In this document: piece by piece, positions 1 to 53,246 of the stretch
Layout of the letters: each line of letters opens with the position of its first letter
Position numbering within the stretch: position 1 is the stretch's first letter
Assembly (NCBI GenBank): GCA_003978485.1
Contig: QNZF01000043.1
Span: forward strand, 1 to 53,246
Direction: 5' to 3'
Length of the DNA stretch: 53,246 nt
From: Persephonella sp.
GTDB taxonomy: Bacteria; Aquificota; Aquificia; Aquificales; Hydrogenothermaceae
Notes under the pieces: model-generated
The model's input: the letters and a program-made list of their open reading frames with translations, nothing else
The model's database searches: none
What the model was told of the DNA's origin: nothing
Made by a program: the position numbers and the translations under genes

Positions 1-750
1 GCCATAGTTTCTATAGGATTGGTTTTATACTCTCCAGTATGGTTATTTAAAATCTTTATAGCTATCCTTTCCTCTGTCTCCATATGGGAATTGTCCAATA
101 TGTTAAAGAGAAAACTTAGAAGACTATCTCCACCAGATATAACTATAATCGGCTTGACAGTGTCCATTTCCTTTTTATTCGTTAATGTATATTTAGCTTT
201 ATTGATAATATTTTTATACGCATTCTATATAGGATATAAAAGCTATAATCTATCAAATCTTACAACGATAATCTTTATATTTGTTTATGGCGGATTAGCT
301 GTTTCCAGTTTGGGAATTTTATTTGAGATTAACAGATACTTAATTTTAATCCTATTTGCTACCGTATGGTCAGGGGATGTATTTGCATACCTAACAGGTA
401 AGTTCTTAGGAAGAAATAAATTATCTCCTAATTTATCTCCTTCAAAGACCGTGGAAGGTGCAATCGGTGGAGCTACCGCTTCTATACTCTTTGGAGTGTT
501 AATAGCTTTACTTTTAGACTTTAAAGAAGCTATCTTACCTATAATTATATCTGCTTTCTTAATGCAGATAGGAGATTTATTTGAAAGTTTTATAAAGAGA
601 CAGGTAAAAGTGAAAGACAGTTCTAACATAATACCCGGTCACGGAGGAATTTTAGATAGAATAGATGCTTTAATATTCGCATCGTTAATATTTTTAATAT
701 TCTTCGCAGGCGATAAACCTTTAGCTTATTCTCTAATTCCTAGCTTTTAA
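1..750 (+). CDS. cdsA: phosphatidate cytidylyltransferase (CDP-diglyceride synthase); 5' end probably outside window
   Basis: Track ORF 19..750, but the frame stays open back to nt 1. Polytopic membrane protein with CdsA signature blocks SGDVFAYLTGKFLGRNKLSPNLSPSKTVEGAIGG and PGHGGILDRIDALIF. Confidence 0.9.
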   Translation, partial: AIVSIGLVLYSPVWLFKIFIAILSSVSIWELSNMLKRKLRRLSPPDITIIGLTVSISFLFVNVYLALLIIFLYAFYIGYKSYNLSNLTTIIFIFVYGGLAVSSLGILFEINRYLILILFATVWSGDVFAYLTGKFLGRNKLSPNLSPSKTVEGAIGGATASILFGVLIALLLDFKEAILPIIISAFLMQIGDLFESFIKRQVKVKDSSNIIPGHGGILDRIDALIFASLIFLIFFAGDKPLAYSLIPSF

Positions 751-766
751 AAAAATTTTTTGTTTA

Positions 767-1459
767 TTATTTTAATCCTCTTATTAATCCACCAATAACC
801 ATACTAATAATTTCTGCTATGATTTTTTGAGTATCAATGTTTGGTAAAATGTATTCTATAAAAATTTCCTTTGATTTAAGTTTGAATTTTTCCAATAAAA
901 ACTTATAAATATTTTCTTTTAGTTTTTTTAATTTTTCTTCTTCATCTAAATCCGCTAATTCGTTTAAGTTATTAAATAAAAATTCAAAAAAATATCTTAA
1001 GTATTTCTCATTTAATTTAGGAACTTTAATAAATATACCTTTATTTTTATTTATATCGGTGCCAATAAAAATACATGGCAAATAAGAAATAGGTATACCT
1101 AATAATCTAGCATATTTATAACTCCATGCAGGTGAAGGATCAAAAGTTGCTGTATTATCAATAAGATCCCCAAATTTTTTCTTTAAATCTTCTTTAATTT
1201 CATTATCTATTTTATCAGGTTTATATATAGATAAAAATAATATTTTTTCTCCACTCATATAATGTAAATTTTTCCAATTTTTTATCATAAAGTTTTTTAT
1301 AAAATGATCATCTTCTCTTCCCAATAAAATTACATAAAAAGAATATTTAGTTTTTTTTAAAAATTCTTTGAACTTGTCCACATTGGTAGAAAAAATGAAA
1401 GAAATATCCCTTGTCTGTTCTGAAACATCTAAAGGTGCATTATCTTTCTTTTTCATCAT
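767..1459 (-). CDS. hypothetical 230-aa protein, downstream partner of the CHAT protease gene
   Basis: Uninterrupted ORF 31 nt downstream of and co-directional with the CHAT gene. Strong SD (GAAAGGGGGG) about 5 nt before the ATG. Alternating beta/alpha-looking core, then a helical K/E-rich tail ending in hydrophobic IIAEIISMVIGGLIRGLK. No family recognised. Confidence 0.6.
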   Translation of the reverse strand: MMKKKDNAPLDVSEQTRDISFIFSTNVDKFKEFLKKTKYSFYVILLGREDDHFIKNFMIKNWKNLHYMSGEKILFLSIYKPDKIDNEIKEDLKKKFGDLIDNTATFDPSPAWSYKYARLLGIPISYLPCIFIGTDINKNKGIFIKVPKLNEKYLRYFFEFLFNNLNELADLDEEEKLKKLKENIYKFLLEKFKLKSKEIFIEYILPNIDTQKIIAEIISMVIGGLIRGLK

Positions 1460-1490
1460 TATTCCCCCCTTTCATAATATATATTTCTTT

Positions 1491-3824
1491 TTAATCACCT
1501 AAACCTATTAAGAAAAAAGTTCCCCAAAAATAAGGATGCCAACTATAGTCATTTATAATTCTTAATTGTGCTCTTTGTAAAGATTTAGCTTTACTATATC
1601 CTTTTTTTAAATTTTTATAAAATTCTTCAACTAACATATAAGTTGGATAACTTGCTATAGGCAATAAGGTAGCTATAACTGTTCTAGCACCTGCCTTTAT
1701 AAAACTACCAGTCAAACTAATATATTTGATTGAAGGATTTACATCTTCTAAATAAGTAGAACAAGCACTTAAAAAAACTAGCGATGCTTTTATAGTTAAC
1801 ATTTCTATTTCTTGAGGTAGTAAAACACCATCCTCAAACAGAAGGCCATTATAATTTATTAAAATTTTCTCATTTACAGAGTGAGTAGATATATGGATTA
1901 TATTTTTTCCTTCAGCTTCTTTTAGGAAAATATCCTTTTTTGCTGGATAAGGTTGAAAATTACATAGTTTAGCAACCAATTTTGCTTCTTTCTCAGCTAG
2001 CTTTGGTCCTCCTTTTTTTTCAGGTAATCCAATAACTAAACATTTATCGCTATTTTCTTCTTCATTTTTTAAAATTCTAAATACAGATAGCGAAGGAAGG
2101 TAAGCAATAGGAATTTCTTCTATTAAAAAAGTTTCTTCTCCGTTTTCTTTTTTTATTAACGCATGGAATGGAAGTTTAGCAAGTTCACCGTAAGGTATTA
2201 TATAAAGCATTTCCTTATTTTTTATAAATTCATATACAGGTTTAATTAATAAATCATAAGAAATTATTAAATTTTCCTCCGGTTCAAATAAAGAAGAAAA
2301 TTCAGGTATATTATCTTCTAACTCTTTATAACTAGTAAAATTTTCCCTTATTAATATTTGTAAAAATATGTTTAAAATACCTTTAAATAGGTTAATATCC
2401 TTAAATTTAATATCTTTAATATCTAATATCCCTTTGTTATTAATGATAAACATATATATTTTATCCTTTGTTAAAAAATATTCTAATAATAAAGTATTTT
2501 CTGGTATAAGTGAAAAAACATTTTCTTCTTCCAAATTTACAGGATGAGCCTTTAAATAAAAAATTTTAAATTTATTATTTCTAATTAGTAAATCTTCTAA
2601 TGTGCCCAGTTCCTCTAATATTTGGTTAATTCTTAATATATTTAACTCTTCATTTTTATCTTCGGGAATATAGAAACTTAAATAGTTTAATTCTTCAAGC
2701 AATTTTTTTCGTCTATTTGCTAGTTCCTTATTACTTTCTAAATCTAGAGTATTTAGTTTAAGCCTCCAACTTTCTAGAAATACTCTACTGTTTATTTTTT
2801 CCAAGTATTCTAAAGCTTTTTCTTTATATTTTTTTTCTACTTTTCCTAATTCTATACAACAAATCACCATATTTTCGTAAATATATTTATGTTTATTAAT
2901 AAACTCCAGAATTAGTTGAGGAGAAAAAATTTTAAAAATTTTCCTTTCTAATTTTTCTATATATGGCTTTAGTAGATTATAACAATTTTCATATCTTCCT
3001 AAATCTAAAAAAATAGAAGATAAATTTCTATTAATTTCTAATTCAAGATTTTCGTAAATTTCCTTTTTATCTATATTCTTCAACTCATTTTTGGCTAAAT
3101 TTAAGCAATTTATAGATTTACAAAGATTATAATGCCTATACATAGAGGATAGATTTAATAATGAGTAAATTTTTGTTTCCGGGGGACAATCTAAATCTAA
3201 TAATTTTTCAAAAAAAAAGCTTCCTCTTTTTAAATGTTGTTGGGAATTAGATAAATTTTCCTTTAATAAAATACTAATTTTATGCTGATACAAACTTAAA
3301 ATTCCATTCTGTAAATAAAAATCACATACTAAATCTAATTCTTTACTTGATTTCTCTTTAATTTTATCCAGTAAAATTTCTATAATTTTAAAAAAGCCAT
3401 TTACCATTTGAATAATCTTTTTTATCTTTTCATTTCTTTCATTAACGCCTTCATCCTTTATCCCGTACTCATCAATTAGCACCTCTAATTCTGATAAAAG
3501 TTTATCTATTTCTATTAACTTTGATTTTGAGTGATAAAGGAACATATATACGGCATATCTAGATTTAATAATATCTAAACTCTTTAATTTTTTTAAAAAT
3601 ATTTCTCTGTCTTCTATAAATGGAAAAATAGTCTCATTTAAAATTACTGCAGTTTCAATCATAGTATAAAATTCTTTAAACCAACTTTTTGTTTCTTTAC
3701 CTTTTAATAAAGTCTCAAAAGCTTTTAGAACCTTATTATCAATATTAGGAGCAAATTCTGAAATTACATCAAAACCTTCCTTTTTTGATTTTACATTTTT
3801 TAATAAAGTAATAAGATCCAACAT
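1491..3824 (-). CDS. TPR-like repeat / CHAT-domain (caspase-like) protease, 777 aa
   Basis: The C-terminal ~280 aa carries the CHAT His/Cys dyad context (NIIHISTHS ... SLVFLSACSTY) and ends WHPYFWGTFFLIGLG, typical of CHAT domains. The N-terminal ~480 aa is helical-repeat (TPR-like) sequence. Confidence 0.85.
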   Translation of the reverse strand: MLDLITLLKNVKSKKEGFDVISEFAPNIDNKVLKAFETLLKGKETKSWFKEFYTMIETAVILNETIFPFIEDREIFLKKLKSLDIIKSRYAVYMFLYHSKSKLIEIDKLLSELEVLIDEYGIKDEGVNERNEKIKKIIQMVNGFFKIIEILLDKIKEKSSKELDLVCDFYLQNGILSLYQHKISILLKENLSNSQQHLKRGSFFFEKLLDLDCPPETKIYSLLNLSSMYRHYNLCKSINCLNLAKNELKNIDKKEIYENLELEINRNLSSIFLDLGRYENCYNLLKPYIEKLERKIFKIFSPQLILEFINKHKYIYENMVICCIELGKVEKKYKEKALEYLEKINSRVFLESWRLKLNTLDLESNKELANRRKKLLEELNYLSFYIPEDKNEELNILRINQILEELGTLEDLLIRNNKFKIFYLKAHPVNLEEENVFSLIPENTLLLEYFLTKDKIYMFIINNKGILDIKDIKFKDINLFKGILNIFLQILIRENFTSYKELEDNIPEFSSLFEPEENLIISYDLLIKPVYEFIKNKEMLYIIPYGELAKLPFHALIKKENGEETFLIEEIPIAYLPSLSVFRILKNEEENSDKCLVIGLPEKKGGPKLAEKEAKLVAKLCNFQPYPAKKDIFLKEAEGKNIIHISTHSVNEKILINYNGLLFEDGVLLPQEIEMLTIKASLVFLSACSTYLEDVNPSIKYISLTGSFIKAGARTVIATLLPIASYPTYMLVEEFYKNLKKGYSKAKSLQRAQLRIINDYSWHPYFWGTFFLIGLGD

Positions 3825-4037
3825 TATCCTAAAATAATATAATTTTATTAATTAATAGTTAGATTAAGCCAAATTTAATAACAAAAAGCAATGATATTTT
3901 TATACCAAAACAGTTTTAAAATGCTAATTTAAAACATTAGTTGCAAACCGTAGTGATTTTAAGATCCAATAAATAATTAAAATTTTTTATCTCTTAATCT
4001 ATTTCCATAATTGAACCAATCTATTACAGTATTAGTA

Positions 4038-5063
4038 TTACTTCCAAACTCCTGCTATTTCGGTATTACATTTAGGACATTTACCATCTATAAGATTTAC
4101 CTTAACATTTTGACCTATATGACCACTTCTCTCTATTACTTTAAAATTACAATTTGGACAGTATGTACTTTCTCTATCCTCATCATCAAAATTTCCGACG
4201 TAAACGTAATGTAAACCTGCTTCTTTACCTATATCGTAAGCCATTTTTAATGTTTCTATAGGTGTAGGAGGTTTATCCATCATTTTATAAGCAGGGAAAA
4301 ATCTAGATATATGCCAAGGTATATTTTTATCTATTGAAGCTATAAAGTTTGCTATTTCTTTAAGTTCTTCCTTACTGTCATTCTCATTTGGAATAATTAA
4401 TGTTGTTAGTTCTATCCAAATTCCAAGCTTATAAGCATGTTCTATTGTTTTTAATACAGGTTTTAATCTAGCACAGGATATTTCCCTATAAAATCTATCT
4501 GTAAAAGCTTTCAAATCTATATTCATTGCGTCCATATAAGGAGCCAATGTTTCCAGAGCTTCCTTTGTTTCATAACCACTTGATACAAAAACGTTTCTTA
4601 TACCGTTTTCTTTAGCCAATTTCATTGTGTCGTAAGCGTATTCAAAGAAAACTACAGGTTCGTTATAGGTATATGCTATTGAAGGTATATTGTAAGTCTT
4701 ACATATTTCAACTATAGTTTCAGGCATTAAAGTTCTACCGAAAACTTCTCCATTATGTGTTTGTGGATATTGGGAAATTTCCCAGTTTTGACAAAATTTA
4801 CAACAAAAATTACATCCTACAGTTCCTATAGACAAAATCGGAGTTGATGGTAAAAAATGGAATAAAGGTTTTTTTTCTATTGGGTCAACGTTAAAAGCCG
4901 CCGCTAATCCATAAGTAGTTAGATACAGATTTCCATCTTCTTTGACCTTTCTAATACCACACTTACCTAACTCGTTTATATCTAAAACACATCTTTGATT
5001 ACAGGCTTTACACAGAACTTTACCATCTTTTCTTTTTTCTGACATCCAAGCTAATACTTCCAT
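4038..5063 (-). CDS. amrS: AmmeMemoRadiSam-system radical SAM enzyme
   Basis: N-terminal Cys cluster (CKACNQRCVL..GKCGIRK), DPIEKKPLFHFLP block, radical-SAM CxxxCxxC (GCNFCCKFCQNWEISQ), C-terminal CPNC..CPKC zinc-ribbon-like pair. Matches my recollection of this family closely. Confidence 0.8.
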   Translation of the reverse strand: MEVLAWMSEKRKDGKVLCKACNQRCVLDINELGKCGIRKVKEDGNLYLTTYGLAAAFNVDPIEKKPLFHFLPSTPILSIGTVGCNFCCKFCQNWEISQYPQTHNGEVFGRTLMPETIVEICKTYNIPSIAYTYNEPVVFFEYAYDTMKLAKENGIRNVFVSSGYETKEALETLAPYMDAMNIDLKAFTDRFYREISCARLKPVLKTIEHAYKLGIWIELTTLIIPNENDSKEELKEIANFIASIDKNIPWHISRFFPAYKMMDKPPTPIETLKMAYDIGKEAGLHYVYVGNFDDEDRESTYCPNCNFKVIERSGHIGQNVKVNLIDGKCPKCNTEIAGVWK

Positions 5064-5287
5064 ATTGATACCTTCTTTATTATTTTTTTATTAATTAAAA
5101 TATATAAATATGAAAATTTGACAATATTGTTATAAAATAAATTATTGTAAATTCATCAAAATTTACATTTATGCCTTTTTACAGATAGGAAAATCATAAT
5201 AAAGTTTCCTTTAATAGATTAAACTAGACTAATCTTTAAATTTTTATAATTTATAATATTTAACTAAAATTTTGGAGGAAATAGTAA

Positions 5288-5893
5288 ATGGATATAGAAA
5301 AAATAGTTAATCAATTAGTTCCGATAGTTGTAGAGCAAACGCCTAGAGGAGAAAGGGCATATGATATATACTCAAGACTTTTAAAAGATAGAATTATACT
5401 TCTTGGCTTTCCAATAGATGACCATATAGCAAACTTAATAGTTGCTCAACTATTATTTTTAGAAGCTGAAGACCCAGAAAAAGATATTTATATGTATATT
5501 AACTCTCCCGGTGGAGTTGTTACGGCAGGTCTGGCTATATATGACACAATGAATTATATAAAACCTGATGTTGTAACAATATGTATGGGACAGGCTGCGT
5601 CTATGGGAGCTTTCCTCCTATCAGCAGGAACAAAGGGCAAAAGGTACGCATTACCTAGTTCAAGAATAATGATACATCAACCTTTAGGTGGTTTTCAGGG
5701 ACAGGCTACAGATATAGAGATACATGCTAAAGAGATATTAAGATTAAAAAGATATTTAAATGAAAAATTGGCAGAGCATACTGGACAACCTATAGAAAAG
5801 ATTGAACAGGACACAGAAAGAGATTACTTTATGTCAGCTGAAGAAGCCGTAGAATACGGTCTTATAGATAAAGTAATTAAATCAAGGGGATAA
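5288..5893 (+). CDS. clpP: ATP-dependent Clp protease proteolytic subunit
   Basis: Canonical ClpP sequence ([36 protein letters not shown]). AGGAGG SD upstream. Confidence 0.97.
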
Positions 5894-5907
5894 AAGAGGT
5901 ATAAAAG

Positions 5908-7158
5908 GTGAGTAATCATAAATGTTTTTTATGTGGTGTAGAAGAAAAAAAAGCAAACTTAATGTTAGAGCTTCCAAATAATTTGTATGTATGTGATAAG
6001 TGCGTTAATGATTGTTATAAGATAGTTAAAACTGAACTTGAAGAGAAGTTTAGAGAAGGTAAAGATTTAAAGGAATTACCTAAGCCTATAGAAATAAAAA
6101 AGATTTTAGATGAATATGTAATAGGACAGGATAAAGCCAAAAAGCTACTATCTGTTGCAGTTTACAACCACTACAAGAGAATTTTAGCTAAAGAAAAAGG
6201 TCTTAATTTTGATGAAGATGTTGAGATAGAAAAAAGTAATATTCTACTAATAGGACCTACAGGTTCAGGAAAAACTCTTTTAGCTAGGACTTTAGCAAAG
6301 ATTTTAGATGTTCCTTTTGCCATAGCTGATGCAACTAACATAACAGAAGCTGGATATGTTGGTGAAGATGTTGAAAGTATTCTAGTTAGATTAGTTCAAG
6401 CGGCAGATTACGATATAGAGAAAGCAGAAAAAGGTATAGTTTACATAGATGAAATAGATAAAATAGCTAAGAAGAGCGGAGAAAATCCTTCTATAACTAG
6501 AGATGTATCAGGTGAAGGTGTTCAACAGGCATTACTAAAAATTTTAGAGGGAACTATAGCCAACATACCGCCACAAGGTGGAAGAAAACATCCACATCAG
6601 GAGTTTATACAGTTAGATACATCAAACATACTTTTTATACTAGGTGGTGCTTTCGTTGGTTTGGAAGACATAATAAGACAACGTTTAGGTAAGAAATCCA
6701 TTGGTTTTGAGGCAGAAATAAAAACAAAAGAAGAAGAAAAGGATTTATTATCAAAGGTTCAGGTTGAAGATTTAATAAAGTATGGTTTAATACCTGAATT
6801 TGTAGGAAGAATACCTGTTATAGCAACATTAGAAGAATTAGATGAGGAAGCGTTAGTCAGAGTGTTAACTGAACCTAAAAATGCATTGATAAAGCAGTAT
6901 AAAAAATTATTGGCTATGGATGGAGTAGATTTAGAGTTTACCCAAGAGGCATTGAGGGAAATAGCAAAAGAAGCCATAAAGAGAAAGACAGGAGCAAGGG
7001 GTTTAAGAGCTATAGTTGAAGAGATAATGACGGATATAATGTATAAAATACCTTCTATGAAAAGCGTTAAGAAGGTTATAATTGACAAAGATGTCGTTCT
7101 AAAAAAGAAAGAACCAACTATAATAACTGAAGAAAAAGAGAAAAATGCAGTTAGTTAA
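5908..7158 (+). CDS. clpX: ATP-dependent Clp protease ATP-binding subunit ClpX
   Basis: N-terminal zinc finger (CFLCG..CDKC), Walker A GPTGSGKT, Walker [16 protein letters not shown] sensor. GTG start 15 nt after clpP. Confidence 0.97.
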
Positions 7159-7732
7159 AAAATCAAAATTTGTTAAAAGTGCTGTCAATAGGGAGGATTT
7201 TCCTCCCCCAATATATCCAGAAGTTGCAGTTGTAGGTCGTTCAAATGTGGGAAAGTCTTCTATAATTAACGCTATTTTAGGTAGAAATATAGCTAAGGTT
7301 TCATCTTCACCGGGGAAAACTAGACTTATAAACTTTTTCTTAGTAAATGATAATTTTTACTTTGTAGATTTACCGGGGTATGGATTTGCTAAGGTTTCCA
7401 AAAGGGAAAAGGATAAATGGAAGAGAATGATAGAGAATTATTTCCGAACTAGGGAAAATTTAAAATTCGTTATTCTTTTAGTTGATAGTAGGCATAAACC
7501 TACACAGTTAGATATTATGATGAAGGAATGGTTAGAAGCTTTAAATATCCCTTTTATAGTTGTTGGAACAAAGGTTGACAAATTAAATCAAAGCGAAAAG
7601 GCTAAAGCAAAAAAAATTATCAGAGAAACTTTAAATTTAAGTAAGGATATACCTGTATTTTTAACTTCTTCCAAAGAGAAAACAGGGATAAACGAGTTGA
7701 CAAAATTTATTATTGATAATTTAGTAGTTTGA
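7145..7732 (+). CDS. engB: ribosome biogenesis GTP-binding protein YihA/YsxC
   Basis: G1 [10 protein letters not shown]3 DLPGYG and G4 TKVDK motifs. 14-nt overlap with the clpX end. Confidence 0.9.
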
Positions 7733-7775
7733 AAATTATAGTTATACATTTTAACTAAATATAAAGATTAACTCC

Positions 7776-9374
7776 CTACTTTCCAAAACCTCCGTATCCG
7801 CCTCCTCTATATGTAGAGCCTAAACTTCTTCCAAATTTTTCCACTCTTCTTTCAATCTTATACTCTTCTATCTTTTGTTTATCCAAACCATACTTTTTAG
7901 CGTAATCTTCTAAAACTTTTTTTCTTGAGTAATAATCTAACAATTTACCTTTTTTATAATCGTTAGGATAGTTAGGGTCAGGAAGAATAATCTCTGGAAG
8001 TCTATATCTTATTATATACAGGATAGGCAATAAATCTGGATTTGTTATAGTTCCTGAATAGTATGGATTATTTAAAACTTTTGTGTAAATCTCTTTAGGT
8101 TTGATTAATATTTGGTCTTCAAAATATCCTAAAGGTTTAGCCATTACTACAGTATTTAAATATCTAAAAGTATTAAATGTTCTCTCATCAACTTCAACCC
8201 ATTCTACCTTCTTTGGAGTTTTTAAACCTGTTATCTCGTATAGATGGTAATAAACTGGATAAATATCTTCCAAATAAACCTCAAAAGTATTGTCTCCAAC
8301 AGGAATAGAAGGTAGTATATACCTTTCTAATATTTGATAAAGTTCATTATCTTCAATTTTGCAAACCACTGTATAATTTTTACCTTTACATAGATATACA
8401 TCACCTTTTGTTTTTTTCATAAAATTAACTAATCTTTTAAATAATTCCTCTGATATGTTAATTTCCTTATAAAATGAGTGTTCCTCTGGATAATCTAAAT
8501 AATCATCCCAAGAATATACTGAAAATATTGCCTTATAAATAACTTTTTTATCTTTTAACAAGACAAAATAATCTTTATCTAACTCTTTAAATGTATCTTT
8601 AAACTCTCTAAATATACTTAAAATTTCAACACCTATTCCCTCGTTTATAAACTTGCTAAATAGATAAAAGTTATCATTAGAAATTGCAGACTTTATACTG
8701 TTTTTTATTTTAATTAACTTATTCTGATAAAACTTTCCCCTATCTACTATCTCTTTATAGTTAAAGTTATACTCTAAAGCCTTCTGTTCTGTAATCTTTT
8801 GAATGTTGTCAACTATACTGTCAATTTTAGCAATATCTTTTAATAACTCCTGTTTATACCTTTCTTTATTCGCTTTACCATCTTTATAATAAAAAATAAT
8901 CTGTTTTATTCTTTTAATTTCTGTATTTGCAGAATTAACTTTTGTTTTAAAGTTGTTAAGGGCTATACTGTATTTATAATCACAGCTATTTTTACAAAAT
9001 AGCTCACAGTTTTCTGAAGAAAACCTGTTTGGGTCATAGATAGATTTTTCATTTTCTAACTGTTTAATCTTTTCTTCAGTCTGTTTAATTTTCTTCTCTA
9101 AAATTTTATCTAAACCAAATTTTGTTATATATTTAAAATCTGTTTTCTTTAGATTTTCATACTCTTTCTTTAATTGGTTCAGCTCCTCCTTTTCTAAATC
9201 AAGGATAGCAAAGACCCTATCTTTTTTCTCTACCTCATAATCACTTATTATTTTGCAAGGGCTAATAAAAGCTCCATATATGAAGTATAAAAAGAAAGAT
9301 ACTGCTAATAATGAACCGATAAATTTTTTTAATTTAACCGTATTTATAAGATTGTTATCGCCATCTACAAAAGC
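7776..9374 (-). CDS. secreted/lipoprotein-like hypothetical protein (~529 aa) with unresolved start; the track shows only the C-terminal 261 aa (7776..8561)
   Basis: I checked every codon: the minus-strand frame of ORF 7776..8561 continues stop-free up to 9374, with no ATG/GTG/TTG in the first 271 codons. The N-terminus reads ..NTVKLKKFIGSLLAVSFFLYFIYGAFISPC (signal/lipobox-like), followed by a coiled-coil region, a Cys cluster CELFCKNSC and a Gly-rich tail YRGGGYGGFGK. Confidence 0.55.
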   Translation of the reverse strand, partial: AFVDGDNNLINTVKLKKFIGSLLAVSFFLYFIYGAFISPCKIISDYEVEKKDRVFAILDLEKEELNQLKKEYENLKKTDFKYITKFGLDKILEKKIKQTEEKIKQLENEKSIYDPNRFSSENCELFCKNSCDYKYSIALNNFKTKVNSANTEIKRIKQIIFYYKDGKANKERYKQELLKDIAKIDSIVDNIQKITEQKALEYNFNYKEIVDRGKFYQNKLIKIKNSIKSAISNDNFYLFSKFINEGIGVEILSIFREFKDTFKELDKDYFVLLKDKKVIYKAIFSVYSWDDYLDYPEEHSFYKEINISEELFKRLVNFMKKTKGDVYLCKGKNYTVVCKIEDNELYQILERYILPSIPVGDNTFEVYLEDIYPVYYHLYEITGLKTPKKVEWVEVDERTFNTFRYLNTVVMAKPLGYFEDQILIKPKEIYTKVLNNPYYSGTITNPDLLPILYIIRYRLPEIILPDPNYPNDYKKGKLLDYYSRKKVLEDYAKKYGLDKQKIEEYKIERRVEKFGRSLGSTYRGGGYGGFGK

Positions 9375-9814
9375 TTAAGCTCTTCTACCTCTTCCTCTTT
9401 ATAAACTTCTCTCTCAACTTTTCCGTCAGTTTCATACTCTTCTATTGAGTATAATCTACCGTCACATTTAACTGTATAATACTTGTAATTCTTCCCCAAA
9501 CCACTTTCTATGGTTTGGCATATACCTTTAACATACTTTTCAAGTATATTAATCTCTTCATTTAAAGGTAATCTTTTCCAAAGTGTGTACCTGTCCTCTT
9601 CAACATCTAAATAACTTTTCTTATTACTTAAAAGTTCACTTAATTTATATTCTGTCCAATCTTCATAAACAGCTTTTTCCTCTATTAAATAGTAATTACC
9701 ATTTATCTTTAAAAGAGTACCAATTGGGAGATTATAAATATTTCTACTTTTAGGTCTTTTTGCTTTTTTTAAATTTTTTATTGCAATTTTTAACTCATCC
9801 CAACTTTTAACCAT
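9365..9814 (-). CDS. DUF4178-like hypothetical protein (149 aa)
   Basis: Pattern G..L.I.G..Y.V.........W.EY.L.......YL.VEED...LW resembles DUF4178 as I recall it. The ATG overlaps the ribD stop by 8 nt, and its TAG abuts an ATG at 9364. Confidence 0.55.
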   Translation of the reverse strand: MVKSWDELKIAIKNLKKAKRPKSRNIYNLPIGTLLKINGNYYLIEEKAVYEDWTEYKLSELLSNKKSYLDVEEDRYTLWKRLPLNEEINILEKYVKGICQTIESGLGKNYKYYTVKCDGRLYSIEEYETDGKVEREVYKEEEVEELKLL

Positions 9815-10937
9815 CTTTCTTTACTCCCTTTTGTTTTGGATAAAGTTCTAAAAATATATCCTCTCCTAACTTTTTTATATCCTCTATTCTAAATAAAGGA
9901 GCTTCATATACGTTATTAATCCCTAATGCCCCCACAATATCTAAACCGTCCTCTCCTAATATTTTAGGTGCTATAAACAGAGACAGTTTGTCATATAAAC
10001 CTTTTCTAAAAAACTCAGTAAATAGACCTCTACCACCTTCAACTAATATATGAACAATATCCATTTTATACAATTGTTGTAAAATATCCTCTATATTAAA
10101 CTTACCCCTGTTTAAAGGCAATATAACTATTTTTATATTATCTTTATCTTCTAAAATTTTTAACTTTTTCCTATCTGCCCTATCAGATGTGAACACAACA
10201 GTTCTAGCTTTATCATTAAAGATTTTGTAATCCAAAGGTGTCATTAAATACTTATCAATTAAAACTCTTATAGGCTGTTTTTCCGTTTCTACATACCTAA
10301 CTGTAAGCTCTGGATTGTCCCTTATTGCAGTATTAACTCCAATCATAACTGCAGATGCATGCTTCCTGAGTAAATGGGCATACTTCCTAGCTTCTAATCC
10401 TGTTATCCATTTTGAATGACCTGTTCTAGTGGCTATTTTTCCGTCCAAACTTTCTGCAGATTTTAGATTAATAAAAGGTCTTTTTTCTTTTATATATATA
10501 AAAAAATCTTCATTTAATTTTTTGGCTTTATCTTCCAAAATGCCTATTTCCACATCTATCCCATTTTCTTTTAATATTTCTACTCCCTTCCCACTTACAA
10601 GTGGGTTAGGGTCTAATGTGGAAACAACAACTCTTTTTATTCTGTTATCAATAATTGCATCAGTACAAGGAGGTGTTCTACCGTAATGACAACAAGGTTC
10701 TAAAGTGATATACATAGTAGCCCCTTTTATGTCTTTTCCCCTTTTTAGAGCATCAGCTATAGCTTCCCTTTCTGCATGGGGGCTACCTGCCTTTTTATGA
10801 ACTCCTATTCCTAAAATTTCCCCATTTTTCTCAATAACAGCCCCAACTGTTGGATTAGGATGTGTAAGTCCCTTCCTCTCTTCAGCTAGCTTTAAAGCCA
10901 AATCCATAAATTTTTCGTCTTTAGCCTTTAAATCCAC
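9807..10937 (-). CDS. ribD: bifunctional riboflavin biosynthesis deaminase/reductase RibD
   Basis: CMP/dCMP deaminase zinc motif (HAEREA ... TLEPCCHYGRTPPC), then a RibD C-terminal reductase domain (KSAESLDGKIA, ILVEGG). Confidence 0.93.
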   Translation of the reverse strand: MDLKAKDEKFMDLALKLAEERKGLTHPNPTVGAVIEKNGEILGIGVHKKAGSPHAEREAIADALKRGKDIKGATMYITLEPCCHYGRTPPCTDAIIDNRIKRVVVSTLDPNPLVSGKGVEILKENGIDVEIGILEDKAKKLNEDFFIYIKEKRPFINLKSAESLDGKIATRTGHSKWITGLEARKYAHLLRKHASAVMIGVNTAIRDNPELTVRYVETEKQPIRVLIDKYLMTPLDYKIFNDKARTVVFTSDRADRKKLKILEDKDNIKIVILPLNRGKFNIEDILQQLYKMDIVHILVEGGRGLFTEFFRKGLYDKLSLFIAPKILGEDGLDIVGALGINNVYEAPLFRIEDIKKLGEDIFLELYPKQKGVKKDG

Positions 10938-11090
10938 CTTTTTACCTAAAAAATTTAAAGTTTAATAAAAAGTTTAACTTAAAAATTAGATTAAATAAAA
11001 TTTTGACAGGATAAGATAATGATAAAATTAAACAAAAATTTAAGATAAAATTATTTACTAAATCTTAATAAAAATTGGAGTAATAGATAT

Positions 11091-11993
11091 ATGTCAGAAA
11101 AATTTTTAACATTTCAAGAAATAATACAAACTTTACAAAGGTTCTGGACAGATAAAGGTTGTATTTTATGGCAACCATACGATATAGAGGTAGGTGCAGG
11201 AACAATGAACCCTGCAACCTTTTTAAGAACATTAGGACCTGAAGAATGGAATGTTTGTTATGTTGAACCGTCTAGAAGACCCCAAGATGGAAGATATGGA
11301 GAAAATCCGAATAGATTACAACATTACTATCAATTTCAAGTAATACTAAAGCCTGCCCCTGAAAATCCACAGGAGATATATCTACAAAGTTTAGAGGCAT
11401 TAGGTATTGATTTAACAGAACACGATGTAAGATTTGTTGAGGATGATTGGGAAAGTCCAACTTTAGGTGCTTGGGGGTTAGGTTGGGAAGTTTGGCTTGA
11501 CGGTATGGAAATAACACAGTTTACATACTTTCAACAGGTGGGAAGTTTAGATTTACCTGTTATAAGTGTTGAGATAACCTACGGATTAGAGAGAATAGCA
11601 ACATTTTTACAGAATGTTGACAGCGTTTACGATATTGTATGGGCAGAAGGATTAACTTACGGAGATATTTACAAAGAAGCAGAAAGACAATGGTCTGTAT
11701 ACAATTTTGAAGAAGCAGATGTTGATATGTTATTTAAAACTTTTGATATGTATGAGACGGAAGGATTTAGATTAGTTCAGAAAAATTTACCTATTCCTGC
11801 ATACGATTATGCATTGAAATGTTCCCATATTTTTAATTTGTTGTTAGCAAGAAGAGCATTATCTGTAAACGAAAGGGCTAGATTTGTAGCCAGAGTTAGA
11901 AATTTGGCTAGAGAGTGTGCAAAAGCATTTGTTAAGCATAGAGAAGAGTTAGGATACCCTTTAAATAAGAAAAAAGGGGAAGTTAAACAATGA
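11091..11993 (+). CDS. glyQ: glycine--tRNA ligase alpha subunit
   Basis: Highly conserved GlyQ sequence ([47 protein letters not shown]). Confidence 0.97.
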
Positions 11994-12853
11994 AAAGGGG
12001 TTTAGTTATAGATAGAGAAGCCCAAATGATAGGTGTATATATACTAGATAGTGGAGAAATATACAGAGGTTTTCCCAGAAAAAAGGTTCTAAAAAAGACT
12101 AAAATATACGCAGGAGATTACGTTTTAGGTGAGATTGTAGATAGCAATACATTTACTATAGAAGATGTGGAAGAAAGGAAAAATTTTCTTAAACGACCAC
12201 CTGTTGCAAATGTGGATAAAGTTATGATAGTAGCAACTATAAAGTTTCCAGATTTTGATAACTTTCTAATAGACAATCTATTAGCAGTTTACGAGTATTT
12301 AAAATCAGACCCAATAATAGTTTTTAATAAAATAGACCTTTTAGATAATGAAGGATTAAAAGAATTAAATAAATGGGTTGATATATATATAAATGCAGGC
12401 TATGACGTTTTAAAAGTAAGTGCAAATACAGGGGAAGGCATTCAAAATCTAAAAAATTATCTATCTGGGACTATCTCAGTTTTTGCAGGTGCGTCAGGGG
12501 TTGGAAAGAGTTCTATTTTATCTAAATTAATAGGTGTGGAGCTTGAAACAAGGGATATAAGCAGAAAGCTTAAAAGGGGAAGACATACAACCACAGGAGT
12601 TAAACTTTTTCCATTTGGAGATAACTCTTTTGTTGGAGACACTCCCGGTTTTTCAAATGTTGATGCGTTGTACTTTATGGATAAAAGGGAAGTAAAAGAT
12701 TACTTTAGAGAGTTTTTGAGATACAGTTGTAAATATCCTAACTGTTTACACATAAATGAGCCTCAATGTGGTGTTAAGGAAGCAGTAGAAAGGGGAGAAA
12801 TAGCTTTAGAAAGGTATAAAAGTTATTTAAGAATAGTTAATTCGGGGAATTAA
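11990..12853 (+). CDS. rsgA: ribosome small-subunit-dependent GTPase A
   Basis: Circularly permuted GTPase (NKIDL ... GASGVGKSS) and C-terminal zinc knuckle [20 protein letters not shown] overlap with glyQ. Confidence 0.9.
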
Positions 12854-12858
12854 AAGTT

Positions 12859-13221
12859 ATGGATATATACACAGGTATAGATATTGTAGAAAATGAAAGA
12901 ATTGAAAAGGTTTATAGAAAGTTTAAAGATAAATTTTTAAATAAAATATTTACTGAAAAAGAGATTGAATACTGTTTATCTAAAAAAGATTTTATACCCT
13001 GTATATCTGCAAGATTTGCCTGTAAAGAAGCGGTTTTTAAAGCATTTTATCAGGCATTTGAAGAAGGAATATCTTTTAAGAAGATAGAGGTTTTAGGAAA
13101 AGAAAATAAACCTGCTACGGTTATTTTACATAAAAAAATTGATAAAAATTTTAAGATAAATGTTTCTATCTCCCACGAGAAAAAATTTTCAACAGCAATA
13201 GCTATTATTTATATAGAATAA
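12859..13221 (+). CDS. acpS: holo-[acyl-carrier-protein] synthase
   Basis: 120 aa. GIDIVENERI start, FACKEAVFKA and ISHEKKFSTAIAI blocks typical of AcpS. Confidence 0.9.
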   Translation: MDIYTGIDIVENERIEKVYRKFKDKFLNKIFTEKEIEYCLSKKDFIPCISARFACKEAVFKAFYQAFEEGISFKKIEVLGKENKPATVILHKKIDKNFKINVSISHEKKFSTAIAIIYIE

Positions 13222-13261
13222 ACATTAAATTTTTTATCTTTTAATCTATTTTGCGAAATTT

Positions 13262-13387
13262 TTGGAATTGTCAATTCGTTGATTTAAGCTGACATCATTT
13301 AATAGTTTTAAGTATTAATTTAATTGTAATCCCTCATTTTAGTCAATGAAAATAAATTAACTGAATTTAATTTCTAAATTGGCGTTA
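13262..13387 (+). repeat. imperfect direct-repeat copy flanking the nor cassette (downstream copy)
   Basis: Block 13262..13300 aligns with 16253..16289. Block 13364..13387 matches 16398..16421 at 22/24 (aatttaatttctaaaNtNgcgtta). Same order and orientation. Confidence 0.5.
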
Positions 13388-13400
13388 TTTTCTTACTAGT

Positions 13401-13433
13401 AAAGAAATAAATGAAATCCCCCTAAATGGGGGA
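13401..13433 (-). terminator. rho-independent terminator after norB
   Basis: On the minus strand just after the TAG stop: TCCCCC-attta-GGGGGA (6-bp stem, 5-nt loop, 13417..13433) followed by TTTCATTTATTTCTTT. Confidence 0.6.
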
Positions 13434-13440
13434 CAATACA

Positions 13441-15744
13441 CTAAGCAGTTACTGCAGTTGTAGCTTCCCTTCTTGATAGATAAAGTTTGTAAACTAGGTC
13501 TACCAATATTAGTATTGCACCTGCTACAATCATCATATCTGGGATTAATCTTATCCATAACCAGAAGCCCATACCTTCTAAAACTTCCCTTGTTCTTGCA
13601 ACCCAGTATCCGTAATTGTAAGCCCATTCCATCTGTTTTTCACCTATTACTAAAACTGGGATAGCAAACAGGAATATACCGCCTGTAGTTAACCAGAATG
13701 CCAAGTTTGATATTTTTTCGTCCCAGTGTAATCCCTTAGCTAAAGCGTTAGCCCTAGCTATAAAGTATAGGAATGCTATAGAAATGTATCCAAAAGCACC
13801 TAACAGAGCTACGTGACCATGAGCCATTCCAAAGTAAGTTCCGTGTTCATAGTAGTTTACAATTGGTAAATTTATTAACATACCGTAAAATCCTGCACCT
13901 AGCCAGTTTAAGAAAGCTGAACCTGCTAACCATAGGAAAGCCATTCTAAATGGGAACGCTTCACCTTTTTTATTTATATGTAGATACTCTTTTGTTGCTT
14001 CAATCATTAGAATAACCAATGGTAAAGGTTCTAAAGATGATAGTACACCACCCCAAGCAATCCAGAATTCATTTTCACCCATCCAGAAGTAGTGGTGTCC
14101 TGTTCCTATTGTTCCAGCGGCAACGATAAGGAATGCTTCAAAAAACATCATGATTGTTGCAAATCTAGCACTAACTAAGCCTAAAGCCACAGTTAAAAAT
14201 GCTAAAGTTCCTGCCGCAAATAATTCAAAGGTATTTTCAACCCATAGGTGAACAACCCACCATCTAAAATAATCGTCAATTGTGAAGTTAGGAATTATTT
14301 TGTGTAAAGGCAACATTCCTGCGATGTATAACACAGCTATAGCAAAAGCTGACCATATCATCATAGCTAAAGGTGGTGTAATCTTCTCAGCCTGTCTTAC
14401 AGTAAAGAAAACTATTGCAAACCATAAGACTAAACCTACCACTAAACCTATATCCCAAATTCTTCCTAATTCTATATACTCTCTACCTTCAGAACCTAGC
14501 CAGAACCATAACTCATCAGGTAATTTTCCTAAAGCACCTAACCACATACCAATTAAGCCACCACCACCAACTATAAGTAATGCTATCCAGAGAATATCTA
14601 CAGCTATAGGGAATTTGAAATCTTTACCACCGGAAGCTAGAGGAGCAACAAATAATCCACCTGCTAGCCAGCCTATAGCTATCCATAAAACGGCAAGATT
14701 TAAGTGGAACTCTCTAGCTACATTAAACGGAAGTAATGATTGAGGAATAATCCAGTTATGGGAAGGGTCCGCAAAGAGGTGAGCCATATAACCACCTAGA
14801 AGTGTTTGCAATACAAAGAATAAAGGAACTAATGGAACAAATTTTATAACCTTTTCTTGTAGAGGAGTTAATCTTGTAATATTAAGGGCAGGTGAGTATT
14901 CCTTTTCATTATCAAATTTTAGGAAGTAATCATAGAACGCCCACATAACGACTATAGTTAAAGTCCAACAAGCCATAAATGCCACAATTGACCAAAATAG
15001 AGATGAGTAGGTAGCATTTAATCCTATAGCAGGTTCAGGAGGCCAGTTATTAGTATATGTAGGATGCATATTTAGGTTTTCATCTACAGTTAAGGGTTCT
15101 CCTAAAGATTTTATAACTGATACTTCTTCACCAGATTTAGCATTTGGTCTAGGTGTTACAGCCACTAATGTTGTCCAATCTATAAAAGCCGCCATTTTTT
15201 CGGCTTCTTCAGGCTTAATAATACCACCTACCATAGCGTATTGCGGATTTCCATTAACCAGATAATCAACAAGTTTTTCCTTTACTTGAAGCCAGGCTTT
15301 TTCATGTTCAGGTGTTATTTGGGTAATGCCTTCCTTTAAAATAGATTTCTTTCTAACATCTTCCTTTACTAGATAATCAACTTTAGCCTTTTCATCTTTA
15401 GATAGCTCTGAATAGTTTTTGCCGTACTCTTCTTGAGCATAAATATCTTGTAGTTTAACAATCTTTTCATGAAGTATCCACGCAGTATAATCAGGACCTA
15501 TATAAGCCCCGTTTCCTAGAAGTGTTCCCTGATCCATTAAAACATATTTTTGGAAATAAGCCTTTCCCTGAACTATATCGTTGTAGGTATATAGGGTTTT
15601 AGTACCCCTCACCTCTTGAGGAATAGGAGGAACTTCCTTAATCTGTTTAACGGTGAAAGCTGTAAATAAACCTACCGCTACAATTGTAGCTATTGTAAAT
15701 ATAAGGAACCATTTTTTAGTAGTTTGATCCATTAGTTTAGTCAT
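13441..15744 (-). CDS. norB: quinol-dependent nitric oxide reductase (qNOR, single-subunit NorB/NorZ type)
   Basis: 767 aa. One N-terminal TM helix plus a ~200-aa periplasmic NorC-like extension with no CxxCH, then a 12-TM haem-copper oxidase core with conserved His blocks (HLNLAVLW, HLWVENTFE, GTGHHYFWMG, MAHGHVALLGAFG). Confidence 0.88.
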   Translation of the reverse strand: MTKLMDQTTKKWFLIFTIATIVAVGLFTAFTVKQIKEVPPIPQEVRGTKTLYTYNDIVQGKAYFQKYVLMDQGTLLGNGAYIGPDYTAWILHEKIVKLQDIYAQEEYGKNYSELSKDEKAKVDYLVKEDVRKKSILKEGITQITPEHEKAWLQVKEKLVDYLVNGNPQYAMVGGIIKPEEAEKMAAFIDWTTLVAVTPRPNAKSGEEVSVIKSLGEPLTVDENLNMHPTYTNNWPPEPAIGLNATYSSLFWSIVAFMACWTLTIVVMWAFYDYFLKFDNEKEYSPALNITRLTPLQEKVIKFVPLVPLFFVLQTLLGGYMAHLFADPSHNWIIPQSLLPFNVAREFHLNLAVLWIAIGWLAGGLFVAPLASGGKDFKFPIAVDILWIALLIVGGGGLIGMWLGALGKLPDELWFWLGSEGREYIELGRIWDIGLVVGLVLWFAIVFFTVRQAEKITPPLAMMIWSAFAIAVLYIAGMLPLHKIIPNFTIDDYFRWWVVHLWVENTFELFAAGTLAFLTVALGLVSARFATIMMFFEAFLIVAAGTIGTGHHYFWMGENEFWIAWGGVLSSLEPLPLVILMIEATKEYLHINKKGEAFPFRMAFLWLAGSAFLNWLGAGFYGMLINLPIVNYYEHGTYFGMAHGHVALLGAFGYISIAFLYFIARANALAKGLHWDEKISNLAFWLTTGGIFLFAIPVLVIGEKQMEWAYNYGYWVARTREVLEGMGFWLWIRLIPDMMIVAGAILILVDLVYKLYLSRREATTAVTA

Positions 15745-15756
15745 TTTGACTTCCTC

Positions 15757-16203
15757 CTATTTTGTTAAATATGCTTGAATGATATAAACGAATAGATAGT
15801 TAAAAAACATAATCCCAAAAAGTCTCTTGTATATTCTCCCCTCTTCCCCTTTGTATATAAGTGCCAATGAAATAACAAAAAGAACTATAGAATATCCAAA
15901 AAGCATAACTAACACACTTTGACCGATAGGGTTTGATGTTAAATCGTCCATACCTGACATACTAAGAATAGATAATAGCAGTATGCCGCTAATACCTGTT
16001 ATTAGAACTAATATAAAAGATATTTTCAAATACCTTTTTGCTATTTTTTCAATTAAAATCTCATTAATACCTATAGTAAAAACAAATGTTATCCCTAAAA
16101 AGATAGCATTAGAAACTATATGGAATATCAAGGACAACTTCCACAACCATGAGCCTACTTCCATCATAATTTTCCTATCCTCCGTTTCAGATAAAGAAAA
16201 CAT
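15757..16203 (-). CDS. hypothetical 4-TM membrane protein, first gene of the nor operon
   Basis: 148-aa hydrophobic ORF ending 12 nt upstream of the norB start on the same strand. No family recognised. Confidence 0.55.
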   Translation of the reverse strand: MFSLSETEDRKIMMEVGSWLWKLSLIFHIVSNAIFLGITFVFTIGINEILIEKIAKRYLKISFILVLITGISGILLLSILSMSGMDDLTSNPIGQSVLVMLFGYSIVLFVISLALIYKGEEGRIYKRLFGIMFFNYLFVYIIQAYLTK

Positions 16204-16252
16204 CTCACTAAAATCTAAAAATATTTAAATCTTCTTGTCTTAACTTAATTAA

Positions 16253-16421
16253 TTGGAGAATTAGCTACATTGACTTAAGTCAATCATTTGGAGAAATAAA
16301 GGTGAATATTAATGAAACTAGATTTTTTCCATTTCTTTTTTTCTTTTTTATTCTATTTTATTTTTTTCATTTAATTTATTTTATCCTTTTAGAGCTAAAT
16401 TTAATTTCTAAACTAGCGTTA
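16253..16421 (+). repeat. imperfect direct-repeat copy flanking the nor cassette (upstream copy, T-rich expansion in the middle)
   Basis: See 13262..13387. This copy contains the intact TTGACTTAAGTCAA dyad, whereas the other copy has a degenerate version (ttgatttaagctgaca). Confidence 0.5.
16270..16283. promoter_or_regulatory. perfect palindrome TTGACTTAAGTCAA (Crp/Fnr-Dnr-type box candidate) upstream of the nor operon
   Basis: Exact 14-bp dyad TTGAC-N4-GTCAA, 66 nt upstream of the 16203 ATG. If centred at -41.5, minus-strand positions -12..-7 read TAAGTT. Confidence 0.5.
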
Positions 16422-16530
16422 AATCAGTTGATTAAATTAAGTTGATTGTAAAACAGGAAAGTTTTATTTCCGAATTGAAATTTATAATTTTATAATTTTA
16501 AAAAATATTTTCTTTCTTAGAGGTTTACAG

Positions 16531-17802
16531 TTGGAAAATCCAAGCCATATTAGAAAAGTTTTAATTGCAGGAATGATTGGTAATGTTTTGGAATGGTATG
16601 ATTTTGTAGTTTATGGATATTTAGCAGGTATTATAGGAAAACTTTTTTTTCCATCCAACGACCCAACTACAGAATTAATAAAAGCCTTTACTGTTTTTGC
16701 AGTAGGATTTATAGCAAGACCTATCGGAGCAACCTTTTTTGGTTTTCTAGGTGATAAAATAGGAAGAAGAAAGGCTTTAATGATTTCTATAATTTTAATG
16801 GCTATATCCACAACAGCTATTGGTTTACTGCCTACATATTATCAAATTGGAATACTAGCTCCTATACTCTTAACATTGCTAAAAATAACTCAAGGATTAT
16901 CGGTTGGTGGAGAGTATACAACTTCTGTATCCTTCGTCGTTGAGCATGCACCTAAGAATAAACGAGGTTTATTTGGAAGTATAGCAATATTAGGTGCGGT
17001 AATTGGAATTCTTTTAGGTTCTGCATCCAGTGCGTTTATAACAAAAATACTTCCTGAAGATGCTTTATATAGTTATGGATGGAGAATTCTATTTATGACC
17101 GGAATAATTTTAGGATTTTTAGGTTATTATGTTAGAAGAAACATAGGGGAAACTCCTAAGTTTAAAGAGTTAGAAATAAAAAAAGAGATAGATAAAAACC
17201 CAATATTAGATTTGTTGAAAAATTACAGAAGTGAGTTTTTAAAAACTTTCTTCTTAAGTGTGTTTCAGGCAGTAGGATTTTACACTTTATTCGTTTATCT
17301 GGCACAACATCTTATTAAATTTGTTCATCTCCCTAAATCAACCGCTTTAACTATAAACACTGTAGGTATGATTGTTCTAGCTTTTCTTATACCAATTTTT
17401 GGTTATTTATCTGACAAATTCGGAAGAAAAATTTTCATTCTCCTATCAACAGGATTGACTTTTATGTTTGCATACCCATTATTTGTTTATATATCTTCGG
17501 GAAGTGCATTAAATGCACAGTTAGGATTAATAATATTTGCAATAATAACGGCAGGTTTTATGGCAGTACTGCCAACAACGTTAGTTGAGATATTTCCTAC
17601 AAAAGTGAGGAACACAGGCTATTCTTTAGGTTATAACTTACCTTTTGCTATTTTTGGCGGAACTTCACCTTTAATAGCAACTTTACTAATTAAATATACA
17701 AATAATTTAGCTTCACCTTCTATTTATCTTATGTTTGCTGCTGCTGTAGCCTTTTTATCAGGATTGTTGTTAAAGGAAAGTTTCAATAAAAATTTAAAAT
17801 GA
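16531..17802 (+). CDS. MFS transporter, metabolite:H+ symporter (ProP/KgtP-like) family
   Basis: 12-TM profile with the family N-terminal block LEWYDFVVYGYLAGIIGKLFFP and loop motif GDKIGRRKAL. TTG start. Confidence 0.85.
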   Translation: MENPSHIRKVLIAGMIGNVLEWYDFVVYGYLAGIIGKLFFPSNDPTTELIKAFTVFAVGFIARPIGATFFGFLGDKIGRRKALMISIILMAISTTAIGLLPTYYQIGILAPILLTLLKITQGLSVGGEYTTSVSFVVEHAPKNKRGLFGSIAILGAVIGILLGSASSAFITKILPEDALYSYGWRILFMTGIILGFLGYYVRRNIGETPKFKELEIKKEIDKNPILDLLKNYRSEFLKTFFLSVFQAVGFYTLFVYLAQHLIKFVHLPKSTALTINTVGMIVLAFLIPIFGYLSDKFGRKIFILLSTGLTFMFAYPLFVYISSGSALNAQLGLIIFAIITAGFMAVLPTTLVEIFPTKVRNTGYSLGYNLPFAIFGGTSPLIATLLIKYTNNLASPSIYLMFAAAVAFLSGLLLKESFNKNLK

Positions 17803-17820
17803 AAGAGGAGAGGAAAGTTT

Positions 17821-18159
17821 TTATTTATTTCTAAACAGTACAATATGTTTCATACCTGTCTCTTGTACAACCTCAATAGCCAATAAATCTCCGTTTTCTC
17901 CTTCTTCAACATACACTTCCACAGGGTTATGGATTATGTGGTCGTGCTTTTCTGCAACTACTTCAAAATCATTGTCTTTAGGGTCATAAGATAGACCTAT
18001 CAATGGTTGCCAAAAAGTCTCAACTTGGTCTCCCAACTCTTTATCAACAATCTCTATCTGAACTTCCTTTTCTCCAAAGGCACCTTCTCTGTATTTTTTA
18101 TCCCACTCATTAAAGTAACTTTCCCATTTATCCTTTTCTAACTTTATAGTGTTTCCCAT
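17821..18159 (-). CDS. hypothetical acidic 112-aa protein
   Basis: Clean ORF with SD (AGGGGG) upstream. No confident family assignment. Confidence 0.55.
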   Translation of the reverse strand: MGNTIKLEKDKWESYFNEWDKKYREGAFGEKEVQIEIVDKELGDQVETFWQPLIGLSYDPKDNDFEVVAEKHDHIIHNPVEVYVEEGENGDLLAIEVVQETGMKHIVLFRNK

Positions 18160-18259
18160 TTCTAACCCCCTATTTTTTGTCTTCTTTTATTAATAATAAT
18201 ATTGTCGATTGAAATTTGCAATACCTTTATAAAAAAATTTTAGTAAAAAAGTTTAAATT

Positions 18260-19291
18260 TTAAACTAATTCATACTTTACCAATAACTCAGCTATCTGTA
18301 CTGCGTTAGTGGCTGCACCTTTTCTAAGATTGTCTGCTACAACCCACATAGATATACCATTTTCAAAGGCAAAATCTTTTCTTATTCTTCCGACGAAAAC
18401 CTCGTCTCTACCTGCTATATCAATTGGCATAGGATAAACGTTATTTTTAGGGTCATCCTCAACTATAATTCCTTCTGCATTTTTTAATATATCTCTAGCT
18501 TCTTCTGGAGTTATTGGTTTTTCAGTCTCTATTGATATAGCTTCACTGTGACCTACGAAAACAGGAACTCTTACACAGGTTGGAGAAACTTTTATATCTG
18601 GAGCATGCATAATTTTTCTAGTCTCGTTAACCATTTTCATTTCTTCCTTTGTATATCCATTATCGAAGAAAACATCTATATGTGGAATTACATTAAAAGC
18701 TATATGATACGGTAAAGCCTCAGGATAGTAATATTTATCTTCAAAAAAAGCTTTCGTTTCATTTTTTAAATCTTCTATTGCCTTAGCTCCTGCACCTGAA
18801 ACAGCTTGATAGGTAGATACGAAAACCCTCTTTATATTTTTCTCCTTATGTATGGGATTTAATGCAACAACCATCTGAATTGTTGAACAGTTCGGATTAG
18901 CTATTATTCCTTTATGCCATTTCACATCTTCAGGATTAACTTCAGGGACAACTAAAGGCACATCATCATCCATTCTAAAAGCAGATGAGTTATCTATAAC
19001 TATAGCCCCCTTTTCAACAGCTTTAGGAGCCCATTCTTTACTTCTACTTCCACCTGCAGAAAATAAAGCAATATCAATACCATCAAAAGCTTCTTCAGAT
19101 ACAGGCTCAACTTTATATTTCAAACCCATATAATCTAACTCTTTACCTGCAGACCTTGGAGATGCTAACAGTCTTAATTCATCTATTGGAAAATTTCTCT
19201 CTTCTAAAACTTTTAACATAGTTTGACCGACTGCACCTGTAGCACCTAAAATTGCAACATTGTATCTGTCCTTTGCCATTTTAAACCCCAT
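18260..19291 (-). CDS. asd: aspartate-semialdehyde dehydrogenase
   Basis: VAILGATGAVGQ NAD(P) fold and active-site block IIANPNCSTIQMV. Alternative ATG at 19279. Confidence 0.95.
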   Translation of the reverse strand: MGFKMAKDRYNVAILGATGAVGQTMLKVLEERNFPIDELRLLASPRSAGKELDYMGLKYKVEPVSEEAFDGIDIALFSAGGSRSKEWAPKAVEKGAIVIDNSSAFRMDDDVPLVVPEVNPEDVKWHKGIIANPNCSTIQMVVALNPIHKEKNIKRVFVSTYQAVSGAGAKAIEDLKNETKAFFEDKYYYPEALPYHIAFNVIPHIDVFFDNGYTKEEMKMVNETRKIMHAPDIKVSPTCVRVPVFVGHSEAISIETEKPITPEEARDILKNAEGIIVEDDPKNNVYPMPIDIAGRDEVFVGRIRKDFAFENGISMWVVADNLRKGAATNAVQIAELLVKYELV

Positions 19292-19431
19292 ATAATTAAG
19301 TTTTAACAGTTAATAATTTTAAATTAATTTTGACAAACAAGTTAAAATTTAATGGTCATAAAAAATTTTTTGAGAAATTTAAACATTGGTTATAATTATC
19401 CTTATTAAATTTGTAAAGAGGTTTAAGCTAG

Positions 19432-21165
19432 ATGTCTGATGGCATAATAGAGAGTAGAAAGGAGATAGTTGAAAAATTAAAAAATAAGGGTATTAATCCA
19501 TATACACACAAATTTATTGTTAGTCATAAACTTGATGAGATAAGAAGTAAGTATGAATTACCTGTAGATAATAAAGAGTATGCTTTAAAAGGTAAAATAA
19601 AAAGAGTTTCCAAAAGAGAAAACAATTATATAGTCAGATTTGCAGATATAGATAAACCTGTAGAAATACAGGTAATATACCCACAGGAGAAAGGTAAACT
19701 ATCTCCAAATACCGTAGGAGTATTTAAAGGATTTCTAAAAAGAATAGACGGTAAATTAACTTTAATTGCAGAAGAATTTATTGAAGATGGAGAAGGAACT
19801 CCAGTATTTGAGGTCAAATCTAAGTTTGATTTAGACCCTAACAGAGAAAAAGTTTCTGTTGCAGGAAGATTAATAGCGTTAAGAGACCAAGGAAAGGCGG
19901 CTTTTGGACATATACAAGACGCAGACGGCAAATTGCAGATATATTTAAGAAAGGATAATTTAGGAGAAGAAAAGTATAAGGAGATAATGGAAATAATTGA
20001 CGTTGGAGATATTGTAGGTGTTGAAGGTGAGTTATTTAGGACTATGACAGGAGAGTTAACAGTAGAAGTAAAAGATATACAACTTTTAACTAAATCGTTA
20101 AGAGCCTTACCTGAGAAGTGGCACGGACTAAAAGATGTTGAGATTAGATATAGAAGAAGATATGTAGATTTAATAGCAAATCCAAAAGCTAGGGAAATAT
20201 TCAAAATAAGGTCTAAAGCTATTAAAAGTTTAAGGGAGTTTTTAGAGAGTAAAGGTTTTATTGAAGTTGAGACGCCAATACTCCAGACGGTAGCCTCAGG
20301 AGCTATGGCTAAACCTTTTATAACACATCACAATGCCTTAGATATGGATATGTATCTAAGAATAGCCCCTGAGCTCTATTTAAAAATGTTAGTTGTAGGT
20401 GGATTTAACAGAGTTTATGAGATAGGGAGAAACTTCAGAAATGAAGGGATTGATACAACACACAATCCTGAATTTACAATGGTTGAATTTTATGGAGCTT
20501 ATCTAGACTATAATGATTTAATGGATTTAACGGAAGAATTATTTAGAAAAATACTTTTAGACACTAGAGGAACATTAAAAATATCTTGGGAAGGTCAAGA
20601 GTTAGACTTTTCAAAACCATTTAGAAGATTGAGATTTTTTGATGCTTTAAAGGAAAAAACAGGAAAAGATAAAGAGTTTTTCTTAAATGAGGAAAATGCT
20701 AGAAAATTGGCTAAAGAAGTAGGTATACCAAAAGCTGATGAACTTACACATTTAAAGCTTTTGGATAAACTGTTTGAGCATTTTATAGAAGATGAATTAA
20801 TACAACCTACATTTGTGATAGATTTTCCTAAAATATTATCTCCCCTTGCAAAAACACATAGAGAAGACCCTGATTTAGTTGAAAGATTTGAGCTTATTGT
20901 AAACAAACAGGAGTTAGCCAATGCATACACAGAGCTAAATGACCCTGAAGACCAAAGAAAAAGATTTTTAGAACAGTTAAAGGAAAAGGCTAAAGGAGAC
21001 GACGAGGCTATGGAGTTAGACGAGAACTTCCTGATAGCCTTAGAGTATGGACTACCACCAACAGGTGGGGAAGGTATAGGAATAGACAGATTGGTTATGA
21101 TGTTAACGGACAGCTCATCTATAAGGGAAGTTATACTATTTCCAACCTTAAGACCAGAAGAGTAG
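19432..21165 (+). CDS. lysS: lysine--tRNA ligase (class II) with an extended N-terminal region
   Basis: Class II motifs (FRNEGID.THNPEFT, GGEGIGIDRLVM) and the OB anticodon-binding block VSVAGRLIALRDQGKAAFGHIQD. 577 aa. Confidence 0.95.
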   Translation: MSDGIIESRKEIVEKLKNKGINPYTHKFIVSHKLDEIRSKYELPVDNKEYALKGKIKRVSKRENNYIVRFADIDKPVEIQVIYPQEKGKLSPNTVGVFKGFLKRIDGKLTLIAEEFIEDGEGTPVFEVKSKFDLDPNREKVSVAGRLIALRDQGKAAFGHIQDADGKLQIYLRKDNLGEEKYKEIMEIIDVGDIVGVEGELFRTMTGELTVEVKDIQLLTKSLRALPEKWHGLKDVEIRYRRRYVDLIANPKAREIFKIRSKAIKSLREFLESKGFIEVETPILQTVASGAMAKPFITHHNALDMDMYLRIAPELYLKMLVVGGFNRVYEIGRNFRNEGIDTTHNPEFTMVEFYGAYLDYNDLMDLTEELFRKILLDTRGTLKISWEGQELDFSKPFRRLRFFDALKEKTGKDKEFFLNEENARKLAKEVGIPKADELTHLKLLDKLFEHFIEDELIQPTFVIDFPKILSPLAKTHREDPDLVERFELIVNKQELANAYTELNDPEDQRKRFLEQLKEKAKGDDEAMELDENFLIALEYGLPPTGGEGIGIDRLVMMLTDSSSIREVILFPTLRPEE

Positions 21166-21240
21166 GCTTCTCCTTTCTATTATTTTCCTTTGATTTATTT
21201 AAAAATTAACTTATTTTAAATTTTAAAAAGATTTTATAAG

Positions 21241-22329
21241 GTGAATATAATGAAGTCTTCCAACATAGGAAATTTTTTTAACATAAAAGATAAAAAACGC
21301 CTGTTAAATAGAATACTAGGGAATTTAAAAAGTGATAATACATCTCCGAGGGACAAAAAAGTTAGGTTTAGAATATGTAGAGATATTAAAGAGTATTTCA
21401 ACTGTCCTTTTTATTATTTAAAAAATTTAATAATTTATAACAAAAAGAAATTTAGACTTTTATTTTTAGCAGCTTCAGTATATTTACTTTTAATCTTTTT
21501 GGTGGATTACTTTTTATTTAAGATGGCTCATAATATGGAAAATGAATATTTATACTTTTTTATTATAATCTTTGTTATTCCGTCTATAACCTTAATTCTA
21601 TCCATTCCAATAATATCTTCTTACTCATTCTTTGCAAAAATGGCTAAATCTTATGACCTACTAAAATCAAAAACCCCTTCAAGTGTGCTAAAACTTATAG
21701 AAAATTTAAGAAAACAGGATAGAAGTATTAATGAGTATGAAAAAAAATTATTAAATGAGTTTAAAATAGAAAAGAATATCATTTCAATTTTTAAAGATAA
21801 TCTTAATGTGGCTTCAGGCATATTTTTAGCGTTTCTAATATACATATCAGCTTTTACCGTTTACGTTTTTGGCGTATTAAAACTACTAGACCTAAGAGAT
21901 TATATGATTTCACATCATCTATCAGATTTTTACCTAATACTCATAATTTCATCATTCCTATTTGGAGTTATGATACTAATTCATCTGTTTTACTTCTTAC
22001 CTACAGTTTTAGGATATGCTCTTCTTTCAACATCATTTAAAGAAGCATTTATCAAATCATTCTACTTTTTTAATCTAAAATATCTTATGGAGCATTTTAC
22101 AGCTGAGTATGTGGTTTATTTCTTTATAATACTTGGTATGTCAGTTTTAGAACTTATTTTAATATTCTTTCTTATCCTATTCCCTGTATATTTCACAATT
22201 ATATACATAGCTATATTTTATCCTTTAACCTTACTTAAGGTCTTATACTTTATAACAAGCATAGATAAAAGAATTTGGTATAAGATTGAAGAGGAAGAAA
22301 AAAACAAAAGAGAGTTTGTATTTAGTTAA
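21241..22329 (+). CDS. hypothetical polytopic membrane protein (362 aa)
   Basis: Basic N-terminal region, then several hydrophobic helices. No family recognised. GTG start, alternative ATG at 21250. Confidence 0.55.
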   Translation: MNIMKSSNIGNFFNIKDKKRLLNRILGNLKSDNTSPRDKKVRFRICRDIKEYFNCPFYYLKNLIIYNKKKFRLLFLAASVYLLLIFLVDYFLFKMAHNMENEYLYFFIIIFVIPSITLILSIPIISSYSFFAKMAKSYDLLKSKTPSSVLKLIENLRKQDRSINEYEKKLLNEFKIEKNIISIFKDNLNVASGIFLAFLIYISAFTVYVFGVLKLLDLRDYMISHHLSDFYLILIISSFLFGVMILIHLFYFLPTVLGYALLSTSFKEAFIKSFYFFNLKYLMEHFTAEYVVYFFIILGMSVLELILIFFLILFPVYFTIIYIAIFYPLTLLKVLYFITSIDKRIWYKIEEEEKNKREFVFS

Positions 22330-22333
22330 AAAA

Positions 22334-23254
22334 TTAGGATAAACTTAATAGCTTCTCCCTTTCTTTTCTACTTATAGCTTCTTCTAACTTTTTCAAAACT
22401 TCCTGTTTCTTTCTGGGGGAACACCAATCAGGAGCTATTAATTCATCATCGGAAGCTTCACCTGTAATTCTATGTATAATCATACCGTCAGGTAGGTATT
22501 CCAAAAGCTCAGCTACTATATTTGCATACTCATTAAGAGTTAATGTTTTTATCTCCCCTTTGTAATACTGTTTTTCCATAACTGTATGTTTTACTATATG
22601 TAAAGGATGTATTTTTATACCATCAACAGGTAAAGATGCTATAAGCTTAACAGTTTCTATATAATCTTCCATACTCTCATTTGGAAGACCAACTATCATA
22701 TGGGCACAAACCTTTATATTACCCCTTTTTTTCGTTCTTAAAACTGCATCAACAAAGTCTGCTACCCCGTGAGCCCTGTTAATAGCCCTTAAGGTGTTTA
22801 TATTTGCGGTTTGTAATCCATACTCAACCCAAATCTCAGGCTTTACTGTTGTATAACAGGCTATTAGGTCTAAGACTTCATCAGGGACAACATCAGGTCT
22901 AGTTCCTATAGACATTCCTATTATTTCATCATACTCCATAGCTTTGTCGTATATCTCCTTTAATTTCTCCACAGGAGCATAGGTATTTGTAAAAGCCTGA
23001 AAGTAAGCTAAAAAACCTTTCACATTTTTAAATCTTCTTTTATAAAATGCCATAGCTTTTTCTATCTGTTCTTCAACAGCTTTTTTAGACATAGCATAAG
23101 GACTAAAGGACAGATTATTACAAAAAGTACAACCACCTGAAGCCTTAGAACCATCTCTATTTGGACAGGTAAAACCTGCATCTATAGATATTTTCTGAAT
23201 TCTACCACCATACTTATTTTTCAGATACTGATTAAACTTTATTAATCTTTCCAA
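22334..23254 (-). CDS. TIGR01212-family radical SAM protein
   Basis: Characteristic N-terminus (GGRIQKISIDAGFTCPNRDGSKASGGCTFCNN) and overall length of the YhcC-like family. Confidence 0.85.
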   Translation of the reverse strand: MERLIKFNQYLKNKYGGRIQKISIDAGFTCPNRDGSKASGGCTFCNNLSFSPYAMSKKAVEEQIEKAMAFYKRRFKNVKGFLAYFQAFTNTYAPVEKLKEIYDKAMEYDEIIGMSIGTRPDVVPDEVLDLIACYTTVKPEIWVEYGLQTANINTLRAINRAHGVADFVDAVLRTKKRGNIKVCAHMIVGLPNESMEDYIETVKLIASLPVDGIKIHPLHIVKHTVMEKQYYKGEIKTLTLNEYANIVAELLEYLPDGMIIHRITGEASDDELIAPDWCSPRKKQEVLKKLEEAISRKEREKLLSLS

Positions 23255-23398
23255 ATTAATCTCCTTACAATTAATCTTTAAAAAATTAAATTACTATGTT
23301 TTACAGTATAAACAATATTATTTATATCAATTGTTGCCTTATATTTTTTATCAATTTATAATCAATGGCAAATATATATATATATTAGGAGGCCTTTT

Positions 23399-23911
23399 AT
23401 GGTAAAAAAATTTATCTTCCTATCATCTCTTACTTTAAGTTTTGTTCTAATGAGCTGTAATACACAGGCAAAAGAAGATAATGTAAGTAAACTAAAAAAA
23501 GAAGAAGTAGTTTTACAAAAAGGATACGAAGTTTATAAGAATGTTTGTTCAAGTTGCCATATATTAAAAGTAGATAGGGAAAAAATGAGAGAAATGAGAA
23601 GGATGGTTATGATGGGTAAAAAACCACCTTTAAAAGCACCTCCAATGAATGAAGTTTCAGCTAGACTTAAGTTTTTCTTTGAAGATGAAAAAAGTTTTAA
23701 AGAATTTGTTAAAGACTATATTACGAACCCATCTAGAGAAAAGGGAAAGTGTATGCCTATGGCTTTCAAAATGTTTGGAGTTATGCCACCTATAGGAAAA
23801 GGTTTAACAGAAGAACAAAAAGAAGCTGTTGCAACATGGTTGTATAGAGCCTTTAACGATAAATGGGAAGATTTCCATAAAGGCGGGAGATGTAAAATGA
23901 TGAAAAGATAA
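23399..23911 (+). CDS. monohaem c-type cytochrome, lipoprotein
   Basis: Signal peptide with lipobox (FVLMSC) and a single CSSCH haem-binding motif. AGGAGG SD. Confidence 0.7.
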   Translation: MVKKFIFLSSLTLSFVLMSCNTQAKEDNVSKLKKEEVVLQKGYEVYKNVCSSCHILKVDREKMREMRRMVMMGKKPPLKAPPMNEVSARLKFFFEDEKSFKEFVKDYITNPSREKGKCMPMAFKMFGVMPPIGKGLTEEQKEAVATWLYRAFNDKWEDFHKGGRCKMMKR

Positions 23912-23927
23912 AAAAAAGAGGTAAAGA

Positions 23928-24692
23928 ATGTTTGGATTTTTTAAAAGTAAAGAGGAAAAAAAAGTTCAGCCTGTAAAAATTGTTAAAGTTCCTTATAAAC
24001 AGGAAAGAATTGCAATATTTATTGATGCGGGGAATATGTTTTTTGGTTCAAACTATCTAAAAGTAAAAATTGATTATAAAAAACTTATAAATCTGTTAAA
24101 AAGGGATAGATGGCTTCTAAGGGGATACTTTTATACAGGTATTCCTACAGCAGACTTAAATTTACCAGCAGAGTATAGGGAACAATGGAAAAAACAGAAA
24201 AACTTTTTAAACGAATTACAGAATATAGGTATTAAAGTTAAAACAATGCCACTAAAAAAAACTCCTGAAGGTTTTATAGAAAAGGGAATTGATATACTTT
24301 TGGCTACAGATATGATTGTTTTAGCTTACAACAATGCCTATGATACTGCAATACTGGTAAGTGGGGACAGTGATTATATTCCGGTTGTAGAAATGATACA
24401 GCAATTGGGAAAAAGAGTTGAAAACGCATCATTTAAAAGAACTAGCTCCTACGAATTAAGAAAAGTTTGTGATGATTTTATATTGTTAGATAATTATCTA
24501 GATAAATTTACAGAACCACTTAACAAACCTAAAACAGAACCTAAAAAGGAAAAAATTCAGGAGAAGAAAGAAAGTAGTTTATTAGATAAATTGAAAAAAA
24601 TAATTTTTAGTAAGTTTAATAGAAAAGAAGAAAATAATAATTTAGATAAAAAAACTTTCAATAAACAACAAAAAGAAAAAAATAGGATATAA
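23928..24692 (+). CDS. NYN-domain (LabA/DUF88-like) putative RNase with a Lys/Glu-rich tail
   Basis: IAIFIDAGNMF ... GIDILLATDM ... LVSGDSDYIPVVE acidic-residue pattern of NYN/PIN-like nucleases. The C-terminal ~70 aa is low-complexity K/E/N. Confidence 0.75.
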   Translation: MFGFFKSKEEKKVQPVKIVKVPYKQERIAIFIDAGNMFFGSNYLKVKIDYKKLINLLKRDRWLLRGYFYTGIPTADLNLPAEYREQWKKQKNFLNELQNIGIKVKTMPLKKTPEGFIEKGIDILLATDMIVLAYNNAYDTAILVSGDSDYIPVVEMIQQLGKRVENASFKRTSSYELRKVCDDFILLDNYLDKFTEPLNKPKTEPKKEKIQEKKESSLLDKLKKIIFSKFNRKEENNNLDKKTFNKQQKEKNRI

Positions 24693-24723
24693 TTTTTTAA
24701 ACTTTTCAACAGGAGGCGAAGAG

Positions 24724-25032
24724 ATGGAGCTTATAATATCAGGAGTAGTTATAGGAATAACTTTAATATTAATGGTTATTATGTTTTTCTTGGGTTATAG
24801 AGAAGCATTAATATACAAAGTAGATGACCCGATTAAGTATGAAAGTCCTGTTGCAGGTGAAATTTTTGATGACGAAATATTAAAAATCTATGAAAAGATA
24901 GAGGAGGAGTTAGGTAAAGAATTAGATGTGGAAGAGAAAAGAGTTTTTTATATTTTAATAGAAGAAGGATATAGAGGAATGACTTTATATAAAAAATTTA
25001 TGGAAGAGTATCACAGATTACATCAACATTAA
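24724..25032 (+). CDS. hypothetical single-TM protein (102 aa)
   Basis: AGGAGG SD. N-terminal TM helix, then an acidic soluble part. Confidence 0.5.
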   Translation: MELIISGVVIGITLILMVIMFFLGYREALIYKVDDPIKYESPVAGEIFDDEILKIYEKIEEELGKELDVEEKRVFYILIEEGYRGMTLYKKFMEEYHRLHQH

Positions 25033-25034
25033 TC

Positions 25035-25679
25035 TTATAAATATCTTTTTAATTTTTCTCTATTAATAAAAACATCTTTTTCTCTCTTCTCTATTATTCC
25101 CTGTTCTTTAAACTTTTTTAAAATCCTTGAAAAAGTTTCAGGGGTTATGTTCAAAAGAGAAGCTATTTTGTTATGCTTTAAATTTTTAAATAAATCTTCA
25201 TGTTCGTAAATAAACTTTGCAACTCTGGATACCGCATCCATCATTACATTTTGAACGATAATTTCATTTAATATCCTAATTTTGAATGTTAAAGATTTAA
25301 TTACATTAAAAGCTATTTCAGGGTCTTTTAGAAACTCATTTTTAAATCTGTCAAAATCTATTGCAAAGACTTTACCGTTTGTTTCAAACTCAGCAGAGGC
25401 AGGATAAGGTAAACCTTCAAAATTGGCAACTTCGGCAATCATATTTATAGGATGAAAGTAATGTAAAGTTATCTCATTTCCCTTTAAATCTGTTTTATAT
25501 ACTCTAACTGTTCCATCAAGTAGTATATATAGATATTTAGGCTTTTCACCTTCGTAAAACAAAAACTCACCTTTTTTATAATCTTTTATATAGGAAATAC
25601 TCTGTAGCCTTTTTATCTGCTCATCATTCAGATGTTTAAAAATATATATTTCCCTCAGGTCAAACATTATCTCCCCCAT
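25035..25679 (-). CDS. Crp/Fnr-family transcriptional regulator
   Basis: cNMP-binding-like beta-barrel (FYEGEKPKYLYILLDGTVRVYK) and C-terminal HTH with an E--SR recognition motif (NITPETFSRILKKF). No N-terminal Cys cluster. Confidence 0.88.
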   Translation of the reverse strand: MGEIMFDLREIYIFKHLNDEQIKRLQSISYIKDYKKGEFLFYEGEKPKYLYILLDGTVRVYKTDLKGNEITLHYFHPINMIAEVANFEGLPYPASAEFETNGKVFAIDFDRFKNEFLKDPEIAFNVIKSLTFKIRILNEIIVQNVMMDAVSRVAKFIYEHEDLFKNLKHNKIASLLNITPETFSRILKKFKEQGIIEKREKDVFINREKLKRYL

Positions 25680-25719
25680 CTAAAATCAGTTGGTAAAAGT
25701 GATTTAAATTATATAATCT

Positions 25720-25755
25720 TTAGCATTTAATACAAAAACTAATTTGAAATGCTAA
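25720..25755. repeat. 9-bp perfect inverted repeat (ttagcattt-N18-aaatgctaa) in the crp/fnr-eno divergent spacer
   Basis: Arms at 25720..25728 and 25747..25755, flanked by direct repeats aaatcagtt at 25683..25691 and 25766..25774. Confidence 0.6.
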
Positions 25756-25827
25756 CTTAAATTTTAAATCAGTTCTGGTATTAACGGTATTCAAATAGAC
25801 AAAACTTGTAGTAATATTTTTCTGTAA

Positions 25828-27541
<1,714 letters not shown>

Positions 27542-28187
27542 GGGATTTAAAGGCTTTCCTATTTGATTTAGACGGAACATTAATAAACTCTGCTGACGAT
27601 ATAGTAGAGGCTGTCAATCACACTTTAAAACAGTTAGGAAGGCAATCATTACCTAAAGATGAGATTATAAAACATGTGGGATACGGTGGAAGAAAATTGA
27701 TGGAAGATATTCTACAAACCACGGACAAAGATTTAATAGATAAGGCTACAGAGATATTTAGGGAGTATTATTTTTCAAATCCTTGTGTTTATACAACACC
27801 TTATCCTTACGTAGAGGATTTACTGGAAATATTAAAGAAAAAGAATAAAAAGATAGCTGTTATAACCAATAAGTATGAAAATATATCTAAAAAAATACTT
27901 GATAAGTTAGGCTTAGCTAAGTATATAGATATTATAGTAGGAAGTGATACAGTGGGAGAGAAAAAACCTTCTCCTGAGCCAATATTTTACGCTTTGAAAT
28001 ATCTTAATACATCACCAAATAACTCTATTCTAATAGGGGACAGTGAGGTAGATATACAGGCTGGGAGGAATGCAGGAAGTTTAACAGGTTTAGTTTTGTA
28101 TGGATACGGTAAAATAAATCTTGCAAAGGAGTTAAATCCAGATTATATATTTAAATCTTTGAAAGAAGTTATTGAGGAGATTAAATA

Positions 28188-28574
28188 ATGGAAGATAAAC
28201 TTAAATACGGTGAAAAAGAAATACTTGAAGCAAAACTTGAACCTTGGGAAAATCCATATCCTGACAGGAATTACTATATAGATATATCCTTTCCAGAGTT
28301 TACCTGCTTATGTCCAAGGTCTGGTTATCCAGATTTTGCAACTATAAAAATAAAGTATATACCTGACAAATATATTGTAGAATTAAAATCTTTAAAACTT
28401 TATTTAAATCAGTACAGAAATAAATATATATCTCACGAGGAAGCAACTAATAAAATTTATGAAGATTTATACAATCTTTTAAAACCTAGATTTTTAGAAG
28501 TAATAGGAGATTGGAACCCAAGGGGAAATGTGAAAACTGTAATAAAAGTATCTTCTGAAGATAACAAAGAATAA
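28188..28574 (+). CDS. queF: NADPH-dependent 7-cyano-7-deazaguanine reductase
   Basis: Type I QueF signature [20 protein letters not shown] and [14 protein letters not shown]. Confidence 0.92.
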
Positions 28575-28576
28575 TT

Positions 28577-29506
28577 TTACTCGTAATTCATCTCTCTTAT
28601 AAATGAAGGGTCTATTCTACACTTATCAAATTTGTCTAAACTGTTTTCTCTTAGTATTTTCTTTATTCTCTTTATATAAATTCTTCTCAACGTTGAGTAT
28701 AAAGTTAGATGTCTGCTTAACTCTAAAGGATTTTTAGTCGTTAATCTAACCTTTCTAAACTTTTTAAAAGCCCAACTTACATTTATGCTGTAATAATAAT
28801 CCCTTATTGAGTTTATAACATATTTATACTTTCTTAGATAGATATTAGCACCTTTCATTTTTATAGTATTACCTTTTTTCCTTATAGCTGTAATACCAAA
28901 AGCATTTCTACCTTCCAAATAAAATCTTGAAGTACCCCAACCTGTTTCAGCTATAGCCTGAGCTAAAACTAAACTTGGTGGATTTGTGTTTAATCTGCTT
29001 AACAGTTCATTAACAGATTTAACTTTATACTTTTTTAATAGATTATTTAAAAACCTTTCTTCATTTTCTGTTATTTCTTTTCCTTCTTCAAACTTTTTCT
29101 TAATTCTTAAAACAATTCTTCTATTCTCTTCTATCTCATGGTTCACAATTAATATCTGAGGAAGCATATAAGCGATAAATTTTTCTTTTCTCTCTTTCTT
29201 TGACAACCCTTTAAAATCAATAGGATTTTTATAAAAAACAGGAATAATCTTATTACAATTAGTTATAGGAACTATTTGAGAAGGATTTTTTACATCTAAA
29301 GGAATAGGTTGTACTACATTTAAAGTTAAAGTTTTTTTCTTTTCCTTTGTTATTTCTTTTTTGTTTTTTTCTTTATTATTGCTTAGTAAACATCCCTTTC
29401 CGTTATTCTTAAATGAAAAATATATTATTCCTAACACTGCCAAAATGACAGAAAACAACCCTATTCGTAAGAACACTGGTAAGTTAGTGAGCATTAATTT
29501 TCCCAT
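28577..29506 (-). CDS. glucosaminidase-domain (Bax/FlgJ-like) protein, membrane-anchored
   Basis: N-terminal TM anchor and a C-terminal block LVLAQAIAETGWGTSRF..GRNAFG typical of mannosyl-glycoprotein endo-beta-N-acetylglucosaminidase-like domains. Confidence 0.75.
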   Translation of the reverse strand: MGKLMLTNLPVFLRIGLFSVILAVLGIIYFSFKNNGKGCLLSNNKEKNKKEITKEKKKTLTLNVVQPIPLDVKNPSQIVPITNCNKIIPVFYKNPIDFKGLSKKERKEKFIAYMLPQILIVNHEIEENRRIVLRIKKKFEEGKEITENEERFLNNLLKKYKVKSVNELLSRLNTNPPSLVLAQAIAETGWGTSRFYLEGRNAFGITAIRKKGNTIKMKGANIYLRKYKYVINSIRDYYYSINVSWAFKKFRKVRLTTKNPLELSRHLTLYSTLRRIYIKRIKKILRENSLDKFDKCRIDPSFIREMNYE

Positions 29507-29580
29507 AGTTATTGTGATAATAATACAAATACATTAATTTTTTATATGACAAAAATCAATAACCATTTGGGAGTAAGTGT

Positions 29581-30963
29581 ATGTATCTATTTAGAGGTAA
29601 GGTTAGAAGTATCCATTTTATAGGAATTGGCGGTTCTGGAATGAATGGAATAGCTGAAGTTTTGTTAAATCTTGGTTTTAATATCACAGGTTCAGACTTA
29701 AGGGAAAACTACGCGGTCAAAAGATTAAAAAGTATGGGAGCAAAAATATTTATAGGTCATAAAGCCGAAAATGTTAAAGGTGCCGATGTAGTGGTTTTCT
29801 CATCTGCAGTAAAAGAGGACAATGTAGAACTTGTAAAAGCTAAAGAGTTAGGAATTCCTACAATACCTAGAGGTGAAATGTTAGCCGAATTAATGAGATT
29901 TAAATACGGTATAGCCATATCTGGTAGTCATGGAAAAACAACAACTACATCAATGATAGGTTCAATACTAAGCAAAACAGGATACGACCCTACAGTTGTT
30001 ATAGGTGGAAAACTTGAGGCATACGGAAGTAATGCTAAGCTTGGTAGAGGTGATTTTTTAGTGGCAGAAGCAGATGAGAGTGATGGTTCATTTTTAAAAC
30101 TTACACCTACAATAGTATCTATAAACAATATAGACAAAGAGCATTTATCCTTTTATAAAGATTTTGAAAATATAAAAAAAGCATTTATTGATTTTGCAAA
30201 TAAAGTTCCTTTCTACGGGGCAATTGCAGTCAATATGGATGATAAATTTGTTAGGGAGATTATTCCATATATAGAGAAAAAAGTTATTAAATTTGGAATA
30301 GAAAGTGATGATTTAAACGTTAAAGCCCACAGTATAGAGTTAATAGATGGTAGATATAAGTTTAAAGTAAACGATTTGGGAGAGATACATCTATCTGTTC
30401 CGGGAAAGCACAACATATATAACGCCTTAGCTTCCATATCAATAGCTTTAGAATTAGGTGTTCCATTCTGTGTTATAAAAGAGGTATTAGAAAATTTTAA
30501 GAACGCTTCAAGGAGATTTGAATTAAAGTATAACAGTGATGTCGTAATTGTAGACGATTATGCCCACCATCCAACAGAATTAAAGGCAACAATAAAAGCA
30601 TGTAAAGATATGTATGGAGATAAAAGGATTATATCTGTTTTCCAACCACATAGATACTCCAGATTAGCATCCCTTTACAAAGATTTTACAAAATCTTTTA
30701 AAGATGCTGATATTATACTTATTACAGAAGTTTACTCTGCAGGTGAAGAGAGTATAAACGAAATATCAGGAAAAAAATTAGCTGAAGATATAGCAAAAAT
30801 AGAAAAGAACAAGACTGTTATATACTCTGGAGATTTAGATGAAACTTATAATGTTTTAAAACAGATAATAAAAAGGGGAGATGTAATCCTATTCTTAGGA
30901 GCTGGTAATATAACCAAGCTAGCTGACAGATTTACCGAAGAATTAGGTAAGGGAGAGCTGTAA
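29581..30963 (+). CDS. murC: UDP-N-acetylmuramate--L-alanine ligase
   Basis: IHFIGIGGSGMNGIAEVL, GSHGKTTTTSM and DDYAHHPTE motifs. Confidence 0.95.
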   Translation: MYLFRGKVRSIHFIGIGGSGMNGIAEVLLNLGFNITGSDLRENYAVKRLKSMGAKIFIGHKAENVKGADVVVFSSAVKEDNVELVKAKELGIPTIPRGEMLAELMRFKYGIAISGSHGKTTTTSMIGSILSKTGYDPTVVIGGKLEAYGSNAKLGRGDFLVAEADESDGSFLKLTPTIVSINNIDKEHLSFYKDFENIKKAFIDFANKVPFYGAIAVNMDDKFVREIIPYIEKKVIKFGIESDDLNVKAHSIELIDGRYKFKVNDLGEIHLSVPGKHNIYNALASISIALELGVPFCVIKEVLENFKNASRRFELKYNSDVVIVDDYAHHPTELKATIKACKDMYGDKRIISVFQPHRYSRLASLYKDFTKSFKDADIILITEVYSAGEESINEISGKKLAEDIAKIEKNKTVIYSGDLDETYNVLKQIIKRGDVILFLGAGNITKLADRFTEELGKGEL

Positions 30964-30965
30964 AA

Positions 30966-31424
30966 ATGGAATATTTAGAGTTAGTAAAAAAATGGAAGGA
31001 TGAAGGTAAAAAGATAATTTTTACAAATGGTTGTTTTGACATTTTACATGCAGGACATATAGATTATTTGGAAAAATCAAAAAGTTTAGGAGATGTTTTA
31101 ATCGTAGGTTTAAACAGTGATACATCAATAAGAAGAATAAAAGGTAAGAAAAGACCTATAGTACCGCAGGAATACAGAAAGAGAGTTCTAGAAGGATTAA
31201 AGGCAGTTGATTTAGTTATTCTTTTTGAAGAAGACACTCCAGAAAGATTAATAAAGGAAATTAAACCTGATGTTTTAGTTAAAGGTGGCGATTGGAATAT
31301 TGAGAATATAGTAGGAGCCGATTTTGTTCAAAGTTATGGTGGAGAAGTTAAAACAATAGAGTTTATTTACGATATATCAACTTCTAAAATTATAGAAAAA
31401 GTAATAAATCTTTATTGCAAATGA
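30966..31424 (+). CDS. rfaE2: D-glycero-beta-D-manno-heptose 1-phosphate adenylyltransferase (RfaE domain II)
   Basis: Cytidylyltransferase fold TNGCFDILHAGHIDYL. 152 aa, stand-alone domain II. Confidence 0.88.
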   Translation: MEYLELVKKWKDEGKKIIFTNGCFDILHAGHIDYLEKSKSLGDVLIVGLNSDTSIRRIKGKKRPIVPQEYRKRVLEGLKAVDLVILFEEDTPERLIKEIKPDVLVKGGDWNIENIVGADFVQSYGGEVKTIEFIYDISTSKIIEKVINLYCK

Positions 31425-31502
31425 TAATTAATATTTGCGAAAGATTTTATAAAGATGCACTATAATTATTAAGATAAAGATTAACATCGTGAGGTTTTTA
31501 TT

Positions 31503-31883
31503 ATGGCTGAATTAGTTGAAAAATTAGATGAAACAAACACCCAAACTGAAGCAGTTTCTCAACAAAAAACCTATAAATCCCGTAGATACTCAAATGAGTT
31601 CTATACGGAAGAAGATTATATATTAAATAGAAGAGTTACACTGTTATACGGTATAACATTTTTGTTTTTAGCTTTCTCCGTTGTAATGTCAGAAATATTA
31701 AGCATAGTCTTTGATGAAGGATTATTAAGTCCTGTCCAAGTTGTTTTTCATTCAATATCCTTCGTAGGTTATGTAATAACCTTTAGATATATCTACAAAA
31801 AACAGTATTACATTGAAGAAAAAAATGTTCAGGTTTTCAGAAATCAAAAGAAAATAGATGAAGCAGAAGAAAAGAATTGGTAG
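31503..31883 (+). CDS. hypothetical membrane protein (126 aa)
   Basis: ORF with two hydrophobic segments directly upstream of lpxD. No family recognised. Confidence 0.5.
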   Translation: MAELVEKLDETNTQTEAVSQQKTYKSRRYSNEFYTEEDYILNRRVTLLYGITFLFLAFSVVMSEILSIVFDEGLLSPVQVVFHSISFVGYVITFRYIYKKQYYIEEKNVQVFRNQKKIDEAEEKNW

Positions 31884-31890
31884 GTAGATT

Positions 31891-32865
31891 ATGGCTTTAA
31901 AAATATCAGAAATAGCAGACAGATTTAATGGAGAGATTATTAATTTTTATGAAGATTTCAATATTGAAGGTGTAGCAAGCATAAAAAATGCTACAGAGAA
32001 GGATATAGTTTTTCTAAAAGACAAAAAACATTTGGAAGACTTAAAAAACAGTAAGGCAAGAGTAGTTTTGACAGATAAAAAATTAGATATTGACAAAACT
32101 CAGATTGTAGTAAAAGAGCCTGATGTAGCTTTTTACAAGCTGATAGATATTTTATACAAAGAAGATATTGTGGAAGGTTGTGTAGCAGACAGTGTAAAAA
32201 TCGGAAAAAATGTAAAGATTGGAAAAAATGTTGTTATAAAGGATTATGTAGTAATAGAGGATAATGTTGTAATTGGAGATAATACGGTTATATATCCATT
32301 CAGTTATATAGGGAAAAACGCAAGTATAGGTAAAAACTGTATTTTATACTCTAACGTATCTATCTATCACGACTGTGAAATAGGTAATAACGTAATACTA
32401 CACTCAGGTGCTGTAATAGGTGCTGATGGTTTTGGTTATTATGTTGAAGACGGAAGAAGAAAAAAAATAAAACATATAGGAAAGGTTATCATAGAAGATG
32501 AGGTTGAAATAGGAGCAAACACAACGATAGATAGAGCCCTTTTAGATGAAACGGTAATAAAAAAAGGAACAAAAATTGATAATCTTGTAATGGTAGGTCA
32601 TAACTGTAAAATTGGTGAAAACACGGTGTTGGTGTCTCAGGTTGGTATAGCTGGCAGTTGTGAGATTGGAAAAAATGTTATTATGGCTGGACAGGTTGGT
32701 GTAGCAGACCATTTAAAAATAACAGATAACGTTATCATTACTGCAAAGTCTGGTGTAGGTAGGGATATAAAAAAAGCTGGAATTTACGGAGCTAATATAC
32801 CTGCAATTGAGTGGAAAAAGTGGAAAAGAGTTTTAATAAAACTTTATAAGTTAGGTGAAAAGTAA
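31891..32865 (+). CDS. lpxD: UDP-3-O-acylglucosamine N-acyltransferase
   Basis: LpxD N-terminal domain, then a long run of hexapeptide (left-handed beta-helix) repeats (IGKNV.IG.N..I). Confidence 0.93.
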
Positions 32866-32947
32866 TAAATTTTTTTTTATAATAATTAAGTTGTTTTTAA
32901 ATTTTTAATAACCGAATATCTAACTATAAAAAGGAGGTCATCCTGTT

Positions 32948-33043
32948 ATGGAGGGCAATAGCCCGAGGAGAATTATACTTTTTAAAATAAAAATTTTTAA
33001 GGAGGACAGAAAATGGAAAAAACCCTCGGACTGCATATCTTAG
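32948..33043 (+). other. candidate 31-codon leader ORF overlapping the speH start
   Basis: AAGGAGG (32931..32937) lies 10 nt before the ATG at 32948, the same SD heptamer speH itself uses. Peptide MEGNSPRRIILFKIKIFKEDRKWKKPSDCIS; its stop lies 31 nt inside speH in another frame. It sits in an unusually GC-rich patch. Confidence 0.25.
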
Positions 33044-33417
33044 CGGACTTATATGGTGTAGATTTTGACAAAATTGACCATGTAGAAGATGTTAAAGAAC
33101 TTTTAGAAAATGCTGTAAAGTATGCAAATCTAAGTAAACTATCATCACACTTCCATCAATTTTATCCACACGGAGCAACAGGAATAATCCTTTTAGAAGA
33201 ATCACATATATCAATCCACACTTGGCCAGAGCATGGCTATGCAGCAATAGATGTTTATACCTGTGGAGGTAAAGAAAAAACATTTAAGGCTATGGAATAT
33301 ATCTTAAAGGTATTAAAACCTAAAAGAGTTGATGAAAAGGTAGCTGAGAGAGGGGTAGTCCCTGTAAAATTAGAGCTTGAAACCAACATAGAAAAAATTA
33401 AATTAGAAACAGTATAA
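33013..33417 (+). CDS. speH: S-adenosylmethionine decarboxylase proenzyme (class 1, pyruvoyl)
   Basis: GLHILADLYG, self-cleavage context LLEESHISIHTWPE, and AAIDVYTCG. Confidence 0.9.
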   Translation: MEKTLGLHILADLYGVDFDKIDHVEDVKELLENAVKYANLSKLSSHFHQFYPHGATGIILLEESHISIHTWPEHGYAAIDVYTCGGKEKTFKAMEYILKVLKPKRVDEKVAERGVVPVKLELETNIEKIKLETV

Positions 33418-33472
33418 ACTTATTTTTGTGCAGGGGCTACCTTTCGTTGTGTGGCCCCGAGGAGTTTATCCT

Positions 33473-33790
33473 ATGGATAAATATCAGTTATACGCACAGT
33501 TAGATATAGAAAAACTAAAAAAATTTGAGGAGGCAACAGACGAAAAATTATCACTTATAGAAAAAATATTTTTTCATGTTAAATATTTTATTGCAAGTTT
33601 TCTACCTGAACCTTTTGCTGAACTTATGATGGGAATAATTGGAGATGTAATAGTCTTCATAATATTCTTAACAATCTTTTCAATTATTTTAAAAGCTATT
33701 GGTATGGCTTTTAAACTTGTATGGAGAGTTTTCATATTTATCCTATTTATCTATTCTGTGTACGTTTTGTATAAATATTTCTTTAGTTAA
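33473..33790 (+). CDS. hypothetical membrane protein (105 aa from ATG 33473; track GTG start 33428)
   Basis: GAGGAG SD 8 nt upstream of ATG 33473. Two C-terminal TM helices. Confidence 0.5.
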   Translation: MDKYQLYAQLDIEKLKKFEEATDEKLSLIEKIFFHVKYFIASFLPEPFAELMMGIIGDVIVFIIFLTIFSIILKAIGMAFKLVWRVFIFILFIYSVYVLYKYFFS

Positions 33791-34239
33791 AAAATATTTT
33801 TTTTCAATTTTTTATAATTGGAAAGGTTAATTCATAAGTTAAATTTAATTAAACTGTTGCTAGTCTAAACAATCTTATTGTAATGTTAAATATTAAATAA
33901 GCCTTAAAAATTTTTTCATTTTCCCTATTAGAGCTAATTGATATTAAACCTACCAATTTGTCCCTTAGAAATAGAAGCTGAAGCATTCAGACAAATGGAG
34001 CAATTATTCGGAATTCCAACTATATGAGTGCCAAGAAAATTGAATTTACCGAAAATGTAATCTCCCATTCCTATTAGTCTTATCAAATCTCTTTACACTG
34101 TGTTTATTTCTATTCTAAAAGTTTAGAATATGTATTACTTTATTAGCCGAACACCTTTTTAAAAAATATCTTTTTATATTTTTCGCAATTTAGGTTAAAA
34201 TTAAAAAGATTTAAACAAATCTTTCAATATGGAAGGCTA

Positions 34240-35901
34240 ATGAAGGAAAAATTAAAAGAAGAAATACTTGAAAAATTAGAAAGTGTTATACCTGAAGTGG
34301 CTGAAGTTAAAGATAAAGTTAGGTTGGAACTACCTAAAGAAGATAAATTCGGAGATTTGTCTATAAATGTAGCCTTTTTACTTGCAAAAAAATTAAAAGA
34401 TAGACCTGTAAACATTGCAAACAGAATAAAAGAAGTATTACAAAATGATGATAAGTTTGAGAAAGTTGAAGTTGCAGGGGCAGGGTTTATAAATCTTTTC
34501 TTATCTAAAGAATTCTATAAAAGAATTTTAGAACAGATAATAAAAGAGAAAGATAGATATGGAGCAGTTAGTGAAAAGAATAAAGGATTAATAAATGTAG
34601 AGTTTGTAAGTGCAAATCCGACTGGTCCATTACATTTAGGACATGGCAGAGGGGCAGTTATTGGTAATGTTCTATCAAACATTTTAGACTATGCAGGATA
34701 TAAAGTAGTAAAAGAGTTTTATATCAATGATGCAGGAAATCAGATAAAAAAGTTAGGACAATCTGTTTATGCAAGATTTAGACAGATAGAAGAGCCTAAC
34801 TATCCATTTCCTGAGGACGGTTATCATGGGGATTATATAAAAGACATTGCTTTACATCTTTATAAGTATGAAAGAGAAAAAATACTCTCATTTTTAAATG
34901 AAGAGCAGGCTATAGAGTTTTGCGGAGAGTTTGCGAAAGAATTACTTCTGGAAAGGATAAAAAACGACTTAAAAGATTTTGGTGTGGAGTTTGATATATG
35001 GTTTAGTGAAAAAAGTTTATACTCCTCAGGAAAGGTAGATGAGGTAATACAAGTTTTAAAAGATAAAAGATTAGTTTATGAAAAAGATGGAGCTATATGG
35101 CTAGAAACTACCAAATTTGGAGATGATAAAGACAGGGTTTTAATAAAATCTGACGGTAGTTATACATACTTTGCAGGAGATATTGCCTATCATTATGACA
35201 AACTAAAAAGAGGATACGATTATGCAATAAATATATGGGGAGCTGACCATCACGGCTACTTTCCAAGATTAAAATCTGCTATGTTGGCTTTGGGAGCAAG
35301 GGAAGATTGGCTACAGGTTTTATTTATTCAGTTAGTTAAACTTTTCAAAGATGGTAAGGAAGTAAAAATGTCAAAAAGAGCAGGTTCTTTTATTACTTTA
35401 AAGGAACTAATAGAGGAAGTTGGTAAAGATGCAGTTATATATTTCTTTTTAACGAAGGACAGTAATACACATTTAAATTTTGATATAGATTTAGCATTAA
35501 AACAGTCTTCAGAAAATCCTGTTTATTACGTTCAATACGCATATGCAAGAATTAGCAGTGTTTTCAGAGAAGCAAAAAATAGATTTGGATTTGACCCTGA
35601 GGGAGATTTTAATATAGATATTAATAAATTGAATAATGAGTATGAAAGGGTATTAATGAAATATCTAGCCTTTATGCCTGAACTTATATACGATGCAGGA
35701 GAGAAAAGACAACCTCATAAATTAACTCAAATTATGTATGAGTTAGCTTCAAACTTTCATCAATATTACAATAATGTTAAATTTTTAATAGAAGATGACG
35801 AAGATTTAATGAAAGCGAGGTTATATTTATTAAAAGCGATAAGATATGCATTAAAAACTTTATTTAATTTGGCAAAAATAACTCCGAGGGAGAGGATGTA
35901 A
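34240..35901 (+). CDS. argS: arginine--tRNA ligase
   Basis: Class I HIGH (SANPTGPLHLGHGR) and KMSKR-type (VKMSKRAGS) motifs. 553 aa. Confidence 0.96.
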   Translation: MKEKLKEEILEKLESVIPEVAEVKDKVRLELPKEDKFGDLSINVAFLLAKKLKDRPVNIANRIKEVLQNDDKFEKVEVAGAGFINLFLSKEFYKRILEQIIKEKDRYGAVSEKNKGLINVEFVSANPTGPLHLGHGRGAVIGNVLSNILDYAGYKVVKEFYINDAGNQIKKLGQSVYARFRQIEEPNYPFPEDGYHGDYIKDIALHLYKYEREKILSFLNEEQAIEFCGEFAKELLLERIKNDLKDFGVEFDIWFSEKSLYSSGKVDEVIQVLKDKRLVYEKDGAIWLETTKFGDDKDRVLIKSDGSYTYFAGDIAYHYDKLKRGYDYAINIWGADHHGYFPRLKSAMLALGAREDWLQVLFIQLVKLFKDGKEVKMSKRAGSFITLKELIEEVGKDAVIYFFLTKDSNTHLNFDIDLALKQSSENPVYYVQYAYARISSVFREAKNRFGFDPEGDFNIDINKLNNEYERVLMKYLAFMPELIYDAGEKRQPHKLTQIMYELASNFHQYYNNVKFLIEDDEDLMKARLYLLKAIRYALKTLFNLAKITPRERM

Positions 35902-35903
35902 AT

Positions 35904-36716
35904 ATGGCAGAGGAGAAAGATTTAAAAAAGGAAAAAGATAAATCTGAAAAAATAATATATGTTTTAACAGGTCTTTTAGTTCTAGTTGTATTTGGAGCTA
36001 TTGCAATACTTTATTTTAAACCTGTTGATAACAAGGAGTTTGTAAAACCTGAAACAATTCAGATTGCAAAGGTTAACGAGCCTAAACCTGTAAACTCTAA
36101 TCAGACTATAAATCAAACTGTGCCTGAAAGTGGTAAAGCTGGAGAGGAAAAACAGAGTGTAAAGGAACAACAGGGTAAACAACCACAAACTATAGGGGAG
36201 ATTATTAAACAAAAAAGTGAGGAGAAAGCTAGTAAAGAAGCTAAAAGAGAGGAAGTAAAGAAGGAAGAACTGCAAAAACAAGCTAGTCAACAGAATAATG
36301 TAGCAACTAATACTGAAAAGAAAGTTAAAGAGGTTAAAAAAACGGAGGAAGTAAAAAAAGTTGAAAAGCCTGTAAAGACAGAGAAAAAAGCTGAAGAGGT
36401 TAAAAAGAAAGAGGAAAAAAAAGCAGTAGCTAAAGTTAATCAAAAGAAAGAGGTTAGCAAAAAAACTCCTGTAAAAAAACATACTGTTAAAAAGTATTAC
36501 TATGTACAGGTTAGTGCGTTAGCGTCAATGGAGAAAGCAAATCAGGTTAAAAGTAGATATGTTAGAAGAGGCTTTAAAAATGTAATTATAATTAAAGAAA
36601 AGGGATTTTATAAGGTATTAATCGGTAAGTTTAACTCTATGAAAGAGGCTAACGAGTTTATAAGAAAGCATAATATTAAAGGTGGTTGGGTAAGAATTTT
36701 AAAAGAGGTTAATTAA
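35904..36716 (+). CDS. SPOR-domain protein with a Lys/Glu-rich linker
   Basis: N-terminal TM anchor, long low-complexity K/E/V linker, and a C-terminal SPOR-like domain (YYVQVSALASMEKANQVKSRY...YKVLIGKFNSMKEANEF). Confidence 0.8.
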   Translation: MAEEKDLKKEKDKSEKIIYVLTGLLVLVVFGAIAILYFKPVDNKEFVKPETIQIAKVNEPKPVNSNQTINQTVPESGKAGEEKQSVKEQQGKQPQTIGEIIKQKSEEKASKEAKREEVKKEELQKQASQQNNVATNTEKKVKEVKKTEEVKKVEKPVKTEKKAEEVKKKEEKKAVAKVNQKKEVSKKTPVKKHTVKKYYYVQVSALASMEKANQVKSRYVRRGFKNVIIIKEKGFYKVLIGKFNSMKEANEFIRKHNIKGGWVRILKEVN

Positions 36717-36743
36717 GTAGGGGAATAACTTAAGGAAAGGTAA

Positions 36744-36957
36744 AAATCATTACCAATTGAGCTAACCATAGAGAATATTAAAGATATTTTAAGAATAGGA
36801 AAATTATGCAAATAAAATATGATAAAGATACAGGCATACTTACTATAAAATTGTTAAAAAAACTGTAGAAAGTGAACATCTAGTAGAGTAAGGTATATTT
36901 ATTGACTTTTATTATTATCAAAAAATTGACTTCTATAGATTTTCTCATTTAGAGTAA
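36744..36957 (+). pseudogene. decayed DUF4258/DUF2283-type toxin-antitoxin pair
   Basis: 36806.. reads MQIKYDKDTGILTIKLLKK, then loses frame in an A6 run. The +1 frame continues TVESEHLVE-stop-GIFIDF.., a DUF2283-like pattern (YD...D.L.I.L......ESE). Upstream is a startless fragment ..ELTIENIKDILRIGKLCK* whose end overlaps that ATG by 10 nt. Confidence 0.4.
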
Positions 36958-36989
36958 TTTACAAGTTTATAAAAGCTTAGAGGCTTTTT

Positions 36990-37877
36990 ATGAAAAAACT
37001 AGTCTTAATAGATGGTTCTTCTTATGTATATAGGGCTTTTTATGCATTGCCACCGTTGAAAAGTCCTAAAGGAGAACCTACAGGAGCTATTTATGGTTTT
37101 ATTAGAATGTTATCATCTTTAATTAAAGAGCTTAATCCTGATTATATAGCTGTTGCCTTTGATTTATCTTCAAAAACATTTAGACAGGAAAAAGTAAAAA
37201 GTTACAAGGCAACGAGGAGAGAAACACCTGACCTATTAAAAGAGCAAATACCTAAAATAAAAGAGATTTTAAGATTATGGGGAATAAAAATATTGGAAAA
37301 AGAGGGTTTTGAGGCGGATGATATAATAGCAACGCTTGTTAACAAATTTAAAAATAATTATGAGATAATAATAGTGTCTCCTGATAAAGATATGTTACAA
37401 CTTGTTGATAAAAATGTGAAACTATACAATCCAATGCAAAATATACTTTATGATGTTGAAAAAGTAAAAGAAAAATACGGCATATATCCTAATCAGTTTG
37501 TAGATTATCAGGCAATAGTTGGAGATAATGTTGATAATATTAAAGGTGTAAAAGGTGTTGGTAAAAAAACAGCGGCAGAATTGTTAAATAAATATGGAAA
37601 TCTGGAGGAGATATTAGCCAATTTAGATAATTTAAAGCCTAAAATAAGGGAGGCTTTTAAAAATAGTATTGAAGATTTAAAAAATGCAAGATTTTTAGTT
37701 AAATTAAGGGATGATGTAGAAATAGATATATCTATAGATGATTTACAGATTAAAAATACAAATTGGGAGAAATTGAAGGAAGTTTTTGAGGAATTAGGGT
37801 TTAAATCTTTATTAAAGAATTTGAAAGAGTTAAGATTAGAAGAAGGAAATAAACCATTACAAAAATCATTGTTTTAA
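36990..37877 (+). CDS. stand-alone 5'-3' exonuclease (Pol I N-terminal domain homologue / flap endonuclease)
   Basis: LVLIDGSSYVYRAFYALPPL, GFEADDIIATL and VGDNVDNIKGVKGVGKKTA motifs. 295 aa with no polymerase domain. Confidence 0.9.
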   Translation: MKKLVLIDGSSYVYRAFYALPPLKSPKGEPTGAIYGFIRMLSSLIKELNPDYIAVAFDLSSKTFRQEKVKSYKATRRETPDLLKEQIPKIKEILRLWGIKILEKEGFEADDIIATLVNKFKNNYEIIIVSPDKDMLQLVDKNVKLYNPMQNILYDVEKVKEKYGIYPNQFVDYQAIVGDNVDNIKGVKGVGKKTAAELLNKYGNLEEILANLDNLKPKIREAFKNSIEDLKNARFLVKLRDDVEIDISIDDLQIKNTNWEKLKEVFEELGFKSLLKNLKELRLEEGNKPLQKSLF

Positions 37878-37933
37878 CTTTTTTTAAATTTGAATTTGTT
37901 AATAGTAAATAATATCTAATAAAGGTTTAAGGT

Positions 37934-38905
37934 ATGGAGAAAACTATAGAGAAATTAAAAAATTTTGATGGTTCTATTCTAATCTTTACACATGAAAATC
38001 CAGATGGGGATGGAATAGGTAGTATGCTTGCCCTTTACAAATTTTTGAAGAAAAAAAATAAAGATGTTGAAATGGCTATGAAGGATGAAGTTCCTTATAT
38101 ATACAACTTTTTAAAGAATATAGACAAAATAAAGAAATTACCAATTGATAAAACTTATGACTTAGCTATTCTTGTGGATGCAGCAGGAGTTTTCAGGGCA
38201 GGTGCAGAGGTAAAGGCTAAAGAGTTTATGAGAATTGACCACCATAGGAATGGGGAAAGATATGGAGAATGGGATTATATAGATATATCAGCACCTTCAA
38301 CAACAACATTAGTTACAAAGTTATTGAGAAAATGGGATGAGGAGCTTATTGATAAAGATATTGCAGAAAGTTTATACGTCGGATTGTTAACCGATACAGG
38401 TTCTTTTAGACATAGTAATATTACTCCTGAAATATTTGATTTGGCTAAATTTTTAGTTGAAAAGGGAGCTAATCCAAGTTATATATCCCAACAGGTTTTT
38501 GAAAGGAATAAACCGGAAACTTTAAAACTATTAAATAAAGTTTTATCCACTTTACAGCTTCATAACAATGGTAAGGTAGCATCTCTAATCGTAAAAAAAG
38601 ACTTTTTTGATGAAACAGGAACAAAAGAGGAGGATACAGAAGGTTTTGTTAATTATGCAAGGGGATTAGACGGTGTTGATGTAGCATTTATAATGATACA
38701 GAAACCAAATAATCCTGATACTTGGAGGGTTTCTTTAAGAAGTAAAGGAGATTTTAATGTTGAAAAGGTAGCAAAAGAATTGGGAGGAGGAGGTCATAAA
38801 AACGCTTCAGGTTGTAGAATAAAAGGTGAAGAAAAGGAAGTTAAAGAAAAGATATTAAATGTTATTACTAAAAATCTAAATATAAATAGTTGTTCAACAA
38901 ATTAA
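37934..38905 (+). CDS. nrnA: DHH/DHHA1 phosphoesterase (NrnA-type oligoribonuclease/pAp phosphatase)
   Basis: Motifs THENPDGDGIGS, VDAA, RIDHH, DTGSFRHSN and GGGGHKNASG. Confidence 0.85.
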   Translation: MEKTIEKLKNFDGSILIFTHENPDGDGIGSMLALYKFLKKKNKDVEMAMKDEVPYIYNFLKNIDKIKKLPIDKTYDLAILVDAAGVFRAGAEVKAKEFMRIDHHRNGERYGEWDYIDISAPSTTTLVTKLLRKWDEELIDKDIAESLYVGLLTDTGSFRHSNITPEIFDLAKFLVEKGANPSYISQQVFERNKPETLKLLNKVLSTLQLHNNGKVASLIVKKDFFDETGTKEEDTEGFVNYARGLDGVDVAFIMIQKPNNPDTWRVSLRSKGDFNVEKVAKELGGGGHKNASGCRIKGEEKEVKEKILNVITKNLNINSCSTN

Positions 38906-39709
38906 ATGGAGAAAAAGAAAAGCTTTTTTATCTTTACAATCTTTCCACAATTTTTTGACTGTTTTAAAAATGTTGGAATAGTATCACAGGCAATAAAAAA
39001 AGGCTTAGTCAGTGTAGAGGCTATAAATCTGAGAGATTTTACATCAGATAAACATAAAACTGTTGATGATGTTGTTTATGGTGGTGGACCGGGAATGTTA
39101 TTAAAACCTGAGCCTATATTTAGAGCTTATGATTATCTTAAAGAAAAAGGGCATAATCCATATGTTTTAATAACTGAACCTTGGGGAAGAAAGTTTAATC
39201 AAGAGTTTGCTAAAGAGCTATCTAAAAAAGATGAGATTGTTATAATCTGTGGAAGATATGAAGGAGTTGATGAGCGAGTTAAAACCATAGTAGATGAGGA
39301 AGTGTCTATCGGTGATTTTATTCTGTCTGGAGGAGAAACGGCGGCTTTAGTAATAATGGATGCAGTAATTAGACTTATTCCTAAAGTTGTTGGAGATGAG
39401 AACAGTTTAAGAGCTGACAGTTTTTCTGACGGTTTATTAGGTTATCCAAACTACACTAGACCATCAGAATTTATGGGATTAAAAGTTCCATCAGTTCTAA
39501 CATCTGGTAATCATAAACTTATAGAAAAGTGGAGAAGATGGGAGAGTTTAAAAAGAACATTCCTTTATAGAAAGGATTTGTTAGAAAAGGCTAATCTTTC
39601 AGATGAAGATTTAATTATGCTTGAAGCTATAAAGGGTGGTTTAACTTTTGATGATTATTTGAAAAAAAGGAAGGAGATAAAAAAAAGAACTAAAAGGAAA
39701 AATTTTTAA
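38906..39709 (+). CDS. trmD: tRNA (guanine37-N1)-methyltransferase
   Basis: DDVVYGGGPGMLLKPEP, ICGRYEGVDERV and SIGDFILSGGE blocks. Lys-rich C-terminal tail. Confidence 0.95.
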   Translation: MEKKKSFFIFTIFPQFFDCFKNVGIVSQAIKKGLVSVEAINLRDFTSDKHKTVDDVVYGGGPGMLLKPEPIFRAYDYLKEKGHNPYVLITEPWGRKFNQEFAKELSKKDEIVIICGRYEGVDERVKTIVDEEVSIGDFILSGGETAALVIMDAVIRLIPKVVGDENSLRADSFSDGLLGYPNYTRPSEFMGLKVPSVLTSGNHKLIEKWRRWESLKRTFLYRKDLLEKANLSDEDLIMLEAIKGGLTFDDYLKKRKEIKKRTKRKNF

Positions 39710-40032
39710 AACATTCCCGGTGGTTTTCCTTTTGATGTTATCAATCTTTCAACTGGTTCACCACCTAGTATATGTTTTTCTATTATCTCTGGTACATCTT
39801 CAGGTTTTACATTTCCATACCATACTGCATCAGGGTAAACCACTACTGTAGGTCCGAACATACAAGGACCCATACATCCTGTTGGAGTTAAAGCCATTTT
39901 ATCAAAAAGATTTTTCATCATTAGTTCTTCTTGGAATTTTTGGAAAACCTGTTCTGAACCGTTTGCACCACAAGATGGCATTCCCGGTGGTTTTCTCTGT
40001 AAACATACGAAAACATGTTTAAATTCTGCCAT
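39706..40032 (-). CDS. thioredoxin-like [2Fe-2S] ferredoxin
   Basis: MAEFKHVFVC..PPGMPSCGANGS...PTGCMGPCMFGPTVVVYPD.VWYG pattern of Aquifex Fd4-type ferredoxins. I prefer ATG 40032 over the track TTG at 40044. Confidence 0.85.
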   Translation of the reverse strand: MAEFKHVFVCLQRKPPGMPSCGANGSEQVFQKFQEELMMKNLFDKMALTPTGCMGPCMFGPTVVVYPDAVWYGNVKPEDVPEIIEKHILGGEPVERLITSKGKPPGMF

Positions 40033-40045
40033 TCTTACCCCCAAA

Positions 40046-40073
40046 TTTATTATTTAAAGCTTTAAATAATAAA
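40046..40073. repeat. 28-bp perfect palindrome tttattatttaaagctttaaataataaa
   Basis: Checked base by base around the centre 40059/40060; 14 complementary pairs. Lies between the speE-like stop and the ferredoxin start. Confidence 0.85.
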
Positions 40074-40115
40074 AAATAAATAGATTTTCAAAAAAATGAT
40101 TTAAGTTATAGATAT

Positions 40116-41663
40116 TTACCAATCAAACCTGTTTTCCTCGTTGTAATATTTTATTATTACAGGATTAAAAATAGTGTTAACCTTTATATCTTTTTCTGAA
40201 TACTTAAGCCAATTTTTCGGAAATATAAGGGAAGCTTTAAATAACTCATCGGTTAAAAAATATGTATCTAAGATTTTTAATGAAAAATTTTTTAATTTAT
40301 TCTCTATTAAATCTTTTCTTCCCCTATAGGCTAAAATAAATCCCCAATCTCCAAAACTAGGTATATCGTAATGATATTTTAGAGTATTAAATCCTGCCAT
40401 TTTTAATGTTTTCTCTATACACAGATATGTTTTTGATGCAAAATAGGGAGATGTGGCTTGAATAGAAACTATACCGTTAAAATTTAGAATTTTATAAATC
40501 TTCCTGTAAAACTCTAGCGAGTATAACTTTGCCAAATTTATATTAGATGGGTCTGGAAAGTCTACAATAACTAAATCAAAATTTTTTTTAGATTTAATAA
40601 GTTTATCTAGATAGATAAAAGCATCTTCATTTATAACTTTCACATTTTTATTGTAAAATGCATTTTCATTTAAAATGGATAACGGCTTTTCTTTAGCTAT
40701 TTCTATCATTCCTTTATCTAAGTCAACTAAAGTGATATTAATATTTCCATACTTTAACAATTCTCTAACTGCTAACCCATCGCCACCACCTAAAACTAAT
40801 ACATTTTTTAATTCATTTAATAAGGCAATTGGCGGGTGAACAAGTAATTCGTGGTATAACCTTTCATCTGTTGAGCAAAACTGAAGATTTCCATTTATGT
40901 ATAGTCTTAACTCTCCATTTTTTACATTTTTAGTTATAGTTATATCCTGATAATTTGTCCTTTTGTGGTATATAACAGGGTCTTTAAACATAGATTTTTG
41001 GAGATAAGCTTCTATCTTTTTGCTAAAAGTAAAACCTAATACATTTAGAATAAAAATAGAGATTGATACGATTATAATCAAAACATTTCTTTTTAAATTT
41101 CTTTTGAAGATAATAAAAGTTATAAATGCTATTAAAAGATTTACACTGCTAACTATATAGCCTATCTGTATGATTGAAAAATATTTCAGTAATAGATATA
41201 CCCAAACTAATGCTCCAATAAAGGCACCTAAAAAGTCCGCACTGTATATAAGTGAAAGATTTTCTTTAAGTGATTTTTGATACTTCTCATTAATTCTTAA
41301 AACGATAGGTATTTCTAGCCCTATTAACAATCCTGTTATAGATGCTAATAGATAGTAAACTAGATAAAAATTTTCTAAATGTATGTAAGCTAAATACACT
41401 GTAATAACTAATAGAGAACCTAATAGAGATATACTTAATTCCACGGTGATAAATTTTTCTACTAGATTTTTATCACTTAATTTTTTCTGAAAGTATCCAC
41501 CTAGTCCCATAAATAGCAACATTACAGCTATTGTAATTGAAAACTGTTCTATAGAGTTCCCAAGGATGTATGACGATACTGTAGATAGAATATACTCGTA
41601 TATTAAGCCTGTTGCCCCTGTGGACAGAATAGAAAGGGTTAACCATAAAGTTTTCATTCTCAT
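40116..41663 (-). CDS. speE: membrane-anchored polyamine aminopropyltransferase (spermidine synthase-like)
   Basis: N-terminal ~200 aa with about 7 TM helices, fused to a spermidine-synthase fold (VLVLGGGDGLAVRELLKY, ITLVDLD, DLVIVDFPDP). Confidence 0.85.
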   Translation of the reverse strand: MRMKTLWLTLSILSTGATGLIYEYILSTVSSYILGNSIEQFSITIAVMLLFMGLGGYFQKKLSDKNLVEKFITVELSISLLGSLLVITVYLAYIHLENFYLVYYLLASITGLLIGLEIPIVLRINEKYQKSLKENLSLIYSADFLGAFIGALVWVYLLLKYFSIIQIGYIVSSVNLLIAFITFIIFKRNLKRNVLIIIVSISIFILNVLGFTFSKKIEAYLQKSMFKDPVIYHKRTNYQDITITKNVKNGELRLYINGNLQFCSTDERLYHELLVHPPIALLNELKNVLVLGGGDGLAVRELLKYGNINITLVDLDKGMIEIAKEKPLSILNENAFYNKNVKVINEDAFIYLDKLIKSKKNFDLVIVDFPDPSNINLAKLYSLEFYRKIYKILNFNGIVSIQATSPYFASKTYLCIEKTLKMAGFNTLKYHYDIPSFGDWGFILAYRGRKDLIENKLKNFSLKILDTYFLTDELFKASLIFPKNWLKYSEKDIKVNTIFNPVIIKYYNEENRFDW

Positions 41664-41808
41664 ATAAAATATATTAACTGAAAGCTTGAAAATTAAATAA
41701 TCTAACTGAATTTGATTTTAGAATTTCTATTAAATGAAAAACCATAATATATTTATTAATGCTAAACTAATTTTATAAAAAATAAATCTGAAAGGTGAAA
41801 TATTTATA

Positions 41809-43014
41809 ATGCCTTTATACCTAAAGATAGCAATTAGATATTTATTTTCTTTTAAATCTAAAGCTTTATCCTTTATGTCCATAATATCAATACTAGGTGT
41901 TATCGTTGGTGTGTCTGCCTTACTTATAACTTTAGCTGTAATGAGTGGTTTTATGTGGGGATTAAAAAATAAAATACTTCAAAACTCACCTCATATAGTT
42001 ATTTTTAAAGTTGATAACAGTTTTACCGATTATGAAAGTCTATATCCATACCTGAGAAAAGTTAAAGATGTTGAAGAGTTTGAACCATTTGTATATTTTC
42101 AGGCTTTAGCGTCAGATAGGGAAAACTCTATTCCTGTAATAGTTAGAGGCGTCCCTCCTGAAAAGGATAAAAAAATTTTAGGTTTAGATAAAAGGATAAT
42201 TGAGGGGAAGTATGATTTATCAGGAAGGAATGTGATTATAGGTAAAGAGTTGGCTTTGTCCTTAGGATTATCCGTTGGAGATGAGATAGTGTTAATATCT
42301 CCATTTGGAAGGAAAACACCGATAGGCTATATACCTAGGGTAAAAAGGTTTAGGGTTGCAGGTATAGTGGATTTTGGTTTCTTTAAGTATGATGACAGTT
42401 ATGTTGGAATGAATTTAGAGAATGCTCAAAAATTCTTTAATATGAAAAACTCAATTACTGGTTTACAGTTGAAAATAAAAGACCCTTTTAAAGCTAATGA
42501 AGTGAAAAAAGAGCTATCAAAATATATCCAATTTCCATACGTTATTAGAACTTGGCAGGATATGAACAAAAGCTTATTCCAAGCTTTACAGTTGGAAAAA
42601 TTTGCTATGTTTTTAGTAATAACTTTAATTGTATTAGTAGCATCTTTTAATATATCAAGTTTGTTGATAACTAAAGCTAGAGATAAGAGAAAAGAAATAG
42701 GAATATTAAAAACTATGGGAGCAGATAATAACTTTATTCTAAAAGTTTTTTTGTGGCAAGGATTGATTATAGGCTTTATAGGAACAACAATAGGTGTGTT
42801 AATTGGGTTTACTGTTATATATGTAGCAGATACATACCATTTAATTAGACTAAATCCAGAAGTCTATCTAATGGAATACCTACCATTAAAGACATCTTTA
42901 AAAGATTTTATTATGGTGTATATATCATCAATTTTTATATGTTTCATATCTTCCATAATACCTGCCTATATGTCCTCCAAAGAAATACCAGCGGAGATTT
43001 TAAGGAATGAATAA
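41809..43014 (+). CDS. lolC: lipoprotein-releasing ABC transporter permease (LolC/LolE family)
   Basis: MacB-like periplasmic domain between TM1 and TM2, and a C-terminal FtsX domain (EIGILKTMGA). Confidence 0.88.
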   Translation: MPLYLKIAIRYLFSFKSKALSFMSIISILGVIVGVSALLITLAVMSGFMWGLKNKILQNSPHIVIFKVDNSFTDYESLYPYLRKVKDVEEFEPFVYFQALASDRENSIPVIVRGVPPEKDKKILGLDKRIIEGKYDLSGRNVIIGKELALSLGLSVGDEIVLISPFGRKTPIGYIPRVKRFRVAGIVDFGFFKYDDSYVGMNLENAQKFFNMKNSITGLQLKIKDPFKANEVKKELSKYIQFPYVIRTWQDMNKSLFQALQLEKFAMFLVITLIVLVASFNISSLLITKARDKRKEIGILKTMGADNNFILKVFLWQGLIIGFIGTTIGVLIGFTVIYVADTYHLIRLNPEVYLMEYLPLKTSLKDFIMVYISSIFICFISSIIPAYMSSKEIPAEILRNE

Positions 43015-43564
43015 AAATTTACCAAAATTTTACGCAATAACTAATAGAAAAAGGTTTAAATACCCTTTAGAAAAACAGATAAAAATTATTAAAGAAAAAG
43101 GAGCAGGTATTATACAATTAAGGGAGAAGGATTTAAATTCGGAAGATTTGTATAAACTGGCAAGGAAGATTAGAGATTTAACAAAAGAGTTAGGTATGTT
43201 GCTAACTGTAAATGATAGGTTGGATATAGCAATTTTAGTTGGAGCTGATGGTGTTCATTTACCTGAGAAAAGTGTTCCAATATCTGTGATAAAAAAAAGA
43301 TTTCCTTATTTAATAGTGGGTAAATCCTGTCATTCTTTAGAGTGTGCTTTAAACTCAGAAAAAGAAGGAGCAGATTATATATTTATATCTCCAATTTTTT
43401 TTGTTGAAGGGAAGGGAAAACCTATAGGTCTGGAAGGTTTAAAGGAGGTTATAGCCAAGGTTAAAATCCCAATTTATGCGTTAGGAGGAATTAATAAAGA
43501 AAATTTAAAGGAGGTTTTTAAAACAGGGGTTTACGGTGTTGCAAGTATAAGAATGTTCTTATAA
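43007..43564 (+). CDS. thiE: thiamine-phosphate synthase
   Basis: TIM-barrel ThiE blocks (IIQLREKDL, VNDRLDIA..GADGVHL, ALGGI). 8-nt overlap with the lolC end. Confidence 0.88.
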   Translation: MNKNLPKFYAITNRKRFKYPLEKQIKIIKEKGAGIIQLREKDLNSEDLYKLARKIRDLTKELGMLLTVNDRLDIAILVGADGVHLPEKSVPISVIKKRFPYLIVGKSCHSLECALNSEKEGADYIFISPIFFVEGKGKPIGLEGLKEVIAKVKIPIYALGGINKENLKEVFKTGVYGVASIRMFL

Positions 43565-43575
43565 AAAGAAGAAAG

Positions 43576-45189
43576 CTAACCTATATTTTTTAATTCCTGT
43601 AATGAGTAAACTCTATAATTCTTGTTCCTGTAAGATTTTATAGCTTCAACGCTGGCTTTAGCCCCCCTTACAGTGGTAAAGTAGGGAATTTTATTTTCTA
43701 CTGCCGCTCTTCTTATATGATAGGCATCAGACCTTTCCTTTCTGCCTGTTGGAGTGTTAATAATTAGATGTATATTGTTATTTTTTATCTCATCAACAAT
43801 GTTAGGTCTCTGTTCAGACAGTTTTCTAACTTCCTTTGAAGGTATTCCATACTTACTTAAATACCTGTGTGTTCCTTCAGTTGCGAATATTTGGAAACCC
43901 ATATCAAATAAATCTTTAGCTATATCAACAATATAAGGCTTATCTTTATCTGCAACTGATATAAACACATTCCCTTTTTCCGGTAGTATTGCACCTGTCC
44001 CTGCCTGTGCTTTCCAAAATGCCATTCCAAAATCTTCATCTATTCCCATTACTTCACCTGTTGATTTCATCTCTGGTCCAAGTAATGGGTCAACTTCAGG
44101 AAATCTATTCCAAGGAAAAACAACTTCTTTTACTGAGTAAACTTTAAAATCTTTAGAATGAAAATCTGTAGCAGGATGTTTATCTTTTATATCGAAAACT
44201 TCAGGTACTAACTCTTTCAACTTCTTACCGATTATTATCTTAGATGCAATTTTTGCTAACTGATAACCTATAGCTTTGCTGACGAAAGGAACAGTCCTTG
44301 AAGCTCTAGGGTTTACTTCTATTATATAAATCTCATCATTCTTTATAGCATACTGTATGTTTATTAAACCTTTAACGTTTAAGGCTTTAGCTAACTTTCT
44401 AGTCTGTTCCTTTACCTGATATAGTATCTCATCTTTAAGTGTGTAAGGTGGTATACAGGTTGCACTGTCCCCTGAATGTATTCCTGCTTCTTCAATATGT
44501 TCCATAATCGCACCGATTAAAACATCTTCCCCATCCGATACAGCATCAACATCCAGTTCAACTGCGTTGTCTAAAAATCTGTCTATAAGTAAAGGTTTGT
44601 CTTCTGATACATAAACTGCCTCTTCTATATACTTTAAAAGTTCTGACATATCGTAAACTAAACGCATAGCCCTTCCGCCCAAAACATAGGAAGGTCTAAC
44701 CAAGAGTGGAAAGCCTAAACTACCTGCTATATTTATCGCCTCCTCTTTTGAATGGGCGATGGCACTTTCAGGTTGTTTTAGACCTAGTTTAATGACTAAT
44801 TCTCTAAATTTTTTTCTGTCTTCTGCTATATCTATACTTGAAGGAGATGTTCCCAATATATTTACTCCTGCATTCTGTAGTGGCACTGCCAACTTTAAAG
44901 GGGTTTGTCCTCCAAACTGTACTATAACACCTATAGGTTTCTCACTTTCTATAATATTTAAAACATCTTCATAAACTATCGGTTCAAAGAAAAGTTTATC
45001 TGATGTGTCATAATCTGTAGAAACTGTCTCAGGGTTGCAGTTTACCATAATAGCTTTATATCCTTCCTCTTTTAAAGCCCATACACAATGTACACAAGCA
45101 TAATCAAACTCTATTCCTTGTCCTATTCTGTTAGGACCACTACCTAAAATAATAACTTTTCTCTTTTCCATAAAGTGCAACCTCAACAC
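43576..45189 (-). CDS. carB: carbamoyl-phosphate synthase large subunit, C-terminal half only (split carB)
   Basis: Second ATP-grasp module (ILGSGPNRIGQGIEFDYACVH.., IIEVNPRASRTVPF) plus an MGS-like allosteric domain. 537 aa, so the N-terminal half must be encoded elsewhere. Likely start ATG 45171. Confidence 0.92.
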   Translation of the reverse strand: MLRLHFMEKRKVIILGSGPNRIGQGIEFDYACVHCVWALKEEGYKAIMVNCNPETVSTDYDTSDKLFFEPIVYEDVLNIIESEKPIGVIVQFGGQTPLKLAVPLQNAGVNILGTSPSSIDIAEDRKKFRELVIKLGLKQPESAIAHSKEEAINIAGSLGFPLLVRPSYVLGGRAMRLVYDMSELLKYIEEAVYVSEDKPLLIDRFLDNAVELDVDAVSDGEDVLIGAIMEHIEEAGIHSGDSATCIPPYTLKDEILYQVKEQTRKLAKALNVKGLINIQYAIKNDEIYIIEVNPRASRTVPFVSKAIGYQLAKIASKIIIGKKLKELVPEVFDIKDKHPATDFHSKDFKVYSVKEVVFPWNRFPEVDPLLGPEMKSTGEVMGIDEDFGMAFWKAQAGTGAILPEKGNVFISVADKDKPYIVDIAKDLFDMGFQIFATEGTHRYLSKYGIPSKEVRKLSEQRPNIVDEIKNNNIHLIINTPTGRKERSDAYHIRRAAVENKIPYFTTVRGAKASVEAIKSYRNKNYRVYSLQELKNIG

Positions 45190-45249
45190 TTTTTAGCAAA
45201 AAATAATATACTACAAAAACTTACTGATAATTTTTGAAAATTCCTTTTA

Positions 45250-45277
45250 TTGAAACTTAACATTACAGGAATAATAT
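45250..45277 (+). promoter_or_regulatory. candidate sigma-70-type promoter for the pel operon
   Basis: TTGAAA (45250..45255), 16-nt spacer, TAATAT (45272..45277), 40 nt before the pelC ATG. Such matches are frequent in AT-rich DNA. Confidence 0.3.
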
Positions 45278-45317
45278 GAAATGTATATATCAAACATCTA
45301 AAATCTAGAGGGACAAG

Positions 45318-45818
45318 ATGAAAAAAATTTTAGTATTATTGGGGCTCGTATTTATTTTAGTGTTAAACTCATGCTCTTCATCAATAAATAGTTATCAGAT
45401 TAATCCGTTGAATAAAAAGGATAGTTTTATAGTTTTACCTTTTGAAAATAATACTGAAACACCATTAGCAGGTTTGAGGGCATCAAAAATAGCAGAGGGG
45501 GTTTTAGTTTCACACGGATTTAATATAAATGAAAAAATTTATAAACAAAAAGAGTACAAATCTGAAGAAATAAAACAGATGTTGAAAAAATTTAAAGAAG
45601 AAGGCTACAGATACGCAGTTGTTGGAACTGTAAATGAGTGGAGATATAAAACGGGAATAGATGGAGAACCTGCCGTAAATATAACTATGAGAATAGTTGA
45701 TTTAAAGAACGGTAAAACTGTTTGGTCAGGTGTAGCATCAAAAAGCGGTATGGGTTATTCATCAATTGGAACACTTGCACAGGAATTATTAAATGAATTG
45801 GCAGAAAGTATTAAATAA
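45318..45818 (+). CDS. pelC: PelC-like outer-membrane lipoprotein
   Basis: Lipobox LVLNSC, ~166 aa, LpoB/TolB-N-like pattern (FIVLPFENNT..PLAG.., VVGTVNEWRYK, TVWSG). Assigned mainly from its position ahead of pelDEFG. Confidence 0.65.
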   Translation: MKKILVLLGLVFILVLNSCSSSINSYQINPLNKKDSFIVLPFENNTETPLAGLRASKIAEGVLVSHGFNINEKIYKQKEYKSEEIKQMLKKFKEEGYRYAVVGTVNEWRYKTGIDGEPAVNITMRIVDLKNGKTVWSGVASKSGMGYSSIGTLAQELLNELAESIK

Positions 45819-45839
45819 AATTTTCCCTTGGGGATAGAT

Positions 45840-47099
45840 ATGTTTGAAAAATTTAAATTATTAAGAGTTTTTGGAGATACTTTATCAATACTACTTGTTT
45901 ATCTAATTATAGGGTATTTTATAGACCCTAAGGATATACTTCTTATAAATAAGCCTTTTCAATTTTTTATAATAGTTATTGCTGTTATCAGTCTATTTTA
46001 CGGTTTCCCTGCAGGTATACTATCTATGCTTATCTTCTTAATGGTAGGTTTTGCATTCTATCCTGAATTTCCATTGTATTCATTCCTATGGTACCTAACA
46101 CTAACGTTAATTTTCAGCGAAGCACATTATCTCTGGACTAGCAAAATATTAAAGTTAGAAAAAGAGATGGAATATTTACAGGAAAAATTAAAGTATTTAA
46201 GAGAAAGTTTATACACACTTAAAATCTCACATGACCAGATAGAAAAGAACTATGTTCTTAAACCTATGAGTATTAGAAATGTTTTAAGTGAGATTAATAG
46301 AATGATAGTAAAAAGCGAAGAAAGATTATTTCAAGATTTTCTACTTTTAATATCCAAATATAGTAGTGTTGAAAGTGGAAGTTTATATATACAGGATAAG
46401 GAAGATAAGGAAAGCTATGTTGAAGTTGCAAATGTTGGGGATGGGGCAGATTTAGATTTTGACGACCCTATGATAAAAGAAGCTTTAGAGAGAAGGGAAA
46501 GTGTTTACTTATCTGTTGCAGATATAGACAGTAAAACAAATCCTTCTAAGTATTTGGCCGTTTCAACAGTTGTCGAAGATGATGAGATAAAAGCATTCCT
46601 TTTGATAAAAGAGATACCTTTTACAGATTTAAATAAAGATAATATGCTAAAAATAGATGTTTTCCTATTTTATCTAATTAAAAATTTAGAAACATCAGAA
46701 AAGTACAGAAAATTAATTGAAAAATATCTTGATATAGATATTTACCTTGTAAAAGAAATAGATATACTAACCCAACTTTACCAAAGATACGGAATAGAAA
46801 GTAACATTGTTGTTTTTTATGCAGACGAAAGTGAACCTGTTGGAAGTATTTTTATGGAAATAGAAGGTTCTATCAGAGGTTTAGACTACGCAACCAGGTA
46901 TAAATACGGGACAAGAGAGATGTTAATAGTATTACTGCCTTTTACAAGTGATGCTAATGTTAAAGGATTTATAGAAAGAATAAGAAAAAGTATAAGAAGA
47001 CTTTTTGGCAGGGATACTGAATTATCTTTATTACACAAAATAATACCTGTTGGAAAATTCTCTTTAGAAAAAACTATTTATAAAGTGGTTAAGTCATGA
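45840..47099 (+). CDS. pelD: PelD-like c-di-GMP receptor (TM + GAF-like + degenerate GGDEF)
   Basis: Four N-terminal TM helices, a central GAF-like region, and a C-terminal GGDEF-fold remnant with RxxD (RGLD, 46875..46886) but KYGTREM where GGDEF would be. GGGGA SD before ATG 45840 (track TTG at 45828). Confidence 0.72.
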   Translation: MFEKFKLLRVFGDTLSILLVYLIIGYFIDPKDILLINKPFQFFIIVIAVISLFYGFPAGILSMLIFLMVGFAFYPEFPLYSFLWYLTLTLIFSEAHYLWTSKILKLEKEMEYLQEKLKYLRESLYTLKISHDQIEKNYVLKPMSIRNVLSEINRMIVKSEERLFQDFLLLISKYSSVESGSLYIQDKEDKESYVEVANVGDGADLDFDDPMIKEALERRESVYLSVADIDSKTNPSKYLAVSTVVEDDEIKAFLLIKEIPFTDLNKDNMLKIDVFLFYLIKNLETSEKYRKLIEKYLDIDIYLVKEIDILTQLYQRYGIESNIVVFYADESEPVGSIFMEIEGSIRGLDYATRYKYGTREMLIVLLPFTSDANVKGFIERIRKSIRRLFGRDTELSLLHKIIPVGKFSLEKTIYKVVKS

Positions 47100-48118
47100 T
47101 TACACAGTATTTTGCACAGAAAAAACTTTTATTTCTTTCTATTACCTTCGAAATAAGTTCTATTTACCTTTTATTTTTTTCAAAAGATTTTACAGGTAAA
47201 ATTTTTGCCGTTCTAATTTTACATACTTTAGCAAGTATTACATTATCTCAAATAGTTTGGCTTATTTTACCTAAAAGATATAAAAAACCATTTCCATTAA
47301 GCTTAATATCTCTCTTCGTTATAGTATTTTCTACACCAATTGTTAGCTATATAGCATTAATAATACTTTATATAATTCTAAAAAAACAAAAGCCTAAGAC
47401 GGCTTATCCATTTAACCATTTTTCCATATGGAAAGGACTTGAAGAGTTAAGAATTCCAAAAAGAAAGTTTGGAGAAGCGGCTATTATAGAGTTAGTTAGA
47501 AATACAAAAATACCTGCGGAGAAAAGATTAAAAGCATTTATATTTTTAACTGAAGCTATATCTCCTGAAACAGTTCAACTGCTTAAATTAGGTCTATCTG
47601 ACCCTAACGATGAAATAAGATTACTATGTTTCTCTGAGTTAAGTAAGATAGAGAAAAAGATAACTTCTTCAATCCATTACTATATGAATATTTTAGAAAA
47701 TGCTAAGGATGATAAAGAATATTTAGATGCTTTAGAAAATTTAGCTAAATCCTATTGGGAAGCTGTTTACTTAGGAATAGGTGACGAGGAAATTAATAAA
47801 TATTATATTAATCAGACTTATAAATATGCACTGAAAGCTATAGAGTTTGCAGAAGAAAAAAATCTACAAGTTGACCCTCATGTAATACTTATATTAGGAA
47901 AGATAAATCTTTTAAAGGGAGATTATGAAAGTGCAGAAAGATTGTTAAGAGAAACATTAGATAGTAATATTCCAAAATTTGAAGTTATTCCATCTTTAGC
48001 TAAATTGTATTATGAAAAGGGGGAGTTTTCAAAAGTTAAAGAGTTATTTATGAAGTACCCTTATTTAAGGTATGACTTTGATATATACCCTATATATGCG
48101 TTGTGGAGTGGTGAGTAG
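47096..48118 (+). CDS. pelE: PelE-like membrane/TPR protein
   Basis: N-terminal TM helices then TPR-like helical repeats. ATGA overlap with pelD. Size and position match PelE. Confidence 0.7.
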   Translation: MITQYFAQKKLLFLSITFEISSIYLLFFSKDFTGKIFAVLILHTLASITLSQIVWLILPKRYKKPFPLSLISLFVIVFSTPIVSYIALIILYIILKKQKPKTAYPFNHFSIWKGLEELRIPKRKFGEAAIIELVRNTKIPAEKRLKAFIFLTEAISPETVQLLKLGLSDPNDEIRLLCFSELSKIEKKITSSIHYYMNILENAKDDKEYLDALENLAKSYWEAVYLGIGDEEINKYYINQTYKYALKAIEFAEEKNLQVDPHVILILGKINLLKGDYESAERLLRETLDSNIPKFEVIPSLAKLYYEKGEFSKVKELFMKYPYLRYDFDIYPIYALWSGE

Positions 48119-49650
48119 TGGTTAAATATATAAGAAAAGCTGATAACTTTGATATATTGATAATTGCAGAGGGGACATATCCCTATGTAAAAGGGGGAGT
48201 ATCGTCTTGGATACACCAGTTATTAACTGGATTATCTGAGTTTAAATTTGGAATAGTTTTTCTTGGAAGTAGAGAGGAAGATTACGGAGATATAAGATAT
48301 AAACTTCCAGACAATCTAGTCCATCTGGAAGTTCACTATCTATTTGGAAAGAAAGGAGAATTAAATATCCAAAAAAAAAACGTAGAACCTGACAAATTTA
48401 AGTATGTTTACAGTTTACACGAATATTTTGGGTCTGATAAAAACTCAAAAAATGGTGATTACATACCTGACTACATTAAATCTTTAGATTTCTATAACAG
48501 AGTTATTACTGAGGAAGTTTTTCTCTACAGTAAGAACTCTTGGGAATTTATAACGGAAAATTATTACAATAACTGTCCTAACTATCCTTTTGTTGATTAC
48601 TTTTGGACTGTTAGAAATATACACTCTCCTATCTGGGTTATAACTGATGTTGCCCAAAATCTTAAAGGATATAAAGTGATACATTCTCCATCAACAGGTT
48701 ATGCAGGTTTTTTGGGAGCTTTACTCCATTTTGACACTGGAAAACCTTTTATACTAACGGAGCATGGTATATATGTTAGGGAGAGAAAAATAGACTTGTT
48801 AAGTGCCGATTGGATAGAGGATAAGAGAAATCTTTTTCAAAAAGAGTTGGGAGAATTAGATTATCTAAAAAAGATGTGGATTAAATTTTTTGAAGGTTTA
48901 GGTAAATTCACCTATAAAGCGTCTAATCCTATTATCTCTCTATTTGAAATAGCTAGACAGATACAAATCAGGTATGGAGCTGACCCTGAAAAAACTATTG
49001 TTATACCTAACGGTGTTGATGTTAAAGGTTTAGGTGAGTTAGTTAAAAAGAGACCTAAAAAAGTTCCAAAGGTTATAACACTTATAGGTAGAGTTGTCCC
49101 AATTAAAGATATAAAAACATTTATAAAGGCTATGAGGATAGTGGCAAACTATATACCTGATGTTGAAGGTTGGATTGTTGGACCTGAGGATGAAGACCCT
49201 AACTATGCGGAAGAATGCCACTTTTTAGTCGACAGTTTAGGTTTACAGGAAAATGTTAAATTCTTAGGATTTCAAAATATTAAAGATATATTACCTAAAA
49301 CTGGAATATTAACTTTAACTTCCATAAGTGAAGGTATGCCATTGGTTGTTATAGAAGGATTTGCGGCAGGTGTCCCTGCCATAACAACAGATGTTGGTTC
49401 ATGTAGTCAGCTAATATACGGTGGTATAGACGAAGAAGATAAAAAGTTAGGAAAGGCTGGTGAAGTTGTTCCTATAGCAAATCCAGAAGCTTTGGCAGAG
49501 GCTTATGTAAAACTGTTAAAAAATGAAGATTTATGGAACTCCTGTCAAAAGGTAGCATTAGAAAGAGTTAGAAAGTATTACTCCTTAGAAAAGTTTTTAA
49601 ATAGTTATAGGAATATTTATAAAGAGGCATTGAATAGTTGGCAGGAATAG
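48118..49650 (+). CDS. pelF: Pel polysaccharide glycosyltransferase PelF (GT4 with DUF3492-type N-terminus)
   Basis: N-terminus DILIIAEGTYPYVKGGVSSWIHQLLTGL is the PelF hallmark as I recall it. GT4 C-terminal EGMPLVVIEGFAAGVP. Confidence 0.9.
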   Translation: MVKYIRKADNFDILIIAEGTYPYVKGGVSSWIHQLLTGLSEFKFGIVFLGSREEDYGDIRYKLPDNLVHLEVHYLFGKKGELNIQKKNVEPDKFKYVYSLHEYFGSDKNSKNGDYIPDYIKSLDFYNRVITEEVFLYSKNSWEFITENYYNNCPNYPFVDYFWTVRNIHSPIWVITDVAQNLKGYKVIHSPSTGYAGFLGALLHFDTGKPFILTEHGIYVRERKIDLLSADWIEDKRNLFQKELGELDYLKKMWIKFFEGLGKFTYKASNPIISLFEIARQIQIRYGADPEKTIVIPNGVDVKGLGELVKKRPKKVPKVITLIGRVVPIKDIKTFIKAMRIVANYIPDVEGWIVGPEDEDPNYAEECHFLVDSLGLQENVKFLGFQNIKDILPKTGILTLTSISEGMPLVVIEGFAAGVPAITTDVGSCSQLIYGGIDEEDKKLGKAGEVVPIANPEALAEAYVKLLKNEDLWNSCQKVALERVRKYYSLEKFLNSYRNIYKEALNSWQE

Positions 49651-51014
49651 GATTTAGATTACAAAAACTTTTAAAGAAGGAAAGTTTACTATCTGTATTG
49701 AAGGCTTACGGATACTCTGCAGTAATAGGTTCAGGTTCTTGGATTATAGCTGTAGGTGGTTTAATATTTACAGCTAGTATAGTTAAGGATTTTTTAATAG
49801 ATAAACATTATGTTTTACAATTTTTGACAACTACCACTTATCTATTTGCATTAAGCTTGATTTATACAGGATTTTTTCAGCTCTACTTTTCTAGATATAT
49901 ATCAGACAGAATTTTCGAGAAAAAATTAGACAAAATACTACCTAATATTATAGGTATGATAGTTTTCACACTTTTCTTTGGTTTTTTTCTTATTTTACCA
50001 TCCGTCTTTATTCTGGTGGATACATCCATAAAGTATAGGCTTCTGTTTATATTTTCCTTCCTCGTTTTATCTGGAATATGGATACTTAACGTAATACTGT
50101 CAGCTTTAAAAACATACAGATATATATTTTACTCATTTGCAGTATCATACTTTTTAATTTTTATATTGGCTATAATATTTACATTCTTCAATTTTGGTCT
50201 TGAGGGACTTTTAGCATCTTTTTTAATCGGACATGGATTACTTTTTTTCTTACTCTTATTTTTAGTTGCATTTGAATTTGGTTCAGATAGATTTATAGAT
50301 TTTGATTTTTTAAATAAGAAAAATATATATCCTTCACTTATTATCATAGGTTTTTTTCTAAATCTAGGTCTATGGATAGACAAATTTTTATATTGGCTGC
50401 ATCCTGATACTGGAGATAACATAATATCTGTTTTAAGGGCTTCTTTCTTTTATGACCTACCAATGTTCTTAGCATATATGGCTATGATACCGGGAATGGC
50501 TTTGTTCCTACTTAGACTGGAAACAGATTTTGCTAAAAAATATGATGATTACTACACAGCAGTTAGGGAAGGAGGAACTTTAACAAAGATAGAAGAATAC
50601 AGGGAAGAAATGATATTAACTGCAAAAACGTCTATTATGGAAGTTTTTAAAGGACAGTTAATATTTACCCTAATATTCATAATATTTGCAGAAGGAATAT
50701 TTAGACTTTTAGGAATACCTATAATATACATACCTACCTTTAACATAGTTGTTCTAGGAACATGGCTACTTCTTTTTTTCCTATCTATTCTAACAATACT
50801 TTTCTATCTGGATAGAAGGAAGGAAGCTTTAATAATAAGTGTTATTTTTGCATTGTCCAATGGTGTATTTTCATACGTAACAATATTACTAGGTTTTGAG
50901 TATACAGGATTAGGCTTCTTATTCTCCTGTCTATTATCGGCTATACTATCATTAATAATCTTAAACAAAATCTTCAATAGGTTGACCTATGAAACATTTA
51001 TGTATCAGAGATAG
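49638..51014 (+). CDS. pelG: Pel polysaccharide export membrane protein PelG
   Basis: Conserved N-terminus MAGIGFRLQKLLKKESLLSVLKAYGYSAVIGSGSW (TTG start) and a ~12-TM profile. Confidence 0.9.
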   Translation: MAGIGFRLQKLLKKESLLSVLKAYGYSAVIGSGSWIIAVGGLIFTASIVKDFLIDKHYVLQFLTTTTYLFALSLIYTGFFQLYFSRYISDRIFEKKLDKILPNIIGMIVFTLFFGFFLILPSVFILVDTSIKYRLLFIFSFLVLSGIWILNVILSALKTYRYIFYSFAVSYFLIFILAIIFTFFNFGLEGLLASFLIGHGLLFFLLLFLVAFEFGSDRFIDFDFLNKKNIYPSLIIIGFFLNLGLWIDKFLYWLHPDTGDNIISVLRASFFYDLPMFLAYMAMIPGMALFLLRLETDFAKKYDDYYTAVREGGTLTKIEEYREEMILTAKTSIMEVFKGQLIFTLIFIIFAEGIFRLLGIPIIYIPTFNIVVLGTWLLLFFLSILTILFYLDRRKEALIISVIFALSNGVFSYVTILLGFEYTGLGFLFSCLLSAILSLIILNKIFNRLTYETFMYQR

Positions 51015-53246
51015 TTTAGTTTTAATTCTTTTATCAGTTCTAACGTTTTATTTAACGAACAGTTTTGGGAACGACGCTAAACCTTCCGTATGTTTTTATT
51101 ACCATGATAACGTTCCATTTGAGCTTTATCAAATGTGCGATTGGCTAGTTGTTGACCCTAGGAATAAGAATGTTTACAAAAAGGAAAGGGCTAAGCTTAT
51201 AGCCTATATATCCATAGGCGAAGTTAGTAAAAATAGCGAAGAATATAAAGAAATAAATAAAAGCTGGATAATTGGTGAAAATAAGGATTGGAATACAGTT
51301 GTTTTGGATATAACAAACCCTGCCTATCAAAAATTTTTACTGAAAAAATTATCAAGATATAAAAATTACGATGGATTTTTCTTTGATACGATAGATAGTT
51401 ATCAATCTGTTCTTAAGGACACAGATAAAAGGGAAAGATATGAAAGGGCTTTAATAGGTTTTATTAAATCTGTAAAAGAAATATACCCATCTAAAAAGAT
51501 AGTTTTAAACAGGGGATTTGAGATAATTGATAAAGTTAAAGATTATGTTGATGGAGTAGTAGCTGAAAGTCTATTTTACGGATTAGATTTAAAGAATGGT
51601 GGATATAGGGAAGTATCAGAAGAGGAGAGAAAATGGCTGTTATCTAAGCTAAACGAAGTTAAAAGTTATGAAATAAATGTTATAGTCATAGACTACCTTC
51701 CGCCGAAGGAAAGAAAAAAGGCTTTCCAAACAGCTAAAAAAATAGAAAAGTTAGGTTTTATTCCTTACATAACAAATAAAGAGATAAATATAATAGGAAC
51801 TTCATTTTTTCAGATAAAACCGAGAAGAGCTTTAATTCTGTATGATAAAAGGTCTTGTCCTGAGATTGTAAGTTGTGGTCAGCACTATATGGCACAGTTA
51901 ATATTAGAGTTCTACGGATATATACCCTATATGAAGGAAATTAATACGGAGTTACCACCTTTAGACACTCCATTAGTTGATAAATACGGAGCAATTGTTG
52001 TTTGGCCAGGTGTCCATTTAGTAAAAAATCCTAAAAAGTTTTACAACTGGATACTTACTAGGATAAAAGAGGGAAATAAAATTCTATTCGTTGATGATTT
52101 TGGTTTCCCTTTGACAGAAGAGTATTTAAAACCGTTAGGTATAAATGTAGAACCTAATAAGGCTAATAACGATAATTTTAAAATTATTTTTAAAGACAAA
52201 CATTTAGGATTTGAAAGTGAGCCTTTTGTAGATTTTGGAGACGTTGCAATTTATCCAAAAGGTAAAAAGTCTAAACCTTTACTGATTTTAGAAAACGACA
52301 AAGGACAAAAAACTGTTCCTATTGCCCTTACAGATTGGGGAGGATATGGTCTTTATGGAGCTAGCACATACACTAGATTTAACAATACGATGTGGGTTGT
52401 TGACCCTTTATTTTTCTTTAAAAAAGCATTTAAAATAAATAACTATCCTATGCCCGATGAAACAACTTTATCCGGTAATAGAATTTTATACATACATATT
52501 GATGGTGATGGCTTTATACAGAGATTAGATTACAATCTTAAAAAATTCTCCTCTGAAGTAGTTAGAGATGATTTTATCAAAAAGTATAAATGGCCTCATT
52601 CTGTATCTATTATAGAGGGAGAAATTGCACCTTGGGGAGCTTATCCGAAATATCCACATAAAAAATTAGAAAATATAGCCCGTTCCATATTCTCATTACC
52701 AAATGTTGAGCCTGCAAGCCACTCATTTAGTCATCCTTTCAAATGGGAGGCAGTTTTAACGTCTATTAAGATAAAAAAAGGTTACTCCTTAATTATAAAA
52801 GGATACGACCATTTTGATATAAACAGGGAAATATTAGGTTCTTTAAAATACATTAATACTAGACTAGCTCCACCAAATAAAAAGGCTAAACTGTTCTTCT
52901 GGACGGGAGATTGTAATCCACCTTGGCAGGTATTAAAACTATGTTATGAGAATGAAATATTAAATCTTAATGCAGGAGACACTGGAATATCATATAAAGA
53001 GCCATTCTTATCTCTAGTCTCACCTATGGGTGTTAATAAAAAGGAATACTTTCAAGTCTATGCATCCTTCCAGAATGAGAACTACTATACCAATAACTGG
53101 AAACCACCTTACTACAGATACAGAAATGTTATACAGGCATTTGAGTTAACGGATAAAAAATGGAGATTTAAACCTATAAATGTTTACTATCATTTTTATG
53201 TTGTATCAAAGTACGCATCATTAAAATCTTTAAAAGATGTTTACGA
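50989..53246 (+). CDS. pelA: PelA-like bifunctional glycoside hydrolase / polysaccharide deacetylase, 3'-truncated by the window end
   Basis: Not on the ORF track (no stop in the window). The ATG at 50989 overlaps pelG by 26 nt. Signal peptide MKHLCIRDSLVLILLSVLTFYLTNSFG, an N-terminal TIM-barrel hydrolase-like region (..WNTVVLDITNPAYQKFLL..GFFFDTIDSY) and CE4-type motifs ILYIHIDGDGF (52501..) and ASHSFSHP (52720..). Confidence 0.88.
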   Translation, partial: MKHLCIRDSLVLILLSVLTFYLTNSFGNDAKPSVCFYYHDNVPFELYQMCDWLVVDPRNKNVYKKERAKLIAYISIGEVSKNSEEYKEINKSWIIGENKDWNTVVLDITNPAYQKFLLKKLSRYKNYDGFFFDTIDSYQSVLKDTDKRERYERALIGFIKSVKEIYPSKKIVLNRGFEIIDKVKDYVDGVVAESLFYGLDLKNGGYREVSEEERKWLLSKLNEVKSYEINVIVIDYLPPKERKKAFQTAKKIEKLGFIPYITNKEINIIGTSFFQIKPRRALILYDKRSCPEIVSCGQHYMAQLILEFYGYIPYMKEINTELPPLDTPLVDKYGAIVVWPGVHLVKNPKKFYNWILTRIKEGNKILFVDDFGFPLTEEYLKPLGINVEPNKANNDNFKIIFKDKHLGFESEPFVDFGDVAIYPKGKKSKPLLILENDKGQKTVPIALTDWGGYGLYGASTYTRFNNTMWVVDPLFFFKKAFKINNYPMPDETTLSGNRILYIHIDGDGFIQRLDYNLKKFSSEVVRDDFIKKYKWPHSVSIIEGEIAPWGAYPKYPHKKLENIARSIFSLPNVEPASHSFSHPFKWEAVLTSIKIKKGYSLIIKGYDHFDINREILGSLKYINTRLAPPNKKAKLFFWTGDCNPPWQVLKLCYENEILNLNAGDTGISYKEPFLSLVSPMGVNKKEYFQVYASFQNENYYTNNWKPPYYRYRNVIQAFELTDKKWRFKPINVYYHFYVVSKYASLKSLKDVY

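Follow-up and report, generated by a model that had tools for sequence, protein, structure and literature searches.

Two adjacent minus-strand genes, identified in a 53,246-nucleotide stretch of DNA (the window) from Persephonella sp. (Aquificota), a hot-vent bacterium, form an operon-like arrangement in which the gene of a CHAT protease is followed by the gene of a smaller partner protein (Table 1). Both open reading frames reported in an initial sequence-only reading of this DNA are real, and the strong Shine-Dalgarno sequence ascribed to the partner gene was located as a GGGGGG at positions 1464-1469, separated from its ATG by 4 nt. The terminator scan detected no such site between the two genes; together with the 31-nt gap and the GGGGGG this supports co-transcription of the pair. 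The neighbours in the window are housekeeping genes (cdsA, a radical SAM gene and clpPX). Promoter-like hexamers are present in the spacer upstream of the CHAT gene, at 3920-3891 and 3851-3823, at a frequency not above chance. The same spacer had been thought to carry copies of dispersed intergenic repeats, which was not confirmed: no repeat family of the window includes it, and it shares 12-mers with the rest of the window at 19 positions versus a mean of 23 for other low-GC segments. Rfam and repeat searches of the window revealed no RNA or CRISPR-type element.

Table 1. Features of the CHAT-partner locus, in window coordinates.
Feature	Coordinates	Strand	Basis
CHAT (caspase-superfamily, clan CD) protease gene, 777 aa, first in the pair	1491..3824	-	ORF, Pfam, L007 orthologue
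Partner gene, 230 aa, predicted redox-inactive thioredoxin-fold family	767..1459	-	Profile search, AF2, Foldseek
Intergenic gap, 31 nt, with GGGGGG Shine-Dalgarno	1460..1490	-	Sequence, terminator scan
AT-rich spacer upstream of CHAT gene, 213 nt, 19% GC; presumed promoter region	3825..4037	-	Sequence
N-terminal region of CHAT protein, ~520 residues, clade-specific; presumed helical sensor or scaffold	2259..3824	-	Orthologue conservation
CHAT catalytic domain, residues 523-774	1503..2258	-	Pfam PF12770; clade profile vs PDB
Catalytic His region IIHISTHS (H644 codon 1893-1895, H648 codon 1881-1883)	1881..1895	-	Alignments, coordinates verified
Catalytic Cys688 codon (LSACST)	1761..1763	-	Alignments, coordinates verified
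Partner N-tail, residues 1-25, predicted disordered	1385..1459	-	pLDDT 57-60 and conserved motif
Partner thioredoxin-like core, residues 39-167, b1-a1-b2-a2-b3-b4-a3	959..1345	-	AF2 secondary structure
Partner C-terminal K/E-rich helical extension (173-204) and amphipathic helix (210-229, IIAEIISMVIGGLIRGL)	773..943	-	AF2

The CHAT assignment was borne out by Pfam (PF12770, E 2.1e-40, 139.5 bits versus a cutoff of 24), and the match spans profile positions 8-288 of 289, so that the protein belongs to the family with its whole domain. The His and Cys contexts of the catalytic dyad (IIHISTHS and LSACST), which the earlier reading had regarded as kept, are indeed present, and H644, H648 and C688 are invariant both in 10 aligned CHAT proteins and in an alignment of the six-member clade of partner-linked CHAT proteins. 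As judged from these residues, the dyad is intact and the protease is predicted to be catalytically competent. A profile of the linked clade, which column trimming has reduced to approximately residues 290-777 (without the N-terminal ~290), matches the CHAT chains of type III-E Craspase structures in the PDB (8d9h, 7x8a and 7y83, E about 1e-9). The proposal that some 480 aa of TPR-like repeats precede the catalytic domain was not upheld. No Pfam TPR model matches the protein at E<=1, an hhalign comparison of residues 1-316 with the TPR regions of P0006, P0008, P0010 and P0012 gave a probability below 1%, and the linked-clade profile, covering only about residues 290-777, matches no TPR protein of the PDB, only CHAT chains. 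The N-terminal region is conserved over its entire length in the L007 orthologue described below.

The partner lacks a family match in Pfam, NCBIfam, PHROGs and PDB sequences, as had been supposed, and it does not belong to a known housekeeping family. At E<=1 no Pfam family was matched, the thioredoxin clan and EACC1 included; PADLOC does not contain the domain and none of its gasdermin models matches. A profile search revealed a rare family with 163 representatives at E<=1e-3. The earlier reading could place the partner in no family, but structurally it is not unplaceable, since the AF2 model computed from the family alignment (pLDDT 88.9, pTM 0.84) is a thioredoxin fold: approximately the top 50 Foldseek matches in the PDB, and most of those in BFVD, have this fold. 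The top matches are PDILT, the PDI b' domain and Wind/ERp29, which are non-catalytic, peptide-binding domains; the likeness is at the level of fold only, with a best E of 7e-3, none below 1e-3, and TM of 0.24-0.5. The elements of the modelled core are E41-46, H52-69, E73-77, H86-99/112-119, E129-133, E141-145 and H151-167. In 73 family members a single column is invariant, P128 (codon 1076-1078), which lies at the start of b3 at the predicted cis-Pro position; the profile places LPC on TPT of thioredoxin 5j7d (E 0.015). A redox-active thioredoxin, glutaredoxin or Dsb protein was considered and rejected: at helix a1 there is R48-E-D-D51 instead of CxxC or CxxS, and across the 73 members no conserved Cys was found at the CxxC positions. 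The partner is thus modelled as a member of an undescribed redox-inactive thioredoxin-fold family, the term denoting a fold class and not a sequence family.

Two regions lie outside the core. In the N-tail, P0002, P0003, P0040-42 and the L007 partner all share the conserved motif D-N-A-P-L-D-V-S-x-Q-T-R-D-I, which makes the tail a candidate docking or cleavage peptide. At the other end, AF2 predicts helices at residues 173-192 and 210-229, and the amphipathic character attributed to the last helix was confirmed (muH 0.50, mean H 0.51). This helix is rich in small residues, with three small-xxx-small motifs, and with a 19-residue KD of 1.39 it is amphipathic and not a clear transmembrane segment. 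Among 105 single-domain relatives, a C-terminal 19-residue window reaches KD>=1.2 in 51 and KD>=1.6 in 25. A tetrapeptide common to the protease and the partner, PNID, had also been put forward as a docking or cleavage determinant, and it is explained by chance: the two proteins have 10 tetrapeptides in common versus 7.2 in shuffles (P about 0.2), 99.8% of the shuffles contain at least one, and PNID is not conserved among orthologues of either protein.

A further result concerns the linkage of the two genes. In at least four divergent lineages of Bacteria and Archaea an orthologous CHAT gene adjoins the partner gene; the CHAT gene comes first on the same strand and the gaps are 31-96 nt. These loci belong to Persephonella (the window and L005), a Thermoproteota-type lineage (L003, L006 and L022), an archaeal contig (L007 and L008) and a 62%-GC bacterium (L009-12), and the GC content of the hosts ranges from 30% to 62%. 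The L007 CHAT orthologue is 32% identical to that of the window over residues 3-777 (E 1.6e-139), compared to 26% identity (E 1e-40) for the best CHAT protein of a database search picked without regard to genomic context. The linked CHAT proteins are mutual closest relatives and their partners diverge in parallel (30-41% identity), and we count this as co-inheritance. Because the pair recurs in distant bacteria and archaea, we regard it as a probable new module of two genes, serving either conflict or regulated proteolysis. The genomic context was sampled for about 12 partner-family lineages, and not all of them have the protease. The closest non-identical homologue of the partner (L001, 66% identity), which lies between a polyamine synthase gene and the pyruvate kinase gene, has no CHAT gene within 7 kb, and none is located upstream of the P0004 homologue, so the partner can be maintained with no protease gene next to it. 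Several distant relatives also lack an adjacent CHAT gene. No CHAT-linked locus is in a recognisable defence island: the flanks are housekeeping genes, CGI-121 at L007 and a rhomboid gene and ABC transporter genes at L009.

The extra AT-richness noticed in the letters was confirmed, the pair having the lowest GC content among the 49 window ORFs of at least 120 aa and so differing in composition from the rest of the window. The GC content of the two genes is 0.219 and 0.240 versus a window-ORF mean of 0.302 (sd 0.031), which corresponds to z-scores of -2.65 and -1.99, and the GC3 z-score is about -2.2. The partner family is patchily distributed over two domains of life, in clusters of only 1-4 members, and we count the low GC content and this patchy distribution as signs of horizontal transfer. 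At L007 and L009 the GC content of the pair is the same as that of the flanks. No match to the pair was found in phage collections, plasmid collections or viral contigs. The proposal that the locus is an undescribed conflict module is thus sustained in part: the dedicated and unclassified partner, the linkage, the composition, the catalytic dyad and the immune-type or conflict-type surroundings of distant partner relatives speak for it, and the PNID motif, the TPR repeats, the intergenic repeats and the unplaceable nature of the partner have to be given up.

Among the more distant relatives of the partner, architectures of immune or conflict type can be recognised. In P0180 the thioredoxin-like core is fused to a ThsB-like TIR domain (PADLOC E 4e-48), and in P0086 an S78 serine protease and HEAT repeats are fused in cis, N-terminal to the thioredoxin-like domain, which constitutes an independent linkage of the partner family to a protease; some relatives are fused to the ubiquitin-like YukD. 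Others adjoin a SIR2 PDC-S65 gene with SocA_Panacea and UvrD (L013), an OLD-family nuclease gene (L017), or EAD1 and bpMoxR-vWA on an integrase-bearing element (L024). Among these relatives the core is constant and the C-terminal part varies, being a hydrophobic helix, a ThsB-like TIR domain or pentapeptide repeats.

The pair resembles several known systems and belongs to none of them. In bacterial gasdermin operons the protease, of CHAT or peptidase C14 type and often with repeat or sensor domains, adjoins a protein of ~230-270 aa, and site-specific cleavage relieves autoinhibition of that protein and leads to membrane damage (bioRxiv 10.1101/2021.06.07.447441). The two-gene logic, the size of the partner and its hydrophobic/amphipathic element are similar in the window; however, the protease gene comes first and the partner is predicted to be thioredoxin-like alpha/beta and not a gasdermin beta-sheet protein. 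A gasdermin identity of the partner was rejected because of this predicted fold and the lack of a gasdermin match in PADLOC and Pfam. The CHAT protease of Craspase has a large N-terminal region of helical structure and cleaves a dedicated neighbour protein (bioRxiv 10.1101/2022.08.22.504715). The type III-E enzyme (gRAMP with TPR-CHAT/Csx29 cleaving Csx30) is the closest solved CHAT structure by profile, but gRAMP, a CRISPR array, Csx30/31 and RpoE are absent among the window ORFs, TPR repeats are undetectable in the window CHAT protein and the tests made revealed no relationship of the partner to Csx30; membership was rejected for want of gRAMP/Cas7-11, a CRISPR array and Csx30/31 in the window. 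In the membrane-associated EACC1-caspase conflict system ('System 4'), the constant component is small, has a Gly-rich helix and was proposed to be a sensor activating the adjacent caspase (Kaur et al. 2020, PMC7159879). This system shares with our pair a helix with small or Gly residues next to a caspase-superfamily peptidase, but EACC1 is encoded by the 5' gene and is a single TM helix with short extensions, whereas the partner is a 230-aa globular protein encoded 3', and the caspase of that system bears variable C-terminal effectors, which the window CHAT protein does not. The position of the partner gene 3' of the protease gene and the absence of a Pfam match at E<=1 led us to reject membership in this system as well.

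Borvo, an anti-phage defence, also employs a CHAT protease (BovA in PADLOC), but it is a single gene without a thioredoxin-like partner. The match of BovA to the window protein is local (E 4.8e-8), covering the active-site region 683-741, i.e., ~55 residues of a 720-position model, and the L009 orthologue has no BovA match. Finally, the partner has the fold order of PDI/PDILT b' and Wind/ERp29 and like them is devoid of CxxC, and as in Wind its thioredoxin-like domain is followed by a helical C-terminal domain; unlike the partner, these proteins are eukaryotic ER chaperones, and there is no sequence-family relationship.

Activation of a neighbouring effector by a caspase-superfamily protease is the basis of bacterial gasdermin, Craspase and type IV Thoeris immunity, and such protease-effector systems connect prokaryotic and animal cell-death pathways. 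The locus described here is a candidate for a fourth partner type, a thioredoxin-fold domain that none of Pfam, NCBIfam, PADLOC and PHROGs contains. If validated, a new immune-associated domain family would get a name, about 160 clusters of 'hypothetical proteins' would be better annotated, and a defined pair of a protease and its substrate or regulator from a thermophile, tractable for biochemistry, would become available.

The reading that we favour, with somewhat less than even confidence, is that the two genes are a horizontally mobile, co-transcribed module that encodes a protease-gated conflict system with a thioredoxin-fold partner. Such a module would consist of a CHAT protease with a clade-specific N-terminal region and a dedicated, cytoplasmic, redox-inactive partner, and the system may be of the abortive-infection type or triggered by stress. 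The partner would be kept inactive by its terminal amphipathic helix packed on the thioredoxin-like core. Upon a trigger sensed by the N-terminal region of the CHAT protein, the protease would bind the partner, possibly by docking on its conserved N-tail, which is predicted to be disordered, and cut it, and the freed C-terminal output element could then act on the membrane. The interaction of the two proteins, the cleavage and its site, the action of the helix on the membrane and the role in defence are all inferred. A bolder version, which we regard as tentative, is that the partner is an unnamed immune or conflict domain which, together with its CHAT clade, makes up a new protease-activated suicide or defence system of Bacteria and Archaea, thermophiles included. 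If this is true, exchangeable C-terminal outputs (the helix, TIR or pentapeptide repeats) would be carried by a constant redox-dead core, and the mechanism would parallel those of gasdermins and Craspase on an unrelated fold.

It is also possible, though rather doubtful, that the partner is not a substrate but a sensor or regulator that switches on the CHAT protease, which then cleaves cellular or invader proteins; the cis-Pro groove of the core would be a binding site for a peptide or ligand, or the small-residue helix would monitor the membrane. Classically, it is a sensor or adaptor that stays constant while the effector-type domains combined with it vary, and the partner core is joined to or lies beside a CHAT protease, a ThsB-like TIR domain, SIR2 PDC-S65 and the S78 protease; for the ThsB-type TIR fusion, a sensor role of the core is at least as fitting as an effector role. 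Only the cis-Pro loop is invariant throughout the partner family, and the best fold matches are to non-catalytic peptide-binding domains (PDILT, PDI b' and Wind), although they hold at fold level only, none with E<1e-3. A role of this kind would be analogous to that proposed for EACC1 (Kaur et al. 2020, PMC7159879). On the other hand, the sensing could be done by the ~500-aa N-terminal region of the CHAT protein itself, and the stronger ribosome-binding site of the partner gene suggests that the partner is in excess over the protease.

We consider it unlikely that the pair performs housekeeping or developmental regulated proteolysis, with the partner being a chaperone, inhibitor or quality-control adaptor of the CHAT protease. 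The housekeeping flanks of CHAT-linked loci (the window, L007 and L009), the GC content of the pair equal to that of the flanks in two hosts, the lack of matches among phage and plasmid collections and viral contigs, and the chaperone nature of Wind/ERp29-like proteins all agree with it. A very patchy distribution of tiny clusters over two domains of life is, however, unexpected for a core function; the pair has the lowest GC content of the window, and relatives of the partner are fused to TIR or lie beside SIR2, OLD and EAD1/MoxR-vWA. The comparison would be with HetF-type CHAT proteins in cyanobacterial differentiation, and the NCBIfam HetF equivalog scores 18 bits on the window CHAT protein versus a cutoff of 1200. 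Even with a housekeeping function, the pair would show the thioredoxin fold in a new non-redox role, namely as the partner of a protease.

That the two genes have independent functions and are linked only through joint transfer is very improbable: the 66%-identical homologue and the distant relatives without an adjacent CHAT gene, and the sampling of only a dozen lineages, leave room for it, but the gene order, strand and short gap recur across the whole host range, the proteins diverge in parallel, a strong Shine-Dalgarno sequence is located inside the 31-nt gap, and one relative of the partner has an independent protease fused in cis.

The CHAT-partner gene pair is carried by a hydrothermal-vent member of Aquificota, Persephonella sp., and each of the two genes is present in a single copy in the window. 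The host assignment follows from near-identical ClpX and radical-SAM proteins, which NCBI names Persephonella sp. MAG. The partner gene follows the CHAT gene on the same strand after an intergenic gap of 31 nt, and the Shine-Dalgarno sequence GGGGGG (1464-1469) lies four bases 5' of the partner ATG, i.e., the arrangement described in the sequence-only reading (a 230-aa ORF 31 nt downstream with a very strong Shine-Dalgarno sequence) is as claimed. The ribosome-binding site of the partner is stronger than that of CHAT, and no terminator-like site was found between the two genes. The pair is conserved, operon-like and spread over Bacteria and Archaea: in the loci collected in the table, a CHAT gene lies directly upstream of a partner gene on the same strand with gaps of 31-96 nt. 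The CHAT proteins of these pairs are closer to one another than to any CHAT protein retrieved by database search (the best of which is 26% identical), and the two genes have therefore been passed on together, by inheritance and by transfer. The answer to whether the neighbourhood of homologues is conserved is nevertheless mixed, with the genomic context of the family sampled in only about a dozen lineages: the linkage holds in several bacterial and archaeal lineages, but CHAT is absent from L001, a 7-kb contig where a 66%-identical partner homologue has a BpsA-type polyamine synthase gene on one side and pyruvate kinase on the other, the homologue P0004 is preceded by 300 nt of non-coding sequence, and the more distant family members examined are without CHAT.

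Genes, linked loci, predicted structural elements of the partner and domain architectures of its family
Feature	Location	Strand	Description
CHAT gene	window 1491-3824	minus	ORF, 777 aa
Partner gene	window 767-1459	minus	ORF, 230 aa, adjacent to CHAT gene
CHAT-partner pair	window, L005		same lineage
CHAT-partner pair	L003, L006, L022		Thermoproteota-type; partners 37-41% identical to window partner
CHAT-partner pair	L007, L008		archaeal contig; CHAT of 768 aa
CHAT-partner pair	L009-L012		62%-GC bacterium; CHAT of 533 aa
Partner disordered tail	residues 1-25		AlphaFold model
Partner core, b-a-b-a-b-b-a	residues 39-167		AlphaFold model
Partner K/E-rich helix	residues 173-192		AlphaFold model
Partner short strand	residues 201-204		AlphaFold model
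Partner terminal helix	residues 210-229		AlphaFold model
YukD or ubiquitin-like domain, then thioredoxin-like domain	6 proteins		family architecture
HEAT repeats, then thioredoxin-like domain			family architecture
Peptidase_S78_2, HEAT repeats, then thioredoxin-like domain	P0086		family architecture
Thioredoxin-like domain, then TIR	P0180		TIR matches ThsB at 4e-48
Thioredoxin-like domain, then pentapeptide repeats			family architecture

The CHAT protease is predicted to be catalytically competent. The Pfam CHAT model matches its residues 523-774 (E 2.1e-40), and the His and Cys contexts said to be kept are indeed kept, with H644 and H648 (IIHISTHS) and C688 (LSACST) invariant in an alignment of partner-linked orthologues and outgroup CHAT proteins. 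In a profile search of the PDB, the solved structures nearest to the catalytic domain are the CHAT chains of type III-E Craspase (E about 1e-9). The ~480 aa of TPR repeats proposed earlier were not recovered: no Pfam TPR model matches the protein at E<=1, an hhalign comparison of residues 1-316 with TPR segments from distant homologues stays below 1% probability, and a profile of the partner-linked clade only, which covers roughly residues 290-777, matched no TPR chains in the PDB. This PDB search was redone with the clade-only alignment A6 in place of A5, whose TPR matches were discounted because they are caused by TPR-bearing outgroups in that alignment. The N-terminal region is conserved end to end with the archaeal orthologue from L007, which is 32% identical to the window CHAT over residues 3-777 (E 1.6e-139).

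Searches of Pfam, NCBIfam and PHROGs, and of PDB sequences by phmmer, gave no family for the partner. A match to PADLOC PbeC (E 0.002) was rejected since it is confined to the K/E-rich low-complexity tail. The partner family is unannotated in all four family libraries searched (Pfam, NCBIfam, PADLOC, PHROGs). The family is seen only by exhaustive profile search, because word-indexed searches gave just 4-7 relatives (four among 5.8 billion clusters); the profile search of 1.84 billion representatives returned 163 proteins at E<=1e-3, 37 of them at E<=1e-10, most of which are 200-260 aa long. One Trypsin-TPR protein (P0163) was treated as spurious, having eight short profile matches inside its own TPR region. 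Locus scans with alignment A1 gave one locus in genomes, one in metagenomes and none in viruses, and tblastn with four queries against phages and plasmids matched nothing.

The sequence-only reading considered the partner unplaceable, which stands for sequence families but not for the fold. The AlphaFold pLDDT of the partner rose from 66 with five sequences to 88.9 (pTM 0.84) with 73 family members, and this gain also supports the family alignment. All top PDB matches and most BFVD matches found by Foldseek are thioredoxin-fold proteins, with Wind/ERp29 and the non-catalytic PDILT and PDI b' domains heading the list; since no Foldseek match reaches E<1e-3, the resemblance is taken as one of fold, without a claim of homology. 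The sole invariant column among the 73 family members is P128 (LPC), which the family profile puts on the cis-Pro (TPT) of a thioredoxin (E 0.015). The residues at the CxxC position are R-E-D-D, which makes the domain redox-inactive. With a muH of 0.50 and a mean H of 0.51, the terminal helix is amphipathic; it contains small-xxx-small motifs, and a hydrophobic C-terminal segment is present in about half of the single-domain relatives. Close relatives of the partner have in common an N-tail motif, D-N-A-P-L-D-V-S-x-Q-T-R-D-I. The PNID motif that CHAT and the partner were noticed to share is best ascribed to chance, as 10 tetrapeptides are shared vs 7.2 expected (P about 0.2) and orthologues do not conserve the motif.

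Roughly one in four family representatives is a multidomain protein, and its fusions and neighbours tie the family to immune-type domains. SIR2, OLD and EAD1/MoxR-vWA type neighbours are hallmark associations of conflict systems (Kaur et al. 2020, PMC7159879). In L013 (4204-8711), a family member (228 aa) is part of an island with SocA_Panacea (149 aa), a 411-aa protein of no firm family, and a SIR2 protein that matches the PADLOC candidate PDC-S65 (E 4.5e-100); the island, which is also found in L014-L016 and has UvrD helicase and Pkinase-TPR genes at its flanks, is possibly PDC-S65 in a multi-gene form. In L017 (4868-9329), the family member P0054 is flanked on one side by a BsuPI-like protease-inhibitor-domain protein and on the other by an OLD/AriA/GajA-like ATPase-TOPRIM nuclease, with SbcCD-like genes following. 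In L024 (4863-13041), a YukD-fused member lies directly 3' of an EAD1-domain protein and upstream of bpMoxR, vWA and DUF6744, in an element that also has integrase, P22_AR_N and HNH genes; this gene set ties the family to MoxR-vWA ternary conflict systems. The distant member P0062 has a long hydrophobic stretch, with many small residues, in its C-terminal part. Two large unannotated proteins precede it in L019 (529-5471), a 594-aa protein with a weak LmuA-like match (1e-4) and no firm family, and a 754-aa protein with no family match; this locus may be another uncharacterised system. HMM searches ruled out the 411-aa, 594-aa and 754-aa proteins as relatives of CHAT or of its N-terminal region.

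The reading that we favour, tentatively, is a protease-gated module in which CHAT would dock on the partner and the docked protease would cleave it, freeing a C-terminal output element; the interaction itself is one that we infer. We favour it because family members keep the thioredoxin-like core and exchange the C-terminal region, which can be a helix, a TIR or pentapeptide repeats, because one relative has an unrelated protease fused to it in cis, and because the ribosome-binding site of the partner is the stronger of the two. Less likely, the thioredoxin-like domain would act as a regulator, sensing a peptide or the membrane and then activating the protease, in analogy to the proposal made for EACC1-caspase pairs. 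A role of the pair in regulated proteolysis outside of conflict is improbable. An incidental linkage of the two genes, with the lone homologue of L001 on its side and the repeated pairing in bacterial and archaeal lineages on the other, is very improbable. The logic of a caspase-superfamily protease with a dedicated neighbour is already known from bacterial gasdermins (bioRxiv 10.1101/2021.06.07.447441), Craspase-Csx30 (bioRxiv 10.1101/2022.08.22.504715) and EACC1-caspase (PMC7159879), but the window pair belongs to none of them, differing in fold, profiles, gene order or accessory genes. No paper joining CHAT with a thioredoxin-like partner was found by full-text literature search, and thioredoxin is unmentioned in either of the Aravind-lab conflict-system papers (Kaur et al. 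2020, PMC7159879, and the 2021 sequel). The partner itself, a redox-dead thioredoxin-fold protein, is undescribed.

The pair is, as claimed, an extra-AT-rich islet: its two genes have the lowest GC (0.219 and 0.240 vs 0.302 +/- 0.031) among the 49 long ORFs of the window, which supports recent acquisition in the window host. The GC of the pair is the same as that of its flanks in L007 and L009. In another Persephonella-like genome (L025:8001-9437), the orthologous AmmeMemoRadiSam radical-SAM gene (>=90% identity cluster) lies in another context altogether, with a DAO oxidoreductase gene upstream and a Polbeta nucleotidyltransferase gene downstream; close relatives thus differ by rearrangement next to this gene, and the region provides no clean empty-site comparison. 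The upstream spacer, claimed in the sequence-only reading to carry copies of dispersed repeats, belongs to no dispersed-repeat family. No tRNA, tmRNA or Rfam match at the gathering threshold was found in the whole 53-kb window (1-53246), and the 300 nt upstream of the L004 homologue did not match Rfam. In L004 (846-1005), the 3'-most ~75 nt of the partner homologue gene recur, with a few mismatches, directly after the stop codon, a pattern that may reflect misassembly or the duplication of a target site or of the 3' end. Within the window, a 261-aa ORF (7776-8561, minus strand) with a Gly/Tyr-rich tail (RGGGYGGFGK) lies in a low-GC 1-kb bin (0.25) just past clpX and an adjacent 195-aa GTPase-like ORF (7145-7732); no Pfam family matches it with a meaningful E-value, and it could be a further acquisition. 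Imperfect tandem repeats with 39-96 nt spacing (families D1 and D3) are located at 36213-36453 of the window, in a coding region, where they correspond to a K/E-rich stretch.
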